DNA of 11,007 bases, taken from positions 1 to 11,007 of IMG/VR virus record IMGVR_UViG_3300029577_000220; one strand, written 5' to 3'. This document shows, one piece after another, positions 1 to 11,007 of this stretch; within the stretch, counting starts at the first letter, position 1, and the number at the start of each line of letters is the position of its first letter. The stretch comes from a virus. Its lineage: Duplodnaviria > Heunggongvirae > Uroviricota > Caudoviricetes. The notes under the pieces were generated by a model. The model made no database searches. It saw only the letters and a list, made by a program, of their open reading frames with translations, and was not told the DNA's origin. Both the position numbers and the translations under genes were made by a program.

Positions 1-1505
1 TGGTCTCTCATCCTTCTCCACTGCTGTACAAAATATAGTCTTAGCGTGGGATAATTTCCGTTTTCCAAGCGGACCCCTTTTTGTCCTCCATTCGCCCTGC
101 AAACAGGGTAGCCAGTTGGCCGATAATCAGAAGGTGAGACGCTCATAAGCTCTTTGCTGATGGTGGCCGACAGTGCGTCTTCGGTCATTTCACCGATTCC
201 GTCTTCCATCTCGTCGAGCGCCTTTAGCGCCTCCTCCAGAGTCATTTCATCCGGCGCAGGAACAAAGCCAGACTCACTGTCTTTGGGCACTTCCGCACCA
301 TCTTTATTTTCTTTGCCTTCGACGTCTTCTTCAGTTTCCCCACGATCAGTATCGGAGTCCTCACCGCCATCACCATCGATGCCAGAGCCATAACCATCAG
401 AATCATCGGTATCTTCGCGAATACCATCGCCAGGTCTTGGAGCGCCAGTGCCATTGCTGCCATCATCATCGGTGTCAGAGTCACTTGATTTCATGCCGAT
501 AGCATCGGATTCTGGGGTGTCTCCTGACTCTTCGTGGCCTGCTTCTGTATATTTACTTTCTGTATCACTAATATCTTTAACGTGTGTAGGTAAGTCCTTA
601 TCTAATGAATCAGGCAAATCGGAATCCCCAGAATCTTCCTCTTCTGATGCATCATCTTCTCGTTCTTCCTTGTCATCGCCTTCGCCTTTGGCAGGCTTAG
701 ATGCAGAGTCACCATGAGACGGCTCGTCACCTGATTCTGGCGTTTCCTCGGACTCGTCTTTGCTCTCCGACGGCTTTCTGGCAGATGATTTAAGTTCTGG
801 TAATTTGCCCTCTGGCTTGTCTTTCATATCCTGCATGATTTGGGCTATAGCAGCAGCGACCTTCACGCAATCCTCAGTGTTCGACATATTGCGAACGGCC
901 ACGTCTATACCATGCTCCTTTAGTAAGGCTACCGGCCTCTCGATAAGGCGCCAGTGTTCTTCCATAAAATCGATGAAGGGGCTTTGTCCATCCCAGGCGC
1001 GGACGACCGGGCAAAGGAAGAATTTCAAAAACAATTCACGCTGGTCTCCGTGACAGGCTAAAACCGCTTCTGGTACTTTATTCCTGAAGTATTTGTCGAT
1101 AACCAGACTCTGTGTTGCAAGTAAATTACGCCGGGTTCCGTTAAAGACCTGCCCCATTCTGCGTTCAATAAAAACGTCTTCCAGCGCATTCCAAAGCCCC
1201 GTAGACGGAGCCTTTCCTCTTTCGCGCATCTGCATTGCGACTTTCGGTTCAGTAAAGAGAATATGGGCCACCTCATGGTCGAGAAAACCACGCACTGCGT
1301 TCATGAGGGTTGGCGACGCGTCGTCCGGTATAGATGGGATGTTTACCAGCACTGGTTCGCCGCGCCGGTTATAGCGGACATATGCTTCATTGCCTCGTTC
1401 TGCAACAGGTATTTGTTTACCTGAAAGCATCGCTACAACTCGTTTTACACAGTCGCGAAAATCCTGCACCTCTTTCAGTACAGCTTTGGTGGTTTTTTTG
1501 GACAT
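1..1505 (-). CDS. Large protein with N-terminal globular region followed by a ~200-aa D/E/S/G-rich acidic low-complexity linker; architecture resembles CobT-like (cobaltochelatase CobT / vWA-associated) proteins. Start ATG at 1503-1505; 3' end lies beyond the window start, so ~501 codons are in the window.
   Basis: Minus-strand frame set by ATG 1503-1505 is open to position 3 (translated by hand at both ends: MSKKTTKAVLKEVQDFRDCVKRVVAMLSGKQIPVAERGNEAY ... SPSDYRPTGYPVCRANGGQKGVRLENGNYPTLRLYFVQQWRRMRD). AAGGGA Shine-Dalgarno-like sequence ~8 nt upstream of the ATG. The Ser-rich plus-strand ORFs in the track (154..717) are antisense shadows of the acidic repeat region. Family assignment is from architecture only. 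Confidence 0.6.
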   Translation of the reverse strand, partial: MSKKTTKAVLKEVQDFRDCVKRVVAMLSGKQIPVAERGNEAYVRYNRRGEPVLVNIPSIPDDASPTLMNAVRGFLDHEVAHILFTEPKVAMQMRERGKAPSTGLWNALEDVFIERRMGQVFNGTRRNLLATQSLVIDKYFRNKVPEAVLACHGDQRELFLKFFLCPVVRAWDGQSPFIDFMEEHWRLIERPVALLKEHGIDVAVRNMSNTEDCVKVAAAIAQIMQDMKDKPEGKLPELKSSARKPSESKDESEETPESGDEPSHGDSASKPAKGEGDDKEEREDDASEEEDSGDSDLPDSLDKDLPTHVKDISDTESKYTEAGHEESGDTPESDAIGMKSSDSDTDDDGSNGTGAPRPGDGIREDTDDSDGYGSGIDGDGGEDSDTDRGETEEDVEGKENKDGAEVPKDSESGFVPAPDEMTLEEALKALDEMEDGIGEMTEDALSATISKELMSVSPSDYRPTGYPVCRANGGQKGVRLENGNYPTLRLYFVQQWRRMRD

Positions 1506-1558
1506 TAGAATTCCCTTGTTGTTAAAACAATTTGTTTTCTGATGTGCGTAATTTATCA

Positions 1559-1591
1559 CTGTACGAACAGGCATCTAATCTGTTCGTACAG
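1559..1591. promoter_or_regulatory. Perfect 12-bp inverted repeat CTGTACGAACAG-N9-CTGTTCGTACAG in the 5' leader/promoter region of the 1..1505 gene; candidate operator or leader stem-loop.
   Basis: Arms 1559-1570 and 1580-1591 are exact reverse complements; located 54 bp upstream of the start codon at 1505. Confidence 0.4.
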
Positions 1592-1605
1592 GCGCTAGAG
1601 AGGAT

Positions 1606-1618
1606 GGGAGGGGGGGGG
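1606..1618. repeat. Homopolymeric G tract (GGGAG followed by 8 G) between the stop of the 1619..1831 ORF and the start of the 1..1505 gene.
   Basis: Direct reading of 1601-1620: aggatgggag ggggggggtt. Confidence 0.6.
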
Positions 1619-1831
1619 TTAAATTGTGCGGACGGCTACTGAACCGCAGCCGGTATTGATGAGAGTGAAGCACTTGCCCTTTAGCTCAAAGATGTATGCG
1701 GTTGCGTCTTTCATGTCAAGTAACAAAGACTTTGTTGGCAGTTCAGTGAGTATGGCTGCTGCCCCATCATCGTCAATTGAAATCGTATGTCCGACCTCAA
1801 GGGCGATCAAATTAGAAGTTATTTTTTTCAT
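1619..1831 (-). CDS. Hypothetical small protein (70 aa), divergent from the HTH regulator gene.
   Basis: ATG at 1829-1831 (minus), weak GGATGA SD-like sequence upstream; shares a 247-bp AT-rich divergent intergenic region with the 2088..2477 gene. No recognisable domain. Confidence 0.3.
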   Translation of the reverse strand: MKKITSNLIALEVGHTISIDDDGAAAILTELPTKSLLLDMKDATAYIFELKGKCFTLINTGCGSVAVRTI

Positions 1832-2087
1832 TTCATATCATCCAACTGAACACGTAAATACCTTGCAATACTACTACCTATTGTATCAATACGGAATACT
1901 TATGTATCAAATACAACTTAGTTTTAAGTTCTTAAATGAGTTATTTTTTAGATAGTTGTCTATTAATGAAGCCTTTTGCGGTCAGTAAACCTATGTAAAA
2001 AAATAGATAAGTCTTTACAACACTAACCTTTGATGTAATATCAGTAAGCACTTACCAAATAAAATCAAAACACGCAGGTTGATAATT

Positions 2088-2477
2088 ATGGCTACCAACG
2101 AAACAAAAGAAGCTAAAGTAAGTCGCTACGCTGCTTACATTGACGCTTTAATCGCGATTTCTCCGAAAAGCCAGGCGACCATCGCGAAAGAAGCAGGCTA
2201 TAAAAACCCTAACAATCTTTCACTTATCAAGAGCGGCAAAATCCCGCTTCCGATCGACAAGGTCAGAGCGTTGGCTAAAGCATTGGATGCCGATTCGGTC
2301 CGATTGATGCTAATGGTGCTGGAAGAGCGTCATCCAGAGCTGTTAGCGTTTTTTCGCGACGAAGGCACAGCCCCTCTGACTAAAGATGAAAAACTAGTTC
2401 TGGAAGCCTTCCGTCGACGTTTCGGTGACCAACGTGGTGCGTCGGAGCGGGTTGTTGAGGCAATCAAGTCGCTATGA
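2088..2477 (+). CDS. XRE/Cro-CI-type helix-turn-helix transcriptional regulator (129 aa from ATG 2088; the track ORF begins at an upstream in-frame TTG at 2079).
   Basis: HTH_3-like segment SQATIAKEAGYKNPNNLSLIKSGKIPLPIDKVRALAKALDAD; AGGT ~9 nt upstream of ATG 2088; AT-rich upstream region; convergent with the integrase and overlapping its 3' end by 6 bp. Confidence 0.65.
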   Translation: MATNETKEAKVSRYAAYIDALIAISPKSQATIAKEAGYKNPNNLSLIKSGKIPLPIDKVRALAKALDADSVRLMLMVLEERHPELLAFFRDEGTAPLTKDEKLVLEAFRRRFGDQRGASERVVEAIKSL

Positions 2478-3575
2478 GAAATTTACACGGATTAGCTCAG
2501 TAGCGAGTCGATCTCCCTTGAACTTATGATCTATCTCCTCTAAATCCTGTTTCTCTACGATTGATGCGATGTACGCCGAAAAACTGTTTAAGGCGTCTCG
2601 CATCTCGTCTATATAATCGTGTCGATCGTATACTCGATCTATCCCCTCAAGACTGTGGTTCATAATTTTGCGGGATACCTCCTGACTTATGCCTAACGCG
2701 GGGAAGTAACTACGCGCAGTACGACGCAAATCTCGGGGAGTAAATGGCTCAAGCTCCATCAACTCTGGACGTTCTAAAATCCTTCTCAACGCCTGTGATA
2801 TGGCCACCTTAGACATTGGCACATCCTCACCCTGTTTCTTGTTTGAAGGAACAAGCCACTGGCTGCCTTTTCCGTATTTGATCAGCTCCTCAACACATTT
2901 GCGCATTAGCGGGCTTAATGGTAACGAGTGCTGGCGAGCCGATTTATTCCTCGTTCCTTGATTCCATAAATTATATTCGAGGTTGAATTCTGATCTTTTA
3001 GCTCGGAGCACTTCATCTGGTCGTCTGGCCGCTACAAGGCATAATCTGGCCGCCCACTTTGTACCCTCACATACGTTGAAGTAGTCCCATACATTCCAAA
3101 AGACCCAGACCTCTGCGTCGGTCAGTTTGCGCTCGCGCGGCGTGGGCTTCGCGCCACCGGCTACTCTGTTAAGCGACATATCGTTCAATGGGGATGTATC
3201 AATTAAGCCCTGAAATGCACACCAACTGAGAAACTGCTTCATCAGCGAGAACACACGTCTGCCCTGGACGATCTTGCCCTCAAGTATTAATGGGTTCACC
3301 AGCTGGTTGACTAAAACCCTACTAATATCACTTACTTTTACTTCACAGATATGCGGCATTACATGTATCAAAATACAATGAACAGCTATTTCAGGTCGAC
3401 GTCTCGTTATCAGCAAAGATAAGCGAGTGAATAACATGAATGCGGAAGAAAACGACATATCACCGTCGAAATTGGTGGTCGACACTGCTGACAAACCGGA
3501 AGCGCGTTCGAGATACTCGATGGCTTCTCTAGAGGTGTTTTCTGCTGCGCGTGCTTTATCAAAAGTGTTTTTCAT
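2472..3575 (-). CDS. int: Tyrosine recombinase/integrase, P4-like family, lacking the N-terminal arm-binding (DUF4102-type) domain; possibly a truncated remnant.
   Basis: C-terminal catalytic region FTPRDLRRTARSYFPALGISQEVSRKIMNHSLEGIDRVYDRHDYID matches the integrase box II / R..Y architecture; core-binding region ISRVLVNQLVNPLILEGKIVQGRRVFSLMKQFLSWCAFQGLID matches the P4-integrase core-binding pattern. The region upstream of 3575 (3576-3874) is AT-rich and non-coding, so no arm-binding domain is encoded. Confidence 0.85.
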   Translation of the reverse strand: MKNTFDKARAAENTSREAIEYLERASGLSAVSTTNFDGDMSFSSAFMLFTRLSLLITRRRPEIAVHCILIHVMPHICEVKVSDISRVLVNQLVNPLILEGKIVQGRRVFSLMKQFLSWCAFQGLIDTSPLNDMSLNRVAGGAKPTPRERKLTDAEVWVFWNVWDYFNVCEGTKWAARLCLVAARRPDEVLRAKRSEFNLEYNLWNQGTRNKSARQHSLPLSPLMRKCVEELIKYGKGSQWLVPSNKKQGEDVPMSKVAISQALRRILERPELMELEPFTPRDLRRTARSYFPALGISQEVSRKIMNHSLEGIDRVYDRHDYIDEMRDALNSFSAYIASIVEKQDLEEIDHKFKGDRLATELIRVNFS

Positions 3576-3672
3576 AGTCCACTCACTGAGTGAAGCCTGT
3601 TTTTACTGTATTTATAAACAGTATGTTAGGCCTAAGTTTTGTATGATCAACAGTAAAATAGACTGTTTTTGA

Positions 3673-3707
3673 AAATGATTCCATACCTTACAAGTATGGA
3701 ATCATTT
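3673..3707. promoter_or_regulatory. Perfect 14-bp inverted repeat AAATGATTCCATAC-N7-GTATGGAATCATTT in the integrase upstream region; candidate operator/recombinase-binding site.
   Basis: Arms 3673-3686 and 3694-3707 are exact reverse complements; the arm core GTATGGAATCAT recurs at 5326-5337 and 6346-6357. Confidence 0.45.
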
Positions 3708-3874
3708 ATATAGCTTACGTAAATTCTGAATAAATTATGTAGACAAACCATCTTAAACGCTAAATAGTAAAAAGCGCCTAATAACGCCAACTTTGGAATG
3801 CCATCTGAGCCAGATTGATGAGAATGATTTGTTAGAAGAAAAAGAATGATGAAGAAGATGACGATCGCTAAAGT

Positions 3875-4291
3875 TCAGCTAGAATGGAAACCTTCTGCGA
3901 CTTCAGCGAAGTAGCTGAGCAACCTAGTATCTCTTGCTGGCATACGATCGTGAGCTGGAGTGACTAGCCCCATCAGCAAAAAACGCCCGCTATCCCACAT
4001 GTGCTCGGTATAAACGAGATAGTGGTTTGAGGTTCGGTTGTAGTTCTCTTGCCTTGCGTTCCAGGTAAGCTGGAAATGCAAATTGACGTGAATATGCTGG
4101 ACATTAGCATCAACGGCGAACGGCGGGAAGTCAAATGGCGCATCTCGTCCAAGAAGATTAGATGGTGCGCCAGTTGATTTGTAAGTAATGAACTCGGATT
4201 TGAGCTGACTTTCTAGGTCAGGGTAAACGACAAAAGTGGGCTGAAAAAAATCATCCCACGTAACTTGACTGTATTCAGCCGTTAATGCCAT
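3875..4291 (-). CDS. YafO-family toxin (ribosome-dependent mRNA interferase type), 138 aa.
   Basis: Block-wise resemblance to E. coli YafO recalled from memory: FITYKSTGAPSNLLGRDAPFDF vs FISYKRDGVLPDIFGRDALYDD; VQHIHV vs VAHIHL; RTSNHYLVYTE vs RTNDEAHLVYCQ; FLLMGLVTPAHDRMPARD vs WLLIAILKPEPHKLARD; AEGF vs AEAF. Start ATG 4289-4291 overlaps the upstream gene's last codons by 10 nt. Confidence 0.7.
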   Translation of the reverse strand: MALTAEYSQVTWDDFFQPTFVVYPDLESQLKSEFITYKSTGAPSNLLGRDAPFDFPPFAVDANVQHIHVNLHFQLTWNARQENYNRTSNHYLVYTEHMWDSGRFLLMGLVTPAHDRMPARDTRLLSYFAEVAEGFHSS

Positions 4292-4830
4292 TTAGCCGCA
4301 GCCTTGTTGCCAGTCTCTAATAGATGGTTCATGGCTAAAAGGTTGACACCAGAGTCACGCACTACAGAAGTGCGTGTAATCTGATCAATCAGATTGAGAT
4401 AGTTTTTGGTCGCAATACTGACCATTTTAATAGCCTTAAAAAACGCAAACTCAACAGTGTTTTTTTCGTAAGACATGATGACGTCTTTTTCAGGTAACAT
4501 CAAAACAAAAGATTCTGCGATACCGGCTACATGAATAGTTTGATTCTTAATTTCTTCCGCTACTTTGATAGCAGCAAAGAAGTCAGTGTCAGCATAATGA
4601 GCAAGTTCAGCGCGGCTTGAACGCAGTTCTTTAGCCAATTCATTGAGAGCAGCTGTAAGATCACTGATGTCGGTTTTGTTGACTCTAGCGCCCATCTCAT
4701 AAACCCGTTCTACAATCGTAGGCTGACACGCAACCGCTTTGGGTTGCGGCTGGATACTGGCAAGAACCAGTGCCACTGCTGCCTGCAAATGCTGGATTTT
4801 AAATTTCACGATAGACTCCATAATCGTCAT
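4282..4830 (-). CDS. Hypothetical 182-aa protein translationally coupled to the YafO-like toxin; putative cognate antitoxin/partner, not YafN/RelB-like.
   Basis: ORF with ATG at 4828-4830; stop TAA 4282-4284 overlaps the start of the YafO-like gene; no recognisable RelB/DinJ/YafN-like sequence and roughly twice the size of YafN. Confidence 0.6.
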   Translation of the reverse strand: MTIMESIVKFKIQHLQAAVALVLASIQPQPKAVACQPTIVERVYEMGARVNKTDISDLTAALNELAKELRSSRAELAHYADTDFFAAIKVAEEIKNQTIHVAGIAESFVLMLPEKDVIMSYEKNTVEFAFFKAIKMVSIATKNYLNLIDQITRTSVVRDSGVNLLAMNHLLETGNKAAAKWH

Positions 4831-4908
4831 TTCTCGACGAAGCGTAGCATTCTACTACTGAACTTAACTATAAGCTAAAAAAAGTTGGTTGCATATGCGA
4901 CTTGATAG

Positions 4909-4929
4909 CAAAAAGGGGCCGAAGCCCCT
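4909..4929 (-). terminator. Rho-independent terminator downstream of tRNA-Asn (minus-strand sense GGGGC-UUCG-GCCCC followed by UUUUU).
   Basis: Plus strand 4910-4932 aaaaaggggccgaagcccctttg: 5-bp GC stem, UUCG tetraloop on the minus strand, T-run on the minus strand (A-run 4910-4914 on plus). Confidence 0.55.
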
Positions 4930-5005
4930 TTGGATTTTGCGCTGAAAAAAGTGTTGCTACGATGCTTAGAAGCAATGGTTAAAAAACGTCTGCCGTGTCT
5001 ATCAC

Positions 5006-5080
5006 AGCGCTGAACGGTCTGGCGACATTTGCGGAGTCTTTCGTTCGGACGGTGGTGGCGAATCCAAACCGTTCAGCGCT
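5006..5080. other. Long hairpin: 13-bp perfect inverted repeat (AGCGCTGAACGGT / ACCGTTCAGCGCT) enclosing 49 nt, immediately 3' of the tRNA; possible structured RNA or degenerate tRNA-like element.
   Basis: Arms 5006-5018 and 5068-5080 are exact reverse complements; the enclosed sequence does not fold as a cloverleaf by hand. Confidence 0.35.
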
Positions 5081-5084
5081 ATGT

Positions 5085-5159
5085 TGGCGATGGTGGGTGG
5101 ACTCGAACCACCGACCAGTTGATTAACAGTCAACCGCTCTACCACTGAGCTACACCATC
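5085..5159 (-). tRNA. tRNA-Asn (anticodon GUU), 75 nt with encoded CCA.
   Basis: Minus-strand sequence GATGGTGTAGCTCAGTGGTAGAGCGGTTGACTGTTAATCAACTGGTCGGTGGTTCGAGTCCACCCACCATCGCCA folds by hand: acceptor GATGGTG/CACCATC, D-stem GCTC/GAGC, anticodon stem GTTGA/TCAAC with loop CTGTTAA, T-stem GGTGG/CCACC with loop TTCGAGT, discriminator G, CCA. Confidence 0.85.
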
Positions 5160-5408
5160 ATTTTCGCGGCGGTACTAGCTTATGGACAACCAGGCAGCCA
5201 GAAACTTTCCCGTAACTTGCACTTTACGTTAGTGCCAGACGAGGTATGTGGCTCGCTCATATGAGCGAAGATCTCGAATCTTTCTCGGTGGTTGATTGCC
5301 GTTAGATTCTTCGATCTTATTGGATGTATGGAATCATACATGTTGTGAAGCCAGGGGCAATAAAGGCAACAATGTTTTCACTAGAGGGTTAATTAATCCT
5401 GCTTTCAC

Positions 5409-5518
5409 AACGTTGAGATCACTGAACCGATTAATGTTCAACCCAACATATTGATCAGTCGCTACAGCTATGTGGAATCGCCTGTATGATTTTAAGAAAA
5501 ATCAGTGATCTCAACGTT
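5409..5518. repeat. 17-bp perfect inverted repeat (AACGTTGAGATCACTGA ... TCAGTGATCTCAACGTT) separated by 76 bp in the non-coding region between the tRNA and the small-gene cluster; candidate structured ncRNA, origin-like element or MITE-like remnant.
   Basis: Arms 5409-5425 and 5502-5518 are exact reverse complements; no convincing ORF in 5160-5900. Confidence 0.4.
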
Positions 5519-5883
5519 ATGTGCTGACTAACCAAGTCAGCCGGGTTACGTCGCCGCTTTTAACCCAAGTATAAACGACATAAGTAATGGAAATGACGTA
5601 ACAGAATGGACGGTCAGCTGAAACCGGGATGGGTGAATGGAATGATGAAACCAACCGCCCATTCTGTTACTTCATTGAATGGGGCATGGATGGTGCAATA
5701 TGCCCTATTCTGCGTTCTGCAATCACACTCGCTCAGTGTGTCCCATTTTGGTGACGAGGCTGGAAACTGACCTCGCTGGTGTTTGGCTTCTTAGGCTACT
5801 GCCAGGTATGCATCTTCGTTTGCAGTTATATTTAACGTTCAAACAGTCGCATCTCAACGAAAACAAAGTGATCTTATACATAT

Positions 5884-5909
5884 TAGATAAGTAAGTAAAT
5901 ACTTATCTA
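5884..5909. promoter_or_regulatory. Palindromic site TAGATAAGTA-AGTAAA-TACTTATCTA overlapping the stop of the 5903..6208 gene; shares the 11-mer ATAAGTAAGTA with sites at 10811-10821 and 8582-8592 (reverse complement).
   Basis: 10-bp arms 5884-5893 and 5900-5909 are reverse complements; the 11-mer recurs at two other loci, both 5' of minus-strand genes. Confidence 0.4.
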
Positions 5910-6208
5910 TCTGTGATGCGTTTAGTTGCTATCTTTTTGATCAGGCTCCCCTTTTGTTCCGAAGTTCTCATGATGATGGCGGTAAAACGCTTCGCTTGAA
6001 TAGTGATAGTTTCGTTTTCCTTGAGTTCGCCGTAATGCGTCTCTAACAGGGACCCCAGACGCCACAGACCGTCGTCTATGCGTTTATGGCTGGCGAATCT
6101 GATCAGCAGTAGCTTTACGATTAACTGACCAATGTAAAAGGCAAATCCGAAGCCGGCCGCCACAAGGTAGGTTGCCAGCCACCAGTCGAAGGAAGTCAAA
6201 TTGCTCAT
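5903..6208 (-). CDS. Hypothetical small membrane protein (101 aa).
   Basis: ORF with ATG 6206-6208; hydrophobic segment WWLATYLVAAGFGFAFYIGQLIVKLLLI; start overlaps the stop of the upstream 50-aa ORF (ATGA). Confidence 0.5.
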   Translation of the reverse strand: MSNLTSFDWWLATYLVAAGFGFAFYIGQLIVKLLLIRFASHKRIDDGLWRLGSLLETHYGELKENETITIQAKRFTAIIMRTSEQKGSLIKKIATKRITDR

Positions 6209-6357
6209 TTTCGCACTCCCGTCTCGTGAACAACCCGATACACACGCTTACCGACACGAAGTGTTTTGGTTTGCAGTTCCTGCTGGACCAGGGCGCGGCA
6301 GATTGCGAGGCCGAGGCCCACGCCACCAGTAAAAGATAAAATGATGTATGGAATCAT
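6205..6357 (-). CDS. Hypothetical 50-aa protein with a hydrophobic N-terminus (MIPYIILSFTGGVGLGLAICRALVQQ...); not in the supplied ORF track (below the size cutoff).
   Basis: Hand translation: ATG at 6355-6357 overlaps the TGA of the 6357..6569 gene (TGATG), and its own TGA (6205-6207) overlaps the ATG of the 5903..6208 gene (ATGA). Confidence 0.3.
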   Translation of the reverse strand: MIPYIILSFTGGVGLGLAICRALVQQELQTKTLRVGKRVYRVVHETGVRK

Positions 6358-6569
6358 CAGTGCGCCCCCGCCTCAGTCAATTGCTGCAACAACAAATAAC
6401 CTTTTTCAGTCAGTTGATAGTTCTCAATACATCCCTTTGGAGAAACGTTGGCGACAAGATTCATGCGCTCCAGTTTGGCTCTGGTCTTCGGCTTCCAGTT
6501 GGCGTAGAACTCCTTCCACTTGCTGATTTCACGCAGGGTTTCCTTCTCTCGTTTACTTAACATGCTCAT
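6357..6569 (-). CDS. Hypothetical small soluble protein (70 aa), Lys/Glu-rich, possibly DNA-binding.
   Basis: ORF with ATG 6567-6569; embedded in the overlapping gene chain downstream of the ligase. Confidence 0.45.
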   Translation of the reverse strand: MSMLSKREKETLREISKWKEFYANWKPKTRAKLERMNLVANVSPKGCIENYQLTEKGYLLLQQLTEAGAH

Positions 6570-6729
6570 CCTTAATCTCCTTCAGTGTGTCCGTGATATC
6601 TACTATGCGATAAATACGACCTCGCCTTTGCATGACACCGGCTTTTACGTAATCGTGGATACAGCTGGACATAACCAGACTTCCGATAACAATGCCGACG
6701 ACTAAAAATACAAACATCCAGCCGAGCAT
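6553..6729 (-). CDS. Hypothetical 58-aa protein with an N-terminal transmembrane helix (MLGWMFVFLVVGIVIGSLVM...); not in the supplied ORF track.
   Basis: Hand translation: ATG at 6727-6729 shares one base with the ligase stop codon (TGATG); TAA at 6553-6555 lies inside the start of the next gene. Confidence 0.3.
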   Translation of the reverse strand: MLGWMFVFLVVGIVIGSLVMSSCIHDYVKAGVMQRRGRIYRIVDITDTLKEIKDEHVK

Positions 6730-8051
6730 CATTCTTTATCTCCAATACGATCTTCGGTATCTCGAAGACATTTAGGCCACTTCAGACGTGGATGACGCAA
6801 GCTACCATCTGGCGTTTTCTCATGGCAGTGAACCTCAACGATGCGTCCACGATACTTCTCCTGATTGTTCCAGATTTCATCCAGGTATTTATGCTTGATA
6901 CCGCTGGCACGAACGATGACGCCGTTCTCCAGACGAATCACTATCTTGCCTAGCGTATGCGCAAATCCAGAATCCGGATCGCCAGGCTCGAAGTCGATGA
7001 TTTCACCGTCTTCTGAATCCTCGTCTTTCAGCTTCCACCAGCTGCGGGTACGTTTGAACTCGTAAACTGAATCCGGATCTTTGCCCATCTCTCCCTCTTC
7101 ATTCTCGTCCAGTCGCTTCATGAAACGTTCGATGAAATCTTCGTGGCTATGGATGATGTAGAACGGATGAAGGTGGATATCTTGCGCATAATCTTCCACG
7201 CAAGTGTTGCGGAACAACGCCACCAGCATAGCCAGGCGCTCTTTCAGCTTCATACCGGTCTTCAGGTACTCTTTGCTTTTTGCTTGAGCACGCCACTCCG
7301 GTAAGAAGAAATCGAAAATGTGGTAAACGGCACCAATGGCTTTCACGTTCTTCTTACGAAGCGCCGACACTGACTGGTTGAATGTACCTGCAGTGCCCTC
7401 TCCATCGAAGAAGATGTGATTGAAGCCGGAGAGTCTGCCCCGCTCCAGCATGGCTGGTTTAAGGTGATCGAGTGACGTAATCGGATTGCCGGTGCGCGTC
7501 AGGAAATTGACCTCACCCTCGTCCACGATGACTTCGCAGATAACCCGGAGACCATCGAGTTTGAGACTGCCGATCATTGGCCACTTGGCCTTTGGATTTG
7601 GTTTAAATGGGTATTTGTCGCCTTTCTCCTTGTACGGAGACGCCAGCTGTACCTCAAACTTCGGAATTGGGTTTTCGAACACCTTGTTGCACAGGCTGAT
7701 GCCGACACCGGCTTTCGGATCTTTCAGCAGGAAGCGACGAAACACGTCCTGCCCGTCAGCGCACATCGAGGCAACGAGTGATTCGACAGCAGCAATAGCG
7801 ATGTTCCCGGTCAGTTCGCGCGCTGCCAGCTTCTCCAGCAGATCTACTACCTTCTGGTCGCTGGGTACGGAAGTATCGAGTGGCTCGGCCACTTTGTACT
7901 TCTTCACACCGAATCGAATGAATGGATTGAGCATTAGCGAGACCATGCTCTGTTCAAATTCATCCAGATTGGCCAGCGCCTCTTTCTTGGCGTTGGTTCC
8001 CATCGTTTTAATAGCATCCAGCTTGTGCTTTAGGGCGATCAGTTTTTCCAT
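6729..8051 (-). CDS. ATP-dependent DNA ligase, T7-like (phage-type), 440 aa, with an ~80-aa N-terminal extension.
   Basis: Nucleotidyltransferase motif I KLDGLR; motif III FFDGEG; motifs IV-V EGEMGKDPDSVYEFKRTRSWWKLK (compare T7 ligase EGLIIKDP...SGWWKMK from memory); C-terminal motif VI TPDGSLRHPRL...RD. GGAGG Shine-Dalgarno 9 nt upstream of the ATG at 8051. Confidence 0.9.
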   Translation of the reverse strand: MEKLIALKHKLDAIKTMGTNAKKEALANLDEFEQSMVSLMLNPFIRFGVKKYKVAEPLDTSVPSDQKVVDLLEKLAARELTGNIAIAAVESLVASMCADGQDVFRRFLLKDPKAGVGISLCNKVFENPIPKFEVQLASPYKEKGDKYPFKPNPKAKWPMIGSLKLDGLRVICEVIVDEGEVNFLTRTGNPITSLDHLKPAMLERGRLSGFNHIFFDGEGTAGTFNQSVSALRKKNVKAIGAVYHIFDFFLPEWRAQAKSKEYLKTGMKLKERLAMLVALFRNTCVEDYAQDIHLHPFYIIHSHEDFIERFMKRLDENEEGEMGKDPDSVYEFKRTRSWWKLKDEDSEDGEIIDFEPGDPDSGFAHTLGKIVIRLENGVIVRASGIKHKYLDEIWNNQEKYRGRIVEVHCHEKTPDGSLRHPRLKWPKCLRDTEDRIGDKE

Positions 8052-8085
8052 TAGTGTTTAACCTCCATCGGTCGCTCGGGAGTTT

Positions 8086-8574
8086 TCATGTGTTTTCTTT
8101 GGTTGCTTCTTCAATGAGTGCCGCGTACACGTCAGTGACCGGCGCCAGTGAATCGGTGGGCTTGGTTTCGGATTTAGCAGGTTCTGTTTTCTTCGTGCGA
8201 TGAATAAGACTGTCAATTGTCGCGGTGTTTCGCTTCCGGGGGAGCGTTCTGGCATGGTCGTTTTGCTCTTCCACTTCTTTGATAAGTGAAGACATATCGA
8301 TGAAGTAGAGCTGTTCGTCTTTGCGGATCTCTTCGACCATCATTTTCAGTGCCTGACATTTACCAGCAGCAATAGCCGCAGCGCAGGACTGGAACGATGT
8401 AGCCGGGAGACGTTTTTCTTTATAGGCGAGGATCGTGTGTTGGCAGACTGTATAGCTGCAATGAGCCTCATGGCCGTTGAGCTTCACTTCCGGGCAGCGC
8501 AGCGAATAACCGTTGTTTCCGGAGATAGACGGGATTTTCGACAAATCTGTTCTTGTGGACATGCTTCTAACCAT
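8086..8574 (-). CDS. Hypothetical Cys/His-rich protein (162 aa), putative zinc-binding, immediately upstream of and co-oriented with the DNA ligase.
   Basis: ORF with ATG 8572-8574; segment CPEVKLNGHEAHCSYTVCQHT plus CAAAIAAGKC; 34-bp gap to the ligase start. Confidence 0.55.
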   Translation of the reverse strand: MVRSMSTRTDLSKIPSISGNNGYSLRCPEVKLNGHEAHCSYTVCQHTILAYKEKRLPATSFQSCAAAIAAGKCQALKMMVEEIRKDEQLYFIDMSSLIKEVEEQNDHARTLPRKRNTATIDSLIHRTKKTEPAKSETKPTDSLAPVTDVYAALIEEATKENT

Positions 8575-8599
8575 AATCTTGTACTTACTTATTAATCGC

Positions 8600-8627
8600 A
8601 GTTTAAAGAAGCCCCACGAGGGGGCTA
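8600..8627 (-). terminator. Candidate rho-independent terminator after the IS-interrupted gene (minus-strand AGCCCC-CUCGU-GGGGCU followed by a U-rich tail).
   Basis: Plus strand 8610-8626 agccccacgagggggct; the A-rich stretch on plus (8601-8609) gives UCUUUAAA on the minus strand. Confidence 0.4.
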
Positions 8628-8643
8628 AATGTTTTATCGAGGC

Positions 8644-9099
8644 TTACCAGGTCGCCCAGCCAGTCATTTTGTCCTGAGCAGCTTCGAACCGGTATGGGTC
8701 CAGTAAATCGTTGGTACGATGAACGGCGTAGGATTTGGCTTCTTGTTTAATCATGGGTAATTCGTTGGCCAGACGAGCCACTTGCCCTGCAAAACTGGCG
8801 AGTACTCCGTCACATGCCTGACCCACGTCGACAATGATGCGCACCAGGTCTAAGTCGCTGCGGCACATATCGCAGATAATGCCGTATTCCACCTCACGAA
8901 TGCGCTCAACGGCTTTTTTGATATCGCCACTGACCACCAATTCCAGCAAACCAGGTGGAGTTGTCAGATCTGTTACGCGCTCGGTAACTTCAGACTGTTC
9001 GACAATACTCAGGAACGCCGCGATGGACGGGTCATCCGCCACACCAGCTCTGACTTTGAGCGTGCGAAGAGTTGCGTCGACAATATCCTCAAACCGTTC
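8644..9099 (-). pseudogene. 3' portion (151 codons) of a ~270-codon gene interrupted by IS629; product unknown.
   Basis: The track ORF 8644..9042 (GTG start) extends in frame, with no stop, up to the IS boundary at 9099 (ERFEDIVDATLRTLKVRAGV ADDPSIAAF...). The frame is continuous with the fragment at 10410..10769 once the IS and one TTC copy are removed. Confidence 0.7.
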
Positions 9100-9153
9100 T
9101 GAACCGCCCCGGAAATCCTGGAGACTAAACTCCCTGAGAAAGAGGTAAACAGG

Positions 9154-9480
9154 ATGACTAAAAATACTCGTTTTTCCCCCGAAGTCCGTCAGCGGGCGAT
9201 TCGTATGGTTCTGGAAAGTCAGGATGAATATGACTCACAGTGGGCGGCAATTTGTTCCATTGCCCCAAAGATTGGCTGTACGCCGGAGACTCTGCGTGTC
9301 TGGGTTCGCCAGCATGAGCGGGATACCGGGGGCGGTGATGGTGGGCTCACCAGCGCTGAACGTCAGCGTCTGAAAGAGCTGGAACGTGAAAATCGTGAAC
9401 TGCGCCGCAGTAACGATATCCTTCGCCAGGCTTCCGCTTATTTTGCGAAGGCGGAGTTCGACCGCCTCTGGAAAAAATGA
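9154..9480 (+). CDS. IS629 transposase OrfA (HTH and leucine-zipper part), 108 aa.
   Basis: [23 protein letters not shown]... is typical of IS629/IS1203-group OrfA; ends ...LWKK* at the A6 run 9472-9477, the expected -1 frameshift window. Confidence 0.9.
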
Positions 9481-10367
9481 TGCCACTGCTGGATAAGCTG
9501 CGTGAGCAGTACGGGGTCGGACCGGTATGCAGCGAACTGCATATTGCCCCGTCAACGTATTACCATTGTCAGCAACAGCGACATCATCCGGATAAACGCA
9601 GTGCCCGTGCGCAGCACGACGACTGGCTGAAGAGAGAGATACAGCGCGTATACGATGAAAATCATCAGGTGTACGGTGTGCGTAAAGTCTGGCGTCAGTT
9701 GTTACGGGAAGGAATCAGGGTGGCCAGATGTACAGTGGCACGTCTCATGGCGGTTATGGGACTTGCCGGTGTTCTCCGGGGTAAAAAGGTCCGTACGACC
9801 ATCAGCCGGAAAGCCGTTGCCGCAGGCGACCGCGTAAACCGTCAGTTCGTGGCAGAACGACCTGACCAGCTGTGGGTGGCTGATTTTACTTACGTCAGCA
9901 CATGGCAGGGCTTCGTCTATGTGGCGTTTATCATTGATGTGTTTGCCGGATACATCGTGGGGTGGCGGGTCTCATCGTCTATGGAAACGACATTCGTGCT
10001 GGATGCGCTGGAGCAGGCGTTGTGGGCCCGTCGTCCGTCTGGCACCATCCATCACAGCGATAAAGGCTCTCAGTATGTGTCACTGGCCTATACGGAGCGA
10101 CTAAAAGAAGCCGGATTACTGGCATCAACAGGGAGTACAGGCGACTCGTATGACAACGCGATGGCTGAGAGCATCAATGGTCTTTACAAAGCGGAGGTAA
10201 TACACCGTAAGAGCTGGAAAAACCGTGCAGAAGTGGAACTGGCCACACTAACGTGGGTGGACTGGTATAACAATCGACGATTGCTGGGAAGGCTGGGCCA
10301 TACTCCTCCGGCAGAAGCAGAAAAAGCTTATTATGCTTCCATCGGAAACGATGATCTGGCAGCCTGA
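9477..10367 (+). CDS. IS629 transposase OrfB (DDE/rve catalytic domain), 296 aa; expressed as an OrfAB fusion by -1 frameshifting.
   Basis: rve-type motifs [58 protein letters not shown]; overlaps orfA by 4 nt in the -1 frame. Confidence 0.9.
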
Positions 10368-10409
10368 GTTCACAGATAAAACACTCTCCAGGAAACCCGG
10401 GGCGGTTCA

Positions 10410-10769
10410 TTCACCTTCATCGCACACAGTCTGATTGGTGTAGACAGTCTGATTAGTGTAGACAATGCGACCGTCGTACCATGCACCGATACTCACTTCG
10501 ACCGTTGCGTCTTTCATCTCGCGAGAGAACGCCACAAGTGCCGCGCGTTTCTGCTTAACACCTGACAACTCCGGGGACTCTCCAAAACGAACCCAGACCT
10601 GCATGTATTTCGAGCCTTCCGAAAGAGGTACGGTGCTCACGGACGTGGCGATATGCTCCAGTGCAGTTTGGATCGCCTCGTCGATAATCTTCTGGCGCTC
10701 TTCTGTATCAATTTCTACGCCGGATTTGTCGATGATGTCGCAGACTAACTTCTGAAATTCTTCTTTCAT
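10410..10769 (-). pseudogene. 5' portion (120 codons) of the IS629-interrupted gene; its promoter and RBS are intact.
   Basis: ATG at 10767-10769 with AGGAG 7 nt upstream; the ORF runs into the IS629 right end, where it meets a stop supplied by the IS terminal TGA (10407-10409). Confidence 0.7.
10428..10463. repeat. 18-bp tandem duplication (AGTCTGATTGGTGTAGAC / AGTCTGATTAGTGTAGAC) inside the interrupted gene, encoding VYTNQT twice.
   Basis: Units 10428-10445 and 10446-10463 differ at one position; in frame. Confidence 0.6.
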
Positions 10770-10809
10770 AGCAACTCCTGACTAACAGATGAAAATATTC
10801 TTTCAGAAA

Positions 10810-10831
10810 AATAAGTAAGTATCTACTTATT
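10810..10831. promoter_or_regulatory. Palindromic site AATAAGTA-AGTATC-TACTTATT in the promoter region of the interrupted gene; same motif family as 5884-5909.
   Basis: 8-bp arms are reverse complements; contains the 11-mer ATAAGTAAGTA; ~40 bp upstream of the start at 10769. Confidence 0.4.
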
Positions 10832-10861
10832 ATATCGGGCACAATAGTCTGCTATACGAAG

Positions 10862-11007
10862 AAGCCAGGCGTAAAAACTACTCGGATGCACATCCAGCAC
10901 CCGACAAAGCAGTCGGACAGGCCAGCAATAGGTGTTGCATTGACAGATTGAATCTACAACGGCTTTTTTTAATATGTCCCGTTCGTCGGTAACCCGCTTC
11001 AGCTCTT
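10862..11007 (-). mobile_element. Fragment of a second, different IS3-family element (OrfA C-terminus to OrfB N-terminus junction region); continues beyond the right window edge; inner boundary uncertain (between ~10833 and ~10865).
   Basis: Minus-strand translation ELKRVTDERDILKKAVVDSICQCNTYCWPVRLLCRVLDVHPSSFYAW shows the OrfA-type ...ILKKA and the OrfB-type LCRVL.V..S.(Y/F).W motif (compare IS3 MCRVLRVARSGWYTW from memory); A7 run at 10964-10970 lies at the expected frameshift window. Not IS629 (sequence differs from the in-window copy). Confidence 0.45.

Follow-up and report, generated by a model that had tools for sequence, protein, structure and literature searches.

The stretch of DNA analysed here (hereafter the window, 11,007 nucleotides) carries, from left to right, the end of a Tn3-family transposon relic, a truncated CobT-like gene, a small open reading frame (ORF), a transcriptional regulator, a tyrosine integrase, a YafO-family toxin with an overlapping ORF, a tRNA-Asn, an ATP-dependent DNA ligase and a complete copy of IS629 (Table 1). 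The protein encoded by the 70-aa ORF was found, letter for letter, in 1549 blocks of the assembly collection. The regulator and the integrase occur as a pair in pHCM2 and are absent from SSU5. The integrase region is flanked by 7-bp CGGACGG repeats and is missing in SSU5, which prompted the idea of a small integrative island inserted in tRNA-Asn, but this possibility was rejected, since pHCM2 has the trio of 70-aa ORF, regulator and integrase at the same place. For the 182-aa ORF upstream of the YafO toxin no family match was obtained in Pfam, PHROG or PADLOC, and PADLOC gave no defence-system match either for the CobS/CobT pair discussed below or for its neighbours. The IS629 copy contains rve and HTH_21 domains and the ALIL frameshift pseudoknot, is 99.8-100% identical to copies found in Stx phages, and several public assemblies contain the element at the same site.

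Table 1. Features of the window, with the strand and the basis of each assignment.
Feature	Position	Strand	Basis or remark
Tn3-family transposon relic end	1..77	+	tnpA 3' end and 38-bp terminal inverted repeat
Out-of-frame island of CobT C-terminal-domain DNA, 41 bp	78..118	-	left between the 662-bp deletion and the transposon end
Last authentic CobT-like codons, 446-463	117..170	-	end at deletion junction 117/118
Acidic linker, presumably disordered	171..833	-	codons about 225-445; composition
CobT-like N-terminal globular domain	834..1505	-	codons 1-224; Pfam PF06213 and AlphaFold2 model
HExxH motif	1263-1277	-	codons 77-81 of the CobT-like N-domain
70-aa backbone ORF, upstream of the CobT-like gene	1619..1831	-	same position in pEC21Z137-115K and pHCM2
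Regulator, 132 aa	2079-2477	+	PHROG 8 (transcriptional regulator)
Tyrosine integrase	2472-3575	-	Pfam Phage_integrase and PHROG integrase families
YafO-family toxin	3875-4291	-	Pfam YafO_toxin, E 1.1e-19
182-aa ORF, upstream of and overlapping the YafO toxin	4282-4830	-	
tRNA-Asn (GTT)	5085..5159	-	ARAGORN; Rfam tRNA, 76 bits; annotated at the same place in SSU5
ATP-dependent DNA ligase	6729..8051	-	Pfam DNA_ligase_A_M; PHROG 114, E 4e-124
IS629 (IS3 family), full-length, 1310 bp	9100..10409	+	splits SSU5_042 homologue; 3-bp target duplication TTC

Results

The CobT-like open reading frame

The CobT-like ORF lies on the minus strand, begins with an ATG at window position 1505 and is free of stops as far as base 3, so that 501 codons fall within the window. 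The initial annotation had described a globular N-terminus followed by about 200 residues rich in D, E, S and G, and the composition of the translated product bears this out: residues 1-224 are ordinary (D+E 12.5%), and they are followed by an acidic linker of 221 aa with D+E of 35%, D+E+S+G of 58% and a net charge of -55. The same annotation expected profile searches to return the CobT/vWA family, which turned out to be correct for the CobT half, whereas the vWA half is absent from this truncated copy. The whole window ORF matches Pfam CobT (PF06213) with 123.7 bits (E 1.3e-35), well above the gathering score of 26.1 used as cutoff. When searched separately, residues 1-230 still reach 96.3 bits (E 3e-27), whereas no Pfam family matched the acidic segment, so the family call is independent of the low-complexity part of the protein.

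PHROG 1576, a family of unknown function, also matches the window ORF (E 5e-176), but solely over profile positions 1-440 of 729, and no match to PF11775 (CobT_C/vWA) was found in the window ORF. The intact orthologue, on the other hand, matches PF11775 at E 1.4e-108 and has the MIDAS motif DLSGS at residues 585-589. Intact orthologues are 720, 742/743, 773 and 781 aa long, with linkers of different lengths, and are named either "cobaltochelatase CobT-related protein" or "porphyrin biosynthesis protein" in RefSeq. The window ORF gives no match to TIGR01651, the equivalog for cobaltochelatase CobT, and even the full-length orthologue, at 74.5 bits, stays far below the cutoff of 759. Therefore, the protein is best called CobT-related, as in RefSeq, rather than an established CobT.

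Phage-plasmid backbone

Comparison with a plasmid collection retrieved 28 records from E. coli and E. fergusonii (about 70-230 kb, many of them around 105-115 kb) that align with 80% or more of the window at about 99% identity. The E. coli plasmids of 105-115 kb are IncFIB and about 99.7% identical to the window, and genes for terminase, portal, capsid, tail, ParB, DnaE, primase and DnaB are found on these relatives. Phage SSU5 is 90% identical to the window over the 54% of it that aligns. The closest complete relative is pEC21Z137-115K, an IncFIB, non-mobilizable plasmid with dnaE, a CobS-like AAA ATPase, a 773-aa CobT-related gene, an integrase, a YafO toxin, a ligase, a primase and a DnaB-like helicase, and with terminase, portal, major capsid, tape measure, tail fibre and ParB genes elsewhere on the molecule. 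In pHCM2 the order is dnaE, CobS-like ATPase, CobT-like gene (720 aa), 70-aa ORF, regulator and integrase, then ligase, primase and DnaB. Both pEC21Z137-115K and pHCM2, which is likewise typed IncFIB, have ParB- and ParA-like genes; none lie within the window, and any phage structural and partition genes of the window's own element would be located outside it. The gene for the CobS-like AAA+ protein adjoins the CobT-like gene in pEC21Z137-115K, SSU5, pHCM2 and 9 of the 10 additional loci compared (L017-L026, all but L018).

These similarities support the assignment of the window to an SSU5/pHCM2-type phage-plasmid. Such a backbone had already been suspected from the CobT-like protein together with a ligase, a tRNA, a recombinase and IS629, and all of them were recovered, as an ATP-dependent DNA ligase, a tRNA-Asn, a tyrosine integrase and IS629; the YafO toxin fits the same context. 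Besides the CobT similarity and the synteny with pHCM2, the best nucleotide matches are SSU5-type phage-plasmids and not chromosomal islands or unrelated lytic phages. In enterobacterial phage-plasmids of the SSU5/pHCM2 type, the CobT-related gene itself is already known as a regular part of the backbone.

Deletion and transposon junctions

Authentic CobT-like coding sequence is restricted to window 117-1505 (codons 1-463), with one substitution, H94R, relative to the 773-aa orthologue, from which the reading frame diverges after residue 463. Window positions 117-1700 align with 12703-14284 of locus L001, and window 77-118 with L001 12001-12042 at 100% identity. The 662 bp at L001 12043-12704 are missing at window 117/118, with a microhomology of 2 bp at the junction. 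This deletion eliminates codons of about 464-684, and with them the start of the vWA domain and its metal-binding (MIDAS) motif DLSGS, and it shifts the frame because its length is not a multiple of three. The gene is interrupted once more, as the end of a Tn3-family relic lies 41 bp further on and replaces the rest of it; it is thus inactivated twice, by an illegitimate deletion and by the transposon end. The predicted product has 532 aa, compared to 720-781 aa in intact orthologues, with its stop 93 nt outside the window. Its residues 464-476 are an out-of-frame remnant of the original gene, and residues 477-532 come from the transposon end, read in antisense.

The last codons of tnpA (...VSHPSPLLYKI-stop) can be read directly from the sequence at window 3-38 and are followed, at window 40-77, by the terminal inverted repeat of 38 bp, which reads GGGGTCCGCTTGGAAAACGGAAATTATCCCACGCTAAG in reverse complement and follows the pattern GGGG...ACGCTAAG. 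Segments 100% identical to window 1-77 occur in many E. coli plasmids and in some chromosomes, annotated there as "Tn3 family transposase" pseudogenes, and no match to window 1-77 was found in the SSU5-like plasmids. Beyond the repeat, assemblies L027 and L029 contain an a/b hydrolase and a DMT/EamA transporter that are 99.9% identical to L003, a segment representing the transposon-relic cargo of other E. coli plasmids. These are the next genes beyond the CobT-like ORF in the window allele, and the retrievable flank (about 1.3 kb in L027 and L029) consists of transposon cargo only.

A different interruption was found in the assembly represented by L018, where a Tn1721-type element (MCP-like ORF, tnpR, tnpA, tetR and tetA, with the inverted repeat GGGGGAACCGCAGAATTCGGAAAAAATCGTACGCTAAG) cuts the same gene at another codon, leaving 491 aa.

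Recurrence in independent assemblies

Assemblies with the window arrangement were retrieved through exact-protein look-ups of the two ORFs that arose from the insertion of IS629. L030, a contig from a human-gut metagenome (ENA ERZ920233, run ERR1190801), is 100% identical over all 11,007 bases; L027, from the isolate assembly GCA_037638555.1, is 99.98% identical to the window, and L028 is 100% identical over window 23-11007. Both left junctions are spanned by four independent assemblies (L027, L028, L029 and L030), and the gene call at the CobT-like locus is 532 aa in L027 and L029. L030 continues past the left edge of the window by about 50 bp, and L027 and L029 by about 1.3 kb. The longest contig with this allele has 43 kb, of which the 20.4 kb retrieved as L027 end short of the virion region. 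Both junctions and the IS629 insertion are therefore real and recur in at least four independent assemblies. An exact search for the deletion junction returned nothing in species-representative genomes or IMG/VR, and the left junctions occur in no record of the plasmid collection or of 5,426 complete E. coli genomes, where all matches start at window base 77.

N-terminal domain, HExxH motif and partner ATPase

An AlphaFold2 model of window residues 1-230 (mean pLDDT 85.9) predicts a helix a1, three strands and eight helices, in the order described for the topology of CobT_N (preprint 10.64898/2026.07.21.739949). The model matches viral "cobalamin biosynthesis" and VWFA proteins in a viral structure library (E from 1.7e-7). 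Against the PDB, Foldseek with this model and phmmer with the N-domain sequence returned nothing, a 9-sequence profile (A1) returned nothing relevant, and a 20-sequence profile (A2) gave a weak match to the canonical CobT chain 9uka_G (E 0.017).

Since a first homologue search returned mostly short partial proteins, an exhaustive search of representatives was used to see the family, and 2381 CobT-like representatives were found at E <= 0.001. Motifs were counted in the 128 full-length sequences within the top 150 representatives. HExxH is present at about residue 70 in 127/128, a [LIVM]E[DN] motif follows 10-45 residues downstream in 121/128, and DxSxS is found in every one of the 128; the median peak of D+E in an 80-residue window is 50%. 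In the 20-sequence alignment (28-53% identity), D76, H77, E78, H81, E109 and D110 are invariant. The combination HExxH...E in the phage-type CobT-like N-domain is a zincin-like signature.

The CobS-like protein encoded beside the CobT-like gene in relatives belongs to AAA_5, with a Walker A motif GHTGTGKS and a Walker B motif VYLADE, and scores 85.5 bits against TIGR01650, for which the cutoff is 558.6.

Discussion

Our results indicate that window 1-1505 very probably represents the 5' two-thirds of a phage-plasmid CobT-related gene, present as an inactivated copy on an SSU5/pHCM2-type element. The 532-aa product predicted from it keeps the N-domain and an acidic tail but has no adaptor domain, and for this reason the truncated gene is most likely a pseudogene, although the remaining fragment could still be partly active, for instance by binding the ATPase. 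As a backbone marker, the degraded copy still identifies the element correctly. The window allele and L018 carry two independent transposon insertions in the same gene, which suggests that the CobT-like gene is dispensable for life as a plasmid.

An assembly chimera formed at a repeat, with the true gene intact, could in principle produce the structure seen at the left end, and two observations point in that direction: a further assembly, L011, ends exactly at the left edge of the window, 77 bp into the transposon, and L028 stops 22 bp short of that edge. Contigs that stop at or just inside a repeat are typical of assembly breaks at repeats. However, the deletion junction of the CobT-like gene is not at a repeat, and L027, L028, L029 and L030, one of them an isolate genome, all cross it, three of them reading past the left edge with 99.98-100% identity. 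Because independent assemblies share the junctions and two of them continue into the same cargo, a chimera is extremely improbable and we consider it ruled out. Accepting the truncation as genuine, it might also be seen as a gain of function, with the shortened product working alone as an acidic decoy of the DNA-mimic or anti-restriction type or as a free zincin-like domain. The frame is open for 532 codons, the tail has a net charge of -55, the N-domain keeps the invariant HExxH...E, and a 52-aa stretch gave a weak profile match to the acidic DNA mimic AcrIIA26 (E 0.0014). That similarity is short and borderline, though, and AcrIIA26 was not listed by Foldseek against the PDB; the match, obtained with the 20-sequence profile, is probably due to chance. 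Moreover, the last 69 residues of the product are out-of-frame or antisense transposon sequence, the vWA/MIDAS domain is kept in 128/128 full-length relatives, and two unrelated transposon insertions in one gene look like the loss of a dispensable gene. A gain of function is thus quite unlikely.

It must also be asked whether the gene encodes a true CobT subunit of a cobaltochelatase, that is, an auxiliary metabolic gene that would boost vitamin B12 synthesis together with the CobN of the host. Both the CobT and the CobT_C domains of Pfam are present in the family, a CobS-like gene is adjacent in relatives, and hijacking of CobN has been hypothesized for the viral cobST clusters of other viruses (PMC8651126). 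Against this, the full-length orthologue and its partner remain far below the cutoffs of their equivalogs, the parts of pEC21Z137-115K (84 kb) and pHCM2 (50 kb) that were examined show no annotated cobN, and the window copy is devoid of the domain that contacts CobN. The hosts also argue against it, as Salmonella uses CbiK and E. coli is not known to have the aerobic cobalamin pathway. Since no cobN accompanies the pair in the plasmid regions examined and E. coli would not offer this pathway, hijacking of a host CobN by a viral CobST is unlikely here, and a true cobaltochelatase subunit is a very unlikely identity for the protein.

Canonical CobT consists of an N-domain, a linker and a vWA/MIDAS C-domain; the N-domain has a peptidase-M48C-like fold and docks on the small domain of the CobS AAA+ protein, the linker is disordered and has about 90 residues, and the C-domain clamps CobN together with the N-domain (preprint 10.64898/2026.07.21.739949). 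In the intact relatives, a CobT_N-type N-domain, a long acidic, presumably disordered linker and a vWA/MIDAS domain are combined in the same way, beside a MoxR-class, CobS-like AAA+ ATPase and dnaE, within the replication module. If the solved CobSTN chelatase is a guide, the N-domain would dock on the ATPase and the vWA/MIDAS domain would grip a client. From the AAA_5 and Walker motifs of the partner and the roles of the canonical CobT domains, we infer that the intact CobS/CobT-like pair may act as a MoxR-type motor plus a vWA adaptor. Cobalt chelation is probably not what the pair carries out, given the absence of an accompanying cobN in the plasmid regions examined and the scores of both proteins, far below the equivalog thresholds. 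Given that the domain expected to grip the client is gone, loss of function is the most likely condition of the window copy.

The glutamate located 28 residues downstream of HExxH also allows the phage-type N-domain to be read as a putative active zinc metallopeptidase-like (zincin) module, a speculative reading that we regard as unlikely. If it were true, the widespread viral "CobS/CobT" pair would not be a chelatase but would use ATP to cleave or remodel a client gripped by the vWA-MIDAS domain. The fact that SSU5-like elements living as plasmids have lost the gene repeatedly would then point to a role confined to the lytic phase. In any case, the conservation of HExxH in the viral CobT-like family offers a cheap and testable lead on the phage role of this gene pair.

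Placing the window on a phage-plasmid affects how the remaining genes are interpreted, and the integrase, YafO module, ligase and tRNA should be read as backbone and accessory genes of a phage-plasmid and not as parts of a chromosomal island. The lineage is undergoing erosion by mobile elements, with IS629, a Tn3-family relic carrying metabolic cargo and, in addition, a deletion. The SSU5 supergroup of phage-plasmids, its IncFIB typing and the insertion of integrons and Tn3-like elements into its members have been described in the literature. The erosion seen here fits that published transposon traffic and suggests that an element living as a plasmid can do without the CobS/CobT module.

Comparison with known systems

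The closest counterparts of the window CobT-like protein are its orthologues SSU5_049, WP_000030420.1 from pHCM2 and WP_188003820.1 from pEC21Z137-115K. Residues 1-463 show one difference from the pEC21Z137-115K protein, the N-domain is about 94% identical to that of pHCM2, and the neighbours and the position beside replication genes are the same in the SSU5, pHCM2 and E. coli elements. The window copy differs from all of them in the absence of the C-terminal 310 residues, which comprise the vWA/MIDAS domain.

Canonical CobT (PDB 9uka chain G, TIGR01651, PF06213 and PF11775) has the same three-part architecture as the intact orthologue and the same type of AAA+ partner. Unlike canonical CobT, the phage-plasmid protein has a strongly acidic linker of more than twice the canonical length, it is found without a CobN context and its score is far below the equivalog cutoff. 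The N-domains differ as well, since the phage-type domain has the invariant HExxH...E, whereas the alignment in 9uka_G began only at "VEQARVE", downstream of the HExxH position.

A motor ATPase combined with a vWA-MIDAS adaptor is also the logic of the MoxR-class AAA+/vWA pairs NorQ/NorD, CbbQ/CbbO, RavA/ViaA and CoxD/CoxE, to which the CobSTN system has been likened (preprint 10.64898/2026.07.21.739949). A CobT_N-type domain is missing from adaptors of the NorD, CbbO, ViaA and CoxE type, for which clients are known or suspected. In the window copy the adaptor domain itself has been deleted.

The CobT-like gene

The N-domain encoded by the CobT-like gene carries the motif DHEVAH, which is followed 28 residues later by an ED pair, and D76, H77, E78, H81, E109 and D110 are invariant across 20 sequences of the family that share 28-53% identity. 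The HExxH core was present in 127 of the 128 full-length representatives found among the best 150 of 2381 family sequences. Judged from this pattern of conservation, the motif looks like a zincin-like metal site, in a family that carries a chelatase-subunit annotation. The segment NxxEDxfIE, in the same domain, received a short and borderline match (52 aa, E 0.0014) when the anti-CRISPR DNA mimic AcrIIA26 (PDB 9zq6_B) was compared with the family profile. AcrIIA26 was not returned by a Foldseek search of the PDB. This likeness is probably due to chance.

The acidic linker is polymorphic in length among the CobT-like orthologues. The whole protein has 720 aa in the phage-plasmid pHCM2 and 781 aa in the Salmonella phage SSU5, and E. 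coli plasmids encode versions of 742/743 and 773 aa; these differences are in-frame indels within the D/E-rich region. In the separate assembly L018 the gene is disrupted by a transposon near codon 508 (numbering of the 773-aa orthologue), leaving a called product of 491 aa. This is a second disruption, independent of the one in the window.

Features of the window and of related assemblies
Feature	Position	Content
Acidic linker	171-833	D/E-rich
ED pair	1176-1181	codons 109-110
NxxEDxfIE segment	~1164-1223	codons ~95-114
HExxH	1263-1277	codons 77-81
3.4-kb segment	1636-5042	70-aa orf, regulator, tyrosine integrase, YafO toxin and its upstream orf
Stretch from tRNA-Asn to next conserved gene	5160-5900	short ORFs only
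101-aa backbone ORF	5903-6208	RefSeq name 'C-type natriuretic protein' in SSU5 and E. coli plasmids
IS629	9100-10409	TTC target duplication
Disrupted CobT-like gene	L018 10326-20213	Tn1721-type tetracycline-resistance transposon
L027 right flank		DprA, 1558-aa helicase
L007 right flank		sucrose (scr) regulon, IS1, IS110
L028 right flank		QueC, deoxyribosyltransferase, HD protein, integrase
pEC21Z137-115K, corresponding right flank		fimbrial genes

Backbone, insertions and flanking cargo

The stretch of ~740 bp that adjoins tRNA-Asn is ~92% conserved with SSU5; none of its ORFs corresponds to a gene annotated in relatives, and the stretch matched nothing in Rfam. For the 101-aa ORF that follows, the sole family match was PHROG 4507 (function unknown), and its RefSeq name looks like a propagated misannotation. 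IS629 interrupts the homologue of SSU5_042 (270 aa), splitting it into ORFs of 132 and 120 aa, and since the identical insertion occurs in several isolate and gut-metagenome assemblies, it defines a lineage.

Assemblies with this exact window sequence become wholly divergent from ~266 bp past its right end (position ~7770 of L027, a contig of isolate assembly GCA_037638555.1), as seen also in assemblies L007 and L028, and this site is a cargo hotspot.

The 3.4-kb segment, missing from SSU5 in comparison with the window, is flanked by 7-bp CGGACGG repeats and ends ~35 bp 3' of tRNA-Asn. Because its first three genes (70-aa orf, regulator and integrase) are held at the same location in pHCM2, SSU5 has probably lost them.

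Follow-up and report, generated by a model that had tools for sequence, protein, structure and literature searches.

Phase-variable promoter tracts are well known from Neisseria, where poly-G runs lie between the -35 and -10 elements of porA and opc, and from Bordetella pertussis, whose fim promoters carry a C-stretch. Such tracts separate the two promoter elements, or the -10 from an activator site, and a single base gained or lost thus alters the geometry of the promoter. Inverted repeats as control sites are exemplified by the CIRCE/HrcA operators, in which a 9-bp inverted repeat stands on either side of N9 and which are thought to work both as DNA operator and as RNA hairpin, and dispersed operators by those of the phage P1 C1 repressor, many asymmetric 17-mers scattered over the phage-plasmid genome. 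In phage lambda, the cro-nutR-tR1 region holds a Rho-dependent terminator with C-rich loading sites flanking a hairpin. The cobT leader described here, found in an 11,007-nt stretch of viral DNA (IMG/VR record IMGVR_UViG_3300029577_000220, positions 1 to 11,007; hereafter the window), shares features with each of these systems and departs from each in others. Are its G-run and its inverted repeat then parts of one regulatory device? We argue that they are two unrelated things in one interval. Taken as a whole, the reading that we prefer, and regard as probable though far from secure, is that the G-run is a recent neutral slippage tract and that the repeat, with its 12-9-12 layout, is a putative protein-binding control site at the cobT promoter. 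The first-pass annotation of this interval had proposed a tract prone to length variation that could modulate expression, next to a candidate operator; in our hands the variation is real, a switch is unlikely, and an operator is plausible, but as another kind of repeat.

To judge from its sequence matches, the window belongs to an SSU5/pHCM2/pMT1-type phage-plasmid, an assignment based on its plasmid matches, on E. coli hits that are all plasmid-borne and on the match to phage SSU5. Region 1300-1900 matched 268 plasmid records, 45 of them at least 95% identical (E. coli, E. fergusonii, Shigella and one Enterobacter) and the remainder mostly 80-90% identical (Enterobacter, Yersinia pMT1, Salmonella pHCM2, Citrobacter, Klebsiella); most are non-mobilizable IncFIB replicons of ~100-115 kb, and in complete E. 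coli genomes 33 of 33 matches lie on plasmids. The identity of the window to pHCM2, pMT1, SSU5 and others ranges from 77 to 90% with the same gene order throughout, the SSU5 match (89.6%) ending just past the G-run. For the near-identical plasmid pToe3-1, RefSeq gives the minus-strand order tyrosine recombinase, an opposite-strand gene (an XRE-family regulator by annotation in some records), a 70-aa hypothetical protein, a 'cobaltochelatase CobT-related protein', an AAA ATPase and dnaE.

The window contains the corresponding genes for the recombinase (367 aa; 2472-3575, minus strand), the XRE-type regulator (phrog_8; 2079-2477, plus strand) and the 70-aa protein (phrog_2627, function unassigned; 1619-1831, minus strand, annotated in relatives), followed by the CobT-related gene (1-1505, minus strand), the first of the cobT/AAA ATPase/dnaE cluster, of which the N-terminal 501 codons are present and the rest lies beyond the left end. 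The latter has a Pfam CobT match at E=1.3e-35, an ATG at 1505-1503 on the minus strand and a ribosome-binding site, AAGGGAA, read from the sequence at 1511-1517 on the same strand, where AAGGA or AAGGG is kept in all clades; CobT relatives beyond the SSU5 supergroup fall to ~35% identity or less. The structure model of the 70-aa protein was unusable (pLDDT 46.7), and the recombinase has no sequence relatives in the PDB. Between the TAA stop of the 70-aa gene (1621-1619), which touches the G-run, and the cobT start lies an intergenic region of 113 nt (1506-1618) that holds both the G-run and the inverted repeat. This region was read in 20 annotated plasmid or phage records and in 84 loci found via the CobT protein; further alleles came from DNA-pattern matches in metagenomes and IMG/VR, and a scan of genome contigs contributed 4 loci only.

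Several other features of the neighbourhood may be recorded here. Compared over window positions 1640-5080, phage SSU5 (JQ965645 36500-45200) is without the entire segment from the tRNA-Asn to the end of the 70-aa gene, which comprises the recombinase, the XRE-type regulator, the minus-strand ORFs 3875-4291 and 4282-4830 (one of them a YafO-family toxin by annotation in the related plasmid pRHB41-C15_2) and the 70-aa gene, and it retains the inverted repeat, the predicted promoter and cobT. On this comparison SSU5 would appear to derive from a deletion that removed a putative module for lysogeny or maintenance. The tRNA-Asn (GTT; 5085-5159, minus strand), kept in relatives, forms one edge of the deletion. 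The AT-rich stretch that separates the 70-aa gene from the divergent regulator gene (1832-2078) carries repeated TGTATCAA(A)TAC-like motifs and has the look of a genetic switch with operators of its own. In or beside the minus-strand ORF 10407-10769 lies an 18-bp tandem repeat, ACAGTCTGATTAGTGTAG, of 2.2 copies at 95% identity (10426-10464).

The candidate operator had been described as a 12-bp perfect palindrome. Nowhere in 1490-1660 does a contiguous perfect palindrome exceed 6 bp; what stands there instead is a perfect inverted repeat (1559-1591) with 12-nt arms, CTGTACGAACAG at 1559-1570 and CTGTTCGTACAG at 1580-1591, and a 9-nt spacer at 1571-1579. Each arm by itself is self-complementary at 10 of 12 positions. 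For this 12-9-12 repeat the idea of an operator is reasonable, given its deep conservation, its constant geometry and its position around the predicted -35. None of 200 shuffles matched the repeat, even when 3 mismatches were allowed, and all the SSU5-supergroup clades that were fetched have it: the E. coli sublineage to which the window belongs, the Enterobacter/Citrobacter/Salmonella pHCM2-type, pMT1, Cronobacter, Cyrano-type E. coli, the Klebsiella-type, SSU5, Kluyvera and Buttiauxella. In 19 distinct variants the arms are complementary at 97.8% of their positions, the spacer is always 9 nt, and the distance to the next conserved element is 3 nt in all clades. Two adjacent pairs have changed on both arms (T-A/A-T to C-G/G-C; TA to CG) in the Cyrano-type and Klebsiella-type clades, so that dyad symmetry is conserved beyond the flanks, the adjacent spacer being unalignable.

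The repeat is also unique. The complete plasmid pRHB41-C15_2 (106,982 bp) has one copy; within the window no further arm copies occur at up to 2 mismatches, and in the 107-kb genome arm hits at this threshold are single and scattered, with no second paired site, from which it follows that the repeat is not a regulon motif. One-sided substitutions fall ~8:1 on the promoter-distal arm, as though the promoter-proximal arm were under a further constraint at the DNA level. Several familiar identities were tried and set aside. The arms read CTG-N6-CAG and 1559-1591 offers no CTG-N10-CAG register, as a LexA (SOS) box would; an intrinsic terminator would call for a G+C-rich stem with a U-tract after it, where the sequence here is UGAUAAAUUACG. 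A generic scan found no terminator-like sites in 1400-2100, and Rfam 15 gave no match up to E=1 on either strand of 1300-2100.

What would such a repeat act upon? Downstream of it on the sense (minus) strand we predict an extended -10, TGATAAATT (TG-n-TAAATT, with GATAAA as an alternative; 1550-1558), at a constant 3 nt from the repeat, and, inside the repeat spacer and 17 nt ahead of TAAATT, a weak -35, TTAGAT (1573-1578), which we infer from its position. All clades have TG-n-TAnnnT directly downstream of the repeat, its T, A and T unchanged, and the 'TT' of the -35 is the only well-conserved part of the repeat spacer. A generic promoter scan did not call this promoter, because its -35 is weak (2-3 of 6 positions match). 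Support for the assignment comes from a paralogous unit at position 79187 of pRHB41-C15_2, TTGACG-cc-TTATTCGTACAAC-GATAAT, which aligns base for base with the cobT leader, TTAGAT-gc-CTGTTCGTACAGT-GATAAA. The promoter-proximal repeat arm and the spacer of the paralogous promoter have TTCGTACA in common, and the proximal arm would accordingly be promoter-spacer sequence as well. Transcription of cobT would then start at about 1543-1545, which would place the repeat at about -48 to -16. As a side observation, the consensus RNA fold of the predicted 5' UTR (1506-1545, sense, 14 clades) pairs ACAUCAGAA with UUCU-AUG; such pairing would sequester the cobT start codon, but covariation is weak and the model gives only a hint of it.

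On this model the weak -35 would sit between the two repeat arms, in an extended -10 promoter for the cobT/AAA-ATPase/dnaE cluster, and the repeat would be a DNA-level site for a symmetric protein, dimer or tetramer, controlling this single promoter. With 21 bp, or two helical turns, between the arm centres, an unvarying geometry and a single copy per genome, it reads most likely as a control site at the DNA level. Candidates for the protein are encoded nearby, namely the XRE-type regulator (2079-2477) and the 70-aa protein; at 33 bp the repeat is large for a simple helix-turn-helix dimer. A formal parallel is CIRCE, with which the cobT repeat shares a fixed 9-bp spacer at a (predicted) promoter. 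It differs from CIRCE in sequence (CTGTACGAACAG versus TTAGCACTC), in having 12-bp arms, in occurring once per genome and in bracketing the -35, whereas CIRCE lies downstream of the start site.

A second element of the leader has quite another distribution. The 15-bp palindrome AAAACAATTTGTTTT (1524-1538), a putative leader element or shared operator, lies between the predicted transcription start and the ribosome-binding site, at about +5 to +20 relative to that start, and AAAACAAnTTGTTTT, as it may also be written, falls 20 bp downstream of the interval singled out by the first-pass annotation. In pRHB41-C15_2 it occurs in 8 copies at up to 1 mismatch and in 14 at up to 2 (shuffles, 0.0 and 0.3), that is, at 14 or more sites genome-wide, many of them beside promoter-like sequences. 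At 8 sites a -10-like hexamer (GATAAT, TATTAT, GAAAAT or similar) stands 11-13 nt upstream, where a random position would have one in just 12% of cases, and just downstream come a ribosome-binding site and an ATG; in the Cyrano-type clade a second copy precedes another gene. These sites look, from their layout, like a family of paralogous promoter/operator units, and the palindrome is a better candidate than the 12-9-12 repeat for a shared operator, possibly that of a general phage-plasmid regulator. In its 14 or more sites and their promoter-like surroundings it recalls the P1 C1 operators, from which it differs in being symmetric and in its unrelated sequence; the 12-9-12 repeat stands outside this dispersed, P1-like set. 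The searchable literature holds nothing on start sites, protein binding or expression in the SSU5-type family, nor on either motif, and the phage-plasmids of a 2026 preprint on heteroresistance belong to an unrelated family.

Upstream of the repeat, conservation takes a different form. The spacer that separates the 70-aa stop codon from the repeat (1592-1618, minus strand), in which the G-run lies, cannot be aligned from one clade to another, but its sense strand is C-rich and G-poor in every case: in the window it has 18 C and 2 G in 27 nt, and 13 other variants add up to C=125 and G=27 in 292 nt, in a genome with 23.5% C and 25.5% G. The C minus G value of each spacer falls in the upper tail of genome windows. 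The G-run is an extreme form of this conserved compositional bias, which indicates, at the level of composition, that the region bearing the run is not wholly free of constraint; one possibility is that the bias serves Rho loading.

From here it is a short step to the strongest of the alternatives, an RNA-level one, which we consider doubtful but worth weighing: the C-rich spacer would load Rho on transcripts reading through from the 70-aa gene, the 12-bp hairpin would be a pause or protein-binding structure, and the whole would be a terminator/antiterminator akin to lambda cro-nutR/tR1, leading from a switch-region gene to a replication operon, with a read-through that tract length could tune. 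The spacer is C-rich and G-poor in 14 of 14 variants in spite of its unconserved sequence; the hairpin, stable by prediction, is the sole feature of the centroid fold and is recovered by RNAalifold; and the gene order is lambda-like, with an XRE regulator, a small divergent gene beside it, a spacer with a hairpin and then replication genes. The substitution record speaks for both sides, since five one-sided transitions retain G-U pairs on the sense strand whereas three break the pairing there, 5 versus 3 amounting to no significant strand bias. Other observations weigh against an RNA element. The ~8:1 arm bias is not what a stem would produce, because a stem would constrain both arms equally and a promoter-embedded proximal arm would not; the loop length is invariant; the C-rich stretch, at 12-32 nt, is short for Rho loading; no U-tract follows the hairpin; and SSU5 retains the element though the upstream gene is deleted. 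The likeness to lambda also has its limits, for there is no similarity to boxA or boxB, no N-like protein was identified, and the promoter is predicted to lie inside the element. A related notion, that the pyrimidine-rich spacer pairs with the ribosome-binding site, was dropped, the pairing being seen in a single-sequence fold but not in the consensus fold of 14 clades.

The run itself was correctly described at the outset as a 13-nt G-rich stretch, GGGAG plus 8 G, about 100 bp upstream of the CobT-like start: it matches exactly at 1606-1618 on the plus strand (GGG at 1606-1608, A at 1609, G9 at 1610-1618), ~104 nt from the start codon. On the sense strand it reads TAA-C9-TCCC, directly after the stop of the 70-aa gene. 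Runs of G9 arose in 3 of 200 dinucleotide-preserving shuffles of the window. The tract alleles of all 45 close plasmids were inferred from alignment length and identity, and pure G-runs proved to be confined to one E. coli sublineage and, within it, to a minority of records: G7 in 2 plasmids, G8 in 3 plasmids and one IMG/VR genome, G9 in the window and 3 E. fergusonii plasmids, and G10 in pToe3-1. The others are interrupted (~30 of the 45 plasmids, 3 of 3 metagenome contigs and most IMG/VR contigs of the sublineage), chiefly as G6TG (~16 plasmids, two metagenome contigs and two IMG/VR contigs), as G5TG in three duck isolates, and in the remaining interrupted forms as G4TGTG and G4TGGTG. The nearest outgroups, SSU5 and L009, have GGGGGCGAGCGGTGGTA at the position of the tract, and all other clades have no G-run and unrelated sequence there. 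The carriers of G7, G8, G9 and G10 are otherwise plasmids of at least 99% identity, and the tract is therefore not invariant across isolates; in this respect the expectation of length variation was right.

How did the run come about? The homopolymer is derived, by T-to-G changes in a G-rich stretch, and its length has altered since. In sense-strand terms it would have arisen through point changes in a spacer that was already C-rich, the likely series being CACCACCCC to CACCCCCC to C8, and the later steps from G7 to G10 would be due to replication slippage. Changes in tract length would affect neither a reading frame nor the spacing of the -35 and -10. Since it lies outside any ORF and outside every element with a critical geometry, the tract is, on its sequence context, most likely a neutral slippage-prone one and not an expression switch.

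The opposite proposal, that slipped-strand changes in the G-run switch or tune the CobT-like operon in the manner of the Neisseria and Bordetella tracts, would make the locus a contingency locus. Part of what defines such a locus is indeed present: at G9 (1610-1618) the run exceeds the ~7 nt that such tracts need, it is rare by chance, it lies upstream of the gene and its promoter, and as a G/C homopolymer of 7-10 nt it varies in length between close relatives. The part that matters for function is lacking, as the tract is neither within a reading frame nor between promoter elements. It lies about 35 bp from the predicted 17-nt -35/-10 spacer (1556-1572), at about -63 to -75 relative to the inferred cobT start, and what lies upstream is the coding end of the 70-aa gene, with no activator site evident whose spacing would matter. 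No conserved ORF runs across it. In contrast to the Neisseria and Bordetella tracts, then, that of cobT is upstream of promoter and repeat alike, just after a stop codon, restricted to one lineage and usually interrupted, and a classical slippage switch is unlikely because the run is outside any ORF and outside the predicted -35/-10 spacer. Groups of epidemiologically linked isolates, moreover, have one allele each (G9 in three RHB41-type records, G8 in two records of 69,882 bp, G5TG in the three duck isolates), and this sharing of tract length argues against rapid on/off switching. The earlier suggestion that the tract modulates expression consequently finds no support in the anatomy: the tract comes after a stop codon, where the intergenic region is least conserved, some 45 bp ahead of the predicted -35; all other clades lack it, and in most members of its own sublineage it is interrupted by T. 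All told, we hold a contingency locus to be distinctly improbable.

Two further roles for the run were discarded by eye: it might have been the ribosome-binding site of an antisense ORF (1626-1955, plus strand), whose start codon is not conserved in other clades, or a canonical G-quadruplex, for which four G3 tracts are lacking even at G10. The sole other G/C run of at least 7 nt in pRHB41-C15_2 is a C8 run at position 8296, within hsdS, the specificity-subunit gene of a type I restriction-modification system (CDS 7790-9127), and that one, unlike the tract in the cobT leader, could be a genuine phase-variable tract.

Might the length differences be no more than long-read homopolymer errors around a true tract that does not vary? 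Nanopore and older PacBio consensus sequences are known to be weak at homopolymers of 8 nt or more, and since the tract lengths come from consensus assemblies, single-base differences could in part be assembly errors. As a full explanation, an assembly artefact is nonetheless unlikely, and we rate its chances as poor as those of the contingency locus: independent assemblies of linked isolates agree exactly, and the single allele per linked group argues against assembly noise; the substitution alleles (G6TG, G5TG, G4TGTG, G4TGGTG), which cannot have arisen as homopolymer miscalls, show length steps too; and metagenome and IMG/VR contigs give consistent alleles.

The most far-reaching combination of these ideas would make the spacer, the hairpin or repeat, and the promoter a single undescribed control node of the SSU5 type, joining Rho-dependent read-through to an operator, with a C-run that slippage can tune in this sublineage. 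If true, the node would link the cobT/AAA/dnaE replication operon to the genes of the lysogeny switch, and the length of the C-run would alter the expression of replication genes, and hence copy number or induction, between lineages; we regard this as very unlikely. About as unlikely is the proposal that the 12-9-12 repeat is a core site of the loxP/FRT/rox kind for the nearby tyrosine recombinase, resolving phage-plasmid multimers, for although it is a 33-bp element in a single copy per genome, with perfect inverted arms whose 12 nt fall within the 11-14 bp of such sites, and with an asymmetric, variable spacer of constant length, and the recombinase gene is only 0.9 kb off, syntenic in nearly all clades and without a recognisable arm-binding domain in its product, the 9-bp spacer exceeds the usual 6-8 bp, the arms are unrelated to those of the 14-7-14 repeat described next, and the latter, more typical, as well conserved and near the recombinase gene, is the better candidate.

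On the recombinase side, a perfect 14-7-14 inverted repeat, AAATGATTCCATAC-CTTACAA-GTATGGAATCATTT (3673-3707), lies ~100-130 bp upstream of the tyrosine recombinase gene; its arms, ATGATTCCATAC, are invariant in nearly all loci checked and its 7-bp spacer varies between clades, features that make it a candidate lox/FRT-like target of the recombinase. A LexA-type SOS box, TACTGTATTTATAAACAGTA (CTGT-N8-ACAG; 3604-3623), stands ~45 bp upstream of the recombinase start codon, and its CTG-N10-CAG frame is kept in nearly all loci checked, which suggests SOS control of the recombinase.

To return to the preferred reading of a neutral tract beside a putative control site, the G-run appears to be ordinary mutational noise, and the conserved cis-elements around it appear undescribed, though of known kinds. 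Phage-plasmids of the SSU5/pHCM2/pMT1 type occur widely among Enterobacterales, with Y. pestis and S. Typhi among the hosts, and increasingly carry resistance genes, and the searchable papers contain nothing on gene regulation in them. Three conserved cis-elements have emerged from the present comparison, namely the unique 12-9-12 repeat, the shared 15-bp palindrome, and the lox-like site together with the SOS box at the recombinase gene, and these offer starting points on how such phage-plasmids control their replication and choose between the plasmid state and the lytic one.

Follow-up and report, generated by a model that had tools for sequence, protein, structure and literature searches.

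Putative cis-regulatory boxes at the regulator-recombinase locus of an SSU5/pHCM2/pMT1-type phage-plasmid of Escherichia coli

The DNA analysed here, a stretch of 11,007 nucleotides referred to as the window, is contained in a phage-plasmid of E. coli of the SSU5/pHCM2/pMT1 type. Phage-plasmids of this type are common across Enterobacterales and carry virulence and resistance cargo. The locus under study was matched by 826 plasmid records, and a complete plasmid of 115,200 bp that is 99.8% identical to the window served as the genome for plasmid-wide counts. In the literature searched, no description was found of the boxes considered below, of the nearby inverted repeat, or of the regulation of the locus, nor of lysogeny control, the recombinase target or an SOS link in SSU5/pHCM2/pMT1-type elements, and the same search returned no binding or transcript data on the boxes. 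Rfam matches consisted solely of a tRNA and an IS3 frameshift pseudoknot, with none at the locus of the boxes; two sRNAs of pMT1 are listed in a Y. pestis sRNA catalogue.

Genes and conserved sites of the locus

The locus comprises an XRE-type regulator gene, a tyrosine recombinase gene and a divergent 70-codon gene heading a leftward gene run, which we read as a lytic-replication module (Table 1). Genes for dnaE, ligase, primase and helicase lie near the boxes, and the intergenic region has a G+C content of 26-32%.

Table 1. Coordinates of genes, boxes and candidate control elements in the window
Feature	Position	Strand	Description
70-codon gene	1619-1831	-	phrog_2627; heads leftward run, followed by cobT-like gene, AAA ATPase and dnaE
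Candidate promoter B, leftward operon	1868-1896	-	-35 TTCCGT (1896-1891), 17-bp spacer, -10 TAGTAT (1873-1868); PWM scan
Alternative candidate promoter A	1880-1910	-	-35 TTGATA (1910-1905), 19-bp spacer, -10 TACAAT (1885-1880); made of boxes
Site 1	1882-1892	+	TGTATCAATAC; TTGATACA on the sense strand of the leftward gene
Site 2	1903-1914	+	TGTATCAAATAC; 21 bp from site 1
Predicted regulator gene promoter and palindrome	2014-2056	+	TTTACA, 16-bp spacer, TAATAT (2014-2041); 1 bp on, AGTAAGCACTTACC (2043-2056)
XRE-type HTH regulator, 129 aa	2088-2477	+	Weak Pfam HTH matches; phrog_8, 1.3e-10
Tyrosine recombinase, 367 aa	2472-3575	-	Short N-terminal segment, then core-binding and catalytic domains
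Site 3	3364-3376	+	Core TGTATCAAAATAC, within full match ATGTATCAAAATACAA (3363-3378); recombinase codons 66-71
Two further synonymously frozen blocks	3406-3440	-	Codons 46-53 (3418-3440) and TGATAAC (3406-3412)
Weak antisense promoter candidate	3408-3437	+	TTATCA, 19 bp, TAACAT
Predicted recombinase promoter	3604-3650	-	TTGATC (3650-3645), 16-bp spacer, TAACAT (3628-3623)
Consensus LexA box	3604-3623	-	TACTGTATTTATAAACAGTA; over recombinase -10 and start region
Perfect 13-7-13 inverted repeat	3674-3706		AATGATTCCATAC-CTTACAA-GTATGGAATCATT

The regulator is an ortholog of CYRAN_45 of phage Cyrano, annotated as a putative repressor, which is expressed in lysogens at approximately 10-fold over the local background (PMC9928086). 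Its recognition helix, NNLSLIKSGK, hardly changes between clades whose sites 1 and 2 vary. The predicted promoter of the regulator gene, together with an invariant palindrome (GGTAAGYACTTACC) that starts 1 bp past the -10 and has a degenerate copy over the -35, forms the best-conserved intergenic part in all relatives. Related palindromes number approximately 13 in the plasmid, mostly in intergenic DNA, and approximately 8 in Cyrano. GGTAAGYACTTACC is a candidate operator whose likely partner is the XRE repressor. The leftward promoter region contains no copy of this dispersed palindrome.

The recombinase matched the catalytic domain PF00589 (E 6.5e-09), with an additional weak match to a central domain. 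PF13356 and PF09003 were unmatched, residues 1-44 forming a family-specific segment with no arm-binding domain, and PF13356 was found only in relatives at 23-33% identity. In the family alignment the catalytic residues R185, K211, R284 and Y316 are invariant and H307 nearly so, with Arg281 replacing His at the first position of the HxxR box. A fold search gave the core-binding and catalytic domains of lambda integrase as the top match, with IntI4 lower, and PDB sequence searches with the regulator and the recombinase returned no matches.

The consensus LexA box over the predicted recombinase promoter was kept in all nine relatives first fetched and at 87 of 92 loci, and its PWM score of 25.9 bits is at the level of the best known boxes. 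Farther upstream, the perfect inverted repeat lies 95-99 bp from the recombinase ATG at 91 of 92 loci; its arms are invariant in the 92 loci, and its spacer occurs in eight variants. In relatives from Pantoea, Xenorhabdus and Providencia (43-46% identity) both arms jointly become TGACTCCAGAC. In a simple lox/FRT-type site, inverted arms of 11-14 bp flank an asymmetric spacer of 6-8 bp; the arms, the spacer length and its freedom to vary, the adjacency to the gene and the co-variation of arms and enzyme agree with such a site, and this pattern points to the repeat as a likely candidate target of the recombinase.

Occurrence and conservation of the boxes

The three copies share the pattern TGTATCA-A(1-3)-TAC, and the starts of sites 1 and 2 lie 21 bp apart, leaving a gap of 10 bp. 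The pattern TGTATCA-N0-3-ATAC had three matches in the window versus none in any of 200 dinucleotide shuffles, which disfavours chance and bears out the earlier note, made from the window alone, in its report of three related copies; its positions for the second (1903-1914) and third (3363-3378) were exact, and that for the first (1883-1893) was off by one base. The search of the whole genome that it had proposed limited the full pattern to these three copies in the 115,200-bp plasmid (0.2 expected, shuffle maximum 2), and in Cyrano a relaxed box pattern was present at this locus alone. Pairs of TATCA at 21 bp were likewise confined to this locus in the plasmid and in Cyrano under the strictest spacing pattern, with one additional pair in the plasmid under one looser pattern. 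The short core is not enriched in the plasmid (17 TGTATCA versus 13 expected; 30 TRTATCA versus 23 expected), and a genome-wide regulon was rejected, given this lack of enrichment and the absence of a second phased pair under the strict spacing patterns. Additional copies of TGTATCAA lie at 3195 and 10704 in the window; the former was rejected as a fourth site, since its synonymous positions vary freely in relatives and it is unconserved.

Sites 1 and 2 had been assigned to the promoter region of the regulator, which is only loosely right: they lie 174-206 bp upstream of the regulator ATG, and approximately 100 bp upstream of its -35, and are nearer to the divergent 70-codon gene, at 51-83 bp upstream of its ATG. 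In a PWM scan the boxes bracket or coincide with the sole promoter-like elements upstream of that gene, both of which are candidate promoters. Promoter B, the -35 of which is flanked by sites 1 and 2, is the sole -35/-10 pair whose position recurs in most of the clades sampled (7 of 10 representatives), with low PWM scores, and its -10 ends 36-39 bp from the ATG.

Clades with 70-80% DNA identity contributed 33 distinct intergenic variants, and across these relatives only the TRTATCA core and the ungapped 21-bp spacing are kept; the adjoining ~100 bp toward the regulator gene are poorly conserved, with many indels. Site 1 retains TKTATCAAWAY in every clade except Klebsiella, where a similar box occurs on the opposite strand. 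At site 2 only (T/C/A)RTATCA is retained across clades (TATATCAGATAC or CATATCATATGC in other clades), and a G/A polymorphism is seen there even between near-identical plasmids. The right half of the boxes is unconserved across clades, and the near-identity of sites 2 and 3 that had been remarked on is true in the clade of the window, the extended likeness over 11-13 nt being absent from other clades. Relatives with a recombinase 59-63% identical have similar boxes at a similar distance from the 70-codon gene, namely TGTATCAAT in Serratia, TTATCAAAACACAAT in the P0016 lineage and TATATCAAAAAT in Nissabacter. The copies are thus real, statistically unexpected, conserved, phased and locus-specific.

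In 8 of 11 lineages, the intergenic sequence that best matched the site 3 16-mer without gaps was site 1, with its orientation unchanged; the match was absent in three distant lineages. Measured against control 16-mers, it falls in the top 0.5-2% for the window and the pHCM2 and pMT1 clades and is unremarkable in the Cyrano clade, where 13-17% of the controls do as well.

Site 3 lies within coding sequence

On the minus strand site 3 reads CAT TGT ATT TTG ATA CAT. The proposal that the recombinase ORF begins with regulatory or attP-like DNA instead of true codons is not supported, in view of protein conservation, confidently modelled helices, a predicted upstream promoter with its LexA box, and the lack of conservation of Met73; site 3 sits in real coding sequence. 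Across 68 distinct genes of 1101-1107 nt the first 72 codons keep an intact frame, with conservation at the protein level and synonymous variation. Residues 1-26 and 45-75 are conserved, third positions vary ordinarily outside the frozen blocks described below, and the family alignment shows the N-terminus to be conserved in distant relatives at 43-63% identity. An AlphaFold2 model of the recombinase (mean pLDDT 85) places helices 42-57 and 61-71 in the core-binding domain, with mean pLDDT values of 89-95 for the 10-residue blocks. Codon 73 is the only in-frame internal ATG near the motif; a later start at this Met73 (ATG 3359-3357) was rejected, as relatives have Met, Leu (TTG) or Leu (CTC) at this position and a Shine-Dalgarno sequence is absent. 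The boxes are therefore unsuitable as grounds for re-annotating the recombinase start.

Codons 66-71 are almost frozen synonymously in the enterobacterial clade, with a synonymous-codon entropy of 0.16 bit where the gene averages 0.90; of approximately 362 six-codon windows in the 68 distinct genes, only two score lower, and site 3 falls in one of the two stretches of the gene with the strongest synonymous constraint. A gene-wide column shuffle gave P = 0.054 for a window as constrained as site 3, these 68 sequences being phylogenetically related. Among the codons frozen here are the rare ATA and TTG, and the peptide HC(I/V)LIH itself fixes approximately 10 of the 18 bases of site 3. In relatives at 57-63% identity the DNA motif of site 3 is lost and the peptide HC[IVM]L[IM]H is kept. 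Taken together with this near-absence of synonymous change, the sequences suggest that codons 66-71 probably act also as DNA in the enterobacterial clade.

Two more synonymously frozen blocks lie nearby and jointly contain TTATC-N6-GATAA (3408-3423); synonymous entropy reaches its minimum for the gene in the window of codons 47-52 (0.088 bit), and for a minimum as low as this the column shuffle gave P = 0.012. RNA structure as the source of the synonymous constraint was rejected, RNAalifold giving -5.2 kcal/mol and zero compensatory pairs.

Interpretation of the boxes and comparison with known systems

Our tentative reading, held with somewhat less than even confidence, is that the three boxes are putative locus-specific cis-regulatory sites for protein binding, with sites 1 and 2 acting at the leftward promoter and site 3 as an auxiliary. 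Judged from their sequence and placement, the boxes probably bind a regulator of a neighbouring promoter. With TRTATCA (minus strand, TTGATAYA) as their shared core, sites 1 and 2 would form a phased pair, the 21 bp corresponding to two helical turns, that brackets the leftward -35 region, and a sequence-specific factor on this pair would set the activity of the leftward promoter. Site 3 would represent a third copy within the codons of helix 61-71 of the core-binding domain, kept as both DNA and protein in the enterobacterial clade, and would most likely be an auxiliary site for that factor, lying 1.46 kb from the pair across the repressor and recombinase genes. We infer that a protein binds the boxes, that the leftward promoter is the one served, and that site 3 is linked to sites 1 and 2. 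A more far-reaching form, in which a single factor on all three boxes loops the 1.46 kb and ties the lytic-replication promoter to a dual-use operator in the recombinase codons, is distinctly speculative; if true, the repressor and recombinase genes would lie inside a regulatory loop that is part of an SSU5-type lysis-lysogeny switch.

The suggestion that the boxes are binding sites for the HTH regulator or the recombinase stands in part. They behave as functional DNA, in that the core and phasing are kept, the boxes are locus-specific and site 3 is held synonymously, but both of the binders named are weakened by the presence of better candidate sites. The XRE regulator is a possible binder that we do not favour, and it is rather unlikely that the boxes are operators through which this putative lysogeny repressor represses the divergent lytic operon while also binding site 3. 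Its gene adjoins the boxes, the Cyrano ortholog is a lysogen-expressed putative repressor, and the locus-specificity of the boxes is what a local regulator predicts; moreover, the leftward promoter region lacks the dispersed palindrome and therefore needs some other control. However, the GTAT/ATAC half-sites lie 2, 3 or 4 bp apart, a different distance in each copy, and, as the right half is also unconserved, there is no fixed palindrome, which is at odds with a dimeric HTH operator of the XRE/CI/Cro type, in which the half-site distance is fixed. In addition, the promoter of the regulator itself has a different invariant palindrome with dispersed relatives, and the recognition helix is invariant while sites 1 and 2 vary.

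Sites 1 and 2 could partly be promoter hexamers themselves. That they are simply the sigma-70 hexamers of promoter A, with site 3 as a coding coincidence or part of a weak antisense promoter, appears doubtful. Promoter A has the top PWM score upstream of the 70-codon gene in the window and in the pMT1, pHCM2 and Enterobacter clades, and the conserved core on the sense strand, xTGATA, is -35-like. The antisense pair within the recombinase gene reaches the 99.9th percentile there and is invariant, the latter because it coincides with the frozen blocks. Nevertheless, sigma-70 is poorly served by a spacer of 19 bp, the Cyrano clade keeps the boxes despite a broken -10 (TAYAAA), the invariant part of site 1 is TTGATA and not the -10-like part, the Klebsiella box lies on the other strand, and neither pair passes the promoter scan.

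It is improbable that the AT-rich gap beside the replication genes holds a lytic replication origin with sites 1 and 2 as its iterons: the low G+C content, the locus-specific direct repeats approximately two helical turns apart and the replication genes nearby agree with such a role, but there are only two copies, positions 1832-2087 contain no DnaA boxes, the locus has neither an initiator gene nor a strand-skew switch, and the AT-rich part between the boxes and the regulator promoter is the least conserved.

The recombinase is an unlikely binder of the boxes, and that these are its arm-type or attP-like sites, with the 5' part of its ORF as recombination-site DNA, is very improbable. In favour are the nearness of the gene and the precedent of P2 Cox, 186 Apl and P4 Vis, whose boxes occur at a switch promoter as well as at an att site. 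Against this, the enzyme lacks an arm-binding domain, the 5' region is demonstrably coding, and the upstream 13-7-13 repeat, with invariant arms and a variable spacer, co-varies with the enzyme. Site 3 lies approximately 300-320 bp and sites 1 and 2 approximately 1.8 kb from that repeat, which departs from arm-type spacing (core within ~100-250 bp). A resemblance of the boxes to the repeat arms was rejected on inspection by eye, matches beyond GTAT being at chance level.

That site 3 is a weak second LexA site is just as improbable. The inner part of the LexA consensus reads TGTAT-N4-ATACA, and with the spacing of a LexA box (ATGT-N8-ACAA) site 3 is the second-best PWM match in the window, 240 bp from the true box, which ranks first; but it scores 5.5 bits versus 25.9 for the true box and at least 12.1 for the weakest of 25 known boxes, ranks 22nd in the plasmid, has lost both outer C/G positions with a right half of ACACA in other clades, and sites 1 and 2 have the wrong spacing (N6, N7). 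An IHF site was also rejected, as WATCAA in the boxes is never followed by NNNNTTR on either strand (by eye).

With the three boxes tentatively read as sites of a locus-specific factor, the control locus can be mapped by three kinds of conserved site, each with a different likely partner: these boxes, the palindrome GGTAAGYACTTACC with the XRE repressor, and the LexA box and 13-7-13 repeat with host LexA and the recombinase, respectively. The boxes themselves are an ordinary type of feature.

Several parts of this map resemble known systems. As in P1 Cre/loxP, Flp/FRT, Vika/vox and Panto/pox, the recombinase gene has a perfect 13-bp inverted repeat with a short asymmetric spacer beside it, and P1 Cre is likewise a tyrosine recombinase of a phage-plasmid. 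Unlike Cre, the enzyme described here has a lambda/P4-like sequence and fold; its gene lies under a LexA box, the repeat has a 7-bp spacer, and enzyme and repeat are a candidate pair only. The overlap of a LexA box with the promoter is shared with integron intI, a LexA-controlled tyrosine recombinase gene adjoining its site and variable cargo, and the candidate site here is situated on or close to the edge of a region that varies among relatives; the locus differs from intI in having no attC-like cassettes, and its enzyme family is not IntI, with IntI4 below lambda integrase in the fold search. With the LexA box CTGT-N8-ACAG itself, site 3 shares the inner ten bases and lies 240 bp from a consensus copy; it differs in lacking the outer C and G and in scoring far under known boxes, and sites 1 and 2 are misspaced.

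The boxes of P2 Cox, 186 Apl and P4 Vis, which occur at the lysis-lysogeny promoter and at the att site, are, as here, short direct repeats that occur in a divergent promoter region and once more near a recombinase gene. In contrast to those systems, the locus encodes no small protein of the Cox or Apl kind, its boxes are phased at 21 bp versus approximately 10.5 bp, site 3 lies approximately 300 bp from the candidate recombination core, and the element is a plasmid prophage with no known need for excision. Finally, lambda OL-OR looping and coliphage 186 FL/FR likewise involve repeated boxes at a switch promoter and a copy at kilobase distance in or near other genes; their operators are fixed-spacing palindromes for a known dimeric repressor, whereas the boxes described here combine variable spacing and a 7-bp core with a distal copy inside coding sequence.

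The phage-plasmid locus and its boxes

The window is a member of the SSU5/pHCM2/pMT1 phage-plasmid group. Its positions 1500-4900 share 99.8% identity with an E. coli plasmid (115 kb, IncFIB, non-mobilisable), and are matched by hundreds of plasmids, 100-115 kb in size, from Escherichia, Enterobacter, Yersinia (pMT1), Salmonella (pHCM2), Citrobacter, and Klebsiella, as well as by phages Cyrano and PhiR41_1. The gene order of the locus (see Table) is unchanged in relatives with recombinases of just 43-63% identity. The YafO pair lies in the variable DNA that separates the inverted repeat from tRNA-Asn. A 182-codon ORF precedes and overlaps the YafO-family toxin gene; it presumably encodes the antitoxin and has only a faint ribbon-helix-helix match. 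At 9154-10367, an IS3-family element with two ORFs and an ALIL frameshift pseudoknot (Rfam RF01497, 121 bits) borders sequence in which the window and the reference plasmid differ.

Three boxes of the form TGTATCA-A(1-3)-TAC (sites 1, 2, and 3), reported in an earlier note, are all present in the window; the positions given for sites 2 and 3 were correct and that of site 1 was one base off. The gapped pattern has these three matches vs. none in 200 shuffles, and no further match was found in the 115-kb plasmid (0.2 expected). In Cyrano the relaxed pattern is confined to the same locus, and the strictest spacing pattern, a TATCA pair 21 bp apart, has its sole occurrence in both plasmid and Cyrano at this locus. 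The 7-bp core by itself is not enriched in the plasmid.

Features of the locus (window positions unless stated otherwise)
Feature	Position	Strand	Sequence or remark
cobT-like gene		-	first in local gene order
70-codon gene	1619-1831	-	
AT-rich gap, 256 bp			between 70-codon gene and regulator
Candidate promoter A			TTGATA, 19 bp, TACAAT; position-weight scan; built from the boxes themselves
Candidate promoter B			TTCCGT, 17 bp, TAGTAT; position-weight scan; weak
Site 1	1882-1892		
Site 2	1903-1914		
Degenerate palindrome copy	2004-2019		over regulator promoter -35
Palindrome	2043-2056		GGTAAGYACTTACC
Further palindromes	589-602, 5894-5907		TAGGTAAGYRCTTACCTA type
XRE-type regulator	2088-2477	+	
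Tyrosine recombinase	2472-3575	-	convergent with regulator
Antisense near-copy of arm	2957-2969	+	GTATGGAATCA
Site 3	3363-3378		
Frozen codons 46-53, 55-57	3406-3440		
Recombinase promoter	3604-3650		TTGATC, 16 bp, TAACAT; upstream of annotated ATG
Consensus LexA box			TACTGTATTTATAAACAGTA; over -10 and start region of recombinase promoter
Perfect 13-7-13 inverted repeat	3674-3706		AATGATTCCATAC-N7-GTATGGAATCATT
YafO toxin gene with preceding 182-codon ORF	3875-4830		toxin pair follows recombinase
tRNA-Asn	5085-5159		follows YafO pair
Lone arm copies	5323-5337, 6343-6357	-	ATGATTCCATACATC
Lone arm copy, outside window	NZ_CP101235.1 21723-21737	+	ATGATTCCATACATC
IS3-family element	9154-10367		

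Sites 1 and 2 and the leftward promoter

Alignment of the intergenic region of 92 related loci yielded 33 distinct variants of the site 1-2 block, in which the TRTATCA core is kept at both sites with an ungapped 21-bp spacing. The adjoining AATACTACTA and a GAAT between the boxes are also conserved; only in the window's clade does site 2 take the longer form TGTATCAAATACAA, and the approximately 100 bp beyond the boxes on the regulator-gene side are variable and rich in indels. The 70-codon gene has its ATG 51-83 bp away from sites 1 and 2, and the regulator promoter has its -35 at a distance of about 100 bp; the boxes are therefore assigned to the leftward promoter serving the 70-codon gene. 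Two candidate promoters were detected there: candidate B, of which the -35 is flanked by one box on each side, recurs at an unchanged position in most sampled clades (7 of 10 representatives), and candidate A is broken in the Cyrano clade. Serratia, Nissabacter, and one further lineage carry related boxes at similar positions. No DnaA box or other origin feature was found beside sites 1 and 2, and inspection by eye revealed no complete IHF consensus at the boxes.

Site 3 within the recombinase gene

The earlier note had suggested that the 5' region of the recombinase ORF may be regulatory or attP-like rather than truly coding; this reading is refuted by the data. The 367-codon frame is intact in 68 distinct genes, protein-level conservation covers residues 1-26 and 45-75 with third positions changing ordinarily, and the family with the same short N-terminus reaches proteins of 43-63% identity; the classical arm-binding domain PF13356 takes its place only in relatives of 23-33% identity. 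AlphaFold2 (mean pLDDT 85) modelled residues 42-57 and 61-71 as confident core-binding-domain helices, with lambda integrase as the closest solved fold. Moreover, the promoter lies upstream of the annotated start, and codon 73, the sole nearby in-frame ATG, encodes Leu in other clades; the annotated start is therefore the best choice. At position one of the HxxR active-site box, residue 281 of the recombinase, the family has Arg in place of His (PRDLRR); in P4-like relatives at a greater distance the box reads PHDLRR.

At codons 66-71 (CAT TGT RTT TTG ATA CAT), synonymous-codon entropy falls to 0.16 bit vs. a gene mean of 0.90, third lowest among about 362 windows; the lowest is codons 47-52. 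Synonymous sites are also frozen at codons 46-53 and 55-57 (TGATAAC), which together hold TTATC-N6-GATAA and, in antisense orientation, a weak pair of promoter-like hexamers (TTATCA, 19 bp, TAACAT). Codon preference does not explain the frozen codons, because the rare ATA and TTG are among them, and RNAalifold found no RNA structure behind the constraint. The constraint does not extend beyond the enterobacterial clade: at 57-63% identity, relatives retain the peptide and not the DNA. By gene-wide shuffling, site 3 reached only P = 0.054, compared with P = 0.012 for codons 47-52. This is moderate evidence that site 3 functions as DNA as well. Its relation to sites 1 and 2 is suggested more weakly: the best intergenic match of the site-3 16-mer is site 1 in 8 of 11 lineages, with significance in some only. 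As a LexA box, site 3 fits in spacing and inner bases but scores 5.5 bits vs. at least 12.1 for the known boxes on which the matrix was trained.

Candidate targets of regulator and recombinase

That the boxes bind a protein is plausible; both proteins named in the earlier note, the HTH regulator and the recombinase, have better candidate sites elsewhere. With variable half-site spacing and a one-sided conserved core, the boxes do not fit a dimeric HTH operator, and the recognition helix of the regulator is invariant where sites 1 and 2 vary. The most conserved block of the intergenic gap is the regulator promoter (TTTACA, 16 bp, TAATAT), and the palindrome begins 1 bp after it. Allowing up to 2 mismatches, related palindromes (TAGGTAAGYRCTTACCTA) were found at about 13 mostly intergenic plasmid sites and about 8 sites in Cyrano, and could constitute a dispersed, P1-C1-like operator set or a hairpin element; among the sites are the gap between terminase and portal genes, DNA upstream of the capsid gene, and early regions. 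The regulator ortholog in Cyrano is annotated as a putative repressor. Lysogens express it, and ciprofloxacin induces Cyrano (PMC9928086).

For the recombinase, the inverted repeat is a candidate lox-like target; in 91 of 92 loci, 95-99 bp separate it from the ATG downstream. Across all 92 loci its arms do not vary, and its spacer has 8 variants, including two mutually reverse-complementary pairs (CTACTAT/ATAGTAG and CTATTAA/TTAATAG); in Pantoea, Xenorhabdus, and Providencia relatives both arms switch together to TGACTCCAGAC. This arm and spacer pattern is as would be expected of such a target. Homology among relatives stops 0-30 bp past the repeat, where variable cargo starts, such as yafO toxin-antitoxin genes (window), caf1 (pMT1), or microcin immunity (Klebsiella). 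The arm sequence occurs in five copies per genome, including the two arms, vs. 0.03 expected. The three lone copies are at syntenic positions shared by the window's plasmid and Cyrano (73% identical) and are all oriented toward the repeat, the two upstream ones 1,020 bp apart; one coincides with the point where a small ORF (MIPYI...) begins, and another is antisense within dnaE. The near-copy of the candidate binding arm falls in the recombinase codons for (V/L)WNQ; 43 of 92 loci, as well as two distant lineages (position 3617 (-) there), match its 10-nt core exactly. Of the 92 related loci, 87 retain the LexA box, as do relatives of 58-61% identity. The -35 of the recombinase promoter contains GATC. 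With this consensus box lying over the -10 and start region of its promoter, the recombinase is probably SOS-induced.

No description of the regulation of this phage-plasmid element was found in the literature searched. The boxes are a further instance of a familiar feature, in which conserved repeats accompany a phage control promoter and one of them overlaps a gene.

Follow-up and report, generated by a model that had tools for sequence, protein, structure and literature searches.

We have identified, in an 11,007-nucleotide stretch (the window) of an E. coli phage-plasmid of the pHCM2/pMT1/pLF82 type, a short tyrosine recombinase gene, int, and a perfect palindrome just upstream of it. Together they probably form a self-contained multimer-resolution module resembling Cre/loxP, built from a P4-type integrase that would have shed its arm-binding domain. 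An intact short recombinase that always adjoins its own palindrome of 33-35 bp most likely serves to keep the plasmid as single circles. Both the recombinase family and its palindromic site appear to be hitherto undescribed, and a full-text search of the literature for the arm sequences returned unrelated primer matches only.

The recombinase and its descent

The int gene occupies positions 2472-3575 on the minus strand and encodes, from an ATG start, an arm-less tyrosine recombinase of 367 aa. In Pfam searches, residues 173-319 of Int match Phage_integrase (PF00589; E 6.5e-9, 36.2 bits, cut-off 27.1) and residues 71-133 give a sub-threshold match to Phage_int_M (PF22022; 20.4 bits, 27-bit cut-off), the P4-type central (core-binding) domain, which is recorded in most Int homologues. 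The arm-binding domain (PF13356, DUF4102) has no match in the Int of the window and is absent from all of the approximately 110 Int family members among the matches listed, and it is present in all next-best matches outside the family. PRK09692, a model of P4/CP4-57-type integrases, is the sole NCBIfam match of Int and is covered from profile position 137 to 394 of 413. When Int was aligned by BLASTP with a 419-aa P4-type integrase that carries PF13356 (29% identity over 320 residues, E 1e-34), residue 41 of Int paired with residue 108 of the longer protein, so that some 107 N-terminal residues of the P4-type enzyme have been swapped for 40 in Int, where two short helices are predicted. Int seems to derive from P4/SXT-type integrases after loss of the N-terminal arm-binding domain.

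These results uphold the sequence-only reading of this DNA, which had the core-binding and catalytic domains kept and the arm-binding domain absent, and the alignment that it proposed to full-length P4-type integrases has located the truncation point. It had also allowed for an in-frame upstream segment that would restore DUF4102. None exists, and a hidden N-terminal exon or frameshift was rejected as well, since all three upstream frames contain stops and the DNA past the palindrome is not conserved among relatives. The first 70 or so codons, which had been called atypical, differ weakly in composition (GC 0.43 against 0.44-0.51 in the rest of the gene). They are nevertheless under purifying selection (dN/dS 0.03-0.16, compared with 0.03-0.07 for the gene overall), and the N-terminal residues S53, L54, R58, R59, P61 and E62 are invariant.

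From alignments with homologues and P4-type integrases, the candidate catalytic residues are R185, K211, R284, H307 and the nucleophile Y316, together with R281, which takes up the His-I position. The first five are invariant or nearly so across the family alignment, H307 being replaced by Q in three of 23 sequences. The His-I position is occupied by Arg in 23/23 family members and in one of six arm-bearing relatives; with this Arg present family-wide, the activity of Int is not to be assumed from the motif alone. The AlphaFold model of Int (pLDDT 82) has its best fold matches in the core-binding and catalytic domains of lambda Int, of which residues 75-356 are matched with a target-normalised TM of 0.71-0.74 and an E of 4e-6 (Foldseek). 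XerH is also among the fold matches, and Cre (E 0.04-0.1, TM about 0.4) scores worse than lambda Int, Tn1549 Int, IntI and Xer. A profile search of PDB sequences with Int gave no match.

Approximately 150 homologues of Int, 340-380 aa in length and with identities down to 43%, were found, and the arm domain occurs in none of them. Among 1.84 billion representative proteins the family is confined to two full-length clusters (557 and 518 bits), below which a gap in bit score extends down to 201 bits, where the first P4-type integrases of about 400-420 aa appear.

The palindromic site upstream of int

The DNA upstream of int (3576-3874) has a GC content of 0.32-0.37 versus 0.43-0.53 in the gene, and on the minus strand it contains no ORF of at least 50 aa and has stops in all three frames, which agrees with the earlier description of some 300 bp of AT-rich, non-coding sequence. 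Within it, at 3673-3707, lies a candidate recombination (crossover) site that is conserved in relatives. Its two 14-nt arms, AAATGATTCCATAC (3673-3686) and GTATGGAATCATTT (3694-3707), are 100% complementary and stand 7 nt apart; the sequence-only reading had reported a 14-bp palindrome at these coordinates. No other perfect inverted repeat of such size occurs in the window. The plus-strand sequence of the central region (3687-3693) is CTTACAA, which becomes TTGTAAG when read in the orientation of int, and 97 bp separate the end of the palindrome from the int start codon.

A 13-7-13 palindrome is found 45-149 bp upstream of the recombinase gene in 172 related loci, which include Yersinia pestis pMT1, Klebsiella and Xenorhabdus as well as megaplasmids of Pantoea, Rahnella and Erwinia. 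All 64 full-length loci seeded with the protein, from about 20 genera, carry a single such palindrome just upstream of int. In the reverse test, in which viral contigs were seeded with the site, int adjoins the site in 107 of 113, the other six being cut off near the site or interrupted. One viral contig (L194) carries an orphan B-type site without int. The counts for the two kinds of seed, together with the co-variation of the arms described below, strongly support the earlier suggestion that int encodes a bona fide short recombinase of a phage-plasmid, with the palindrome at 3673-3707 as its partner.

The arms differ symmetrically between two clades of Int (TGATTCCATAC in one and TGACTCCAGAC in the other), the half-site pairs being AATGATTCCATAC/GTATGGAATCATT and TGTGACTCCAGAC/GTCTGGAGTCACA, respectively. 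The spacer between them is AT-rich and has a constant length of 7 bp, with 15 and 10 sequence variants in the two clades. Arms that co-vary with the recombinase around a centre of constant length and variable sequence are the pattern expected of recombinase half-sites flanking an overlap region. The spacer occurs in both orientations relative to int; such flips cannot arise through ordinary site-specific recombination and may be hairpin-loop inversions that involve no recombinase. Sequence homology between distant relatives extends no further than the outer boundary of the site, past which the cargo differs.

A role for the palindrome as the terminator of the yafO operon or as a 5'-UTR hairpin was considered and rejected. 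It has no U-tract, its upstream neighbour differs between loci and its centre is found in both orientations, and a terminator-like hairpin with a T-run is present at 3773-3788 (minus strand), downstream of the yafO-like gene. This hairpin suggests that the upstream operon ends before the palindrome.

A model for multimer resolution

According to the model that we favour, two Int monomers would bind the two inverted arms of 13-14 bp. A pair of sites would be available only when the plasmid is dimeric or multimeric, or perhaps when phage DNA has just been injected and its ends are terminally redundant, and the paired sites would be held in an Int tetramer. Cleavage by Tyr316 would take place where the 7-bp central region meets the arms, and the strands would be exchanged via a Holliday junction. 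The asymmetry of the 7-bp centre would set the polarity of the site, whereby head-to-tail multimers would be converted into monomers; arm-type sites and an arm-binding domain would play no part. We infer the binding of Int to the arms, the cleavage and the role in multimer resolution from comparative sequence data.

Putative regulatory sequences and lone arm copies

Between the palindrome and the int start codon, a LexA (SOS) box, TACTGTATTTATAAACAGTA, is found at 3604-3623. It matches the consensus TACTGTATATATATACAGTA at 18 of 20 positions and is the only CTGT-N8-ACAG in the window (0.22 expected). Among unique intergenic sequences from relatives, the box, with a variable N8, is present in 47 of 55 where Int identity is at least 80% and in 8/12 in the group with 55-59% identity, giving 55/67 for the phage-plasmid clades, and it is absent from the megaplasmid clade. 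A candidate int promoter abuts it at 3623-3650 on the minus strand, with a -35 element TTGATC (3650-3645), a 16-nt spacer and a -10 element TAACAT (3628-3623); it was read by eye and, at 8/12, falls below the scan threshold, so it is offered tentatively. From the conservation of the box we infer that int is repressed by LexA and raised in the SOS response in the enterobacterial phage-plasmid branch. Such control is unusual in a housekeeping resolvase. The phage Cyrano, a relative of the element in the window, is induced by ciprofloxacin (PMC9928086).

Convergent with int, a gene for an XRE-family regulator lies at 2088-2477 on the plus strand, and the 3' ends of the two genes overlap by 6 nt. 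The regulator is named 'putative repressor' (CYRAN_45) in Cyrano and is expressed in the Cyrano lysogen (PMC9928086). Adjacency of the XRE gene to int is restricted to family members that are phage-plasmids; the gene is missing in the megaplasmid members, and the palindrome tracks Int and not the XRE gene.

Single arms also occur at three places 1.6-6.3 kb away from the site, one of them at dnaE, and these lone copies show conservation at the DNA level. A 15-mer, ATGATTCCATACATC, is found at 5323-5337 (minus strand), approximately 165-170 bp upstream of tRNA-Asn, and at 6343-6357 (minus strand), where it spans the start codon of a 50-aa ORF (6205-6357) that matches phrog_6302. Both copies point to the palindrome, and all 15 nt are unchanged in nine unique relatives for the former and in eight for the latter. 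Apart from ATC, no spacer sequence is common to the lone copies and the core site, or to the lone copies among themselves. An additional motif copy within int (2957-2969) is conserved only over W-N-Q codons and was set aside as probably a coding coincidence. Nothing similar to the lone copies exists in Cre/loxP, and the motif could also, or instead, be an operator.

The palindrome might accordingly be mainly a transcriptional operator, either for autorepression of Int or for another regulator such as the XRE protein, with the lone 15-mers as further operators. The dispersed asymmetric C1 operators of phage P1 provide a parallel. The palindrome precedes the likely -35 element of int by about 20 bp, the XRE gene adjoins int in the phage-plasmids, and selection acts at the DNA level on the three lone copies, of which one overlaps a start codon and another lies ahead of a tRNA gene. 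However, the palindrome is equally conserved beside int in megaplasmids that have neither an XRE neighbour nor phage genes, its arms co-vary with the Int clade, and a fixed, AT-rich and asymmetric 7-bp centre is a hallmark of tyrosine-recombinase core sites. In addition, no lone B-type arm copies were found in the Xenorhabdus B-type phage-plasmid. We regard a mainly regulatory palindrome as unlikely, and Int regulating its own expression from the crossover site would be compatible with multimer resolution too.

It is also conceivable, though doubtful, that in pHCM2/pMT1/pLF82-type phage-plasmids Int combines resolution with an SOS-triggered role in lysis-lysogeny. Release of LexA would then send int transcription into the convergent, overlapping repressor gene and cause antisense interference, and Int would also bind the three one-armed 15-bp ATGATTCCATACATC sites, all facing the core site. 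If this were true, a P4-derived arm-less recombinase would have gained dispersed core-type accessory or regulatory sites, for which we know of no described counterpart.

Replicon distribution and copy number

The surroundings and the distribution of int and its site bear on whether Int could be a true integrase, for which the palindrome would serve as a simple attP and an attB on a chromosome or plasmid would receive all or part of the phage-plasmid. The nearest kin of Int are P4-type integrases, a tRNA-Asn gene is 1.4 kb away, the cargo adjoining the site differs among relatives, and the orphan B-type site in contig L194 could be read in the same way. Chromosomal integration of pMT1/pFra in Yersinia pestis has reportedly occurred. 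Against this, among 5,426 complete E. coli genomes 254 copies of int were counted and 252 genomes had the site, so that about 5% of this collection carries the module, and there was no chromosomal copy of either the gene or the site. The named replicons outside E. coli (pC3_1, pA, pPANA1 and an Erwinia plasmid) are all plasmids. The site is intact in every locus and never split into attL and attR, including on contigs of 0.5-0.9 Mb.

The att-like repeats of a tRNA 3' end that the sequence-only reading had proposed to look for did not materialize, a search for repeats of at least 11 nt of the tRNA-Asn 3' end yielding chance 11-mers only. The variable cargo ends on its far side, at about position 4908, in a GC-rich bidirectional terminator that contains no half-site, and an integron-like degenerate site at that end of the yafO cargo was rejected on the same grounds. 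Furthermore, Int has no arm-binding domain, and a published classification regards this domain as indispensable if element-borne tyrosine recombinases are to function in mobility (PMC8138268). Integration as the function of Int is, in our judgement, improbable.

Each plasmid carries one full site, as seen in the 252 E. coli genomes and in a complete 115-kb plasmid, in which a second full site was not found and Int is the sole annotated site-specific recombinase. Natural recombination products (dimer, cointegrate or hybrid site) were not seen. The sequence-only reading had offered dimer resolution or inversion as functions; the former fits one full site per plasmid and the latter does not. An invertase or shufflon-type enzyme, flipping a segment between inverted sites, has a precedent in Rci, an arm-less member of an arm-bearing subgroup (PMC8138268), and the lone one-armed copies do lie in both orientations around the core site. 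Nevertheless, the lone copies lack a common spacer, and every relative examined shows the same synteny across the 9-kb region and none an inverted arrangement, which makes a segment-flipping role very improbable.

Finally, the idea that int is a decaying remnant of a P4-type integrase beside an unrelated hairpin such as a terminator, to which the missing N-terminal domain and the AT-rich upstream DNA had given rise, can be dismissed: the gene is under strong purifying selection throughout, length is kept in the approximately 150 homologues, the N-terminal motifs and catalytic residues are conserved, and the palindrome has no U-tract, is preceded by a separate terminator-like hairpin, has its asymmetric centre in both orientations and shows arm mismatches in outlier loci that are not wobble-compatible.

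Comparison with known systems

In sequence, Int is closest to the P4/CP4-57/SXT-type integrases, with 28-33% identity across the core-binding and catalytic domains, and both IntSXT and Int possess an HDLRRT-type box and a YDRHDY tyrosine box. IntSXT differs in carrying the DUF4102 domain, which characterises its subgroup (PMC8138268). Integration beside a conserved chromosomal gene or tRNA, with direct att repeats left behind, would be expected of that subgroup, but neither an att repeat of the tRNA 3' end nor a chromosomal copy was found for the Int system. In place of an attP with arm sites, a perfect palindrome adjoins int.

In organization, the module is more reminiscent of Cre/loxP of P1 and of Dre/rox, Panto/pox and Nigri/nox, in which a two-domain tyrosine recombinase without an arm-binding domain is paired with a single target site beside its gene, consisting of two 13-bp inverted repeats and a short asymmetric spacer. 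Cre/loxP is likewise carried by a low-copy phage-plasmid, and the established role of Cre, which we propose for Int as well, is to keep the plasmid monomeric (PMC2409434; PMC7969092). Int nonetheless has no sequence relationship with Cre, their fold match is weak, and the spacer is 7 bp in the Int site compared with 8 bp in Cre-type sites. The Arg at His-I, the LexA box and the lone half-site copies further set the Int module apart from the Cre systems. Identity with Panto/pox was rejected; Panto, from Pantoea, is 41% identical to Cre and pox resembles rox, and the pair is a different, Cre-like system. Published screens for Cre-type enzymes demanded Cre-like sequences and 13-8-13 sites, so a module with a 7-bp spacer and no likeness to Cre would have been missed.

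XerS/difSL, XerH/difH and ResD/rfsF of plasmid F each combine one recombinase with one adjacent site and resolve replicon dimers. Their enzymes are of the Xer type or other simple recombinases and, unlike Int, are not P4-derived; the arms of their sites are imperfect, and FtsK is required in some of these systems. The IRS of Tn4430, on which TnpI acts, has extra half-site motifs outside the core within about 100 bp, a much shorter range than that of the lone copies around the Int core site. The plasmid-borne IncI shufflon recombinase Rci uses sites with a 7-bp spacer, and it acts on several inverted, one-armed sfx sites and inverts segments, in contrast to the one symmetric full site per replicon for Int. 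Like Int, Rci is arm-less within an arm-bearing subgroup, IntP2 in its case (PMC8138268).

Implications

Clinical Enterobacteriaceae commonly carry phage-plasmids of the pHCM2/pMT1/pLF82 group, and the module is also present on Yersinia pestis pMT1. Annotations routinely label the 'integrase' of these phage-plasmids as an enzyme of integration, yet an integrated copy of the elements is never found. If lox-like resolution is true, it would explain the monomeric state of large, low-copy phage-plasmids and of the big plasmids of Pantoea, Rahnella and Erwinia, and it would be a clear example of a lineage of complex, arm-dependent integrases that has returned to simple site-specific recombination. 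The conservation of the LexA box provides a testable link between DNA damage and plasmid recombination. In addition, candidate orthogonal tools for genome engineering would then be available in the form of no fewer than two natural specificities (A-type and B-type arms) and some two dozen natural 7-bp spacers.

Linkage of the recombinase gene and the palindrome

The gene of the arm-less tyrosine recombinase Int (int; window 2472..3575, minus strand; 367 aa) is accompanied upstream by the palindrome at 3673-3707, whose arms (3673-3686 and 3694-3707) are perfect and 7 nt apart; its position is the one given in the sequence-only reading, which had named it the possible partner of the enzyme. A scan limited to a single genome of each species found 65 loci in genera that include Yersinia, Kluyvera, Buttiauxella, Chimaeribacter, Pantoea, Rahnella, Erwinia, Ewingella, Hafnia, Xenorhabdus, Photorhabdus and Morganella, and in all 64 with a full-length int homologue one inverted repeat with a 7-bp centre lies directly upstream of it. 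With viral contigs included, the site stands 45-149 bp ahead of the start codon in 172 loci. In the reverse test, int adjoins the site in 107 of 113 viral contigs chosen by the site alone; five of the remaining six end near the site, and one (IMG/VR contig L132) is interrupted. In L132 the insertion (13200-14137) is a group II intron with a reverse transcriptase gene; it directly follows the LexA box and precedes int. For the second arm type, int was present in seven of eight site-seeded contigs. The exception, IMG/VR contig L194, has an orphan B-type site with an unusually GC-rich centre at 5271-5299 (TGTGACTCCAGAC-CTCGTGA-GTCTGGAGTCACA), and no int homologue was found within 5 kb on either side.

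The convergent XRE gene at 2088-2477 (annotated “putative repressor” in Escherichia phage Cyrano) stands beside int in phage-plasmid members only; the Pantoea, Rahnella, Erwinia and Ewingella loci lack it, and their int lies amid ordinary plasmid cargo genes. Since Int is the only homologous protein common to all loci with a homologous palindrome, comparative sequence evidence makes it the most economical candidate for the protein that would bind the arms.

Arms and centre of the site

Two arm types occur in the Int family. The A-type, AATGATTCCATAC-N7-GTATGGAATCATT, is found in enterobacterial phage-plasmids and Chimaeribacter, and the B-type, TGTGACTCCAGAC-N7-GTCTGGAGTCACA, in all remaining members, including Pantoea, Rahnella and Erwinia megaplasmids and Xenorhabdus, Photorhabdus and Morganella phage-plasmids. 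Wherever one arm differs between the types, the other differs at the corresponding position, indicating symmetric change, and a few loci have intermediate, asymmetric arms with mismatches that are not wobble-compatible. Three Chimaeribacter genomes (locus pairs L007/L059, L008/L052 and L009/L046) each carry two paralogous recombinase and site modules on separate contigs, one A-type and the other with intermediate asymmetric arms (TGACGCCAGAC / GTATGGAGTCA) and a different spacer; these look like co-resident, mutually distinct systems.

The centre is invariably 7 bp and AT-rich, usually T-N4-A-G or its exact reverse complement, with 15 variants in the first (A-type) clade and 10 in the second. 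Exact reverse-complement pairs among close relatives (TTAATAG/CTATTAA, TCTATAG/CTATAGA, TTATATA/TATATAA) indicate that the asymmetric centre flips relative to int. Ordinary site-specific recombination leaves the spacer oriented as before towards each flank, and the flips would therefore more likely reflect hairpin-loop inversion, and by themselves they are no evidence of recombinase activity. Among distant relatives, similarity spans int and the palindrome and ends at the outer edge of the latter (window 3705-3711), past which the cargo differs, being a YafO-family toxin module in the window and three other genes in Cyrano.

Lone copies of the arm motif

The exact 12-mer ATGATTCCATAC recurs at window 5326-5337 and 6346-6357, both on the minus strand, within copies of the 15-mer ATGATTCCATACATC (5323-5337 and 6343-6357), and a third lone copy lies inside dnaE (L184, position 21724). 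The three are 1.6-6.3 kb from the core site. On the complete 115-kb plasmid, for which chance predicts about 0.05 exact 11-mers, the motif is confined to a 9-kb stretch around int. It is found within dnaE, in a weak form within int itself, and in the palindrome; the other occurrences lie upstream of tRNA-Asn and across the start codon of a 50-aa ORF. The strand switches at the palindrome, one strand carrying the copies to its left and the opposite strand the copies to its right, and every copy is thus directed at the palindrome. Unbiased alignments show no variation across 14-16 consecutive columns of the dnaE copy, third codon positions included, while its flanks vary every third base; both upstream copies are invariant over the 15-mer, and the copy inside int shows no conservation. 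No lone copies with B-type arms were found in a Xenorhabdus phage-plasmid.

Candidate roles for these copies are solitary binding sites for Int and operators for a different protein. It is chiefly these copies that leave some weight to reading the motif as an operator.

The recombinase protein

The core-binding and catalytic domains are kept, with a Pfam catalytic domain at residues 173-319 and a sub-cut-off P4-type central domain at 71-133, and Int has no Pfam match to any arm-binding domain, in agreement with the sequence-only reading. Its only NCBIfam match, PRK09692 (a P4/CP4-57-type model), starts at profile position 137 of 413. In pairwise alignment, residue 41 pairs with residue 108 of a 419-aa PF13356-bearing P4-type integrase; Int was also placed in a multiple alignment with P4-type integrases. 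The AlphaFold model (pLDDT 82) has two short helices at residues 7-26, after which come a core-binding domain of the usual helical kind and the catalytic domain; in structure comparisons it fits best with lambda Int (75-356), Tn1549 Int, IntI and Xer proteins, and Cre is a far weaker match.

The roughly 150 homologues with identities down to 43% range from 340 to 380 aa in length and lack PF13356 without exception; the next matches (28-33% identity) are 417-464-aa integrases with PF13356. Among 1.84 billion library representatives, the family is reduced to two full-length clusters (557 and 518 bits); the scores then drop to 201 bits, the level at which ordinary 400-420-aa P4-type integrases set in. 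Against three relatives, dN/dS is 0.035-0.07 over the whole of int and 0.03-0.16 in the first 70 codons, whose supposedly atypical composition proved marginal (GC 0.43 versus 0.44-0.51). S53, L54, R58, R59, P61 and E62 are invariant in the N-terminal part, and the catalytic residues R185, K211, R284, H307 and Y316 are conserved in the family; at the His-I position, Arg (R281) is found throughout the family, and also in one of six arm-bearing relatives. The 300 bp 5' of int are indeed AT-rich and non-coding (GC 0.32-0.37), with stops in every frame, so no in-frame upstream segment restores an arm domain. A decaying integrase is ruled out by the conserved homologue length, the low dN/dS and the intact catalytic set.

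DUF4102 is a characteristic feature of the IntSXT/P4 subgroup (PMC8138268) and was not found in Int, which is best described, by sequence, as an arm-less derivative and offshoot of that subgroup. Rci, of the IntP2 subgroup, is a published precedent for arm-domain loss (PMC8138268).

Replicon and distribution

The E. coli plasmid pEC21Z137-115K is 99.9% identical to the 2.3 kb surrounding int and the palindrome. Identity to this region is 74-89% for several hundred plasmids of ~105-115 kb that are non-mobilizable and come from Escherichia, Salmonella, Enterobacter, Citrobacter, Klebsiella and Yersinia pestis (pMT1), and 76-79% for Cyrano (pLF82) and similar phage-plasmids. A complete relative encodes repA, parB, dnaE and ligase together with tail, capsid and terminase genes. 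These matches and gene content identify the window as part of a pHCM2/pMT1/pLF82 (“SSU5 supergroup”) phage-plasmid, a group described as persistently encoding “tyrosine recombinases”, without further analysis (PMC7969092).

Among 5,426 complete E. coli genomes, int occurs in 254 copies and the site in 252 genomes, on plasmids only and with one site per plasmid; no chromosomal int or site was found. The full site is likewise single on the complete 115-kb plasmid, which has no second annotated site-specific recombinase besides IS transposases and a homing endonuclease. In other genera, records naming the replicon place int on plasmids of 122-456 kb.

LexA box and convergent repressor gene

A near-consensus LexA box, TACTGTATTTATAAACAGTA, lies at 3604-3623, between the palindrome and the int start codon, and is abutted by a weak promoter-like pair (TTGATC-16-TAACAT). 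CTGT-N8-ACAG, with varying N8, is present in 47 of 55 unique intergenic sequences from relatives with Int identity of at least 80% and in 8 of 12 from the Klebsiella-type group, and never in the megaplasmid clade. Ciprofloxacin induces Cyrano (PMC9928086). These patterns suggest that int would be under SOS control in enterobacterial phage-plasmids. The int and XRE genes are convergent, their 3' ends overlap by 6 nt (window 2472-2477) and no terminator separates them, which means that int transcripts made in the SOS response would continue into the repressor gene in antisense orientation. Speculatively, such transcription from the LexA-controlled region could form an SOS switch.

Neighbouring elements

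An IS3-family element of 1,310 bp (9100-10409), absent from pEC21Z137-115K, contains orfA/orfB (9154-10367) and an ALIL frameshift pseudoknot (RF01497; 9435-9551). It has terminal repeats TGAACCGCCCCGG.../...CCGGGGCGGTTCA and flanks overlapping by 3 bp, and interrupts a hypothetical gene, whose parts are now ORFs 8644-9042 and 10407-10769. Relative to the same plasmid, ~660 bp (plasmid coordinates 23771 to 24432) are missing at window 77-118, within a CobT-like gene annotated “porphyrin biosynthesis protein”.

The minus-strand segment 3875-4830 holds a YafO-family toxin gene (PF13957, E 1e-19), overlapping by 10 nt an upstream 182-aa ORF, a possible novel antitoxin gene without a family match. 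The cargo, 1.2 kb long and replaced by three unrelated genes in Cyrano, is flanked on one side by the candidate recombination site and on the other by a GC-rich bidirectional terminator (~4908-4935). Directly 3' of tRNA-Asn is an inverted repeat (5003-5083; 20-nt arms, 90% complementary, 41 nt apart; -38.9 kcal/mol as folded RNA, z -5.9), which is conserved in Cyrano after tRNA-Ser instead; the tRNA-Ser and tRNA-Thr genes of Cyrano are missing from the window. The 50-aa ORF at 6205-6357 (minus strand; MIPYIILSFTGG...) is unannotated in the RefSeq plasmid, corresponds to CYRAN_38 in Cyrano, has a full-length match to phrog_6302 (E 1e-32) and is apparently translationally coupled to both neighbouring ORFs.

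Discussion

Of the two alternatives that had been offered, the second was right: Int appears to be a bona fide short recombinase, a conserved and functional-looking arm-less P4-derived enzyme, and its partner palindrome is a 13-7-13 site. We found no description in the literature of this recombinase's site or LexA box; the particulars of the module are undescribed and have some tool potential. Published Cre-type discovery pipelines look for 13-8-13 sites. The Cre-like Panto/pox of Pantoea is unrelated to the Int module.

The same arrangement, a single site beside the recombinase, characterizes Cre/loxP in P1 (PMC2409434). We propose that the Int module works alike, although it belongs to another lineage, has no sequence similarity to Cre/loxP and has a spacer of 7 rather than 8 bp. 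A single polar site per monomer, beside the recombinase gene, on low-copy replicons for which integration has never been observed, is what marks a multimer-resolution system. We thus consider a plasmid multimer-resolution module, on balance, the most likely identity of Int and its lox-like 13-7-13 site, and by analogy it might also cyclise terminally redundant infecting DNA. Since phage-plasmids are expected to have such systems, the module would be ordinary in kind.

Follow-up and report, generated by a model that had tools for sequence, protein, structure and literature searches.

What does an SSU5-like phage-plasmid of E. coli do with a 12-bp sequence that recurs unchanged at several loci? 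An initial annotation of the DNA studied here, a stretch of 11,007 nucleotides that we call the window, had listed four copies of the 12-mer GTATGGAATCAT. A pattern search of the window recovered every one of them on the strand and at the position listed, namely 3675-3686 (minus strand) and 3694-3705, 5326-5337 and 6346-6357 (plus strand). The last two copies lie within a common 15-mer, GATGTATGGAATCAT (5323-5337 and 6343-6357), and the first two form an inverted pair with arms of 14 bp (3673-3686 and 3694-3707); both features had been described correctly. Chance alone would give about 0.001 exact copies in 2 x 11 kb, so that the recurrence is as improbable as the annotation had judged. With up to two mismatches allowed, the window contains 6 matches compared with a mean of 0.9 in shuffled sequences. 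The proposed search for exact and one-mismatch copies was extended to the near-identical 115-kb plasmid NZ_CP101235.1, which contains the 12-mer exactly five times and never with a single mismatch; shuffled versions had no exact copy. The fifth copy, referred to as A, lies in dnaE about 2.6 kb to the left of the window start and reads GTATGGAATCAT on the dnaE coding strand. The single copies at 5323-5337 and 6343-6357 are referred to as B and C, and the inverted pair at 3673-3707 as PAL. In the literature the motif was matched only by primers or genes from unrelated contexts. It was also compared by eye with the Fur box, the DnaA box and the downstream box, and the resemblance was poor in all three cases.

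The explanation that we regard as probable is that the 12-mer is a DNA arm recognized by the tyrosine recombinase Int, which is encoded next to PAL (2472-3575, minus strand). According to this explanation the inverted pair is a lox-like site and the single copies are extra sites for the same protein.

PAL has the anatomy of such a site. In the window the arms ATGATTCCATAC (3675-3686) and GTATGGAATCAT (3694-3705) are separated by a 7-bp spacer, CTTACAA (3687-3693). The arms and the 7-bp spacing are invariant in >200 SSU5-like loci, while 13 versions of the spacer occur, and three pairs of lineages differ by its reverse complementation relative to int. Invariant arms with a variable spacer are expected if the arms are bound by protein and the overlap has only to match the overlap of a partner copy. 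Simple core sites of the lox, FRT and dif type consist of two inverted arms of about 11-14 bp around an overlap of 6-8 bp, which is fixed in length and may vary in sequence between systems; 12+7+12 is a typical geometry for the core site of a recombinase. PAL at 3675-3705 would accordingly be the core recombination site of Int, built like loxP, FRT and dif: one Int protomer would occupy each arm and strand exchange would take place across the 7-bp overlap. In every locus, with Int identities from 58 to 100%, PAL precedes int by 45-100 bp; the distance in the window is 100 bp. There is one PAL per locus and one in the whole of NZ_CP101235.1.

The palindrome changes together with the recombinase gene. 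Int homologues with 45-58% identity each have a matching but altered palindrome. The arms next to the Klebsiella Int (58%) are GTGATTCCATAC-N7-GTATGGAATCAC, and homologues with 45-50% identity from Xenorhabdus, Providencia, Erwinia, Pantoea and Rahnella have (A/G)TGACTCCAGAC-N7-GTCTGGAGTCA(T/C) just upstream of int. Three arm classes, ATGATTCCATAC, GTGATTCCATAC and RTGACTCCAGAC, thus track the divergence of Int. Int and PAL are the only elements shared with an Erwinia contig that has no phage genes and with Pantoea and Rahnella replicons of 0.5-0.7 Mb. These replicons, which are probably megaplasmids, have no phage context, no XRE gene and no homologue of the 70-aa gene at 6357-6569. This distribution separates two candidates for a binding protein that had been named at the outset, the recombinase and an XRE protein: the proposal of a binding site holds with the recombinase as the favored binder, but not with the XRE protein, as the palindrome follows the recombinase gene also where no XRE gene is present. 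The XRE-type gene (2088-2477, plus strand) encodes a putative lysogeny repressor, an identity that also rests on published work (PMC9928086), and it is convergent with int, with a 6-bp overlap. No copy of the motif was found in its divergent promoter region (1832-2087). We consider the gene as part of the module and not as the favored source of the binder.

Int is a protein of 367 amino acids with a Pfam Phage_integrase domain. An AlphaFold2 model (pLDDT 84) has an all-helical N-terminus, and Foldseek matched the model to the lambda Int core, Tn1549 Int, XerH, IntI and Cre, and also to MrpR and YopR. A sequence search against solved structures gave no match, and the similarity to Cre is undetectable at the sequence level. 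A Pfam search detected neither PF13356 (Arm-DNA-bind_3) nor any other arm-binding domain; the helical N-terminus of the model likewise suggests that a beta-type arm-binding domain is absent. Five of the six catalytic residues, R185, K211, R284, H307 and Y316, are present and kept across the family. Where the family has its first catalytic histidine, Int has an arginine (R281), and for this reason the activity of Int is not certain.

The same substitution is one argument for a different explanation, in which the motif is a regulatory operator. PAL would then bind a dimer, the single copies would be secondary sites, recombination at PAL would not occur, and the binder would be either Int acting only as a regulator or a different protein of the plasmid, such as the 70-aa product of 6357-6569. 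The Cyrano homologue of that product carries the annotation of a putative transcriptional regulator; in the window, copy C overlaps the stop codon of 6357-6569. Fixed arms with a free spacer also suit a dimeric operator, and repressors with a recombinase fold and dispersed sites exist. The position of PAL relative to the int promoter points in both directions. From the alignment we read by eye a -35 element TTGATC (3645-3650) and a -10 element TAACAT (3623-3628) within the promoter region at 3604-3650 on the minus strand. In lineages in which Int is about 60% identical PAL is located 14 nt before a -10-like TATGCT, and a protein bound there would overlap the int promoter. In most lineages, however, the end of PAL and the -35 element downstream of it are 24 bp apart, and a repressor would be oddly placed there. 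The operator also does not account well for the typical core-site geometry, nor for a protein that, unlike MrpR, has kept the tyrosine nucleophile, both arginines, the lysine and the second histidine throughout the family. Furthermore, Int and PAL persist on non-phage replicons that lack the backbone proteins, where a stand-alone recombinase with its site makes sense. We therefore think that a pure operator is unlikely.

Control of int itself seems to reside in a LexA box. The sequence TACTGTATTTATAAACAGTA (3604-3623) overlaps the -10 element and the start site; it matches 18 of 20 positions and is the sole strong LexA box across the 115-kb plasmid. The box is kept where Int identity is at least about 80%, with the exception of loci L023 and L066 (CTGT to CTGG), and it also occurs in the 58% Klebsiella lineage. 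Since it covers the int promoter we propose that Int synthesis in this clade takes place chiefly in the SOS response.

The recombinase reading raises the question of which job PAL would perform. Because PAL is present in a single copy per replicon, beside int, and also occurs on non-phage replicons, the resolution of plasmid multimers is the most likely function; a role in circularizing the phage DNA is possible. Integration into a chromosome would call for an attachment site there. When 185,579 species genomes were scanned with the PAL pattern, exact full sites appeared only on contigs of 11.8-169 kb, and no exact full site that could serve as chromosomal attB was found outside such plasmid-sized contigs. 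Five of the contigs with hits have an SSU5-like or related flank on the int side; the scan also returned three unrelated long palindromes in MAGs. We found no natural products of recombination between two PALs, that is, neither two PALs per record or locus nor a cointegrate junction, which counts against the recombinase reading.

The interval between PAL and tRNA-Asn (5085-5159, minus strand) differs between relatives, and the difference begins right after the PAL arm. In the window this variable cargo consists of a gene for a YafO-family toxin (3875-4291) and its presumed antitoxin (4282-4830), both on the minus strand, with the tRNA gene at its far end. The cargo contains no further PAL and no attC-like repeats, and its turnover could be due to ordinary homologous recombination anchored on the conserved flanks. 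SSU5 itself lacks the part corresponding to window 1636-5052. The junctions carry just a 7-bp microhomology, CGGACGG, without the motif, and the idea that the motif marks the ends of an island was discarded on this basis. A probe for the SSU5 junction matched 549 PLSDB plasmid records, none of which spans the junction in one piece; this argues that SSU5 carries a deletion and that the segment in the window is not an insertion. SSU5 is the only Int-less relative that we found, and its copy of B has one mismatch, which is a single datum.

The single copies require a separate explanation. A, B and C share the 15-mer, whose extra ATC is absent from the PAL arms. All three are oriented toward PAL and lie 1.6-6 kb from it, on both sides. 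When the sequence at a distance of 7 bp from each was inspected by eye for a cryptic second arm, only 1-3 of 12 positions matched; since the partner arm is missing, A, B and C are true half-sites. The initial annotation had allowed for a motif that is absent from relatives; the copies are found at the same positions in >100 diverged relatives. At copy A the codons TGT ATG GAA TCA are invariant in 36 distinct dnaE sequences with variable neighboring codons, and the corresponding residues CMES are absent from distant dnaE. Copy B (plus strand) is non-coding and located about 165 bp upstream of tRNA-Asn. It is exact in 57 of 59 loci, which were chosen via Int and not via B, with diverging flanks, and a conserved inverted repeat begins 4 nt after it. 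In all six loci of the Klebsiella lineage in which the PAL arms end in ...CAC, B has changed to ...CAC as well. Copy C (plus strand) corresponds on the minus strand to codons 1-5 (MIPYI) of a gene for a 50-aa protein (6205-6357). Its 15 nucleotides are fixed across lineages, while the next codons and the upstream ribosome-binding regions differ. Taken together with the PAL arms, these patterns suggest that A, B and C are probably auxiliary recombinase-binding sites. They would bind Int as monomers, be kept by selection at the DNA level and have a regulatory or architectural role. Two features of the half-sites count against this reading, the extra ATC that the PAL arms lack and the distance from PAL; to our knowledge, no well-studied simple recombinase system requires half-sites that are kilobases away. 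Distant relatives also manage without half-sites.

The position of C had led to the suggestion that the motif is a translation-initiation cassette, an ATG followed by MIPY, or alternatively a recombination scar or the result of a local duplication. Every copy contains an ATG, the short frames MIPYIQ* at 5337 and MIPYL* at 3705 are as annotated, and 6357 is the real start of the conserved 50-aa gene. However, a start codon that functions in the sense direction is found only at C. Copy A is internal to the dnaE coding region and has the opposite orientation. Neither PAL copy starts a gene; the frames that they open have 5 and 12 codons. The 50-aa protein of the Klebsiella lineage still has IPYI at its N-terminus although the nucleotide motif of C has decayed there, so that the protein sequence outlives the motif. 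A neutral scar or a duplication, on the other hand, is not expected to keep its positions, with synonymous sites fixed under purifying selection, in >100 diverged relatives. Both forms of this suggestion are extremely unlikely.

A promoter core, with xATGAT as the -10 element followed by a conserved start region, is very unlikely as well. A consensus scan returned -10-like hexamers at B (TATGAT, with TTGCCC as the -35 element) and at C (GATGAT, with TTGACT), but promoter-like matches are no more frequent than in shuffled sequences and, judged by eye from the alignments, the -35 elements vary across lineages. PAL would have to contain two promoters that fire at each other from a distance of 7 bp, the start site at C would lie downstream of the ATG of its own gene, and the dnaE copy would drive antisense transcription.

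The copies could also act as RNA, by pairing of complementary boxes. Translation of the 50-aa gene, for example, could be controlled if its start codon region were paired with the dnaE mRNA or with a plus-strand small RNA that begins at B. Transcription of the genes here is from the minus strand throughout, so that the RNA would read AUGAUUCCAUAC(AUC) at C, at B and at the first PAL arm, and (GAU)GUAUGGAAUCAU at the second PAL arm and at the copy in dnaE. Sense boxes are upstream and antisense boxes downstream, as predicted for intramolecular pairing. The 15-mer common to A, B and C spans exactly codons 1-5 at C, the conserved hairpins 4 nt after B on the plus strand have the layout of a small RNA with its seed first, and B and the PAL arms remain complementary when they co-vary. 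Both this co-variation and the orientation pattern are predicted as well by a model of RNA or DNA pairing as by recombinase binding. Pairing alone, however, does not explain why the PAL arm sequence itself is kept over wide divergence and tracks the recombinase on replicons without the target genes. In most lineages PAL is upstream of the int transcription start. A consensus scan, with alignments compared by eye, gave no convincing plus-strand promoter before B, and no Rfam family matched PAL or B. In the Klebsiella lineage A is lost and C has decayed while B and PAL remain, which indicates that the proposed RNA partners do not co-evolve. Together, these results make an RNA function quite improbable.

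Binding of Int to the half-sites would not have to serve recombination only. A more speculative extension, which we consider rather doubtful, is that SOS-induced Int, made after LexA cleavage, also binds the arms in dnaE, in the tRNA leader and at the start of the small membrane-protein gene, and so acts as a switch or organizer in the transition from maintenance to lytic growth. If this were true, a catalytically competent recombinase would double as a dispersed-site regulator.

Among known systems the recombinase reading of PAL is most easily compared with Cre/loxP of P1, and also with FLP/FRT and ResD/rfsF of F. The common features are a recombinase beside a single site, perfect inverted arms, a short asymmetric spacer, a plasmid prophage as carrier, no sign of an arm-binding domain or of attB, and an expected function in multimer resolution or circularization. 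The differences are that Int is similar to Cre only at the level of the fold, that the spacer has 7 and not 8 bp, that int has a LexA box, and that the first histidine is an arginine. We know of no P1 counterpart to isolated arms in coding genes kilobases away. In Tn4430 one recombinase, TnpI, binds identical motifs of the IRS as an inverted core pair and as single accessory copies. However, the accessory repeats of Tn4430 are within about 100 bp on one side, compared with 1.6-6 kb on both sides here. The complex attP of the lambda/P4 type differs in that all copies here share one sequence, without distinct arm-type sites. Integrases of the P4/CP4-57 type, which target tRNA genes, are the nearest classical relatives of Int by sequence (24-31% identity to the query in the alignment), and the module adjoins tRNA-Asn. 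Yet these integrases have PF13356, and here PAL does not overlap the tRNA gene, no exact chromosomal site was found and the carrier is a plasmid. The promoter of integron integrases (IntI) is known to be under LexA control; a LexA box at the recombinase promoter, a site that adjoins the gene and variable cargo that starts at the site are all reminiscent of IntI/attI. In contrast to integrons, there are no attC-like sites around the cargo, the cargo genes point toward int and there is one perfect palindrome per replicon. Finally, MrpR (YopR) and SPBRE of the Bacillus phage SPbeta combine a recombinase fold with a short element repeated across a temperate phage genome: MrpR, a recombinase-fold protein, binds this dispersed repeat (PMC10516654). 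MrpR serves as the lysogeny repressor and most of its catalytic residues are gone, whereas Int keeps most of them, is presumably repressed by LexA and has a separate XRE gene beside it. Also, two of the three single sites here are in coding sequence and not in promoters as in SPBRE.

SSU5-like phage-plasmids are very common in Enterobacteriaceae, with 549 PLSDB plasmid records that match a backbone probe, and they have also been described as carriers of resistance genes (PMC9600943). In the papers searched we found no description of a recombinase site or of an SOS input for SSU5-like elements, and none had the motif in a relevant context. If the favored reading is true, RTGAYTCCAKAC-N7 with its natural spacer variants would be a new family of lox-like sites with a compact recombinase, of practical interest as an orthogonal recombination tool, and would account, in a way that can be tested, for the avoidance of multimer instability by these large plasmids. 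It would also raise the question of why single recombinase arms reside in coding genes, fixed at synonymous sites.

Two degenerate copies complete the set in the window. The first, D (TTATGGAATCAA, 2958-2969, minus strand), is located inside int over the codons for L-W-N-Q. Its sequence differs from lineage to lineage and conforms to the protein motif W-(N/R)-Q-G; it is probably a coincidence of the coding sequence. The second, B' (TGGGTGAATGGAATGAT, 5630-5646, plus strand), is identical to B at 14 of 17 positions; it is located in the loop of a 23-nt inverted repeat and occurs only in the closest relatives.

The 12-mer GTATGGAATCAT occurs exactly at all four places named in the initial annotation, 3675-3686 (minus strand), 3694-3705, 5326-5337 and 6346-6357, and, as claimed there, the match between the last two is longer, extending to the 15-mer GATGTATGGAATCAT. 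The first two copies form the described palindrome, with 14-bp arms at 3673-3686 and 3694-3707 around the 7-bp spacer CTTACAA; this inverted pair is called PAL (3673-3707). Chance recurrence is indeed negligible, since only about 0.001 exact 12-mer matches are expected in 11 kb; when up to two mismatches are allowed, the window contains 6 matches versus 0.9 in shuffled sequences. The motif search was extended to the whole replicon of a 115-kb relative, and resulted in only five exact copies; no sequence differing from the 12-mer at just one position was present. The additional exact copy is located in dnaE, ~2.6 kb to the left of the window start; it has the opposite orientation and includes the 15-mer. 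The single copies in dnaE, at 5323-5337 and at 6343-6357 are labeled A, B and C, and their positions are kept in all SSU5-clade loci examined. The 12-mer is genuinely repeated, far beyond what chance would allow.

The window belongs to an E. coli phage-plasmid of the SSU5-like group. Plasmid pEC21Z137-115K (NZ_CP101235.1) is 99.7% identical across 87% of the window length, and Salmonella phage SSU5 is ~90% identical over the backbone. A CobT-like gene, which runs off the left window end (to 1507), and a gene for a 70-aa protein (1619-1831) lie on the minus strand; they are followed by the gene of an XRE-type regulator (2088-2477, plus strand) and by that of the tyrosine recombinase Int (2472-3575, minus strand). 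PAL is located between int and a toxin gene pair on the minus strand (3875-4830). Beyond this pair are tRNA-Asn (5085-5159, minus strand), a 740-bp non-coding region holding copy B (5160-5905) and, all on the minus strand, small genes for proteins of 101, 50, 70 and 59 aa and then DNA ligase. An IS629 element (IS3 family) is inserted at ~9100-10410; it contains an ALIL frameshifting pseudoknot at 9435-9551 and is missing at this position from SSU5 and most related plasmids. Three long inverted repeats, their arms 20-23 nt in length, occupy 5342-5411, 5406-5521 and 5592-5676 of the non-coding region; the region also gives weak, sub-threshold tmRNA-like Rfam matches (E 0.085-0.27) and may encode structured RNA or be an origin-like region. 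The 50-aa (6205-6357) and 59-aa (6553-6732) proteins fall in PHROG families of unknown function. Judged by eye they are apparent paralogues, each with a hydrophobic helix at the N-terminus and, after it, R-x-G-(K/R)-(I/V)-Y-R-(I/V)-V.

Public collections were scanned with the pattern ATGATTCCATAC-N(3-20)-GTATGGAATCAT. The scan yielded 100 viral contigs as well as contigs of Kluyvera, Chimaeribacter, Buttiauxella and Yersinia pestis. The spacing was exactly 7 in every SSU5-like match; the three matches with other spacing come from metagenome-assembled genomes and are long palindromes of an unrelated kind. Among the SSU5-like loci the arms are invariant when oriented relative to int, and the spacer occurs in 13 variants. 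The distance from PAL to the int start codon downstream of it is always 45-100 bp, over a range of Int identity from ~58 to 100%. In three independent lineage pairs the spacer is reverse-complemented (TTGTAAG/CTTACAG, CTATTAA/TTAATAG, TTATATA/TATATAA) with both arms and both flanks unchanged (window 3687-3693; related loci L007 5795-5801, and L015 and L064 versus L009); template switching across a hairpin or an unusual recombinase event could possibly produce such reversals.

More distant Int homologues were collected by a protein search, after which their contigs were fetched. Klebsiella phage-plasmids (Int 58%) carry the site GTGATTCCATAC-N7-GTATGGAATCAC. An altered site, (A/G)TGACTCCAGAC-N7-GTCTGGAGTCA(T/C), is present on Xenorhabdus and Providencia phage-plasmids (Int 45-46%), and also on an Erwinia contig that lacks phage genes and on 507-kb Pantoea and 722-kb Rahnella replicons (Int 45-48%). 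In all six genera the spacer is 7 bp and the site is just upstream of int. The only features that the three non-phage replicons have in common with the window are Int and the palindrome, which argues against the 70-aa protein, a phage backbone protein or the XRE protein, the other candidate of the initial annotation, as the reader of the motif. Over all lineages, PAL arms of both classes include G-A-N-T-C (as GATTC or GACTC), the N being one of the three differences between the classes. GANTC is the target of CcrM/HinfI-type methyltransferases; its presence in the arms is possibly a coincidence.

Int is a Phage_integrase-family protein with no sequence match in the PDB. Its AlphaFold2 model is confident (pLDDT 84), with an all-helical N-terminal half, and matches the lambda Int core, Tn1549 Int, XerH, IntI and Cre. 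Residues R185, K211, R284, H307 and Y316 are conserved, and Int has an Arg (R281) in place of the family's first catalytic His. The best reading is that PAL is a putative core site of Int in the style of lox, FRT or dif. One Int protomer would bind each arm, and the spacer would provide the 7-bp overlap for strand exchange; such an overlap would be free to drift, because it need only match another copy of itself. A purely regulatory operator, which would be in keeping with the overlap of PAL and the int promoter in lineages with Int ~60%, is an unlikely alternative. Most of the observation would be explained by a system of a known type, in which a simple site lies beside the gene of its tyrosine recombinase. 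We found no previous description of the recombinase site of this very common phage-plasmid group.

With PAL as core site of Int, we infer that its role is multimer resolution rather than chromosomal integration, like that of Cre/loxP of P1. This is favored by the single PAL per replicon, by the genome scan, in which no exact full site occurred outside plasmid-sized contigs, and by the presence of the Int and PAL pair on ordinary plasmids and on replicons that are probably megaplasmids. A search for two PALs per record or locus found no natural recombination product. Loci whose Int-side flank and spacer are identical show at least five different cargo junctions; on the far side of PAL the sequence switches immediately past the arm. 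This switching would fit exchange at PAL and, equally, homologous recombination anchored on the conserved flanks. The cargo in the window is the YafO-family toxin with its 182-aa partner. In NZ_CP010244.1 (L006 5867-6361) the partner gene is all that is left of the toxin pair, and in other relatives the interval contains glutaredoxin, PhoH, extra tRNAs or other genes. In the related phage-plasmid Cyrano (L008 4851-5405) the gene CYRAN_43, just past PAL on the other strand, is reported at 723-fold over local background in lysogens (PMC9928086), so the PAL-distal side can be very actively transcribed.

The unusual part of the observation is the oriented, strictly conserved half-sites within coding genes. 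A second arm at 7-bp spacing from A, B or C matches at only 1-3 of 12 positions, and these copies are true half-sites. Every single copy faces PAL (A -> [-> <-] <- B <- C). In dnaE, A corresponds to the codons TGT-ATG-GAA-TCA, which are unchanged in 36 distinct sequences gathered by flank anchoring, independent of the motif; nearly all of the surrounding degenerate codons vary synonymously, and the residues at the corresponding place are quite unlike these in distant dnaE proteins. In one IMG/VR contig (AGATGTATGAGATGTATGGAATCATTA) 9 nt are duplicated in tandem (RCM-RCMES) directly at the 5' border of copy A. B is non-coding and exact in 57 of 59 loci, which were chosen via Int and not via B, and conservation falls sharply beyond the 15-mer. 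C is where the 50-aa gene begins, covering its first five codons; the 15-mer of C is fixed except for a single TAC-to-TAT change in one small group, and the next codons and upstream ribosome-binding regions are lineage-dependent. These patterns point to selection on the half-site DNA itself.

In the Klebsiella lineage B was found in six loci and always ends in CAC, the same change as in the PAL arms, and A is missing. There the nucleotides of C have decayed and the 50-aa protein keeps IPYI, which contradicts the proposal of a translation-initiation cassette; a recombination scar or local duplication, also suggested initially, conflicts with copies that are position-stable in relatives and fixed at synonymous sites. 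Either origin is scarcely credible. A promoter core with xATGAT as -10 is very improbable: consensus matches are not above background, and it would make no sense at PAL. Pairing RNA boxes are improbable as well. Because the genes are on one strand, C, B and one PAL arm would be sense boxes and the other PAL arm and A their complements, a scheme that agrees with the conserved hairpins after B and with a shared 15-mer that covers precisely codons 1-5 of the gene for the 50-aa protein. However, the PAL arms are kept as sequence, not merely as pairing, and they track Int onto replicons without any proposed RNA partner; moreover, co-evolution of such partners is not seen in Klebsiella, and no Rfam family matches.

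The simplest reading is that the half-sites are candidate monomer-binding sites of Int. None was found within the 9-21 kb examined of the Xenorhabdus, Providencia, Erwinia, Pantoea and Rahnella loci, suggesting a later addition to an older Int and PAL pair. Their possible roles are control of adjacent genes, looping that raises the local Int concentration, or architecture. A recombinase-fold repressor, MrpR, binds the dispersed SPBRE repeat in phage SPbeta (PMC10516654) and is a precedent for the binding proposed here, although Int, unlike MrpR, keeps its catalytic residues.

A LexA box at 3604-3623 (18/20) lies over part of the int promoter (TTGATC-N16/17-TAAyAT) and is the sole strong one in the whole 115-kb plasmid. 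The box is kept where Int identity is ≥ ~80%, except in L023 and L066 (CTGT to CTGG), and is also present in the Klebsiella lineage. Its position suggests that in the SSU5-like clade the SOS response should be the main occasion for Int production. Ciprofloxacin induces Cyrano 39-fold (PMC9928086). The int gene is convergent with the XRE repressor gene, with a 6-bp overlap (2472-2477), and SOS-driven antisense transcription from int into this gene could be the SOS induction route of these phage-plasmids. No Pfam family matched the 129-aa repressor, so a self-cleaving peptidase domain is not indicated.

SSU5 itself is without the 3.4-kb block at window 1636-5052, which contains the 70-aa gene, the XRE repressor, Int, PAL and the toxin-antitoxin pair; its junction (L001 4532-4541) has a 7-bp microhomology, CGGACGG. 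A probe spanning this junction matched 549 plasmid records, all without the uninterrupted junction, and SSU5 is thus an apparent one-off deletion. Loss of the putative lysogeny repressor may explain its lytic behavior.

Follow-up and report, generated by a model that had tools for sequence, protein, structure and literature searches.

The 11,007-nt window, by which we mean the whole stretch of viral DNA analysed here, carries on its minus strand a compact gene pair that probably forms a type II-like toxin–antitoxin (TA) module with a new antitoxin family, packaged as a self-contained two-gene unit of ∼1.0 kb. This reading draws on the Pfam match of the downstream gene to the YafO toxins and on the motifs it has in common with YafO of Escherichia coli K-12, whose yafNO locus is validated. 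It also draws on the behavior of the two genes, which move as a unit, co-diverge, are under purifying selection, and decay in a pattern suited to a TA pair. Finally, other phage YafO genes have upstream partners, and one family of these, that of HK639_17, is homologous to the partner in the window. The conserved N-terminus of the partner, which looks like a Sec signal, is unaccounted for by the TA model.

Table 1. Features of the cassette and its surroundings (positions within the window)
Feature	Position	Strand	Remarks
Tyrosine recombinase gene	2472–3575	−	profile match
Terminator-like hairpin and T-run, 3′ of the toxin gene	3773–3788	−	consensus scan
YafO-family toxin gene	3875–4291	−	138 aa; RelE-fold endoribonuclease by family
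Overlap of the two genes, 10 nt, ATGGCATTAA	4282–4291	−	toxin start codon lies in the last codons of the partner gene
Partner gene, presumed antitoxin	4282–4809	−	175 aa from GTG 4809, all-alpha; maximal ORF 4282–4830 (182 aa from ATG 4830)
Conserved C-terminal region of the partner (residues ∼119–175)	4285–4455	−	candidate toxin-binding part; core of the hhalign match
Signal-peptide-like N-terminal segment of the partner (residues 1–27)	4729–4809	−	MKFK / IQHLQAAVALVLASI / QPQPKAVA, followed by C
Shine-Dalgarno sequence GGAG	4816–4819	−	6 nt upstream of GTG 4809; sequence reading; kept in homologous loci
5′-leader stem-loop, TCGTC-N7-GACGA	4824–4840	−	between −10 box and Shine-Dalgarno; predicted in every lineage
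Candidate −10 hexamer TAGAAT	4849–4854	−	TAGAAT or TAAAAT at the same aligned position in seven loci
tRNA-Asn gene	5085–5159	−	

A divergent YafO toxin

The initial annotation assigned the downstream gene to YafO, and a Pfam profile search bears this out: the product matches YafO_toxin (PF13957) with an E-value of 1.1e-19 and 70.8 bits (gathering cutoff, 25 bits) over profile positions 2–100 of 101, and it has a RelE-like alpha/beta fold. It is 27% identical to K-12 YafO, with the motifs G-R-D, H-I-H, L-V-Y, and P-x-H common to both. In an alignment of 12 YafO-family sequences that includes K-12 YafO, residues F34, G48, D50, H68, L92, Y94, H114, and A132 are invariant, and H66 is nearly so. 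The score of 52.1 bits against NCBIfam NF007377, the K-12 YafO equivalog, lies below the cutoff of 153; judged by these profiles, the toxin is a divergent YafO branch with no ortholog-level match to the K-12 protein. In K-12, yafNO is an experimentally validated TA pair whose toxin cleaves translated mRNA (PMC2814082); the strict ribosome dependence of this activity is debated (PMC8546651). By analogy with K-12 YafO, for which mRNA cleavage and growth arrest are established, the toxin in the window would act in the same way.

The partner belongs to an undescribed family

The upstream gene most likely starts at GTG 4809, because a Shine-Dalgarno sequence precedes this codon and GTG, TTG, or ATG occupies the same aligned codon in homologs. 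PGAP calls the same start, and ATG 4830, the start codon in the initial annotation, sits in the conserved 5′ hairpin. The earlier length of 182 aa thus describes the maximal open reading frame, and the protein itself probably has 175 aa. We also considered an internal cytoplasmic isoform starting at Met38 and rejected it, as it lacks a convincing Shine-Dalgarno sequence and the methionine is not kept in distant members.

The partner has no above-threshold family match in Pfam, NCBIfam, PADLOC, or PHROGs, and weak Pfam matches to LepB_N, RHH_1, DUF7517, and DUF6907 were rejected, each falling below its own cutoff. The claim that the protein was undescribed is therefore upheld, as is its reported dissimilarity to YafN, RelB, and DinJ: BLAST gives no alignment to K-12 YafN at E ≤ 100, Pfam and NCBIfam give no Phd/YefM-family match, and no antitoxin appears among the structural neighbors of the partner model. 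Likewise, neither database detects a DNA-binding domain (HTH, RHH, AbrB, or Phd) above threshold; the best ribbon-helix-helix match, at residues 57–76, has an E-value of 0.071 and 13.5 bits against a cutoff of 20.5. No protease-type degron is evident. The family comprises 24 cluster representatives among 1.84 billion and is undescribed. Its novelty extends to the pairing and no further, for dozens of records already carry the PGAP label ‘type II toxin-antitoxin system YafO family toxin’ for the toxin half, so that the module proposed as novel is new in its partner only.

Profile–profile comparison does connect the partner to other phage proteins. Its family aligns with the HK639_17 (phrog_8416) family at 96.2% hhalign probability (E 2.2e-9, 112 columns), and one member, P0085, matches phrog_8416 nearly full-length at E 6.9e-4. 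This homology places the window partner in a proposed phrog_8416-like superfamily of YafO partners. The C-terminal region is the only part of the partner conserved across the superfamily; Q143, A159, L163, and G167 are invariant (alignment A2), and the terminus recurrently ends in an aromatic-His/Leu pair (WH, FH, IH). We infer that this region binds the toxin. In the AF2 model, an N-terminal helix of moderate confidence (pLDDT 74–77) is followed by a Pro-rich linker of low confidence.

A mobile two-gene cassette

The window backbone is an SSU5-like phage-plasmid of E. coli, with flanks that share 91.8% identity with Salmonella phage SSU5 across 3.9 kb. The cassette is absent from SSU5 itself and occupies a variable spot of this backbone. 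Nucleotide similarity to chromosomal copies of the cassette ends at ∼4897 and ∼3881. These limits define a mobile unit of ∼1.0 kb (approximately 3881–4897, minus strand) that holds two genes, leaves no room for a third, and carries only ∼90 bp of DNA 5′ of the genes. The terminator-like hairpin downstream of the toxin lies outside this shared region and thus belongs to the local context instead of the mobile unit. The initial annotation placed the cassette between a tRNA gene and an integrase, and both are present; however, the recombinase has its own lox-like target site, and the 3′ end of the tRNA gene has no direct repeat within 1500–5400. An integrated island targeted to the tRNA was rejected on these grounds, and the ‘integrase’ more closely resembles a lox-type recombinase with a site of its own and is poor evidence for such an island.

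The same gene pair, complete with its 10-nt overlap, recurs beside unrelated neighbors in Erwinia (MCP/Dak), Pseudescherichia (exbBD), and Leclercia (MFS), and also on one more contig, on Klebsiella and other phage-plasmids, and on conjugative Enterobacter plasmids. The arrangement is that of a type II TA locus, i.e. small, co-oriented, adjacent, and tightly linked genes found in at least five unrelated contexts. The partner occurs on 258 of the 72,556 plasmids in PLSDB (Enterobacter, E. coli, Klebsiella, Citrobacter, and Salmonella), in 74 of 5,426 complete E. coli genomes, and in several temperate phages; 53 of 60 sampled plasmid records place it next to an annotated YafO toxin. A search with a close alignment of the locus gave only six near-identical viral contigs. 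The initial view of a linked pair on a phage-like element is thus confirmed, and the pair proves to be conserved and mobile.

Sequence elements around the genes suggest how the cassette may be expressed. The candidate −10 hexamer is inferred to act as a promoter: the seven loci that share it include unrelated genomic contexts, the eighth, L014, offers just a weak TATAAC at a position farther upstream, and the −35 element is poor. The stems of the leader hairpin, which contains ATG 4830, differ by lineage (TCGTC/GACGA, CCCCC/GGGGG, ACGTTAAG/CTTAACGT, and GGCC/GGCC-type), and the inverted repeat could be either an RNA 5′ stem-loop or a palindromic operator. The overlap noted at the outset between the two genes was found as described and recurs in six homologous loci (L002, L003, L007, L008, L009, and L014); in pairs of greater divergence, 8–16 nt separate the two genes.

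Both genes stand far above chance expectation, with dN/dS of 0.05–0.26 and saturated synonymous sites, the mark of purifying selection on each. The partner diverges along with the toxin and faster than it: toxin identity is 73% vs 48% for the partner in Klebsiella, and 47% vs 29% in locus L012, a pattern typical of toxins and antitoxins. Decayed copies are also informative, as an argument from very few cases. A 436-bp deletion in L023 (also L030) takes out the toxin but spares most of the partner, and in L024 the partner is frameshifted while the toxin lacks 19 N-terminal codons and carries H68Y at the invariant histidine. In neither of the two degraded cassettes examined has an intact toxin outlived an intact partner. 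Indirectly, the co-divergence and this mode of decay support the view that the partner may bind and neutralize the toxin.

The N-terminus of the partner resembles a Sec signal peptide

The partner begins with a segment of tripartite architecture, which we defined as a positive n-region, a hydrophobic core of 7–15 residues, and small residues at −3/−1. In the window protein these correspond to MKFK, (IQH)LQAAVALVLASI, and a potential cleavage site after VLA (before S) or AVA (before C). The n-region has a charge of +2, the best 10-mer scores 2.69 on the Kyte-Doolittle scale, and AXA-type sites follow A17 and A27. All 12 family members examined pass these signal-like criteria despite their sequence divergence. 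When applied to 125 K-12 proteins, the same criteria selected six exported proteins (SecM, YacC, PqiC, GfcD, GfcB, and DsbC) and one borderline cytoplasmic protein, so that among ∼90 cytoplasmic K-12 proteins ∼1 was a false positive (specificity ∼99%). Every one of the 21 K-12 proteins in the sample whose N-terminal 10-mer scores 2.3 or more belongs to the envelope. The HK639_17, PhiR40_1, and pJN2-26 branches do not pass, their signal-like character being weak or missing.

Several other interpretations of the segment were rejected. Nucleotide-level constraint does not explain its invariance, since synonymous changes are abundant; it is the protein sequence that is constrained (pS 0.63, pN/pS 0.22). 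As a lipoprotein signal it fails the lipobox [LVI][ASTVI][GAS]C (PROSITE PS51257 logic, applied by hand), because the lysine at −4 in K-A-V-A-C breaks the rule; distant relatives have H, N, or E at −3 to −1, and in some the cysteine is replaced by R or S. Inspection found no twin-arginine motif in any n-region, which argues against Tat export. A single-pass membrane anchor fits poorly with a hydrophobic run of 10–15 residues and a best 19-mer below 1.65 (1.22 in the window protein, short of the transmembrane range). The N-terminus looks like a Sec signal, which is a poor fit to a simple cytoplasmic antitoxin: once exported, a protein would be unable to hold a cytoplasmic RNase as antitoxins normally do. 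Our literature search found no precedent for an exported antitoxin, and no paper connecting YafO with SSU5, with a signal peptide on its partner, or with NetFlax.

A working model and its alternatives

We propose that a single promoter would drive a bicistronic mRNA encoding the partner first and the toxin second, with translation of the two probably linked by the overlap. The toxin would be a RelE-fold YafO-family endoribonuclease that arrests growth through mRNA cleavage, and the partner, as the obligate companion of this YafO branch, would most probably neutralize it by direct binding through the conserved C-terminal ∼55 residues. The module may serve as an addiction or stabilization device for the phage-plasmid, and possibly as an abortive-infection device. 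The anti-phage role put forward by the initial annotation finds no backing in PADLOC-DB 2.0, where neither protein has any match at E ≤ 1.

The signal-like N-terminus invites a refinement of this model that we consider possible, if doubtful. The partner would be a genuine Sec substrate that neutralizes the toxin only while it is a cytoplasmic pre-protein. The overlapping genes would favor its capture by the toxin, probably co-translationally, and any unbound or dissociated partner would be removed irreversibly by export in place of Lon or Clp proteolysis. In this way export would provide the lability that addiction requires, and release of the toxin could depend on how the Sec machinery is faring or on the membrane potential, e.g. 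during phage attack. The 12 window-family partners, and gp093 of YMC11/02/R656 with them, all have a positive n-region, a core of 10–15 residues (Kyte-Doolittle 2.2–2.7), and AXA-type motifs, and none has a transmembrane-length segment; these features persist even at 20–30% overall identity. The K-12 benchmark, which selects almost only exported proteins, the Pro-rich linker after the helix in the AF2 model, and the lack of an evident protease-type degron or DNA-binding domain point the same way. However, the hydrophobic segment is better conserved than the remaining protein (LQAAVALV is invariant; pN/pS 0.22 vs 0.34). Such conservation is atypical for signal peptides and suggests a specific binding or structural role. 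Failure of the signal criteria in the sister families HK639_17, PhiR40_1, and pJN2-26_0104, the moderate confidence of the N-terminal helix, and the missing precedent also weigh against export. The narrower claim that Sec export sets antitoxin lability instead of proteolysis, so that the toxin is held only by new, not-yet-exported partner, is rather more tentative. If it were true, loss of the phage-plasmid or an insult to Sec or the proton-motive force (e.g. phage infection) would shift the level of free toxin. Antitoxin lifetime would be set in a new way, linking envelope or secretion status directly to an mRNA interferase.

The same N-terminal helix, highly conserved and modeled with moderate confidence, would instead serve as a dimerization or core helix if the pair were a classical autoregulated type II module, in which a cytoplasmic, DNA-binding partner represses its own promoter through the inverted repeat. 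We regard this as unlikely. The repeat does sit at the same place in every lineage, and there is a weak ribbon-helix-helix match, but that match scores below threshold and maps within a long helix in the model. Moreover, the stem varies in sequence and length between close lineages, as is more typical of an RNA hairpin, and in the K-12 sample an uninterrupted run such as AAVALVLASI after lysines is found only in envelope proteins. As the partner has no recognizable DNA-binding domain, classical autoregulation is unsupported. It is very unlikely that the partner is no antitoxin and instead a secreted or periplasmic phage ‘moron’ product acting independently (e.g. an envelope factor or one for superinfection exclusion), linked to the toxin by no more than a common operon; the toxin would then be held in check by RNA, a host YafN-like antitoxin, or its own low activity. 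Such a product would explain the signal-like N-terminus and the lack of similarity to antitoxin families, in sequence and among structural neighbors, and related pairs do occupy classic moron positions, between tail genes in HK639 and beside the repressor in YMC11/02/R656. Against it, neither gene moves without the other: accompanied by no third gene and by just ∼90 bp of upstream DNA, the pair occurs in hosts and contexts that otherwise have nothing in common; the two genes co-diverge; and the one partner region conserved superfamily-wide is the C-terminus, adjoining the toxin gene. Neither degraded cassette keeps an intact toxin without the partner, and there are no tandem repeats or obvious RNA-antitoxin features upstream, where the partner open reading frame fills the space.

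Comparison with known toxin–antitoxin systems

YafO is among the least understood E. coli toxin families, and its only characterized antitoxin so far is the Phd-type YafN. The cassette defines a second type of YafO partner, a helical protein of ∼175–190 aa that apparently prevails on mobile elements. The SSU5-like phage-plasmids and Enterobacter plasmids that carry it are of clinical relevance as vehicles of resistance genes, which lends practical interest to an uncharacterized addiction or defense module found there. Should the signal-like N-terminus be functional, it would represent a mechanism, so far undescribed, that renders an antitoxin labile or ties a toxin to the cell envelope.

The closest characterized system is K-12 YafN-YafO, with which the window pair shares a PF13957 toxin with the motifs listed above, partner-then-toxin order, tight linkage, and a RelE-like toxin fold (PMC2814082). 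The window toxin differs in its 27% identity, below the equivalog cutoff, and in an extra N-terminal strand and helix. YafN is a Phd/YefM-type protein of 97 aa encoded in the dinB operon, whereas the window partner is an unrelated all-alpha protein of 175 aa, and the window pair lies outside the dinB/SOS operon, on phage-plasmids and plasmids. An early survey found the YafO superfamily on chromosomes only (PMC3141249).

The nearest relatives are pairs in which a protein of 179–205 aa lies directly upstream of a YafO-family gene: HK639 gp17 and PhiR40_1 ‘YafM’ (phrog_8416), YMC11/02/R656 gp093 (phrog_22162), and pJN2-26_0104 (phrog_13546). Each of these phage YafO genes has such a partner, and all four partners lack functional annotation. 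The HK639_17 family is homologous to that of the window and has the C-terminal motif in common with it; pJN2-26_0104 is likened to the window partner by architecture, with homology not established. The partners nonetheless form separate families, with non-significant or marginal pairwise BLAST matches; pJN2-26_0104 has no N-terminal hydrophobic segment, and that of the HK639/PhiR40 branch is weaker than in the window family. Gaps of 8–16 nt separate the genes in the HK639, YMC11/02/R656, PhiR40_1, and pJN2-26 pairs, in contrast to the overlap in the window.

Antitoxins of other RelE-superfamily systems (HigBA, YefM-YoeB, RelBE, and DinJ-YafQ) are cytoplasmic, DNA-binding proteins (HTH, RHH, or Phd) of 70–100 aa with a disordered C-terminus that wraps the toxin. 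The window partner, in contrast, is a 175-aa helical bundle with a signal-like N-terminus and without a DNA-binding domain. Toxin–antitoxin–chaperone (TAC) systems offer a further comparison. In these, e.g. HigB1-HigA1 with its SecB-like chaperone in Mycobacterium tuberculosis, a RelE-fold toxin is paired with an antitoxin that has an extra hydrophobic, aggregation-prone segment, and this segment ties antitoxin stability to a component of the secretion-chaperone machinery. A TAC locus has a third gene for the SecB-like chaperone, and its antitoxin segment is a C-terminal extension without an export signal; the window cassette has two genes, and its hydrophobic segment is N-terminal, with the architecture of a signal peptide.

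The gene pair and its setting

The two minus-strand genes lie exactly where the initial annotation placed them, sharing a 10-nt overlap (ATGGCATTAA), and the cassette does sit between a tRNA gene and a tyrosine recombinase gene. A 1.6-kb segment spanning the pair is 99.6–99.9% identical to ∼105–115-kb E. coli plasmids, in which PGAP annotates a ‘hypothetical protein’ followed by a ‘type II toxin-antitoxin system YafO family toxin’. Because the sequence on the right-hand side of the tRNA matches Salmonella phage SSU5 at 91.8% identity across 3.9 kb, we assign the source element to the SSU5-like phage-plasmids. SSU5 encodes a CobT-like gene directly after tRNA-Asn, where the window holds a ∼3.5-kb block (1619–5085 compared) containing the partner and YafO genes, a lox-like site, the recombinase, a 129-aa HTH protein and a 70-aa phrog_2627 protein. 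Since SSU5 lacks this block, and tblastn of SSU5 found no YafO, the block is accessory content at a variable spot. A search of window positions 1500–5400 detected no direct repeat of the tRNA 3′ end.

Features of the window and of the partner protein (partner residues in 182-aa numbering)
Feature	Position	Strand	Detail
Toxin ORF	3875–4291	−	138 aa
Partner ORF, maximal	4282–4830	−	182 aa
Stem-loop after −10 box	4824–4840
−10 box	4849–4854		TAGAAT/TAAAAT
GC hairpin and T-run	∼4910–4928		GGGGC-TTCG-GCCCC-TTTTT
Inverted repeat 3′ of tRNA-Asn	5003–5083		20 nt, 90% complementary, 41-nt loop
tRNA-Asn	5085–5159	−
Inverted repeat upstream of recombinase	3673–3707		14 nt, perfect, 7-nt spacer
Tyrosine recombinase gene	2472–3575	−	367 aa
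HTH gene	2088–2477	+
Small ORF	5903–6208	−	101 aa
Small ORF	6553–6732	−	59 aa
Piece of interrupted gene	8644–9042		132 aa
IS3-family insertion sequence	9154–10367		orfA 9154–9480, orfB 9477–10367
ALIL frameshifting pseudoknot	9435–9551		Rfam, 121 bits
Partner N-terminal helix	residues 12–26		AF2 model
Partner Pro-rich linker	after N-terminal helix		AF2 model, low confidence
Partner long helices, three	residues 52–82, 84–110, 126–155		AF2 model
Partner C-terminal helix	residues 164–181		AF2 model, set off by weaker loop

The inverted repeat ∼100 nt upstream of the recombinase gene (AAATGATTCCATAC-N7-GTATGGAATCATTT) has lox/FRT/dif-type core-site architecture. Four divergent phage-plasmid lineages (the window, L009:4731–4759, L014:3263–3297 and L020:3553–3583) keep its core (TGATTCCATAC-N7-GTATGGAATCA) ahead of the recombinase gene, and a check of two chromosomal cassette loci (L002 and L003) did not find it there. 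The repeat is probably the site on which the recombinase itself acts, in dimer resolution or integration, outside the toxin-antitoxin module. The recombinase aligns to P4-type integrase models only from residue 71 and thus lacks the usual N-terminal arm-binding domain. Convergent with its gene, and overlapping its 3′ end by 6 nt, the HTH gene encodes a phrog_8 transcriptional regulator (E = 1e-10) with a weak PADLOC match to capH, a CBASS-associated regulator (E = 0.0029). On the tRNA-Asn strand, the repeat directly 3′ of that gene precedes a strong GC hairpin and T-run. The structure has no Rfam match and might act in processing or termination, or be a small RNA.

The IS3-family element interrupts a hypothetical gene that is intact in plasmid p1585m1_B (270 aa, WP_023135650), and the window retains only a piece of it. 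Two small ORFs contain very hydrophobic segments (59 aa, best 10-mer Kyte–Doolittle 3.48 and 19-mer 2.57; 101 aa, 19-mer 1.84) and probably encode small membrane proteins of the SSU5 backbone. In Klebsiella and related phage-plasmids (L009:291–2166 and L014:311–1753), the stretch just upstream of the partner-YafO genes carries a colicin M-like gene and encodes an Acb2/Tad1-hairpin protein (anti-CBASS or anti-Thoeris sponge family), a Sequestin-domain protein, PhoH and glutaredoxin, and this neighbourhood looks like a hotspot of conflict and counter-defence genes.

The toxin

The YafO similarity first read from the sequence is borne out by Pfam: the 138-aa protein matches the entire YafO_toxin domain (PF13957) at 70.8 bits (E = 1.1e-19; gathering score 25), and it also matches phrog_1651. 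On the NCBIfam K-12 YafO equivalog model it scores 52 bits against a cutoff of 153, and is therefore a divergent member of the family, not an ortholog. Its AF2 model (pLDDT 79, pTM 0.80) has a β-α-α-β-β-β-α order. Alignment with K-12 YafO (27% identity) and six further YafO branches shows F34, G48, D50, H68, L92, Y94, H114 and A132 to be invariant and H66 nearly so; as these family-invariant residues are kept, the protein appears catalytically intact. K-12 YafO has been validated as a toxin: it cuts translated mRNA, and YafN neutralises it (PMC2814082). Whether it depends strictly on the ribosome has been questioned (PMC8546651). The window protein is presumably active, and toxic, as well.

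The partner family

The upstream protein had been described as unlike YafN, and it indeed gives no BLAST alignment to K-12 YafN and no above-threshold match in Pfam, NCBIfam, PADLOC or PHROGs. Searches found no relatives by sequence in the PDB and no paper describing this YafO partner. The 182 aa initially assigned to it correspond to the maximal ORF, whose ATG 4830 exists but falls within a conserved 5′-leader hairpin. Most homologs begin with MKFKIQ. At the aligned start codon the window and cassette loci L007 and L008 have GTG, L002 has TTG and L009 has ATG, and in all five a GGAG-type Shine-Dalgarno sequence lies 6–7 nt before it. PGAP calls the same codon, and we therefore take the start to be GTG 4809, giving 175 aa. 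The AF2 model is all-alpha (pLDDT 80, pTM 0.68).

The family is very small. A word-indexed search recovered 39 proteins; all come from Enterobacterales and are labelled ‘hypothetical’, and none has its own Pfam domain (PF01527 is carried by a chimeric match, P0036). An exhaustive profile search yielded no more than 24 cluster representatives out of 1.84 billion. The family is undescribed and unusual, and hence so far undescribed is this type of YafO pair. The novelty claimed for the system thus holds for the partner; the toxin is of a known kind and already annotated by PGAP.

Other phage-borne YafO genes each follow an unannotated gene of 179–205 aa. Such pairs lie between tail genes in HK639, beside the repressor in Pseudomonas phage YMC11/02/R656, near the left end of the genome record and upstream of ea22 in Escherichia phage PhiR40_1, and at the syntenic position in Klebsiella phage-plasmid pJN2-26; their upstream genes belong to PHROGs 8416, 22162 and 13546, all of ‘unknown function’. 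The window partner profile matches that of the family of HK639_17, the HK639 upstream protein (gp17), with 96.2% probability (E = 2.2e-9, 112 columns), profile evidence that indicates homology between the families. The match centres on the C-terminal ∼55 residues, which include a terminal aromatic-His.

The 179-aa protein upstream of YafO in PhiR40_1 (L021:222–761; phrog_8416, 29% identity to HK639 gp17, E = 5e-14) carries the depositor label ‘YafM antitoxin’, with no evidence attached, in the only record found that calls a superfamily member an antitoxin. In many Klebsiella SSU5-like phage-plasmids the syntenic position, flanked by glutaredoxin and recombinase genes, is occupied by another YafO pair (e.g. 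pJN2-26, L020:1871–2908), with a toxin ∼30% identical to the window's and a 205-aa phrog_13546 partner lacking a signal-like N-terminus. This suggests that YafO pair lineages have repeatedly replaced one another at the same site.

Mobility, selection and decay

The same two genes, mostly with the same 10-nt overlap, recur in several unrelated settings: adjoining an MCP gene and dak in Erwinia, exbBD in Pseudescherichia and an MFS transporter in Leclercia, on an unassigned contig, at a syntenic position in Klebsiella and other phage-plasmids, and on conjugative Enterobacter plasmids. Nucleotide similarity between the window and chromosomal copies runs from ∼4897 to ∼3881 and takes in only the two genes and ∼90 bp of DNA upstream of them; they form a mobile unit. 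The upstream DNA contains a conserved −10 box and a stem-loop, its stem sequence varying between lineages with self-complementarity kept, that could serve as an operator or as a 5′ hairpin in the RNA.

The two genes are genuine and under selection, with pairwise dN/dS of 0.08–0.26 for the partner and 0.05–0.13 for the toxin and synonymous sites near saturation. The partner evolves faster: identity to the window is 73% for the toxin and 48% for the partner in Klebsiella, and 47% and 29% in another cassette locus, L012. Among very divergent partners (20–31% identity), P0085, the only one with readable flanking DNA, lies immediately ahead of a YafO gene, which it overlaps by 10 nt; the contig of P0088 stops before the downstream gene. 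Pairing is conserved across these mobile copies, and toxin and partner have diverged together.

Sixty of the 258 plasmid records containing the partner were taken as a spread sample. In 53 of them the match abuts a gene annotated as YafO toxin, and in three it abuts two unnamed adjacent genes; three more are toxin-deletion variants and one is a fragment only. A 436-bp deletion (window 3888–4323) in NZ_CP122497 (L023) and one viral contig (L030) removes the toxin and the last 13 partner codons. In pSB89A (L024) the partner is frameshifted, and the toxin lacks its first 19 codons and has Tyr at the invariant His68. No intact toxin without an intact partner was seen in this very small sample of decayed copies.

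The partner N-terminus and the function of the module

All 12 members of the window partner family examined have an N-terminus resembling a Sec signal peptide. The window protein begins MKFK/IQHLQAAVALVLASI/QPQPKAVA↓C, and distant members have unrelated sequence in the same physico-chemical layout (e.g. MKESITKITMAVTLALAGMSHNACA↓D and MKFGKLASLIAAVLAFAGA↓H), with a best 10-mer Kyte–Doolittle score of 2.2–2.7, an n-region charge of +1 to +3 and AXA-type sites. The best 19-mer is below 1.65, so the segment is not a transmembrane anchor; it is not a lipobox either, and contains no twin-arginine motif for Tat export. Calibrated on 125 annotated K-12 proteins, our home-made signal test passed seven, six known to be exported (SecM, YacC, PqiC, GfcD, GfcB and DsbC) and one borderline cytoplasmic (Etp); each of the 21 K-12 proteins whose N-terminal 10-mer scored 2.3 or more was an envelope protein. 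This needs explaining, because an exported protein cannot be a conventional cytoplasmic antitoxin.

On the best-supported reading, which we consider reasonably likely, the cassette is a type II-like toxin-antitoxin module, a YafO-family RNase with a cognate neutraliser of a new family, which may help to maintain a plasmid or prophage and perhaps act in abortive infection. The location makes an anti-phage role plausible; PADLOC has no match for the cassette proteins. Within such a module the partner might truly be exported, export replacing proteolysis as the source of antitoxin lability or coupling the toxin to Sec or envelope status. The signal-like layout favours this possibility, which we nevertheless rate as doubtful: LQAAVALV is invariant, pN/pS is lower in the segment than in the rest of the partner (0.22 vs 0.34), plentiful synonymous change places the constraint at the protein level, and the HK639_17, PhiR40_1 and pJN2-26 branches fail the signal test. 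Such strong conservation and the failing branches count against a simple signal peptide. Less likely than the type II-like module are two further readings of the partner. That it acts as a classical DNA-binding autorepressor, with a structural role for the hydrophobic helix, is improbable; that it is a secreted moron unrelated to the toxin is slightly more so.

Leplae et al. (2011) recorded either Phd-type antitoxins or unclassified proteins as the partners of YafO toxins, which they had then not found on any plasmid or phage (PMC3141249). YafO goes unmentioned in the NetFlax survey. Because the partner C-terminus lies against the toxin gene and no other part is conserved superfamily-wide, we propose it as a putative toxin-binding element, through which the partner would neutralise the toxin by binding, as in most type II antitoxins.

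What the first reader, a model, noticed from the sequence alone, without database searches (positions are those of the whole stretch)
5006..5518. Inverted-repeat-rich non-coding region next to the tRNA: candidate structured RNAs or origin
Between the tRNA and the small-gene cluster lie a 13-bp-stem hairpin of tRNA length (5006-5080) and a 17-bp perfect inverted repeat pair spaced by 76 bp (5409-5518), with no convincing ORF over ~740 bp. Such regions in phages often hold sRNAs, tRNA-like remnants or replication origins.
Basis: seen in the sequence. Interest (0 to 1): 0.45.

Follow-up and report, generated by a model that had tools for sequence, protein, structure and literature searches.

The report
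Phage tmRNA-like RNA and tRNA operon
The "empty" 740 bases are not a replication origin: they are the body of a conserved, highly structured phage RNA operon on the opposite strand, and its front end looks like the tag-coding part of a tmRNA, an element that goes unannotated in the held records of many enterobacterial phages and in the plague and typhoid plasmids pMT1 and pHCM2.

Summary
A third, H3, lies at 5592-5676. All three fold best on the minus strand, keep pairing in relatives and show compensatory changes.

The window is an SSU5/pHCM2/pMT1-type phage-plasmid. The stretch 5899->4910 (minus strand) reads as one non-coding transcription unit:
- an operator-like palindrome and a promoter-like site;
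- a 150-nt module, nearly invariant;
- a chain of conserved hairpins ending in H2;
- tRNA-Asn;
- H1;
- an intrinsic terminator.

H1 and H2 belong to a family of long hairpins with a CACARC...GYUGUG base. In relatives these start 1-2 nt after tRNA CCA ends, so they are probably RNA processing or stability elements.

The 150-nt module resembles the mRNA-like domain of a tmRNA:
- UA at -5/-4;
- a GCA resume codon and a start-less ten-codon tag, ANEDAYLAVA* (E. coli: ANDENYALAA);
- the stop codon in a small helix;
- then a covarying pseudoknot.

Homologues lie in P1 (ban operon leader), HK620 and in N4-, FelixO1- and Vi01-like phages, mostly in tRNA islands and none labelled as such in the records I examined. 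No tRNA-like domain was found, so tmRNA membership is unproven. Origin signatures are absent.

The parts
5884..5909 (.). Palindrome TAGATAAGTA-N6-TACTTATCTA, overlapping the stop codon of the upstream gene and the -35 region. Candidate repressor operator.
   Evidence: I6. Core GATAAGTA..TACTTATC is conserved in all clades. The role is inferred by analogy with the C1 operator Op72 over Pban in P1.
5871..5899 (-). Promoter-like site: -35 TTTACT (5899-5894), 17-nt spacer, -10 TAAGAT (5876-5871). The predicted start is near 5864.
   Evidence: Read from the sequence. TGTATAAGAT is nearly invariant. Homologues in other phages have TTGACA-17-TAAGAT, TAATCT or TAGATT at the same distance before GUUUUCG. 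It scores 8/12, below the scanner's cut-off of 9/12.
5715..5864 (-). tmRNA-like module: GUUUUCGU... through the pseudoknot and hairpin Pc. This is the most conserved part of the region.
   Evidence: Near-invariance in 56 distinct sequences. nhmmer hits in P1-like and other phages, E 8.6e-15 to 4.5e-7. 173 phage records by blastn. Sub-threshold tmRNA-family hits.
5791..5828 (-). U(5828)A(5827)ACU, then resume-like codon GCA (5823-5821), tag template GCA AAC GAA GAU GCA UAC CUG GCA GUA GCC = ANEDAYLAVA, stop UAA (5793-5791). There is no start codon, and an in-frame UGA lies at 5841-5839.
   Evidence: Sequence. 17 nucleotide versions in relatives, with synonymous changes in the last codons. Compared with E. 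coli ssrA, UAGUC|GCA.. ANDENYALAA**. The role of U85/A86 is from PMC2481249.
5777..5805 (-). Small helix CUGG(5805-5802)/CCAG(5780-5777) holding the end of the tag and the stop codon, in the manner of tmRNA helix 5.
   Evidence: Predicted. In distant homologues it reads UGGC/GCCA or UGGU/GCCA. Weakly supported.
5741..5775 (-). H-type pseudoknot. Stem 1 is CGAGG (5775-5771) / CCUCG (5759-5755). Stem 2 is the loop UUCC (5765-5762) with GGGA (5744-5741).
   Evidence: RNAalifold on 12 diverse sequences proposed stem 2 on its own. Counts on A5: stem 1 98.3% paired with one compensatory pair; stem 2 86.7% paired with 3 of 4 pairs changed on both sides (UUCC/GGGA, CCAG/CUGG, CCGA/UCGG, GUCG/CGAC). 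Overall 93.3% paired against 40-65% when slid.
5724..5740 (-). Hairpin Pc, CACACU-GAGCG-AGUGUG.
   Evidence: Invariant in the SSU5 family. It becomes CGCACUG..CGGUGUG with G-U pairs in distant homologues.
5677..5710 (-). Hairpin Pe, GAAUAGGGCAU...AUGCCCCAUUC, with a variable loop.
   Evidence: 99-100% of cells paired. Four pairs changed on both sides (GGGCAU/AUGCCC, GAACAU/AUGUUC, GAGCAU/AUGCUC).
5592..5676 (-).
   Evidence: z = -7.25; 24 pairs, 98.2% of cells paired, 2 pairs changed on both sides, 7 pairs with G-U variants.
5523..5583 (-). Hairpins Pf (5583-5574 / 5555-5546) and Pg (5541-5535 / 5529-5523).
   Evidence: Pf 99.8% paired; Pg 91.6% paired with one compensatory pair (GCUGAC/GUCAGC versus GCUGGC/GCCAGC).
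5406..5521 (-). An 18-20-bp stem with base CAUAAC...GUUGUG and a 76-nt loop of variable sequence.
   Evidence: 18 pairs, 98.8% of cells paired, 3 pairs changed on both sides. Member of the CACARC..GYUGUG hairpin family.
5342..5411 (-). Alternative or adjacent helix GUUGUGAA...UUCACAAC. It shares GUUGUG with the 3' arm of H2 and closes a small domain.
   Evidence: I4. The downstream CACAAC is conserved in all clades, and AAAGCAGG/CCUGGCUU becomes AAGACAGG/CCUGUUUU. Equivalent closing stems occur in P1 (GUUGUGA..UCACAAC) and in HK620, swi2 and UPM2146 (UGUGGUG..CACCACA). Function unknown.
5326..5337 (-). Invariant 12-mer AUGAUUCCAUAC inside the leader.
   Evidence: four copies in the window against 0.04 expected. 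The others are the two arms of a 14-7-14 palindrome at 3673-3707 upstream of the integrase, and the start of the 50-aa ORF at 6346-6357.
5085..5159 (-). tRNA-Asn (GUU), with CCA encoded.
   Evidence: 76.2 bits.
5003..5083 (-). A 20-bp stem with base CAUAGC...GCUGUG that starts 1 nt after the tRNA's CCA.
   Evidence: z = -6.6; 20 pairs in 19 distinct sequences, 2 compensatory pairs, unrelated loops in L092 and L122; this family starts 1-2 nt after tRNA-Asn, -Thr, -Ser or -His ends in more than 150 instances (redundant loci).
4910..4932 (-). Intrinsic terminator CAAAGGGGC-UUCG-GCCCCUUUUU. This is the end of the conserved unit; variable cargo starts beyond it.
   Evidence: Sequence. Conserved in nearly all relatives. 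In most relatives homology to the window ends at 4907-4910.

Best explanation
The two inverted repeats are RNA hairpins inside a roughly 1-kb non-coding transcription unit on the minus strand (about 5864 -> 4910). The unit is conserved as a block in SSU5/pHCM2/pMT1-type phage-plasmids.

Inferred course of events:
1. A promoter overlapped by an operator-like palindrome fires. This is inferred by analogy with the C1-controlled Pban/Op72 promoter that heads the homologous unit in phage P1.
2. The transcript starts with a 150-nt module built like the mRNA-like domain of a tmRNA. It has U/A at -5/-4, a GCA resume codon, a ten-codon start-less tag template (ANEDAYLAVA*), the stop codon in a small helix, and then a pseudoknot.
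3. A chain of conserved hairpins follows (Pc, Pe, H3, Pf, Pg), ending in the long hairpin H2.
4. A less conserved spacer follows, then tRNA-Asn.
5. H1 starts one nucleotide after the tRNA's CCA, and a canonical terminator closes the unit.

H1 and H2 are two members of a family of 65-120-nt hairpins. Members share only their base (CACARC...GYUGUG) and a 16-20-bp stem. I take them to be processing or stability elements. They are double-stranded substrates long enough for RNase III, or hairpins removable by RNase P or PNPase as some E. coli tRNA terminators are. On this view they define the 3' ends of the tRNAs and separate the upstream structured RNA from them.

What is shown:
- the structures, their strand and their conservation;
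- the pseudoknot covariation;
- the tag-like frame;
- the architecture and its homologues.

What is inferred:
- that the unit is transcribed;
- which nuclease acts on the hairpins;
- that the tag template is actually decoded.
For: **Identity of the replicon.** The region is 99.9% identical to an E. coli IncFIB phage-plasmid and 91% identical to phage SSU5 and to pHCM2. The core is present in 773 plasmids.

**Strand.**
- Every neighbouring gene and the tRNA are on the minus strand.
- Minus-strand RNA folds are 10-40 kcal/mol more stable than plus-strand folds in relatives.
- In the helices, 782 cells in 30 pairs are G-U on the minus strand, against 73 cells in 7 pairs that are A-C.
- Four of the five mismatches in the three strand-neutral inverted repeats are G-U on the minus strand.

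**Conserved pairing.** The structure gives 90.6% paired cells, against 34-46% with partners slid. It has 135 cells changed on both sides, against 9-34 when slid. H1 has 20 pairs with 2 compensatory pairs.

**Hairpin family.** The motif CACARCGYTGAR occurs only at the four arms of H1 and H2 in the window: 4 hits against 0.49 expected. In relatives, hairpins with the same base but different inner stems start 1-2 nt after tRNA-Thr, -Ser, -Asn or -His CCA ends.

**Boundaries of the unit.** The terminator is conserved, and homology to the window ends just past it.

**tmRNA-like module.**
- The tag frame and the UA at -5/-4 are read directly from the sequence. They compare with E. coli ssrA and with PMC2481249.
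- There are 17 nucleotide versions. The last codon is GCC, GCU or GCA, always Ala. HK620, phiEa104, Sf13, UPM2146 and SP-076 carry ANEEMYLAVA, ANDAQFLAVA, ANDNVFLAVA, ANDNTFLAVA and ANDDVVLMSA.
- The pseudoknot covaries.
- The only Rfam families that recur at this element are tmRNA models, in seven phages. All hits are below threshold, with E from 0.003 to 0.55.
- ARAGORN, with thresholds lowered to 85-90%, calls permuted tmRNAs with exactly these tags in 9 of 14 loci.

**Homologous unit in P1.** The order is Pban/Op72, 'dicF-like region', this module, a CACAAC hairpin, trnA, trnT, a CACAAC hairpin.
Against: - There are no expression data. A Y. pestis sRNA-seq study lists two pMT1 sRNAs, and neither lies here.
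- The promoter is weak by consensus (8/12) and was not flagged by the scanner.
- No tRNA-like domain was found. ARAGORN at default settings finds no tmRNA. Rfam hits stay below the gathering scores. At relaxed thresholds ARAGORN borrows neighbouring tRNAs or coding sequence for the tRNA-like domain, and it also yields false positives.
- The candidate acceptor-like stems have no G3-U70 pair and no encoded CCA.
- An unconstrained search for loop-to-downstream complementarity did not beat a cross-family control, 4.5 against 4.4 bp. Only the fixed-register count supports the pseudoknot.
- Within the SSU5 family most of the 150-nt module never varies, so its helices there are untestable.
- The excess of synonymous changes in the tag frame is modest: 136/364 against 105/358 and 39/375 in the other two frames.
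- The nuclease that would act on H1 and H2 is a guess.
Confidence: 0.6

Rival explanations
1. Split or tandem tmRNA. On this reading the CACARC hairpins are not mere processing signals. They are, or derive from, the tRNA-like partner of the tag module: an acceptor-like stem extended by leader-trailer pairing. Module plus hairpin would then form a complete but unconventional trans-translation RNA.
For: - In HK620, swi2 and UPM2146 the module is followed directly by a CACAAC hairpin. After that comes a roughly 90-nt domain closed by a perfect 7-bp stem, UGUGGUG/CACCACA.
- The hairpin loops of swi2 and L218 and the post-Thr hairpin of P1 contain canonical T-arm sequences (GGCGGUUCGACUCCGC, GAGGGUUCGAAUCCCU) right before the 3' arm.
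- The Rfam 'tmRNA_permuted' model gives full-length sub-threshold hits: E 0.006 in Sf13, 0.011 in P1 and 0.056 in SP-076.
Against: - H1 and H2 of this window have no T-arm, and neither does the HK620 hairpin.
- No G3-U70 pair and no encoded CCA were seen.
- The same hairpins follow ordinary tRNAs that need no partner.
- ARAGORN's placements of the tRNA-like domain are inconsistent.
Confidence: 0.2
2. Decaying relic. The module is a fragment of a host ssrA gene captured by an ancestral phage. It survives without function, and the hairpins are neutral palindromes.
For: - The tag is close to the enterobacterial ANDENYALAA.
- No tRNA-like domain was found.
- No transcript data exist.
Against: - The module is more conserved than the neighbouring protein gene. 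It is near-invariant where that protein is 72-79% identical.
- It persists in phage families as different as Punavirus, Lederbergvirus, Ounavirinae, Schitoviridae, Ackermannviridae and Chaseviridae. It usually has its own promoter-like site.
- The tag length and the hydrophobic, Ala-rich C-terminus are kept.
- The pseudoknot stems covary.
Confidence: 0.08
3. DNA-level element. This would be a lytic replication origin or a single-strand initiation (primosome assembly) site in which hairpins form in single-stranded DNA.
For: - The region sits among replication genes: ligase, primase, polymerase.
- Strand-specific G-T pairs would also fit a single-stranded DNA hairpin.
- In P1 the homologous unit heads the operon of ban, a replicative helicase gene.
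Against: - There are no DnaA boxes, no iterons or tandem repeats and no AT-rich stretch.
- A pseudoknot with covarying stems and a conserved start-less reading frame have no place in an origin.
- The hairpins abut mature tRNA 3' ends and sit between a promoter-like site and a terminator.
- The element also occurs inside tRNA islands and in the late leader of HK620.
Confidence: 0.05
4. Recombination sites or mobile palindromes. The hairpins would be attC-like or MITE-like DNA elements that shuffle tRNA cassettes.
For: - The hairpins have conserved ends (..AAC / GTT..), variable interiors and variable lengths, as attC sites do.
- tRNA content varies between relatives.
- A tyrosine recombinase gene lies 1.5 kb away.
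Against: - The recombinase is not an integron integrase, and it has its own 14-7-14 palindrome.
- The stems are continuous, with no unpaired central spacer or consistent extrahelical bases.
- H1 has AGC/GCT instead of AAC/GTT.
- The one rearrangement I could trace (L070) is a recombination between tRNA T-loops, not at a hairpin.
- Copies do not share internal sequence as MITE copies do.
Confidence: 0.04
5. A small protein is encoded. The candidate is the plus-strand ORF 5679-5894 (MGHGWCNMPYSAFCNHTRSVCPILV...), whose core stays open in all clades.
For: The frame ...PAFCNHTRSVCPI(S/L)VTRLETDLAGVWL... is uninterrupted in every relative examined.
Against: - Substitutions show no third-position bias.
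- The C-terminal third is frame-shifted between clades by 1-nt indels.
- Among 5.8 billion protein clusters only 8 tiny clusters match and none is distant, so gene callers almost never call it.
- The changes at its start are the compensatory changes of hairpin Pe.
Confidence: 0.03

Closest known systems
tmRNA (SsrA), mRNA-like domain with helix 5 and pseudoknot 2
   Same: - U and A at -5 and -4 before a GCA resume codon.
- A start-less ten-codon template whose product (ANEDAYLAVA and variants) parallels ANDENYALAA.
- The stop codon lies in a short helix.
- An H-type pseudoknot follows directly.
- Weak similarity also runs upstream into the PK1 region (GGCGGUU..AAA).
   Different: - No recognisable tRNA-like domain, no G3-U70 pair and no 3' CCA.
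- The RNA seems to start at a promoter only about 40 nt before the resume codon, where E. coli has 89 nt holding the acceptor strand and PK1.
- Not detected at the standard thresholds of ARAGORN or Rfam.
- Not among the phage ssrA genes found by an exhaustive search of 543 phage genomes (PMC4131195).
Leader of the C1-controlled ban operon of phage P1 (Pban/Op72, 'dicF-like region', trnA, trnT)
   Same: True homologue of the unit. It has the same module (nhmmer), the same order (module, CACAAC hairpin, tRNA-Asn, (tRNA-Thr), CACAAC hairpin) and the same strand logic.
   Different: - P1 has an extra 'dicF-like' segment with its own terminator-like hairpin before the module.
- P1 runs on into tciABC, trnI and ban, where the window's unit stops at a terminator.
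- The P1 record annotates only the dicF-like part. Neither P1 nor the window matches the Rfam DicF model.
T4 RNAC and RNAD, small stable RNAs of the T4 tRNA region
   Same: Non-coding RNAs transcribed with phage tRNA genes, of unknown role (PMC3014915; PMC9697503).
   Different: No sequence relationship was tested or seen. The T4 RNAs are discrete 120-140-nt species (my recollection). Cleavage of T4 species I RNA by RNase III is also my recollection of 1970s work and was not checked here.
ROOL and GOLLD large ornate RNAs
   Same: Large, multi-helix RNAs with pseudoknots, encoded by phages and prophages, often next to tRNA islands and sometimes with tRNAs embedded (PMC12286853).
   Different: - No match to either Rfam model, even at E = 10.
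- Different hosts (Enterobacterales and Aeromonas).
- This RNA carries a tag-like reading frame.
RNase III processing hairpins of phage polycistronic transcripts (T7, lambda), and terminator hairpins removed from E. coli tRNA precursors by RNase P or PNPase
   Same: Stems of about 20 bp with no U-tract, placed at the boundaries of functional RNAs. H1 begins 1 nt after CCA.
   Different: Cleavage was not tested. The shared CACARC/GYUGUG base has no known counterpart in those systems. Both precedents are cited from my own knowledge.

Membership tests
tmRNA (SsrA) | tRNA-like domain: acceptor stem with G3-U70, T-arm, 3' CCA | tested here: not met
   ARAGORN at default settings finds no tmRNA. The candidate closing stems GUUGUGA/UCACAAC and UGUGGUG/CACCACA lack G3-U70 and an encoded CCA. 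At relaxed thresholds ARAGORN assigns the halves of the tRNA-like domain to neighbouring tRNAs or to coding sequence.
tmRNA (SsrA) | Resume codon preceded by conserved U(-5) A(-4); short reading frame with no start codon | tested here: met
   UAACU|GCA at 5828-5821. An in-frame UGA lies five codons upstream and there is no ATG, GTG or TTG in between. Relatives read UAAAU|GCA. The reference is UAGUC|GCA in E. coli.
tmRNA (SsrA) | Tag peptide of about 10 residues with a hydrophobic, Ala-rich C-terminus, kept at the amino-acid level | tested here: met
   ANEDAYLAVA, and 16 other nucleotide versions in held loci. The last codon is GCC, GCU or GCA. Further variants occur in HK620, Sf13, phiEa104, UPM2146 and SP-076. 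The excess of synonymous changes in this frame is modest.
tmRNA (SsrA) | Pseudoknots flanking the tag template | tested here: inconclusive
   The downstream pseudoknot is supported by covariation. No upstream PK1 could be shown: the Pa helices are invariant or shift register.
tmRNA (SsrA) | Scores above the curated thresholds of the tmRNA covariance models or of ARAGORN | tested here: not met
   The best hits are 29.9 bits (gathering score 47) for tmRNA_permuted and 16.3 bits (47) for RF00023. The window scores 14.7 bits (84) for beta_tmRNA.
ROOL / GOLLD | Match to RF03087 or RF01998 | tested here: not met
   No hit at E <= 10 on 4880-5960 or at E <= 1 on the whole window.
DicF sRNA (the name used in the P1 record for the neighbouring segment) | Match to the DicF covariance model | tested here: not met
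   No DicF hit in the window or in the P1 leader. The window has no counterpart of P1's dicF-like segment, and homology starts at GUUUUCG.
tRNA or tRNA remnant (H1) | Cloverleaf detectable by ARAGORN or by the Rfam tRNA model | tested here: not met
   Only tRNA-Asn at 5085-5159 is found. H1 is one continuous 20-bp stem.
Intrinsic (Rho-independent) terminator | GC-rich stem directly followed by a U-tract | tested here: not met
   Not met for H1 and H2, which have no U-run after the 3' arm. Met by the separate element at 4910-4932, GGGGC-UUCG-GCCCC-UUUUU.
RNase III substrate | About two turns (>= 20 bp) of nearly perfect double-stranded RNA; cleavage by the enzyme | not testable with these tools
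   The length criterion is met: H1 20 bp, H2 18-20 bp, H3 26 bp. Cleavage cannot be tested here.
Replication origin | Initiator binding repeats (DnaA boxes or iterons) and an AT-rich unwinding element | tested here: not met
   No DnaA box within one mismatch in the region, no tandem repeats, no multi-copy direct repeats, and G+C of 0.42-0.46 with no dip.
Integron attC site | IntI integrase nearby; R''/L''...L'/R' boxes with an unpaired spacer and extrahelical bases | tested here: not met
   The integrase matches only generic Phage_integrase and no integron-integrase model. The stems are continuous, and H1 has AGC/GCU instead of AAC/GUU.

The most novel reading that the evidence does not exclude
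Enterobacterial phages and phage-plasmids carry a so far uncatalogued RNA gene: a tmRNA analogue with no conventional tRNA-like domain, or with one supplied by the adjacent CACAAC hairpin domain. The carriers seen here include P1, HK620, N4-, FelixO1- and Vi01-like phages, SSU5, pHCM2 of S. Typhi and pMT1 of Y. pestis. The RNA is made from its own promoter next to tRNA genes. During infection or induction it would redirect or compete with host trans-translation, for instance by adding a phage-specific tag (…LAVA / …VAA) to stalled chains, or by titrating SmpB, S1 or RNase R.
Probability: 0.35. Interest if true: 0.85.

Novelty: new variant of a known kind. Interest (0 to 1): 0.72.

Why it matters
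- Trans-translation is universal in bacteria, and several phages need it. Lambda-P22 hybrids and Mu are the cases I recall.
- In the survey I could read, phage-borne ssrA was known only from mycobacteriophages and Bacillus phage G (PMC4131195).
- If the tag-template module is functional, there would be an unrecognised layer of phage control over ribosome rescue and protein tagging. It is conserved in classic model phages and in plasmids of the plague and typhoid agents, yet goes unlabelled in the records I examined.
- The question is directly testable, because P1 and HK620 are genetically tractable.
- Even on the modest reading, the result assigns 1 kb of 'empty' DNA, present in more than 770 sequenced plasmids, to a defined RNA operon.
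- It also defines a hairpin family that marks tRNA 3' ends, and it shows that the F1 capsule locus of pMT1 sits inside this operon.

Tried and rejected
1. **Known RNA families.** Rfam at gathering scores and at E <= 10 gave only the tRNA and chance microRNA or snoRNA hits.
2. **Coding.** Third-position periodicity is absent. The persistent plus-strand ORF was examined and rejected.
3. **Origin.** I looked for DnaA boxes, tandem repeats and composition signals and found nothing.
4. **Expression evidence.** The Y. pestis sRNA-seq tables list sR082 and sR083 on pMT1. I fetched both places and neither overlaps the homologue. Searches for pHCM2 or SSU5 transcript data found nothing.
5. **More distant relatives through the neighbouring 101-aa protein.** GTDB species representatives gave only 3 loci. 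Exact-motif scans with SSU5-specific blocks recovered only the same family. The breakthrough came from a profile (nhmmer) search of loci that had been fetched for another purpose.
6. **A multi-helix junction** (AAUGGGA/UUCCAUU) from the single-sequence fold. It is only 83% paired, has no compensation, and its 5' strand is better explained by the pseudoknot.
7. **A long-range pairing** CUGGC/GCCAG proposed by RNAalifold. The local hairpin Pg explains the paired change better.
8. **An unconstrained complementarity score for the pseudoknot.** It did not separate real from cross-family pairs, so I replaced it with a fixed-register count.
9. **Retron ncRNA.** Considered because of the long stems, and dropped because Pfam found no reverse transcriptase in the 13 window ORFs I scanned; the remaining ORFs were not scanned.
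10. **A tRNA-proximal promoter.** No hexamer pair is conserved between clades just upstream of tRNA-Asn.
11. **ARAGORN at lowered thresholds.** It recovers the tags but not a believable tRNA-like domain.
Full report
**1. The observation**

The window has three long inverted repeats in the gene-free stretch next to tRNA-Asn (minus strand, 5159..5085).
- H1: 5003-5022 / 5064-5083.
- H2: 5406-5425 / 5502-5521.
- H3: 5592-5614 / 5654-5676.

Only five such repeats occur in the 11 kb, and three of them are here. As minus-strand RNA they fold with z = -6.6, -5.5 and -7.25 against dinucleotide shuffles. As plus-strand RNA the values are clearly weaker. The reading of it has to change strand.

**2. Context**

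The region is 99.9% identical to an E. coli IncFIB phage-plasmid. It is about 91% identical to Salmonella phage SSU5 and to pHCM2 of S. Typhi, and 90% identical over its upstream two thirds to pMT1 of Y. pestis.

Every flanking gene is on the minus strand:
- an ATP-dependent DNA ligase (6729-8051);
- four small ORFs;
- the 743-nt gap;
- tRNA-Asn, then H1;
- a GGGGC-UUCG-GCCCC-U5 terminator at 4932-4910;
- a cargo island with a YafO toxin pair and a tyrosine recombinase.

In almost all relatives, homology to the window stops at 4907-4910, just past the terminator. Beyond that point the cargo differs from plasmid to plasmid. The conserved block therefore runs from the stop codon of the 101-aa gene (5903) to the terminator.

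**3. It is not coding and not an origin**

The gap is better conserved than the neighbouring protein. That protein is 72-79% identical in the Klebsiella and other distant clades, whereas long runs of the gap never vary.

Evidence against coding:
- Variable sites show no three-base periodicity.
- One plus-strand ORF stays open in all clades. Its tail is frame-shifted between clades, and its few substitutions fall on all codon positions.
- A search of 5.8 billion protein clusters found only eight tiny, near-identical clusters for that ORF.

Evidence against an origin:
- There are no DnaA boxes, no iterons or tandem repeats and no AT-rich dip.

**4. Conserved structure on the minus strand**

I projected a curated set of helices onto an alignment of 56 distinct sequences.
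- 90.6% of cells are paired, against 34-46% when partners are slid by one to three columns.
- 135 cells are changed on both sides, against 9-34 when slid.

| Helix | Cells paired | Pairs changed on both sides |
|---|---|---|
| Pe (5710-5677) | 99-100% | 4 |
| H2 | 98.8% | 3 |
| H3 | 98.2% | 2 |
| Pf | 99.8% | none |
| Pg | 91.6% | 1 |

- H1, aligned separately from 19 distinct sequences, keeps all 20 pairs. It has two compensatory pairs, and two lineages have unrelated loops.
- Non-Watson-Crick cells are overwhelmingly G-U on the minus strand: 782 cells in 30 pairs, against 73 A-C cells in 7 pairs. One caveat applies: these helices were chosen by folding the minus strand.
- The strand-neutral repeats tell the same story. 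Four of their five mismatches are G-U on the minus strand.
- Whole-region folds are 10-40 kcal/mol better on the minus strand in relatives, although G and T content is balanced.

**5. H1 and H2 belong to a hairpin family tied to tRNA 3' ends**

- The 12-mer CACARCGYTGAR occurs in the window only at the four arms of H1 and H2: 4 hits against 0.49 expected.
- Relatives of the Klebsiella clade carry a tRNA array, Asn-Tyr-Thr-(gap)-Ser.
- They also carry further hairpins of 65-120 nt. These have the same base (CACARC...GYUGUG) and 16-20-bp stems, but quite different inner sequences.
- On the tRNA strand these hairpins start 1-2 nt after the CCA of tRNA-Thr, tRNA-Ser, tRNA-Asn or (once) a tRNA with a His anticodon. 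I counted more than 150 instances, many in redundant loci.
- H1 is the copy after the last tRNA. H2 is a copy in the leader.
- None is followed by a U-tract. The true terminator is a separate element.

Stems of this length directly abutting mature tRNA ends point to RNA processing or protection. Which enzyme acts on them is an inference. Candidates are RNase III on about two turns of double-stranded RNA, or RNase P or PNPase, which remove some E. coli tRNA terminators. Those precedents are from my own knowledge.

**6. The unit reaches beyond the SSU5 family**

- A scan for 'tRNA T-arm, CCA, CACARC hairpin' in IMG/VR brought in contigs that lack BLAST similarity to the leader.
- A profile of the leader alignment then hit them. 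The hits have E from 8.6e-15 to 4.5e-7, lie on the tRNA strand, and in six of the seven contigs sit about 330-450 nt upstream of the tRNAs; in L179 the hit lies about 300 nt downstream of a tRNA-Met.
- Some of these contigs are P1-like. In the annotated P1 genome the order is as follows:
  1. C1-controlled promoters P1ban/P2ban with operator Op72.
  2. A 'dicF-like region'.
  3. The homologue of the window's 5' module.
  4. A CACAAC hairpin.
  5. trnA (Asn) and trnT (Thr).
  6. A CACAAC...GUUGUG hairpin.
  7. tciABC, trnI and ban.
- A degenerate motif scan found the module in 91 IMG/VR contigs, and blastn found it in 173 phage records. The records include HK620, where it lies between pR'/qut and the late terminator tQ. 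They also include:
  - Ounavirinae (Sf13, phiEa104);
  - Schitoviridae (FSL SP-076);
  - Ackermannviridae (UPM 2146);
  - Chaseviridae (Aeromonas pAh6-C);
  - the siphovirus swi2.
- In most of these it sits inside or beside a tRNA island. None of the records I examined annotates it as an RNA gene; most list no feature under the match, and a few only hypothetical proteins.
- In Sf13, phiEa104 and swi2 a sigma-70-type promoter ends 14 to 20 nt before the conserved GUUUUCG: TTGACA, 17 nt, then TAAGAT, TAATCT or TAGATT (sequences).
- The window has TTTACT-17-TAAGAT at the corresponding place but closer, ending 6 nt before GUUUUCG (5899-5871). It is overlapped by a conserved palindrome (5884-5909) that I read as an operator, by analogy with Op72.

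**7. What the module looks like**

On the minus strand the window reads ...UGA ACG UUA AAU AUA ACU | GCA AAC GAA GAU GCA UAC CUG GCA GUA GCC UAA. This is a ten-codon frame, ANEDAYLAVA*. It has no start codon, and an in-frame stop lies five codons upstream (5841-5791).

- E. coli ssrA, fetched for comparison, reads UAGUC | GCA AAC GAC GAA AAC UAC GCU UUA GCA GCU UAA UAA (ANDENYALAA**).
- U85 and A86 of tmRNA are highly conserved. They lie five and four bases before the resume codon, and A86 sets the frame (PMC2481249). The window and all homologues that I read through this stretch have A at -4; most also have U at -5, while the Klebsiella clade of the SSU5 family has C there.
- Relatives carry these tags:
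  - ANEDTYLAVA, ANEEVYLAVA and ANDNQYLAVA (SSU5 family);
  - ANDDLMMVAA (P1);
  - ANDDLMLAAA, ANEEMYLAVA (HK620), ANDNVFLAVA, ANDAQFLAVA, ANDNTFLAVA and ANDDVVLMSA.
- The C-terminal codons change synonymously (GCC/GCU/GCA/GCG, GUA/GUG, GCA/GCC).
- The end of the tag and the stop codon lie in a small helix, CUGG...CCAG.
- An H-type pseudoknot follows directly. Its second stem reads UUCC/GGGA, CCAG/CUGG, CCGA/UCGG or GUCG/CGAC in different phage families.
  - RNAalifold proposed that stem unprompted.
  - A fixed-register count gives 93.3% paired cells against 40-65% when slid, with four of nine pairs changed on both sides.
  - An unconstrained complementarity score was not discriminating, so the support rests on the register.
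- tmRNA models are the only Rfam families that recur at this element in seven phages. All hits are below threshold.
- ARAGORN finds nothing at default settings. With thresholds lowered to 90% and 85% it reports permuted tmRNAs with exactly these tags in 9 of 14 loci. It also reports some obvious false positives.

**8. What is missing**

I found no tRNA-like domain.
- The closing stems after the hairpins have no G3-U70 pair and no encoded CCA. These stems are GUUGUGA/UCACAAC in the window and P1, and UGUGGUG/CACCACA in HK620, swi2 and UPM2146.
- ARAGORN's relaxed calls borrow neighbouring tRNAs or coding sequence.
- Some sister hairpins (swi2, L218 and P1's post-Thr hairpin) do contain canonical T-arm sequences next to their 3' arm. 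That keeps open a split or tandem design. H1 and H2 of this window do not have them.

I therefore do not file the element as a tmRNA. It works like, or imitates, the tmRNA template. Whether it is decoded is untested.

An exhaustive ssrA survey of 543 phage genomes found ssrA only in mycobacteriophages, plus Bacillus phage G and a TLD-only gene in DS6A (PMC4131195). My literature searches found no description of this element. The library lacks most subscription journals, so this is not proof of novelty.

**9. Verdict**

They are RNA-level parts of a phage non-coding operon, not of an origin.
- The best-supported reading has three parts:
  - a promoter-to-terminator unit makes a structured RNA and tRNA-Asn;
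  - H2 and H1 are boundary hairpins;
  - the 5' end is a tmRNA-like tag-template module shared with many unrelated enterobacterial phages.
- Confidence is high for the RNA operon and its structures. It is moderate for a functional tmRNA-like role. It is low for the particular nuclease.

Noticed in passing
window 3673-3707, 5326-5337, 6346-6357: The 12-mer ATGATTCCATAC occurs four times, against 0.04 expected. Two copies are the arms of a perfect 14-7-14 palindrome about 100 bp upstream of the tyrosine recombinase gene (2472-3575), which looks like a lox/dif-type core site. One copy is in the RNA leader and is invariant in all clades. One copy is the first four codons (MIPY) of the 50-aa ORF 6205-6357. 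The full palindrome is present in 38 held loci from several clades.
   Followed up: partly
window 9154-10367, with 9435-9551: An IS3-family insertion sequence: two overlapping ORFs (9154-9480, 9477-10367) and a full-length ALIL frameshift pseudoknot (121.5 bits, E = 7.7e-32).
   Followed up: no
window about 2400-4907: A cargo island is inserted just past the operon's terminator. It holds the recombinase, a YafO-family toxin (3875-4291) with its upstream partner (4282-4830), and small ORFs. SSU5 has none of it, and pHCM2 and Enterobacter plasmids carry other cargo at the same point (a class 1 integron in CP021897). The terminator marks a cargo hot spot.
   Followed up: partly
L072 (Y. pestis pMT) 1501-2020, equivalent to window 5900-5385: In pMT1 homology to the operon stops right after H2, and caf1R of the F1 capsule locus abuts it. 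The tRNA, H1 and the terminator are gone, but the tmRNA-like module, H3 and H2 remain at 90% identity.
   Followed up: partly
L020 3817-3891: One relative carries the same tRNA body with anticodon GUG instead of GUU. ARAGORN calls it tRNA-His. It is a single-base anticodon switch of the phage tRNA-Asn.
   Followed up: no
L070 3570-3644: A chimeric tRNA: the 5' two thirds are tRNA-Asn, and the 3' T-arm and acceptor strand are tRNA-Thr. It apparently arose by recombination between T-loops that deleted tRNA-Tyr. The CACAAC hairpin that normally follows Thr comes next.
   Followed up: no
window 5030-5039 (H1 loop): The motif AAGACUCCGC in the 3' half of the H1 loop is kept in 17 of 19 distinct H1 sequences, although the rest of the loop differs between clades. 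It may be a binding or pairing site.
   Followed up: no
window 5496-5511 and 5859-5874: A 16-nt direct repeat (GAAAAATCAGTGATCT / GAAAACAAAGTGATCT) links the outer arm of H2 with the predicted 5' end of the transcript. On the RNA, AGAUCACU near 5872-5865 could pair with AGUGAUCU of the 3' arm of H2. This holds only in the window's own clade, so it is probably chance.
   Followed up: partly
L242 (HK620) 1501-1618; L248 (swi2); L245 (UPM 2146): In these phages the module is followed by a CACAAC hairpin. After it comes a shared ~90-nt domain, GGUGAAUGCGCAGGCUGAUGCGCG...GCCGGAGAUCAGCGCCGGCCACCAC, closed by UGUGGUG/CACCACA. The domain is tRNA-sized and is not recognised by ARAGORN or Rfam.
   Followed up: partly
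one held locus (not identified), listed: One contig carries a longer tag at the same kind of site, ANDNIEQFAPIALAA, ending in the canonical ALAA. It could be a more conventional tmRNA relative and a bridge between the phage module and cellular ssrA.
   Followed up: no

Follow-up and report, generated by a model that had tools for sequence, protein, structure and literature searches.

In all probability, the tRNA gene described here encodes a functional asparagine tRNA that belongs to the backbone of the SSU5 group of phage-plasmids, and that most likely supplies Asn decoding independent of the host tRNA pool for the translation of Asn-rich virion proteins. The gene lies in a stretch of viral DNA of 11,007 nucleotides, which was analysed at its full length and is referred to below as the window. 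We hold its identity as a tRNA-Asn with high confidence and the proposed selective reason, a supply of Asn-decoding capacity during virion production, with moderate confidence. The feature is already known: the tRNA-Asn is annotated in SSU5 and in many SSU5-type plasmids of E. coli, including pEC21Z137-115K (GenBank/RefSeq), and a homologous tRNA-Asn is annotated in P1. As a finding the tRNA is ordinary in itself, since tRNAs are common in phages and phage-plasmids and this one has been annotated, while its role bears on the completion of the lytic cycle by phage-plasmids, in which resistance genes are increasingly found.

The gene was located as follows:

5085-5159, minus strand: tRNA-Asn(GUU) gene with G73 and an encoded CCA, called by ARAGORN, by Rfam model RF00005 and by identity to SSU5

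It is the single tRNA that ARAGORN finds in the 11-kb window (anticodon GTT), and its score with the Rfam tRNA model, 76.2 bits, exceeds the gathering score of 29 (E = 1e-15). At permissive thresholds, Rfam reports nothing besides the tRNA between 4850 and 5950. The sequence, GATGGTGTAGCTCAGTGGTAGAGCGGTTGACTGTTAATCAACTGGTCGGTGGTTCGAGTCCACCCACCATCGCCA, gives a cloverleaf whose stems measure 7/4/5/5 bp and which has the conserved D and T loops; the anticodon loop reads CUGUUAA, and the discriminator base G73 directly precedes the encoded CCA. The ARAGORN call and the Rfam score bear out the initial annotation, which had recognised a canonical cloverleaf with a GUU anticodon and an encoded CCA but had given no strand. 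The bacterial Asn identity set consists of the anticodon G34-U35-U36 and the discriminator G73 (PMC9976931), and this set is intact in the sequence of the element tRNA.

IncFIB-typed E. coli plasmids with an SSU5 backbone, pEC21Z137-115K among them, match the window at 99.8% identity over about 9 kb, and Salmonella phage SSU5 matches it at about 90%. Plasmids of the pEC21Z137-115K type carry a full siphovirus structural module together with replication and partition genes of their own. Plasmid matches that bring virion, replication and partition genes, combined with the identity to SSU5, identify the window at the sequence level as an SSU5-group phage-plasmid of E. coli, and settle that it is not a chromosomal island at a tRNA. 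In SSU5 (JQ965645.1, 42525-42599), the 75-nt tRNA is 100% identical to that of the window. In both SSU5 and pEC21Z137-115K, as in the window, the gene lies downstream of a block formed by an ATP-dependent ligase and small ORFs, and adjoins a CobT-like gene. The neighbouring IS629, from which an enterobacterial host had initially been suggested, is real: it occupies about 9100-10410, includes its frameshift pseudoknot, and is a private insertion with a 3-bp target duplication that interrupts the homologue of SSU5_042.

The element tRNA differs markedly from the corresponding tRNA of the host. As host reference we used the asnT, asnU, asnV and asnW genes of E. coli K-12, all four of which are mutually identical. 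In the alignment, the element tRNA matches them in 52 of 76 columns (68%). The differences comprise five of the seven acceptor pairs, one D-stem pair, two T-stem pairs, 2 + 3 bases of the anticodon stem and two variable-loop bases, and the D loop is one base shorter in the element tRNA. Every stem is affected, and nearly all of the changes fall in stems, as compensating pairs that keep the pairing. At the end of the acceptor stem, the host tRNA-Asn has the 1-72 pair U1-A72 and the element tRNA has G1-C72. In contrast, the GUU anticodon, the anticodon loop, the T loop, positions 8-9, position 26, G73 and CCA are the same in both, and the shared anticodon, loops, G73 and CCA presumably mean that the two tRNAs are served by the same synthetase and read the same codons. 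The earlier impression that the acceptor stem and the D and T arms are unlike those of the enterobacterial asn tRNA is therefore well founded.

The distribution of the gene, together with its sequence, supports the view that it belongs to the element and is neither a host gene nor an attB site: it is identical in SSU5, its matches are bound to plasmids, and a second copy of the tRNA 3' end is lacking at the borders of the integrase segment. Matches were found in 773 of 5,426 complete E. coli genomes (about 14%), nearly all of them being members of the same tRNA family, and this frequency of plasmid matches gives the role of the tRNA some practical weight. The 804 matching places in these genomes divide into 795 on plasmids and 9 on chromosomes. 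At an identity of at least 95% there are 37 records, all of them replicons of 85-324 kb, and no chromosomal match among the 5,426 genomes. An exact match to a chromosomal asn gene, which the initial annotation had named as the observation that would speak for an island next to a host tRNA, was likewise sought in these 5,426 genomes, with a negative result. One of the chromosomal places was inspected (90.8% identity) and consists of a P1-like prophage block with dmt, tRNA-Asn, tRNA-Thr, tRNA-Ile and dnaB. A degenerate pattern that spans the whole phage tRNA-Asn family, and that misses more distant cellular relatives, was run against 185,579 species, each represented by one genome, and matched only two contigs, one of 108.7 kb from Kluyvera and one of 83.3 kb from Escherichia; the latter bears the P1-type Asn-Thr pair.

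Among SSU5-type elements, the tRNA is 93-99% conserved (98.7% identity in pJN2-26, 94.7% in Cyrano and 93.3% in CMS-2020a), while the surrounding backbone of Cyrano and pJN2-26 is about 77% identical. Members of the same family occur in N4-like podoviruses (92%) and in P1, P7 and D6-type phage-plasmids (90.8%). In the SSU5-type, N4-like and P1-like examples, the tRNA-Asn always opens a short array. The array is Asn-Thr(UGU)-Ser(UGA) in Cyrano, Asn-Ser-Thr-Pro in N4, Asn-Tyr-Thr in another P1-like phage and, according to the annotation of the P1 record, Asn-Thr(UGU) followed farther downstream by Ile in P1, where it lies in the C1-repressed ban operon. P1 is a phage-plasmid like the window element, and the tRNA-Asn of P1 and P7 shares the G1-C72 acceptor stem. 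However, the P1 gene is 76 nt long owing to one more D-loop base, has other neighbours and is associated with C1 operators. N4 differs from the window element in being a virulent podovirus without a plasmid state, and its tRNAs are unannotated in the N4 record.

To describe the locus across the SSU5 group, 80 SSU5-type loci were gathered from IMG/VR via the neighbouring ligase, and 60 of them were scanned for tRNAs. An intact tRNA-Asn(GTT) is the first tRNA in 58 of these 60 loci, 1.4-1.9 kb past the ATP-dependent ligase. The most frequent array is Asn-Tyr-Thr-Ser (29 loci, and one more that is ended by a contig edge), followed by Asn only (20 loci), Asn-Ser (6 loci) and Asn-Thr-Ser (2 loci); the window element, with tRNA-Asn as its sole tRNA, has the Asn-only version of the array. 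Two loci are exceptions: in L023, an 85-bp deletion takes the 5' 43 nt of the tRNA-Asn, and in L084 the same tRNA carries a single change that converts the anticodon from GTT to GTG. These natural variants indicate that the tRNA-Asn is dispensable, at least for plasmid carriage.

In an alignment of seven sequences, the cloverleaf is 99.3% paired and 11 pairs are changed on both sides, far above shuffled and slid controls. Compensation is also seen within the family, with an exchange between AU and GC at 31:39 and between GC and AU at 50:64, and G1-C72 is present in every aligned member of the phage tRNA-Asn family. Judged by this pattern of sequence change, the tRNA-Asn is under purifying selection and is a backbone feature of the SSU5 group. 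The proposal in the initial annotation that the tRNA is cargo of a mobile element rather than an integration target is thus supported, with one correction. The gene is element-borne and not an attB site, as shown by the lack of a chromosomal copy at 95% identity or more and of a repeat of its 3' end, but its presence in 58 of 60 relatives makes it a conserved backbone gene and not occasional cargo.

What the tRNA contributes was approached through codon demand. Codons were counted in ORFs of at least 120 aa, over 99 kb of a 115-kb sister plasmid and over 50 kb of K-12 as the host sample. Asn accounts for 4.60% of codons in the sister plasmid and for 4.15% in the K-12 sample, a ratio of about 1.1; within the sister plasmid, the tail fibres (5.85%) and the major capsid protein (6.5%) are richer in Asn. 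Among the Asn codons, AAC takes a fraction of 0.55 in the element, compared with 0.56 for the host sample. The AAC/AAU comparison that had been suggested as a check therefore cannot discriminate: total Asn is slightly higher in the element, but the AAC fraction is equal. Compensation for rare codons in the classical sense was rejected, because the AAC fraction is host-like and one tRNA reads both codons, which also renders the codon test uninformative. E. coli has four asn genes of its own, and a simple supply for late-gene translation is a plausible but weak explanation. A precedent for expression in the lytic phase is provided by the P1 homologue in its C1-repressed operon.

A supply of Asn decoding would require that the tRNA be transcribed, processed and charged. 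The minus-strand transcript would start at a promoter about 170-200 nt before the gene, or it would arise as read-through of the operon of the ligase and small ORFs, and the sequence makes the two routes equally possible; the start of the tRNA transcription unit is accordingly given as uncertain. Two minus-strand promoters are predicted upstream of the tRNA, where 2.2 are expected by chance, and the nearer one, at 5333-5360, has a -35 element that is not conserved in Cyrano. The following features surround the gene:

4908-4931, minus strand: strong intrinsic terminator, GGGGCUUCGGCCCC followed by U5, read from the sequence and conserved in Cyrano

4982-5008: weaker hairpin with a U-run, from a terminator scan

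4995-5084, minus strand: conserved long hairpin with a 20-bp stem (inverted repeat, RNA fold z = -3.8, covariance model R1)

5326-5337, minus strand: 12-mer ATGATTCCATAC, separated by 167 nt from the tRNA 5' end on its upstream side and overlapping the -10 hexamer of the nearer predicted promoter

5399-5522, minus strand: upstream hairpin, a paralogue of the 3' hairpin (inverted repeat; R1 score of 34 bits at 29712-29835 of the sister plasmid, L006)

5593-5669, minus strand: weaker hairpin, the third of the locus, within the non-coding leader of 740 nt (inverted repeat, arms 5592-5614 and 5654-5676)

The terminator at 4908-4931 is the likely end of the transcription unit. From such a transcript, the tRNA-Asn would be excised by host RNase P and 3' processing enzymes, and the long flanking stems might be cut by RNase III; as the CCA is encoded, no CCA addition would be needed. 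The host AsnRS should charge the product, given that G34-U35-U36 and G73 are intact, and the charged tRNA would decode AAC and AAU.

The long hairpin on the 3' side begins 1 nt past the tRNA CCA, with arms at 5003-5022 and 5064-5083 and the loop motif AAGACUCCGC. No Rfam family matches it. We surveyed it with the covariance model R1, which was built from three elements. The model gives the hairpin of the window (4995-5084) 98.3 bits and recovers it with 80-103 bits from most SSU5-type loci, where the hairpin usually follows, by 1-2 nt, whichever tRNA ends the array. It was considered as a decayed second tRNA, a reading that was rejected since ARAGORN and Rfam are blank there and since the hairpin trails the last tRNA in most relatives with two to four tRNAs. 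The aligned cells of the stem are 97.7% paired, but both arms are also conserved in sequence, and with only two covarying pairs and 11 that never vary the structural proof is limited. A covariance model search of the P1-like locus L012 found no R1-type hairpin.

The upstream hairpin has arms at 5406-5425 and 5502-5521 that are 95% complementary. Within 99 kb of the sister plasmid, the places of the 3' hairpin and of this hairpin are the only ones with the arm motif CACARCGYTGAR. For the third hairpin the R1 score is marginal, 17 bits with E = 0.09 at the equivalent position of the sister plasmid (L006, 29906-29982). In this 115-kb plasmid, the R1 hairpin family is confined to the tRNA locus, and a generic intergenic repeat was discarded as an explanation for that reason. 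Stems of the 20-bp class have the size of RNase III substrates, and from their length the hairpins may be processing sites. They may alternatively give rise to released small RNAs, or have a role at the DNA level, for example as a lytic origin in this region of replication genes.

The 12-mer of the tRNA leader recurs in the neighbouring recombinase region, which contains:

2472-3575, minus strand: tyrosine recombinase, given for context (Pfam PF00589, E = 6.5e-9)

3673-3707, no strand: perfect palindrome, two 14-bp arms around a 7-bp spacer, AAATGATTCCATAC cttacaa GTATGGAATCATTT, holding two copies of the 12-mer

3875-4291: YafO-family toxin (Pfam, E = 1e-19)

The toxin lies 0.8 kb and the recombinase 1.5 kb from the tRNA, the distances given in the initial annotation. 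Four exact copies of the 12-mer are present in the window, against 0.04 expected: the two in the palindrome, the one at 5326-5337, and one at 6346-6357, falling on the start codon of a 50-aa ORF. Cyrano and pJN2-26, with a backbone identity of about 77%, have the 12-mer unchanged at each of the four positions, and it is the most conserved block of the tRNA leader. In SSU5, unlike the window, the copy upstream of the tRNA has one mismatch. These observations point to a putative protein-binding site that would link the tRNA leader to the recombinase region. The palindrome itself lies about 100 bp upstream of the recombinase gene, and Cyrano and pJN2-26 keep it beside their integrase. We regard it as a candidate operator or site of recombination, and treat it as context rather than as an established part of the tRNA unit.

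It is possible, if unlikely, that the tRNA-Asn serves as a spare which keeps translation going once a tRNase (a CDI toxin, a colicin, or an abortive-infection or toxin-antitoxin nuclease) has destroyed the host tRNA-Asn, its stems and above all G1-C72 making it a poor substrate. The CdiA-CT(EC869) toxin of enterohaemorrhagic E. coli cuts tRNA-Asn, tRNA-Gln and tRNA-Trp between positions 71 and 72, requires G73 together with a weak or mismatched 1-72 pair, and cleaves a G1-C72 variant of tRNA-Gln inefficiently (PMC9071432). The preference of this toxin for a weak 1-72 pair, set beside the weak U1-A72 of the host and the G1-C72 of every aligned family member, leads to the prediction, by analogy, that the element tRNA would be a poor substrate for acceptor-stem tRNases. 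That change is nearly all in stems and takes in five of the seven acceptor pairs, including 1-72, with the AsnRS determinants kept, agrees with such a role. Precedents for rescue of infection by the tRNAs of T5-like phages are tRNA-Lys against PARIS and PrrC170 and tRNA-Tyr against retron-Eco7 (PMC11464382, PMC11555353); like the window tRNA, these are phage-borne duplicates of a host isoacceptor and possible spares when the host tRNA is cleaved.

Several observations weigh against a role as a spare. The CDI toxin is an interbacterial weapon, and resistance through G1-C72 is extrapolated from a variant of tRNA-Gln. The anticodon loop is identical to that of the host, so that anticodon nucleases of the colicin E5 type would not be evaded and the anticodon-loop-evasion hypothesis (PMC10264068) does not apply. 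The nuclease defences countered by the T5-like tRNAs are known (PARIS/PrrC, retron-Eco7), in contrast to one that cleaves tRNA-Asn, and the literature on tRNA-targeting defences (PARIS, PrrC170, retron-Eco7, anticodon-loop evasion) nowhere names tRNA-Asn as a target. A phage tRNA-Asn gave phages no rescue from PrrC170. Divergent stems are, in addition, what foreign ancestry alone would predict.

If the tRNA were such a spare, tRNA-Asn and the acceptor-stem tRNases would join the short list of tRNA-based arms races, and it would be explained why a host-abundant isoacceptor is the constant first array member in three unrelated phage groups. Distinctly improbable, in our assessment, is the extended proposal that the tRNA-Asn of SSU5-, P1- and N4-type phages is a purpose-built spare proof against acceptor tRNases and that, in the SSU5 type, it forms one regulated unit with the three locus-specific hairpins and the putative 12-mer protein site common to the recombinase promoter region. 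What novelty may be left at this locus would lie in the idea of a G1-C72 spare, which is argued by analogy, and in the locus-specific architecture of hairpins and 12-mer.

We consider it very improbable that the gene, once acquired horizontally, now brings no benefit and is kept by linkage, as a neutral passenger or relic. The existence of the truncated variant L023 and the anticodon variant L084 fits this description, as does the weak codon-usage signal. However, a passenger would not be expected to show 93-99% conservation in a background of about 77%, to be intact in 58 of 60 relatives or to accumulate compensatory stem changes, and the same family has been kept in P1-like and N4-like phages.

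Genomic islands integrate at chromosomal asn tRNA genes, as exemplified by the Yersinia high-pathogenicity island. Like such islands, the window has a tyrosine recombinase and accessory genes 3' of a tRNA-Asn; unlike them, it has a tRNA that is not chromosomal, no duplicated tRNA 3' end, and a recombinase module that is an old part of the backbone. Relative to SSU5, the window contains 3,416 extra bases, at about 1637-5052, which start 33 bp beyond the tRNA 3' end. This segment comprises a 70-aa ORF, a 132-aa protein, the recombinase, the YafO toxin and a 182-aa partner, and its junctions with SSU5 carry the 7-bp direct repeat CGGACGG. The 132-aa protein has no Pfam match, and its counterpart in Cyrano is annotated as an HTH putative repressor. 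A comparison of the recombinase with PDB sequences gave no match, so that it is not assignable to the Cre type.

The recombinase and HTH module is found at the same place in Cyrano and pJN2-26, at a divergence close to that of the backbone. The genes that separate the recombinase from the tRNA array vary, with YafO in the window, glutaredoxin and other genes in Cyrano, and PhoH and other genes in pJN2-26, and transposons near tRNA loci have been reported in SSU5-type elements (bioRxiv 10.1101/2025.09.12.675607). This variable gene content, taken with the transposons, marks the flank as a hot spot for cargo and not the tRNA as an attB site. That the tRNA or its 3' flank was an integration or recombination target at which the recombinase inserted its own segment of about 3.4 kb, together with YafO, is hardly credible: the start of the extra bases 33 bp past the tRNA, their CGGACGG borders, the variable genes and the reported transposons could be read in this way, but the module occupies the same place, with backbone-like divergence, in the distant Cyrano and pJN2-26, the tRNA is not a host gene, the recombinase has a 14-7-14 palindrome of its own beside its gene, and no direct repeat of the tRNA 3' end is present at the far border (searched over 1300-5400).

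The CGGACGG repeat instead probably marks a deletion in SSU5. As the module is kept in Cyrano and pJN2-26, the difference is more simply read as a loss from SSU5 than as an insertion in the window, and the sequences are most simply explained if SSU5 lost the 3.4-kb recombinase, HTH and toxin segment by microhomology deletion at the 7-bp repeat, including the 3' arm of the conserved hairpin, which SSU5 lacks. Such a deletion would fit the description of SSU5 as virulent (PMC5427195).

The tRNA-Asn(GUU) gene of the window is followed by a conserved hairpin, which in most of the SSU5-type loci examined begins 1–2 nt past the last tRNA of the array. The hairpin carries the conserved loop motif AAGACUCCGC, shows covariation at two pairs and gave no family match in Rfam. 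Its 3' arm is lost in Salmonella phage SSU5 itself. Two more long hairpins, both weak paralogues of the 3' hairpin, lie upstream of the tRNA in a non-coding leader of 740 nt, and within the 115-kb sister plasmid this hairpin family is confined to the tRNA locus.

Hairpins flanking the tRNA (window coordinates).
4995–5084, minus strand: conserved hairpin 3' of the array, 20-bp stem; also at 5817–5903 in L003 and 4677–4766 in L004, loci of SSU5-type relatives
5399–5522: long hairpin in the upstream leader, arms 5406–5425 and 5502–5521
5593–5669: long hairpin in the upstream leader, arms 5592–5614 and 5654–5676

Two close relatives carry altered copies of the tRNA. In L084 (9118–9192), the anticodon is changed from GTT to GTG in an otherwise identical Asn body, and in L023 (~8860–8890) the tRNA lacks its 5'-terminal 43 nt through an 85-bp deletion.

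A 3,416-bp segment of the window (~1637–5052) is missing in SSU5 (L002, ~3536–3542), and a 7-bp CGGACGG is common to both of its junctions. The segment contains a 70-aa ORF, a 132-aa protein whose counterpart in the distant relative Cyrano carries the annotation 'HTH putative repressor', a tyrosine recombinase and a YafO cassette. Relatives retain the module, and SSU5 has therefore undergone a deletion, a loss that may account for the description of this phage as virulent.

YafO cassette (window coordinates).
3875–4830, minus strand: YafO-family toxin (138 aa) and an upstream 182-aa ORF

The toxin gene and the 182-aa ORF overlap by 10 nt. The latter, which has no convincing match in Pfam, is presumably the antitoxin, though unusually large for one. 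The cassette sits in a slot of variable content, flanked by the recombinase and the tRNA array, that is occupied in relatives by glutaredoxin, PhoH and other genes.

The 12-mer ATGATTCCATAC occurs in four exact copies in the window, against 0.04 expected.

Exact copies of ATGATTCCATAC (window coordinates).
3675–3686, plus strand
3694–3705, minus strand
5326–5337, minus strand
6346–6357, minus strand

Upstream of the recombinase gene, two copies make up a palindrome that is perfect in its 14-7-14 layout. Conservation is perfect at all four positions in elements with a backbone just ~77% identical, and the repeat is a likely protein-binding site, an operator or lox-like site.

Elsewhere in the window, IS629 interrupts a homolog of SSU5_042 with a target duplication of 3 bp; the sister plasmid lacks this insertion.

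IS629 and the gene it splits (window coordinates).
~9100–10409: IS629; its ALIL frameshift pseudoknot lies at 9435–9551
8644–9042 and 10407–10769, minus strand: ORFs representing the two halves of the SSU5_042 homolog

At its left end (1–117), the window is no longer colinear with the sister plasmid's CobT-like 'porphyrin biosynthesis' gene. Bases 77–118 match a stretch of the sister locus (L001) 660 bp further upstream, while bases 1–76 found no match within that locus, an arrangement suggesting that the CobT-like gene is internally deleted or rearranged.

Outside the window, the sister plasmid also carries a DUF1778 and GNAT acetyltransferase gene pair (L006, NZ_CP101235.1, 47131–47929), a kind of pair that other annotations assign to tRNA-acetylating toxin-antitoxin systems. 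The pair is of interest as another tRNA-directed function on the same element as the tRNA-Asn.

Follow-up and report, generated by a model that had tools for sequence, protein, structure and literature searches.

A dispersed family of 20-bp palindromes in SSU5-type phage-plasmids as a candidate operator set of a prophage repressor

The question raised by this locus is whether a palindrome that recurs along a phage-plasmid is an operator, a promoter element specific to the element, or something else. The window, meaning the whole stretch of 11,007 nt that was analysed, belongs to an E. coli SSU5-like phage-plasmid and is 99.7% identical to pEC21Z137-115K (pEC). The initial annotation had described a palindrome family at three loci and read it as either an operator or a promoter consensus specific to the element. 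The family proved real but had been understated, as it has about 30 copies per genome and five in the window (Table 1); the sites at 2040-2059 and, within coding sequence, at 586-605 had been missed. No published description of this dyad family was found in the literature.

The motif unit is a 20-bp dyad with the consensus ATAAGTAAGT joined to ACTTACTTAT, of which the 11-mer ATAAGTAAGTA represents one half, and its architecture is 7-N6-7 (ATA[A/G]GTA-N6-TAC[C/T]TAT), those arms being the best-conserved bases. The exact 11-mer was found three times in the window versus 0.10 expected, a count reached in 1 of 200 shuffles. Both palindromes noticed at the outset were confirmed by direct reading, with perfect arms of 10 nt at 5884-5909 (TAGATAAGTA-AGTAAA-TACTTATCTA) and of 8 nt at 10810-10831 (AATAAGTA-AGTATC-TACTTATT). 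The reverse-orientation 11-mer at 8582-8592 is also present as TACTTACTTAT, the reverse complement of ATAAGTAAGTA; it keeps its place in the family through one strong arm, but only as a half-site (12.1 bits versus 26-27 for the other two). It lies upstream of the Cys/His-protein start, as had been said, 19 nt before the annotated ATG at 8562, ends 7 nt from an alternative ATG at 8574, and comes after a terminator-like hairpin (8610-8626). Two of the three loci do sit in 5' regions of minus-strand genes, namely the 8582 copy and the 10810 copy (40 nt before the start codon at 10769 of an IS-disrupted SSU5_042 homologue), and not the 5884 copy, where the dyad at 5887 overlaps the stop codon (5903-5905) of ORF 5903-6208(-). 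Orthologues of the 5887 site are identical at 20 of 20 positions in SSU5 (41773), pEC (30200) and Cyrano (38252) with diverged flanks, those of the 10811 site (SSU5 38178, pEC 33811, Cyrano 34730) have constant arms and a variable spacer, and orthologues were also found for the half-site (SSU5 39087, pEC 32886) and for the coding-region site at 586-605, likewise within coding regions (SSU5 43661, pEC 90280 in reverse-complement coordinates, pMT1 90191).

Table 1. Motif copies, predicted promoters and the candidate binder gene in the window.
Feature	Position	Strand	Score or remark
Full dyad ATAAGTAAGTAAATACTTAT	5887..5906		27.3 bits
Predicted sigma-70-like promoter over the 5887 site	5871..5899	-	8.9 bits
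Full dyad ATAAGTAAGTATCTACTTAT (extended 10810-10831)	10811..10830		26.1 bits
Half-site, strong arm ATAAGTAAGT at 8592-8583 on the minus strand, second arm degenerate	8573..8592		12.1 bits whole, 16.4 half
Weaker dyad ATCAGTAAGCACTTACCAAA, core GTAAGCACTTAC at 2044-2055	2040..2059		19.4 bits
Dyad-like site GTAGGTAAGTCCTTATCTAA within cobT-like ('porphyrin biosynthesis protein') CDS	586..605		20.2 bits; function uncertain
HTH protein, 129 aa, weakly XRE-like, candidate motif binder	2088..2477	+	PHROG 8 transcriptional regulator, 1e-10
Predicted sigma-70-like HTH-gene promoter, TTTACA (2014-2019), 16-nt spacer, TAATAT (2036-2041)	2014..2041	+	Invariant across lineages

At a PWM threshold of at least 11 bits, 28 sites were found in SSU5, 31 in pEC and 31 in Cyrano, versus 0-2 in Markov null genomes, which were built for SSU5 and pEC. 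Allowing up to 5 mismatches to the 20-mer gave 28 windows in SSU5 and none in 20 Markov genomes, and the top over-represented 8-mers in SSU5 and Klebsiella pKP301b were words of the motif. Counting in complete genomes upheld the expected intergenic enrichment: 24 of the 28 sites in SSU5 were intergenic, versus an intergenic share of 11.6% of that genome (binomial p = 4e-19), as were 27 of 31 in pEC (p about 1e-18, with the pEC intergenic fraction inflated by an incomplete PLSDB gene table). Among gaps of at least 40 nt between lytic-strand genes, 16-20 of 44-56 held sites, versus 0 of 3-7 gaps between opposite-strand genes. Several sites are flanked by a stop codon on one side and a terminator-like hairpin on the other, or have a start codon 1-17 nt away. 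Sites of at least 18 bits were absent from the pEC cargo (a restriction-type helicase/methyltransferase module and a fimbrial operon) and from the caf1/ymt cargo of pMT1; the Yersinia pestis plasmid itself retains 18 copies. The sites are orthologous among three enterobacterial genomes that are just 78-92% identical, with diverging flanks, and the statistics of these genomes are therefore not independent. The clustered direct repeats by rep or par that mark plasmid iterons or centromeres were not seen, the sites being single, backbone-wide and none of them beside repA; the true iterons of a Moellerella plasmid are clustered direct repeats, unlike the dispersed dyad.

In a symmetrised PWM, both arms carried information and each fitted one half-site consensus independently. 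Watson-Crick complementarity between arms was 0.716, versus 0.715 with halves shuffled among sites, mismatch types were balanced, and the motif showed no strand bias. Since the arms do not co-vary and neither strand is preferred, the motif was taken to be the likely site of a dimeric DNA-binding protein and not an RNA hairpin. A hairpin of RNA (or single-stranded DNA) in polycistronic transcripts, acting as a processing signal, stabiliser, terminator or antiterminator, would agree with the 10-bp hairpin into which 5884-5909 folds right after a stop codon (-11.7 kcal/mol, z = -4.3) and with three conserved sites located 7-11 nt before terminator-like hairpins. However, of the five copies in the window the other four form weak folds or none, the compensated stem-loop and U-tract of a terminator or structured RNA are lacking in the motif, and a search of Rfam matched no family at the sites. 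Covariation between arms does not exceed the consensus (sense wobble G.T 47, antisense A.C 49), primary sequence is conserved over some 30 sites, and even the half-site at 8573-8592 is conserved, all of which makes a hairpin role very improbable.

The sites were then compared with promoter-like sequence. The best overlapping sigma-70 score was 6.9 bits in gene direction versus 5.2-5.4 bits in the opposite direction (Wilcoxon p 0.01-0.03 per genome), and shuffling of the flanks in SSU5 lowered the mean score from 6.85 to 4.18 +/- 0.48. An overlap of 9 bits was reached by just 7-9 of 21-25 sites per genome, about one third of sites only have a good promoter-like overlap, and the register relative to the motif is variable, with best matches spread over more than 20 registers. 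The strongest cases read TTGAAA-[17 nt of motif]-TATCAT/TATGAT and, being near consensus, need no activator. At the 5887 site, the predicted minus-strand promoter has TTTACT (5899-5894) as -35 and TAAGAT (5876-5871) as -10 with a 17-nt spacer, points toward a non-coding stretch of about 720 nt and tRNA-Asn (5085-5159), and is alike in hexamers and register in SSU5, pEC and Cyrano; it was not among the predictions of the built-in promoter scan of the window.

These data also bear on the possibility, unlikely in our judgement, that the dyad is an activator-dependent or element-specific promoter element at which a phage activator or sigma-like factor recruits host RNA polymerase to many -35-less promoters and turns lytic genes on, in the manner of the Lpa-dependent late promoters of P1 or the C-dependent promoters of Mu. 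The sites do lie upstream of lytic-direction genes, often near the preceding stop and 30-60 nt before the next start, some of them after terminator-like hairpins, where a new promoter is expected; most are without a recognisable -35, and in 13 of 70 the last TAT of the motif with CAT or GAT forms the best -10-like hexamer. Against this, the register of motif to -10-like hexamer is not fixed, the motif is symmetric although gene direction is uniform, an activator should be superfluous at the best promoter-like sites, some copies stand almost on start codons or just before terminator-like hairpins, and no activator candidate was identified. A promoter consensus is the weaker half of the initial proposal because of this missing geometry, this symmetry and these copies 1-17 nt from starts. 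The proposal as a whole is supported by a family that is real, backbone-specific, intergenic and conserved, and, judged from sequence patterns, the operator reading appears better supported than the promoter-consensus one, since the sigma-70-like overlap is of variable register and one copy falls on the predicted start region of the HTH gene.

That copy, at 2040-2059, follows directly after the predicted -10 and precedes the HTH start codon by 28 nt, thus covering about -3 to +17, where repressor sites are typically found, which speaks against activation. In all lineages the TTTACA-16-TAATAT promoter is followed directly by C(A/G)GTAAG(C/T)ACTTACC, and the block is kept in Cyrano, in Klebsiella and in 36 distinct upstream sequences (80 viral contigs), with a variable 5'UTR downstream. 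It is without the outer ATA/TAT bases that are elsewhere the best conserved. A copy is present at the presumed repressor's own promoter, itself predicted, and represents a candidate autoregulatory operator of the HTH gene. The HTH protein gave HTH_3 and HTH_31 matches below cut-off and no detectable S24 peptidase domain; a single-sequence AlphaFold model was of low confidence (pLDDT 57) and was left unused. In Cyrano, the homologue CYRAN_45 carries the annotation 'putative repressor' and is expressed during lysogeny. In the window, the HTH gene overlaps the end of an integrase gene, 2472-3575(-), and is divergent from a small lytic-direction gene (1619-1831). Plasmid records carrying the gene number 1002, their counts per genus matching those of a core gene, and essentially all plasmid-state relatives have it.

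The motif was also found to change with the element. In the syntenic Acinetobacter plasmid pPB364_1, whose HTH protein is 39% identical, the palindrome ATCAGTCAGTACTGACTGAT stands in place of the enterobacterial motif, with 15 copies within 6 mismatches, most of them intergenic, and three copies within 600 bp upstream of its own HTH gene. Enterobacterial lineages with the TAAG-type motif have HTH proteins 64-100% identical, whereas Acinetobacter has the TCAG type, and hence the motif follows the element; motif specificity and repressor co-vary by one independent contrast only, the Moellerella relative being uninformative. By contrast, the HTH-integrase cassette is absent from SSU5, yet all 28 good sites are kept, which is compatible with an activator or with another binder; a recent deletion may explain it, and a different core-encoded binder may do so equally.

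Such a binder, whether a core-encoded Cro-like or ParB-like protein or a host factor, could act outside ordinary repression, in DNA organisation, partition, division control, recombination or as a module boundary. The statistics indicate a dimeric protein site and not which protein, these elements encode several ParB-like proteins, and the cargo insertions of pEC are flanked by sites. The motif core GTAAGTACTTAC is also similar to the SlmA site GTGAGTACTCAC, and the motif arms agree with the NarL heptamer TACYYMT. However, some of the best-conserved positions lie beyond the 12-bp SlmA-like core, arm orientation and spacing are unlike the 7-2-7 sites of NarL, the motif differs in Acinetobacter, and the promoter-like bias in gene direction together with the copy on the repressor promoter points to transcription. 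We regard a different binder with such a role as quite unlikely.

With moderate confidence, and on the pattern of sites, the motif family is proposed to be the dispersed operator set of a prophage repressor that would silence lytic genes during plasmid life. About 30 operators per genome of about 105 kb would lie in short gaps between lytic-direction genes of the replication, nucleotide metabolism, virion and lysis modules. Each arm would be recognised by a dimeric protein of the element, most likely the CI-like HTH protein beside the integrase, and wherever a site overlaps a lytic promoter, at the -35, the -10 or the spacer between them, the bound dimer would exclude RNA polymerase. Repression of initiation makes little sense at sites by stop codons and hairpins or 1-17 nt from starts, and sites away from promoters may be roadblocks to read-through. 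The outcome would be a whole lytic gene set kept silent while the element persists as a plasmid, and the copy on the repressor's own start site, of lower affinity, would provide negative autoregulation. We infer the identity of the binder, repression by binding and the roadblock component; the first rests on proximity, the logic of autoregulation and one comparison for co-variation, between elements that have also diverged as a whole.

A wider and rather doubtful reading is that SSU5-type phage-plasmids silence about 100 kb of lytic genes via two separate dispersed regulons, DNA operators and 5'-UTR elements, which, if true, would extend to S. Typhi pHCM2-type plasmids and to Y. pestis pMT1. 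In the first, the CI-like HTH repressor would bind about 30 symmetric operators, which would work at promoters as well as by stoperator-like roadblocks; in the second, the FljA-family protein of the element would bind 11-14 oriented 5'-UTR elements (..GATAAT..ACACCAACAAGAAAACAAnTTGTTTAAGGAG..ATG) in the mRNA. These elements resemble the fliC 5'UTR, the target of FljA repression. The dyad family and the 5'-UTR element family occupy different intergenic gaps and jointly fill about half of them.

Among known systems, the CI-Cro operators of lambda, 434 and P22 are, like the family, dyads of 14-20 bp; they bind an HTH dimer, overlap the core promoter and autoregulate the repressor at its own promoter, as is proposed for the family, and here too the putative repressor gene is divergent from a small lytic-direction gene. 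In lambdoid phages the operators are restricted to one or two immunity regions, as 3+3 adjacent sites, whereas here the repressor promoter has one copy and about 30 are dispersed. The Lpa-dependent late promoters of P1 consist of a -10 hexamer and a 9-bp inverted repeat near -22. Here, too, a palindrome lies just upstream of or over the -10 at many -35-less promoters of a phage-plasmid, and a -10 at motif position 18 would put the centre of the dyad near -19.5; a promoter of Lpa type was rejected, as this geometry holds in 13 of 70 sites only and the motif is also found where no promoter fits. The P1 C1 operators, like the dyad family, belong to an enterobacterial plasmid prophage of about 100 kb and are scattered over many transcription units. 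They are asymmetric 17-mers and about half as numerous as the dyad. They spare the Lpa-dependent late genes, whereas the dyad occurs in both early-type and virion/lysis modules; the C1 system has no sequence similarity to the motif, and the comparisons made showed no relationship for the HTH protein. Maps of both the C1 operators and the Lpa promoters over the P1 genome are cited in PMC8201110. Cluster A mycobacteriophages (L5, Bxb1) carry 20-30 stoperators throughout their lytic genes; short intergenic spaces hold most of them, and most are not promoter-associated, although some are true operators in promoters, and the stoperator motif co-varies with the repressor among relatives (PMC6550527). 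Stoperator-like features here are the count of 28-31, the intergenic placement and the altered motif of the Acinetobacter relative. Stoperators are 13-14 bp long, without dyad symmetry, oriented with transcription and bound by a monomeric repressor (PMC6550527), whereas the motif is 20 bp, symmetric and without orientation, and host phylum and proteins are unrelated. Membership of the stoperator class was thus rejected on the basis of a 20-bp dyad without strand bias, though in function the family may resemble stoperators.

By sequence comparison, the window is part of an Escherichia coli SSU5-type phage-plasmid. It shared 99.7% identity with plasmid pEC21Z137-115K (pEC; NZ_CP101235.1, IncFIB, non-mobilizable) across 87% of its length, the rest being an insertion sequence, and positions 5000-9100 matched Salmonella phage SSU5 at 92% identity and the E. 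coli phage-plasmid Cyrano at 78%. The minus strand is the main gene direction. The IS3-family insertion sequence is flanked by a 3-bp target duplication (TTC; 9097-9099 and 10410-10412), carries an ALIL frameshift pseudoknot at 9435-9551 (Rfam, 121 bits), has ends that resemble those of IS629/IS1203, and is absent at this position from the closest plasmid. For the Cys/His protein and the 70-aa, 59-aa, 50-aa, and 101-aa ORFs beside motif sites, Pfam gave no match and PHROGs gave only families of unknown function. Between the palindrome at 5884 and tRNA-Asn, about 720 nt (5160-5883) are free of annotated genes in each of SSU5, pEC, and Cyrano; a 17-bp inverted repeat, AACGTTGAGATCACTGA, occupies 5409-5425 and 5502-5518. 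Rfam returned only a chance-level match for this stretch (beta_tmRNA, E = 0.33), the corresponding region of Cyrano has three tRNAs, and the stretch might serve as a long leader of the tRNA or encode an RNA not yet annotated.

Features of the window and of related genomes (window coordinates unless another genome is named; bits are weight matrix scores)
Feature	Position	Strand	Remark
Dyad site	586-605		20.2 bits; in cobT-like coding sequence
cobT-like gene	ends 1507	-	start codon at 1507
Second-family element	1525-1537	-	upstream of cobT-like start
70-aa ORF	1619-1831		cassette absent from SSU5
Dyad site	2040-2059		19.4 bits
HTH gene	2088-2477	+	cassette absent from SSU5
Integrase	2472-3575	-	cassette absent from SSU5
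YafO toxin	3875-4291		cassette absent from SSU5
ORF	4282-4830		cassette absent from SSU5
tRNA-Asn	5085-5159
Dyad site	5887-5906		27.3 bits
Small-ORF run and DNA ligase	ligase 6729-8051	mainly -
Cys/His protein	8086-8562	-
Half-site	8573-8592		12.1 bits
SSU5_042 homologue	8644-9042 and 10407-10769		PHROG 4248 halves; interrupted by the insertion sequence
IS3-family insertion sequence	9100-10409		1310 bp; orfA 9154-9480, orfB 9477-10367
Dyad site	10811-10830		26.1 bits
Second-family elements	SSU5 81, 30449, 42729, 80773-94525
FljA-like gene	SSU5 96897-97343; pEC 80629-81156; Cyrano CYRAN_114		SSU5_121 in SSU5; outside window
AT-rich hairpin repeat	SSU5 33469, 78319, 103274; pEC 44813, 74757, 99975

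The three palindrome-related sequences described in the initial annotation are where it placed them on direct reading of the window, and their shared 11-mer occurs exactly three times vs 0.10 expected. Two copies do lie 5' of minus-strand start codons, at distances of 19 nt and 40 nt; the remaining copy overlaps the ORF at 5903-6208 at its stop codon and so is not in a 5' region. SSU5 and pEC were scanned with the 11-mer allowing one mismatch, which gave 23 matches in pEC vs about 1 expected, and the site contexts showed the 11-mer to be half of a 20-bp palindrome (ATAAGTAAGT followed by ACTTACTTAT; layout 7-N6-7) with invariant arm positions T6 and A15. Stretches within five mismatches of the 20-mer numbered 28 in SSU5 and 31 in pEC, and 20 first-order Markov genomes contained none. 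At a threshold of 11 bits, a symmetrised weight matrix, refined by iteration and derived from two of the genomes to which it was applied, found 28 sites in SSU5, 31 in pEC, and 31 in Cyrano, which was not in the build; Markov nulls for SSU5 and pEC gave 0-2. The matrix was controlled with this null, Cyrano, Klebsiella, pMT1, and de novo word statistics: motif words ranked top by unbiased 8-mer enrichment in SSU5 and a Klebsiella relative, and the Yersinia pestis plasmid pMT1 has 18 sites, all in phage-derived backbone and 0 in the caf1/ymt cargo. Shuffles and Markov genomes rule out a chance origin. In SSU5, whose intergenic fraction is 11.6%, 24/28 site centres are intergenic (binomial p = 4e-19), as are 27/31 sites in pEC, a count inflated by incomplete PLSDB gene tables. 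The enrichment between genes in complete genomes, on which the initial annotation had staked its operator or promoter reading, is thus clearly present. Nearly all sites lie in gaps between co-directional lytic-strand genes or in divergent regions; they occupy 16-20 of 44-56 lytic-strand gaps of at least 40 nt and 0 of 3-7 opposite-strand gaps. Modules for replication, nucleotide metabolism, the virion, and lysis all contain them. Site positions are orthologous across three enterobacterial genomes, which are non-independent in this respect: the 5887 site is identical at 20/20 positions in SSU5, pEC, and Cyrano, with diverged flanks, and the 10811 site keeps its arms and varies in its spacer. 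That the family exists and is under selection is close to certain.

The dyad is likely a protein-binding DNA site bearing the signature of a dimeric protein. Among 62 distinct sites, the fraction of Watson-Crick-compatible arm pairs was 0.716 vs 0.715 with right halves shuffled; the palindromy therefore reflects two arms matching one half-site and not a pairing constraint. G.U-type mismatches numbered 47 if the RNA is sense and 49 if antisense. Among the five copies in the window, 5884-5909 folds stably as RNA (-11.7 kcal/mol) and the other four do not; Rfam has no family matching the sites, and terminator-like hairpins near them show a relation inconsistent in direction. Covariation, wobble symmetry, folding, and Rfam led us to reject a hairpin, terminator, or antiterminator, and any function at the RNA level is very improbable.

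A promoter role was examined using promoters predicted with a simple, crude sigma-70 model. Overlapping promoters scored 6.9 bits in the gene direction vs 5.2-5.4 bits in the opposite direction (Wilcoxon p 0.01-0.03 in each genome), the latter being a fair control because the motif is symmetric, and in SSU5 the score was 6.85 vs 4.18 +/- 0.48 with shuffled flanks. At SSU5 3544 and 55695, the dyad forms the spacer of a near-consensus promoter (TTGAAA, 17 nt of motif, then TATGAT or TATCAT), and at the window 5887 site a conserved predicted promoter (TTTACT-17-TAAGAT) overlaps the right arm and aims at tRNA-Asn. An activator-dependent promoter element is a reading that we hold unlikely. The model gave no single sigma-70 register: the terminal TAT with CAT or GAT was the best -10 in 13/70 cases (19%), the rest were scattered, and much of the -10 signal at position 18 is the motif's own TAT. 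The element-specific promoter consensus proposed in the initial annotation is rejected in its fixed-register form, the -10 falling at position 18 in only 19%. Variable promoter overlap is allowed under occlusion by a repressor and is not what a fixed-geometry activator requires. Some sites lie 1-17 nt from a start codon, and others precede a terminator-like hairpin by 7-11 nt; these cannot be promoters of the next gene, and by analogy they may have a roadblock role.

The candidate binder is the 129-aa HTH protein encoded beside the integrase (PHROG 8, "transcriptional regulator"; weak HTH_3/HTH_31 matches). Its Cyrano homologue, CYRAN_45, is annotated as a putative repressor and is expressed in the lysogen about 10-fold over background. 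By sequence the HTH protein had no match in the PDB, and its single-sequence AlphaFold model (pLDDT 57) was too poor for a fold search. With tblastn, the HTH gene was found in 1002 plasmid records, always adjoining an integrase; genus counts for the HTH gene and a core gene were 348/347 in Klebsiella, 230/219 in Escherichia, 92/91 in Enterobacter, and 49/49 in Salmonella. The recognition helix (residues ~40-52) occurs as NPNNLSLIKSGK, NPNILSLIKKGR, and RPNVLSMIKSGE. A search for related loci with the HTH alignment yielded relatives at least 60% identical only; these were of use for the promoter footprint, and not for co-variation at greater distance. The predicted HTH promoter, TTTACA-16-TAATAT, is invariant and is directly followed by C(A/G)GTAAG(C/T)ACTTACC, which is the dyad core at window 2040-2059; among 36 distinct upstream sequences from 80 viral contigs, and in Klebsiella, this block stays the same and the remainder of the leader varies. 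The dyad thus located at about -3 to +17 of the predicted repressor promoter is in a classical autoregulatory arrangement. In the distant but syntenic Acinetobacter phage-plasmid pPB364_1, where the HTH protein is 39% identical, the top over-represented words make up a palindrome of the same kind but of another sequence, ATCAGTCAGTACTGACTGAT, with 15 copies at up to six mismatches, mostly intergenic and three of them within 600 bp upstream of the HTH gene. By these sequence patterns the motif tracks the element, and in both lineages lies on or clusters at the HTH control region, which gives the HTH-motif pairing good circumstantial support from a single independent contrast. The Moellerella relative pNX2019-MW3 showed no dispersed dyad and added no third co-variation point, its top words being repB iterons. 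There, at least eight direct repeats of CTCTCTATAG(C/T)GGTC lie around repB and extend into it (L099 41900-43552); with the look of typical iterons for replication, they outweighed other words in the statistics for this relative.

On balance, we cautiously favour the motif family as the dispersed operators of a prophage-repressor regulon, which would act through promoter occlusion and autoregulation and possibly also as a roadblock; both binder identity and sign of regulation we infer from sequence. Another DNA-binding protein or a host factor is slightly less probable than an activator. The host-factor leads for the main motif, the SlmA site and the NarL heptamer, are disfavoured by a motif that changes with the element. 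The cassette holding the HTH gene (window 1560-5080 vs SSU5 42597-42760, from tRNA-Asn to the cobT-like gene) is missing from SSU5, which was isolated as a free phage, and nearly all plasmid-state relatives have HTH gene and integrase; SSU5 could thus be a derivative without repressor that is in effect virulent. Another small palindrome, TGTATC-A(1-4)-ATACA, occurs at 1882-1892, 1903-1915, and 3364-3377. The first two are in the divergent region between the 70-aa ORF and the HTH gene, with the first core (TATCAATAC) kept in Cyrano and the second partly kept; the third is in the integrase gene, in its 5' part. These palindromes may represent a second operator, or else arm-type sites of a recombinase.

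A second dispersed family consists of the dyad AAACAA-N-TTGTTT with a one-sided conserved flank (consensus tgcGATAATaACaCCAacAAGAAAACAAnTTGTTTAAgGAg..ATG). It has 14 copies in SSU5 (0.18 expected), 14 in pEC, and 11 in Cyrano, nearly all intergenic, mostly ending 11-25 nt upstream of a start codon and immediately 5' to the Shine-Dalgarno sequence, and mostly with a -10-like GATAAT about 16 nt ahead of them. Among gaps of at least 40 nt, none had both this family and the main motif. SSU5-type elements encode an FljA-family protein (PF03614, "Repressor of phase-1 flagellin", E = 3e-81), and FljA-type proteins block translation of fliC mRNA (PMC2652032). The Salmonella fliC 5'UTR, ..CCCAATAACATCAAGTTGTAATTGATAAGGAAAAGATCATG (checked in records L103 2690-2740 and L107), has ATAACAyCAA, CAAGTTGT, and AAGGA in common with the second family. 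These shared words suggest that the second family may be mRNA 5'UTR operators for the FljA-like protein of the phage, and host flagellin might be a further target of this protein. As a binder of the main motif, SSU5_121 was set aside because FljA acts in an oriented manner on mRNA and the main motif is without orientation; the second family fits it better. A long AT-rich hairpin repeat (flanks CCTGCTTCCGTATATA ... TATATACGGAAGCAGG) has three intergenic copies per genome, outside the window, and one of those in SSU5 lies at the end of the genome; the loop of the repeat is weakly like the main motif.

The SSU5 family takes in ~800-1000 SSU5-like plasmids, among them plasmids from Klebsiella, E. 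coli, Enterobacter, and Salmonella as well as Y. pestis pMT1. The searchable literature (SSU5, pHCM2, and pMT1 topics; subscription papers, e.g., on the phage D6/SSU5 supercluster, lay outside the search) gave no description of lysis-lysogeny control in this family and no account of the motif or of SSU5-family operators, and full-text searches with motif strings gave unrelated matches only. Cyrano is inducible by ciprofloxacin (PMC9928086). Given a defined consensus for the proposed operator, a candidate repressor, and ~30 mapped sites, plasmid-state silencing becomes directly testable, as do the basis of immunity groups (TAAG-type vs TCAG-type), the cause of lytic behaviour in SSU5, which is without the repressor cassette, and the capacity of backbone promoters to drive cargo such as resistance genes and fimbriae.

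Dispersed repressor sites are already known from P1 and mycobacteriophage L5, and the present case is therefore an extension and not a new principle. The C1 operators of P1 are likewise dispersed over a phage-plasmid but asymmetric, whereas the present site is a symmetric 20-mer; the fixed geometry of P1 Lpa-type late promoters is not found here. Lambdoid operators share the dyad symmetry and putative autoregulation of the present sites, but confinement to the immunity region is lambdoid only. Cluster A mycobacteriophages carry 20-30 stoperators that are asymmetric and oriented with transcription (PMC6550527); the present family would work much like them, and the symmetric motif is not one of them. 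P1 C1 operators and mycobacteriophage stoperators are thus the systems most alike in presumed working, with the present family a member of neither.

What the first reader, a model, noticed from the sequence alone, without database searches (positions are those of the whole stretch)
5903..6729. Chain of four overlapping small genes (three with transmembrane helices) directly downstream of the DNA ligase
Genes of 58, 70, 50 and 101 codons are linked by ATGA/TGATG start-stop overlaps, implying tight translational coupling. Two of them (6553-6729 and 6205-6357) are below the ORF-track cutoff and were found only by hand translation. Small membrane-protein clusters of this kind in phages are often superinfection-exclusion, host-takeover or lysis-timing modules and are commonly unannotated.
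Basis: partly seen in the sequence, partly recalled or inferred. Interest (0 to 1): 0.55.

Follow-up and report, generated by a model that had tools for sequence, protein, structure and literature searches.

The report
Four small genes after phage ligase
Four real, conserved but functionally uncharacterised small genes (three membrane-anchored mini-proteins and one tiny winged-helix protein) end the replication operon of an SSU5-like phage-plasmid; they are already catalogued as hypothetical proteins.

Summary
On the minus strand, four ORFs follow an ATP-dependent DNA ligase: A 58/59 aa, B 70 aa, C 50 aa, D 101 aa. All four are intact and under purifying selection in divergent SSU5-like phage-plasmids (pHCM2, pMT1, pLF82/Cyrano, Klebsiella elements). 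The overlap geometry is conserved, but A/B is a 17-nt overlap, not ATGA/TGATG. A, C and D each have one N-terminal TM helix and a basic tail predicted to face the cytoplasm. A and C are paralogues. B models as a minimal winged helix. SSU5 already annotates all four (SSU5_045-048), and each falls in a PHROG of unknown function. No homologue was found outside this phage-plasmid supergroup. A canonical holin/endolysin/Rz/Rz1 cassette lies about 10 kb away in Cyrano. The genes are silent in an LF82 lysogen, like the ligase. Natural variants lack A, or C+D. The best reading is that these are individually dispensable accessory genes of the lytic replication operon acting at the inner face of the membrane; the mechanism is inferred, not shown. 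A by-product may be more interesting: an unannotated, highly conserved ~370-nt candidate structured RNA lies just downstream of D, next to a repeated intergenic palindrome.

The parts
6729..8051 (-). ATP-dependent DNA ligase (440 aa). It is the upstream gene of the same operon, and its stop overlaps the start of A.
   Evidence: ORF. Pfam PF01068 at E 5.5e-12. Annotated as DNA ligase in SSU5, Cyrano and the plasmids.
6553..6732 (-). Gene A: 59 aa from 6732, or 58 aa from the conserved ATG at 6729. It has an N-terminal TM helix (about residues 5-25) and a tail carrying the RRGRIYRIVDIT motif. It is a paralogue of C and the most dispensable member.
   Evidence: Hydropathy 2.57. phrog_4381 at E 1e-38. 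dN/dS 0.05-0.17 for most pairs. hhalign against C gives prob 94%, E 9e-8. Present at >=80% coverage in 478 PLSDB records against 636-669 for B, C and D. Cleanly deleted in L008.
6357..6569 (-). Gene B: 70 aa, soluble and basic, a minimal winged-helix protein. The first ATG is the conserved start and gives a 17-nt overlap with A.
   Evidence: phrog_4054 at E 3e-44. AF2 model pLDDT 82 with H-H-hairpin-H topology. Foldseek PDB top hits are MarR-family wHTH domains: MepR and MexR, TMq 0.74-0.79, E about 0.02. Weak HMM match of the wing region to the HxlR-type PA1607. dN/dS about 0.1. The second ATG is not conserved.
6205..6357 (-). Gene C: 50 aa, with an N-terminal TM helix and a basic tail carrying the GKRVYRVVHET motif. 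It is a paralogue of A.
   Evidence: Hydropathy 1.83, K+R 8 against D+E 2. phrog_6302 at E 1e-32. dN/dS 0.16-0.5. Paralogy. Present in divergent lineages L020, L022 and L023.
5903..6208 (-). Gene D: 101 aa. It has an N-terminal TM helix that continues into a long cytoplasmic helix, then a beta-hairpin (ITIQ-AK-RFTAII) and a basic C-terminus. It is the last gene of the operon. Databases label it 'C-type natriuretic protein'.
   Evidence: Hydropathy 1.84. phrog_4507 at E 5e-58. AF2 gives H3-59, E67-71, E76-80 at pLDDT 68. dN/dS 0.07-0.24. Only 18 representatives among 1.84 billion proteins. It persists alone after the replication genes in a ligase-less lineage (L025).
6727..6743 (-). Translation-initiation region of A (GGAGATAAAGAATGATG). 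This is copy 1 of a ~15-nt direct repeat that flanks gene A.
   Evidence: Read from the sequence. It recurs at the A/B junction. The A-less variant L008 joins the ligase end directly to the B start at this repeat.
6565..6580 (-). Translation-initiation region of B (GGAGATTAAGGATGAG). This is copy 2 of the direct repeat.
   Evidence: It matches copy 1 at 13 of 15 positions and lies 163 nt away.
5892..5905 (.). 14-bp palindrome TAAGTA-TT-TACTTA overlapping the stop codon of D. It marks the 3' boundary of the operon and is one copy of a repeated intergenic motif.
   Evidence: Conserved in 21 of 33 fetched loci. In the window, 4 matches with <=2 mismatches against 0.07 expected. In 50 kb of Cyrano, 11 matches against 0.2 expected, nearly all just upstream of gene or operon starts, including 31301, upstream of the first gene of the replication operon.

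Best explanation
The four ORFs are genuine, translationally linked genes at the distal end of the lytic DNA-replication operon (helicase, primase, two unknowns, ligase, A, B, C, D) of an SSU5-like phage-plasmid.

A, C and D are bitopic inner-membrane mini-proteins with a predicted N-out/C-in topology. There is no K/R before the TM helix and a cluster of K/R after it. Each presents a short basic beta-hairpin-type tail to the cytoplasm. A and C are paralogues. D has the same architecture with a longer juxtamembrane helix. B is a 70-aa minimal winged-helix protein, probably nucleic-acid binding.

The genes are repressed in the plasmid-prophage state together with the ligase, so they act during lytic development. 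They are individually dispensable accessory genes.

Inferred mechanism: they work at the cytoplasmic face of the inner membrane, most likely tethering or organising phage DNA or replisome components there, in the manner of phi29 p16.7/p1.

Shown: the genes are real, conserved and arranged as described, and they are silent in a lysogen. Modelled or predicted: the TM helices, the folds and the A/C paralogy. Inferred: topology, co-transcription, and the membrane-tethering role.
For: - Reality and selection: the ORFs are intact in 13 divergent elements, dN/dS is well below 1 and synonymous sites are saturated.
- Coupling: overlaps and SD-like motifs are conserved.
- Operon context: helicase, primase, x, x, ligase, then the block. 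The repeated palindrome occurs before the operon and after D, with no copy between them. No sigma-70-like promoter stands out inside the block.
- Persistence: D-family genes stay at the end of the replication genes even where the ligase is absent (L025). C+D follow the ligase directly in L023.
- Membrane anchors and basic tails.
- A/C paralogy: hhalign prob 94%, E 9e-8, gapless over 50 columns.
- B as a winged helix. Its invariant residues P27-K28-T29-R30 lie in the second helix and N50-Y51-Q52-L53-T54 in the wing.
- Silent in the lysogen: LF82 S1 table log2(fpkm+5) values are B 2.97/2.32, C 2.32/2.32, D 2.83/3.0 and ligase 2.45/2.66, against repressor 6.75/6.39 (PMC9928086).
- Dispensability: A-less, C/D-disrupted and ligase+A+B-deleted natural variants exist. 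PLSDB census.
Against: - No experiment and no homology connects any of the four proteins to replication, to DNA tethering or to any characterised family.
- The D model has low confidence (pLDDT 68, pTM 0.30). The hairpins of A and C were not modelled.
- Topology rests only on the positive-inside rule.
- The members occur in several different combinations (D alone; C+D; B+C+D; A+B). This argues against an obligate four-part complex and fits independent activities equally well.
- Phage early and middle operons routinely mix replication genes with unrelated host-takeover genes, so position is weak evidence of function.
- phi29 p16.7 binds DNA through a helical domain, not a hairpin.
Confidence: 0.35

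Rival explanations
1. Host take-over. Each small membrane protein acts on its own by binding and inhibiting or redirecting a host inner-membrane protein (division, envelope synthesis, transport or FtsH-type proteolysis), as SPO1 gp56 does (my own knowledge). B is a separate small transcription regulator. Placement in the replication operon only provides early or middle timing.
For: The members are lost and retained independently: D alone, C+D, B+C+D, A+B. Single TM helices with short tails are typical of small-protein modulators of membrane proteins (my own knowledge). The genes are silent in the lysogen and co-regulated with lytic genes. No interdependence was detected.
Against: No homology to any known take-over protein. 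Strongly basic cytoplasmic tails (C net +6, D about +6) and an interleaved winged helix suggest nucleic-acid or anionic-lipid contacts rather than TM-TM modulation. Toxicity was not tested.
Confidence: 0.3
2. Superinfection exclusion or anti-phage defence. The membrane proteins block DNA entry of related phages, either during lytic growth (as T4 Imm/Sp do) or in the lysogen.
For: Small inner-membrane proteins are the usual agents of exclusion (my own knowledge). The region just beyond the block is a cargo hotspot carrying AbiH and toxin-antitoxin genes in relatives.
Against: No PADLOC hit. Expression is at background in the LF82 lysogen. The predicted cytoplasmic tails leave almost nothing in the periplasm, where injection is usually blocked. 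The genes sit inside the replication operon, not in the cargo region downstream of the tRNA.
Confidence: 0.12
3. Lysis timing. A, C and D are holin, antiholin or spanin-like proteins.
For: Each has a single TM helix and a charged tail. A has a Met-Met start in some lineages and a lipobox-like VMSSC.
Against: A complete holin/endolysin/Rz/Rz1 cassette is annotated about 10 kb away in Cyrano. The Met-Met start is absent from the SSU5, pHCM2 and pMT1 lineages. The Cys is replaced by Ser in L018 and is absent in the divergent A'. The tails are predicted to be cytoplasmic. The genes lie in an operon with replication genes, not late genes.
Confidence: 0.05
4. The ORFs are chance reading frames or decaying remnants with no function.
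For: They are very short, two fall below common ORF cut-offs, and natural variants lack some of them.
Against: dN/dS is well below 1 with saturated dS. Indels preserve the frame. Starts, SD-like motifs and overlaps are conserved. The genes are present in about 480-670 plasmid records across 10+ genera.
Confidence: 0.01

Closest known systems
SSU5_045-048 and their orthologues (pHCM2, pMT1, pLF82/Cyrano CYRAN_37-39, Klebsiella phage-plasmids); PHROGs 4381, 4054, 6302 and 4507
   Same: Direct orthologues at 62-100% amino-acid identity, in the same order, with the same overlaps and the same position after the ligase.
   Different: Nothing of substance; this window is one more member. All are 'hypothetical' or unknown function. 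D carries the propagated label 'C-type natriuretic protein', which no search here supports.
Phage phi29 p16.7 (and p1): membrane-anchored organisers of phage DNA replication (my own knowledge)
   Same: A small protein encoded among replication genes. It has an N-terminal TM anchor, a helical stalk (as in D) and a basic cytoplasmic domain.
   Different: No sequence or fold similarity was found. p16.7 binds DNA through a helical homeodomain-like dimer, whereas here the tails are short beta-hairpins and the only DNA-binding-type fold is the separate protein B. The host is Gram-negative. DNA binding was not tested.
MarR/HxlR/PadR-type winged helix-turn-helix regulators (for B)
   Same: The predicted fold superposes on the wHTH core of MepR, MexR, AdcR and FabT (TMq 0.7-0.79). 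The wing motif YQLTxKG resembles that of HxlR-type PA1607.
   Different: B is only 70 aa and lacks the N- and C-terminal dimerisation helices of MarR proteins. No Pfam or NCBIfam model reaches threshold. Foldseek E-values are weak (about 0.02).
Small phage membrane proteins of host take-over or exclusion (SPO1 gp56, T4 Imm/Sp, HK97 gp15) (my own knowledge)
   Same: Size, a single TM helix, accessory and dispensable character, and early or middle operon placement.
   Different: No homology. The predicted tails are cytoplasmic rather than periplasmic. No expression in the lysogen.

Membership tests
PHROG 4381 / 4054 / 6302 / 4507 (SSU5-like hypothetical proteins) | Full-length significant match to the family profile | tested here: met
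   E 1e-38, 3e-44, 1e-32 and 5e-58, each covering the whole profile.
PHROG 4381 / 4054 / 6302 / 4507 (SSU5-like hypothetical proteins) | Syntenic position after the ligase in SSU5-like elements | tested here: met
   Same order and same overlaps in SSU5, Cyrano, pJN2-26, pHCM2, pMT1 and Klebsiella plasmids.
Holin / antiholin | Encoded in the lysis cassette next to the endolysin | tested here: not met
   Holin, endolysin, Rz and Rz1 are CYRAN_22-25 at 26.7-28.2 kb. The block lies at 37.4-38.2 kb behind the ligase.
Holin / antiholin | Conserved dual-start motif | tested here: not met
   The Met-Met start of A is absent from the SSU5, pHCM2 and pMT1 lineages.
Spanin (Rz / Rz1) | o-spanin: lipobox with an invariant Cys. 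i-spanin: periplasmic coiled-coil C-terminal domain. | tested here: not met
   The Cys in VMSSC of A is Ser in L018 and is missing in A' of L020. K/R clusters follow the TM helices, which predicts cytoplasmic tails. Topology itself was not measured.
Known anti-phage defence / exclusion proteins (PADLOC-DB) | Match to a defence-system profile | tested here: not met
   No hit for A, B or C. D has only a chance-level hit at E 0.048.
Prophage moron / lysogen-expressed exclusion gene | Transcribed in the lysogen independently of lytic genes | tested here: not met
   In the LF82 RNA-seq data, B, C and D are at or near zero, like the ligase, and they are not in the >=5x-background list. This is one host, one growth condition, and an orthologue rather than this element.
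MarR-family transcription regulators (B) | Winged helix-turn-helix core fold | tested here: met
   AF2 pLDDT 82. Foldseek TMq 0.74-0.79 to MepR and MexR. This is a prediction, and the E-values are weak.
MarR-family transcription regulators (B) | Match to a family sequence profile, and N/C-terminal dimerisation helices (about 140 aa) | tested here: not met
   No Pfam or NCBIfam hit above threshold. B is 70 aa and aligns only to the central wHTH of targets of about 140 aa (TMt about 0.4).
phi29 p16.7-like membrane replication organisers | N-terminal TM anchor and encoding among replication genes | tested here: met
phi29 p16.7-like membrane replication organisers | C-terminal helical DNA-binding domain; DNA binding and membrane localisation of replication | not testable with these tools
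   The D model shows a beta-hairpin plus a low-confidence helix, not a homeodomain-like fold. Binding and localisation need experiments.
Type I toxin-like small hydrophobic peptides (Hok/TisB type) | Stand-alone locus with an antisense RNA antitoxin | tested here: not met
   The genes are embedded in an operon with overlapping neighbours. Rfam has no hit in 5903-6732.

The most novel reading that the evidence does not exclude
A, C and D (a lineage-restricted family with a TM helix and a basic beta-hairpin tail), together with the mini winged-helix protein B, form a previously undescribed membrane-tethering device. It would anchor replicating phage-plasmid DNA, or a replisome component, to the inner membrane of enterobacteria: a Gram-negative functional analogue of phi29 p16.7 built from separate parts.
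Probability: 0.12. Interest if true: 0.6.

Novelty: already known. Interest (0 to 1): 0.27.

Why it matters
SSU5-like phage-plasmids (pHCM2 of S. Typhi, pMT1 of Y. pestis, pLF82, and many Klebsiella, Enterobacter and E. coli plasmids) are widespread in clinical Enterobacterales. Their lytic replication module has not been characterised.

The block is one of several conserved sets of unknown genes in that module. Knowing whether it organises replication at the membrane or disables a host function would help explain how these elements switch from plasmid to phage.

The practical results here are modest:
- Corrected gene boundaries and overlaps.
- Recognition that A and C are paralogues.
- Recognition that the label 'C-type natriuretic protein' has no support.
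- A set of natural knock-out variants that could guide experiments.

The adjacent unannotated conserved RNA-like element and the repeated palindrome may be the more rewarding leads.

Tried and rejected
**Profile and sequence searches**
- Pfam, NCBIfam and PADLOC scans of the four proteins returned only chance-level hits.
- A PDB sequence search with the B profile gave nothing significant; the best match was E 0.15.
- Word-indexed homologue searches with profiles of B, D and A+C returned only SSU5-supergroup proteins without functional names.
- An exhaustive HMMER search of 1.84 billion representatives with the D profile gave 18 hits. All are the same family except one chance repeat protein.

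**Structure**
- Foldseek of the D model against viral structures gave nothing (best E 0.86). The model is too weak (pLDDT 68) to justify more searches.

**Relatedness among the four**
- hhalign of D against A and against C gave no support (prob 0.2% and 3.6%). The shared xxR-phi-[YT]-x-phi-phi-xxT hairpin motif that I saw by eye in D remains only a resemblance.

**Alternative readings of A**
- A as a lipoprotein was rejected because the Cys is not conserved.
- A's dual start as a holin-like motif was rejected because it is not conserved.

**Signals around the block**
- The promoter and terminator scan found nothing above shuffled expectation in or after the block.

**The candidate RNA**
- Rfam gave no family for the downstream conserved element at either the gathering or the E-value threshold.
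- I checked whether the element matches the published Y. pestis pMT1 sRNAs sR082 and sR083. They map elsewhere, near ymt and a DUF4145 gene.
- The 138-aa gene that replaces C and D in Klebsiella variants has no informative domain.
Full report
**What the window is.** The region is 92% identical to Salmonella phage SSU5 and 99.8% identical to an E. coli IncFIB plasmid. The window therefore comes from an SSU5-like phage-plasmid, the group that includes pHCM2 of S. Typhi, pMT1 of Y. pestis and pLF82/Cyrano. DNA of the block is found in 766 PLSDB plasmid records from Klebsiella, Escherichia, Enterobacter, Salmonella, Yersinia, Citrobacter, Cronobacter and others.

**Checking the observation.**
- All genes lie on the minus strand. 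The 440-aa ORF at 6729-8051 is an ATP-dependent DNA ligase (PF01068).
- Four ORFs follow it: A at 6553-6732 (59 aa, or 58 aa from 6729), B at 6357-6569 (70 aa), C at 6205-6357 (50 aa) and D at 5903-6208 (101 aa).
- A, C and D each have one N-terminal hydrophobic stretch (19-residue Kyte-Doolittle means 2.57, 1.83 and 1.84). B has none.
- The junctions are lig/A ATGATG, B/C TGATG (1 nt) and C/D ATGA (4 nt).
The first ATG of B is the conserved start, because the second ATG is GTA in other lineages.
- The only start of A shared by all lineages is the ATG at 6729.

**Are they real genes?** I extracted the orthologous ORFs from 13 full-length relatives spanning about 70-100% nucleotide identity.
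- All four frames are intact. Length changes are in whole codons and lie near the C-termini.
- Nei-Gojobori dN/dS is about 0.05-0.17 for A (one close pair gives 0.55 on 15 substitutions), about 0.1 for B, 0.16-0.5 for C and 0.07-0.24 for D. Synonymous sites are saturated or nearly so between the major lineages.
- Junction geometry is invariant (A/B -17, C/D -4, B/C -1 or -4). A GGAG-type motif precedes each start.
- These are protein-coding genes under purifying selection, arranged so that translational coupling is plausible. Translation itself was not measured.

**What is already on record.** SSU5 RefSeq annotates all four as SSU5_045-048. Each matches a PHROG of unknown function over its full length (4381, 4054, 6302, 4507). 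Annotation elsewhere is patchy: Cyrano lacks A and several PGAP records lack C. D carries the name 'C-type natriuretic protein' in many records. No search here supports that name, so I regard it as a propagated mislabel.

**The proteins.**
- A and C are paralogues. Profile-profile comparison gives a gapless 50-column alignment at probability 94% and E 9e-8 once divergent members are included. G12, R38 and Y40 (C numbering) are invariant, and the shared tail motif is [GR]-R-phi-Y-R-[IV]-[IV]-x-x-T.
- D is not detectably related to A or C. Its AlphaFold model (pLDDT 68, low) shows the same plan: a TM helix continuing into a long helix (residues 3-59), then a beta-hairpin (67-71 and 76-80), then a weak C-terminal helix.
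- None of the three has K/R before the TM helix, and all have K/R clusters after it. C and D carry a net charge of about +6 in the tail. The positive-inside rule therefore predicts N-out/C-in topology with cytoplasmic tails. This is an inference.
- B models with pLDDT 82 as helix-helix-beta-hairpin-helix. Its best PDB fold matches are the winged-helix cores of MarR-family proteins (MepR, MexR, AdcR, FabT; TMq 0.7-0.79, E about 0.02). The wing motif weakly matches an HxlR-type protein.
- B is half the size of a MarR protein and matches no curated profile. I call it a minimal winged helix, not a MarR-family member.

**Distribution.**
- Profile searches of 5.8 billion clustered proteins for B, D and A+C found only proteins on contigs of about 100-112 kb from Enterobacterales, none with a functional name. 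An exhaustive HMMER search with the D profile found 18 representatives among 1.84 billion proteins. The families are confined to the SSU5 supergroup.
- More divergent lineages keep the layout with partial membership: ligase-A'-B'-C'-D' (L020), ligase-B'-C'-D' (L022), ligase-C-D (L023), and D alone directly after the replication genes in a lineage with no ligase (L025).
- In PLSDB, tblastn at >=80% coverage finds the ligase in 609 records, A in 478, B in 636, C in 669 and D in 643.

**Natural knock-outs.**
- A is precisely absent in E. coli ESBL242-type plasmids. The lig/A and A/B translation-initiation regions form a ~15-nt direct repeat (GGAGAT[A/T]AAG[A/G]ATGA, 13 of 15 identical, 163 nt apart). 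The A-less variant is exactly the product of recombination between the two copies.
- In a large group of Klebsiella plasmids, C is truncated and D destroyed by insertion of a 138-aa tail-anchored gene with its own TATAAT box. Remnants of D remain.
- One Klebsiella plasmid lacks ligase residues 76-440 together with A and B.
- In pMT1 the ligase is truncated next to an IS100, but the four small genes are intact.
- The members are therefore individually dispensable, at least for plasmid maintenance, and they are not an obligate four-part unit.

**Context and expression.**
- In Cyrano the transcription unit reads hypothetical, helicase, primase, two hypotheticals, ligase, [A], B, C, D, then a non-coding stretch and tRNAs.
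- A complete lysis cassette (holin, endolysin, Rz, Rz1) lies about 10 kb upstream.
- In the published LF82 lysogen RNA-seq (PMC9928086, S1 table), log2(fpkm+5) values in LB are 2.97/2.32 for B, 2.32/2.32 for C (zero reads) and 2.83/3.0 for D. This is like the ligase (2.45/2.66) and far below the repressor (6.75/6.39). None of them is in the list of genes at least 5-fold above background.
- The block is therefore repressed in the plasmid-prophage state along with the lytic replication genes.

**Interpretation.**
- Lysis timing is unlikely. The lysis cassette is elsewhere, the tails are predicted to be cytoplasmic, and neither the dual start nor the lipobox-like Cys of A is conserved.
- A lysogen-expressed exclusion function is unlikely, because there is no expression and no PADLOC hit.
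- What remains is a lytic-cycle accessory role at the inner face of the membrane.
- I favour, at low confidence (0.35), a role in tethering or organising phage DNA or the replisome at the membrane, functionally like phi29 p16.7/p1. The reasons are the position inside the replication operon, the persistence of D at the end of that operon even without the ligase, the strongly basic tails, and the interleaved winged-helix protein.
- The nearly equal rival (0.30) is independent host take-over by small membrane proteins. The mix-and-match presence and absence of the members fits that rival at least as well.
- Nothing here is experimental evidence of function.

**By-products.**
- The ~370 nt immediately downstream of D (window 5495-5870, gene strand) is more conserved than the flanking genes. 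Column identity is 0.9-0.99 over much of it. It occurs in 773 plasmid records, 764 of them at >=80% identity, and is never annotated. It is retained even where C and D are destroyed.
- The same region folds into a consensus of 14 helices and 91 pairs. 98.9% of cells are paired, and 7 pairs show compensatory changes against 2.6 in shuffles (0 of 500 shuffles reach the observed value). Slid controls give 34-46% paired. Many invariant G-U pairs favour the gene strand, and the alifold energy is -104.8 against -81.6 for the opposite strand. Because the structure was derived from the same sequences, this support is moderate.
- Rfam has no match for it, and it is not one of the published pMT1 sRNAs. 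It is a candidate new structured RNA lying next to phage tRNA genes.
- The palindrome TAAGTA-NN-TACTTA overlaps the stop codon of D. It recurs at 10816-10829 in the window and at seven mostly intergenic, promoter-proximal places in 50 kb of Cyrano (11 matches against 0.2 expected). One copy lies just upstream of the first gene of the replication operon.
- The palindrome looks like a dispersed operator or promoter element. A ligase-less lineage carries a symmetrically changed version, TATGTA-TT-TACATA.

**Verdict.** The feature is real, and the description is accurate apart from one junction. It is already catalogued as hypothetical genes, its function is unknown, and it is of modest interest.

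Noticed in passing
window 5495-5870 (minus strand), between gene D and tRNA-Asn (5085-5159): An unannotated non-coding element of about 370 nt that is more conserved than the neighbouring genes. It is in 773 PLSDB records, 764 of them at >=80% identity. The consensus fold has 91 pairs, 98.9% paired, with 7 compensatory pairs (0 of 500 shuffles reach this). The gene strand is favoured. There is no Rfam match, and it is not one of the published pMT1 sRNAs. It is a candidate new structured RNA next to phage tRNA genes.
   Followed up: partly
window 5892-5905 and 10816-10829; L029 (Cyrano) 3528-3545, 9023-9036, 15530-15543, 22453-22466, 31301-31314, 38253-38266 and 45264-45277: The 14-bp palindrome TAAGTA-NN-TACTTA recurs far above chance (11 matches against 0.2 expected in Cyrano; 4 against 0.07 in the window). 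Almost all copies lie in intergenic DNA 15-65 nt upstream of gene or operon starts, including both ends of the replication operon. It is probably a dispersed operator or promoter element. A divergent lineage (L025 ~6295-6312) has a symmetrically altered version.
   Followed up: partly
window 6727-6743 and 6565-6580; L008 ~2200-2230: Gene A is flanked by a ~15-nt direct repeat made of the two translation-initiation regions. E. coli plasmids of the ESBL242 type have exactly the deletion between the two copies, joining the ligase end to the B start.
   Followed up: yes
L010 1992-2408 (also L011): In many Klebsiella phage-plasmids, C is truncated and D destroyed by an inserted 138-aa gene. That gene has a C-terminal hydrophobic tail anchor, its own TATAAT box and no informative domain. 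A remnant of the D C-terminus survives downstream.
   Followed up: partly
window 5903-6208 and its orthologues: The product name 'C-type natriuretic protein' is attached to D in SSU5 RefSeq and many PGAP records. No Pfam, NCBIfam or structure search supports it, so it looks like a propagated mislabel.
   Followed up: yes
window 9154-10367 (ALIL pseudoknot at 9435-9551): An IS3-family insertion sequence with two overlapping transposase ORFs and the Rfam ALIL frameshift pseudoknot (121 bits). It sits upstream of the replication genes, and the neighbouring ORF 8644-9042 may be truncated by it.
   Followed up: no
window 2079-4830: Cargo and lysogeny region beyond the tRNA. It holds an integrase (2472-3575), a divergent small ORF matching the position of Cyrano's repressor (2079-2477, plus strand), and a YafO-family toxin (3875-4291) with an upstream partner ORF (4282-4830). 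Relatives carry different cargo at this place: AbiH, a Gp49-family protein, PhoH, the caf1 operon in Y. pestis, and integron or Tn3 resistance genes.
   Followed up: partly
L005 (Y. pestis pMT1) 1140-3949: In pMT1 the ligase lacks its first 92 residues next to an IS100, but the four small genes and the conserved non-coding element are intact. The non-coding element lies directly beside caf1R, the regulator of the F1 capsule operon.
   Followed up: partly
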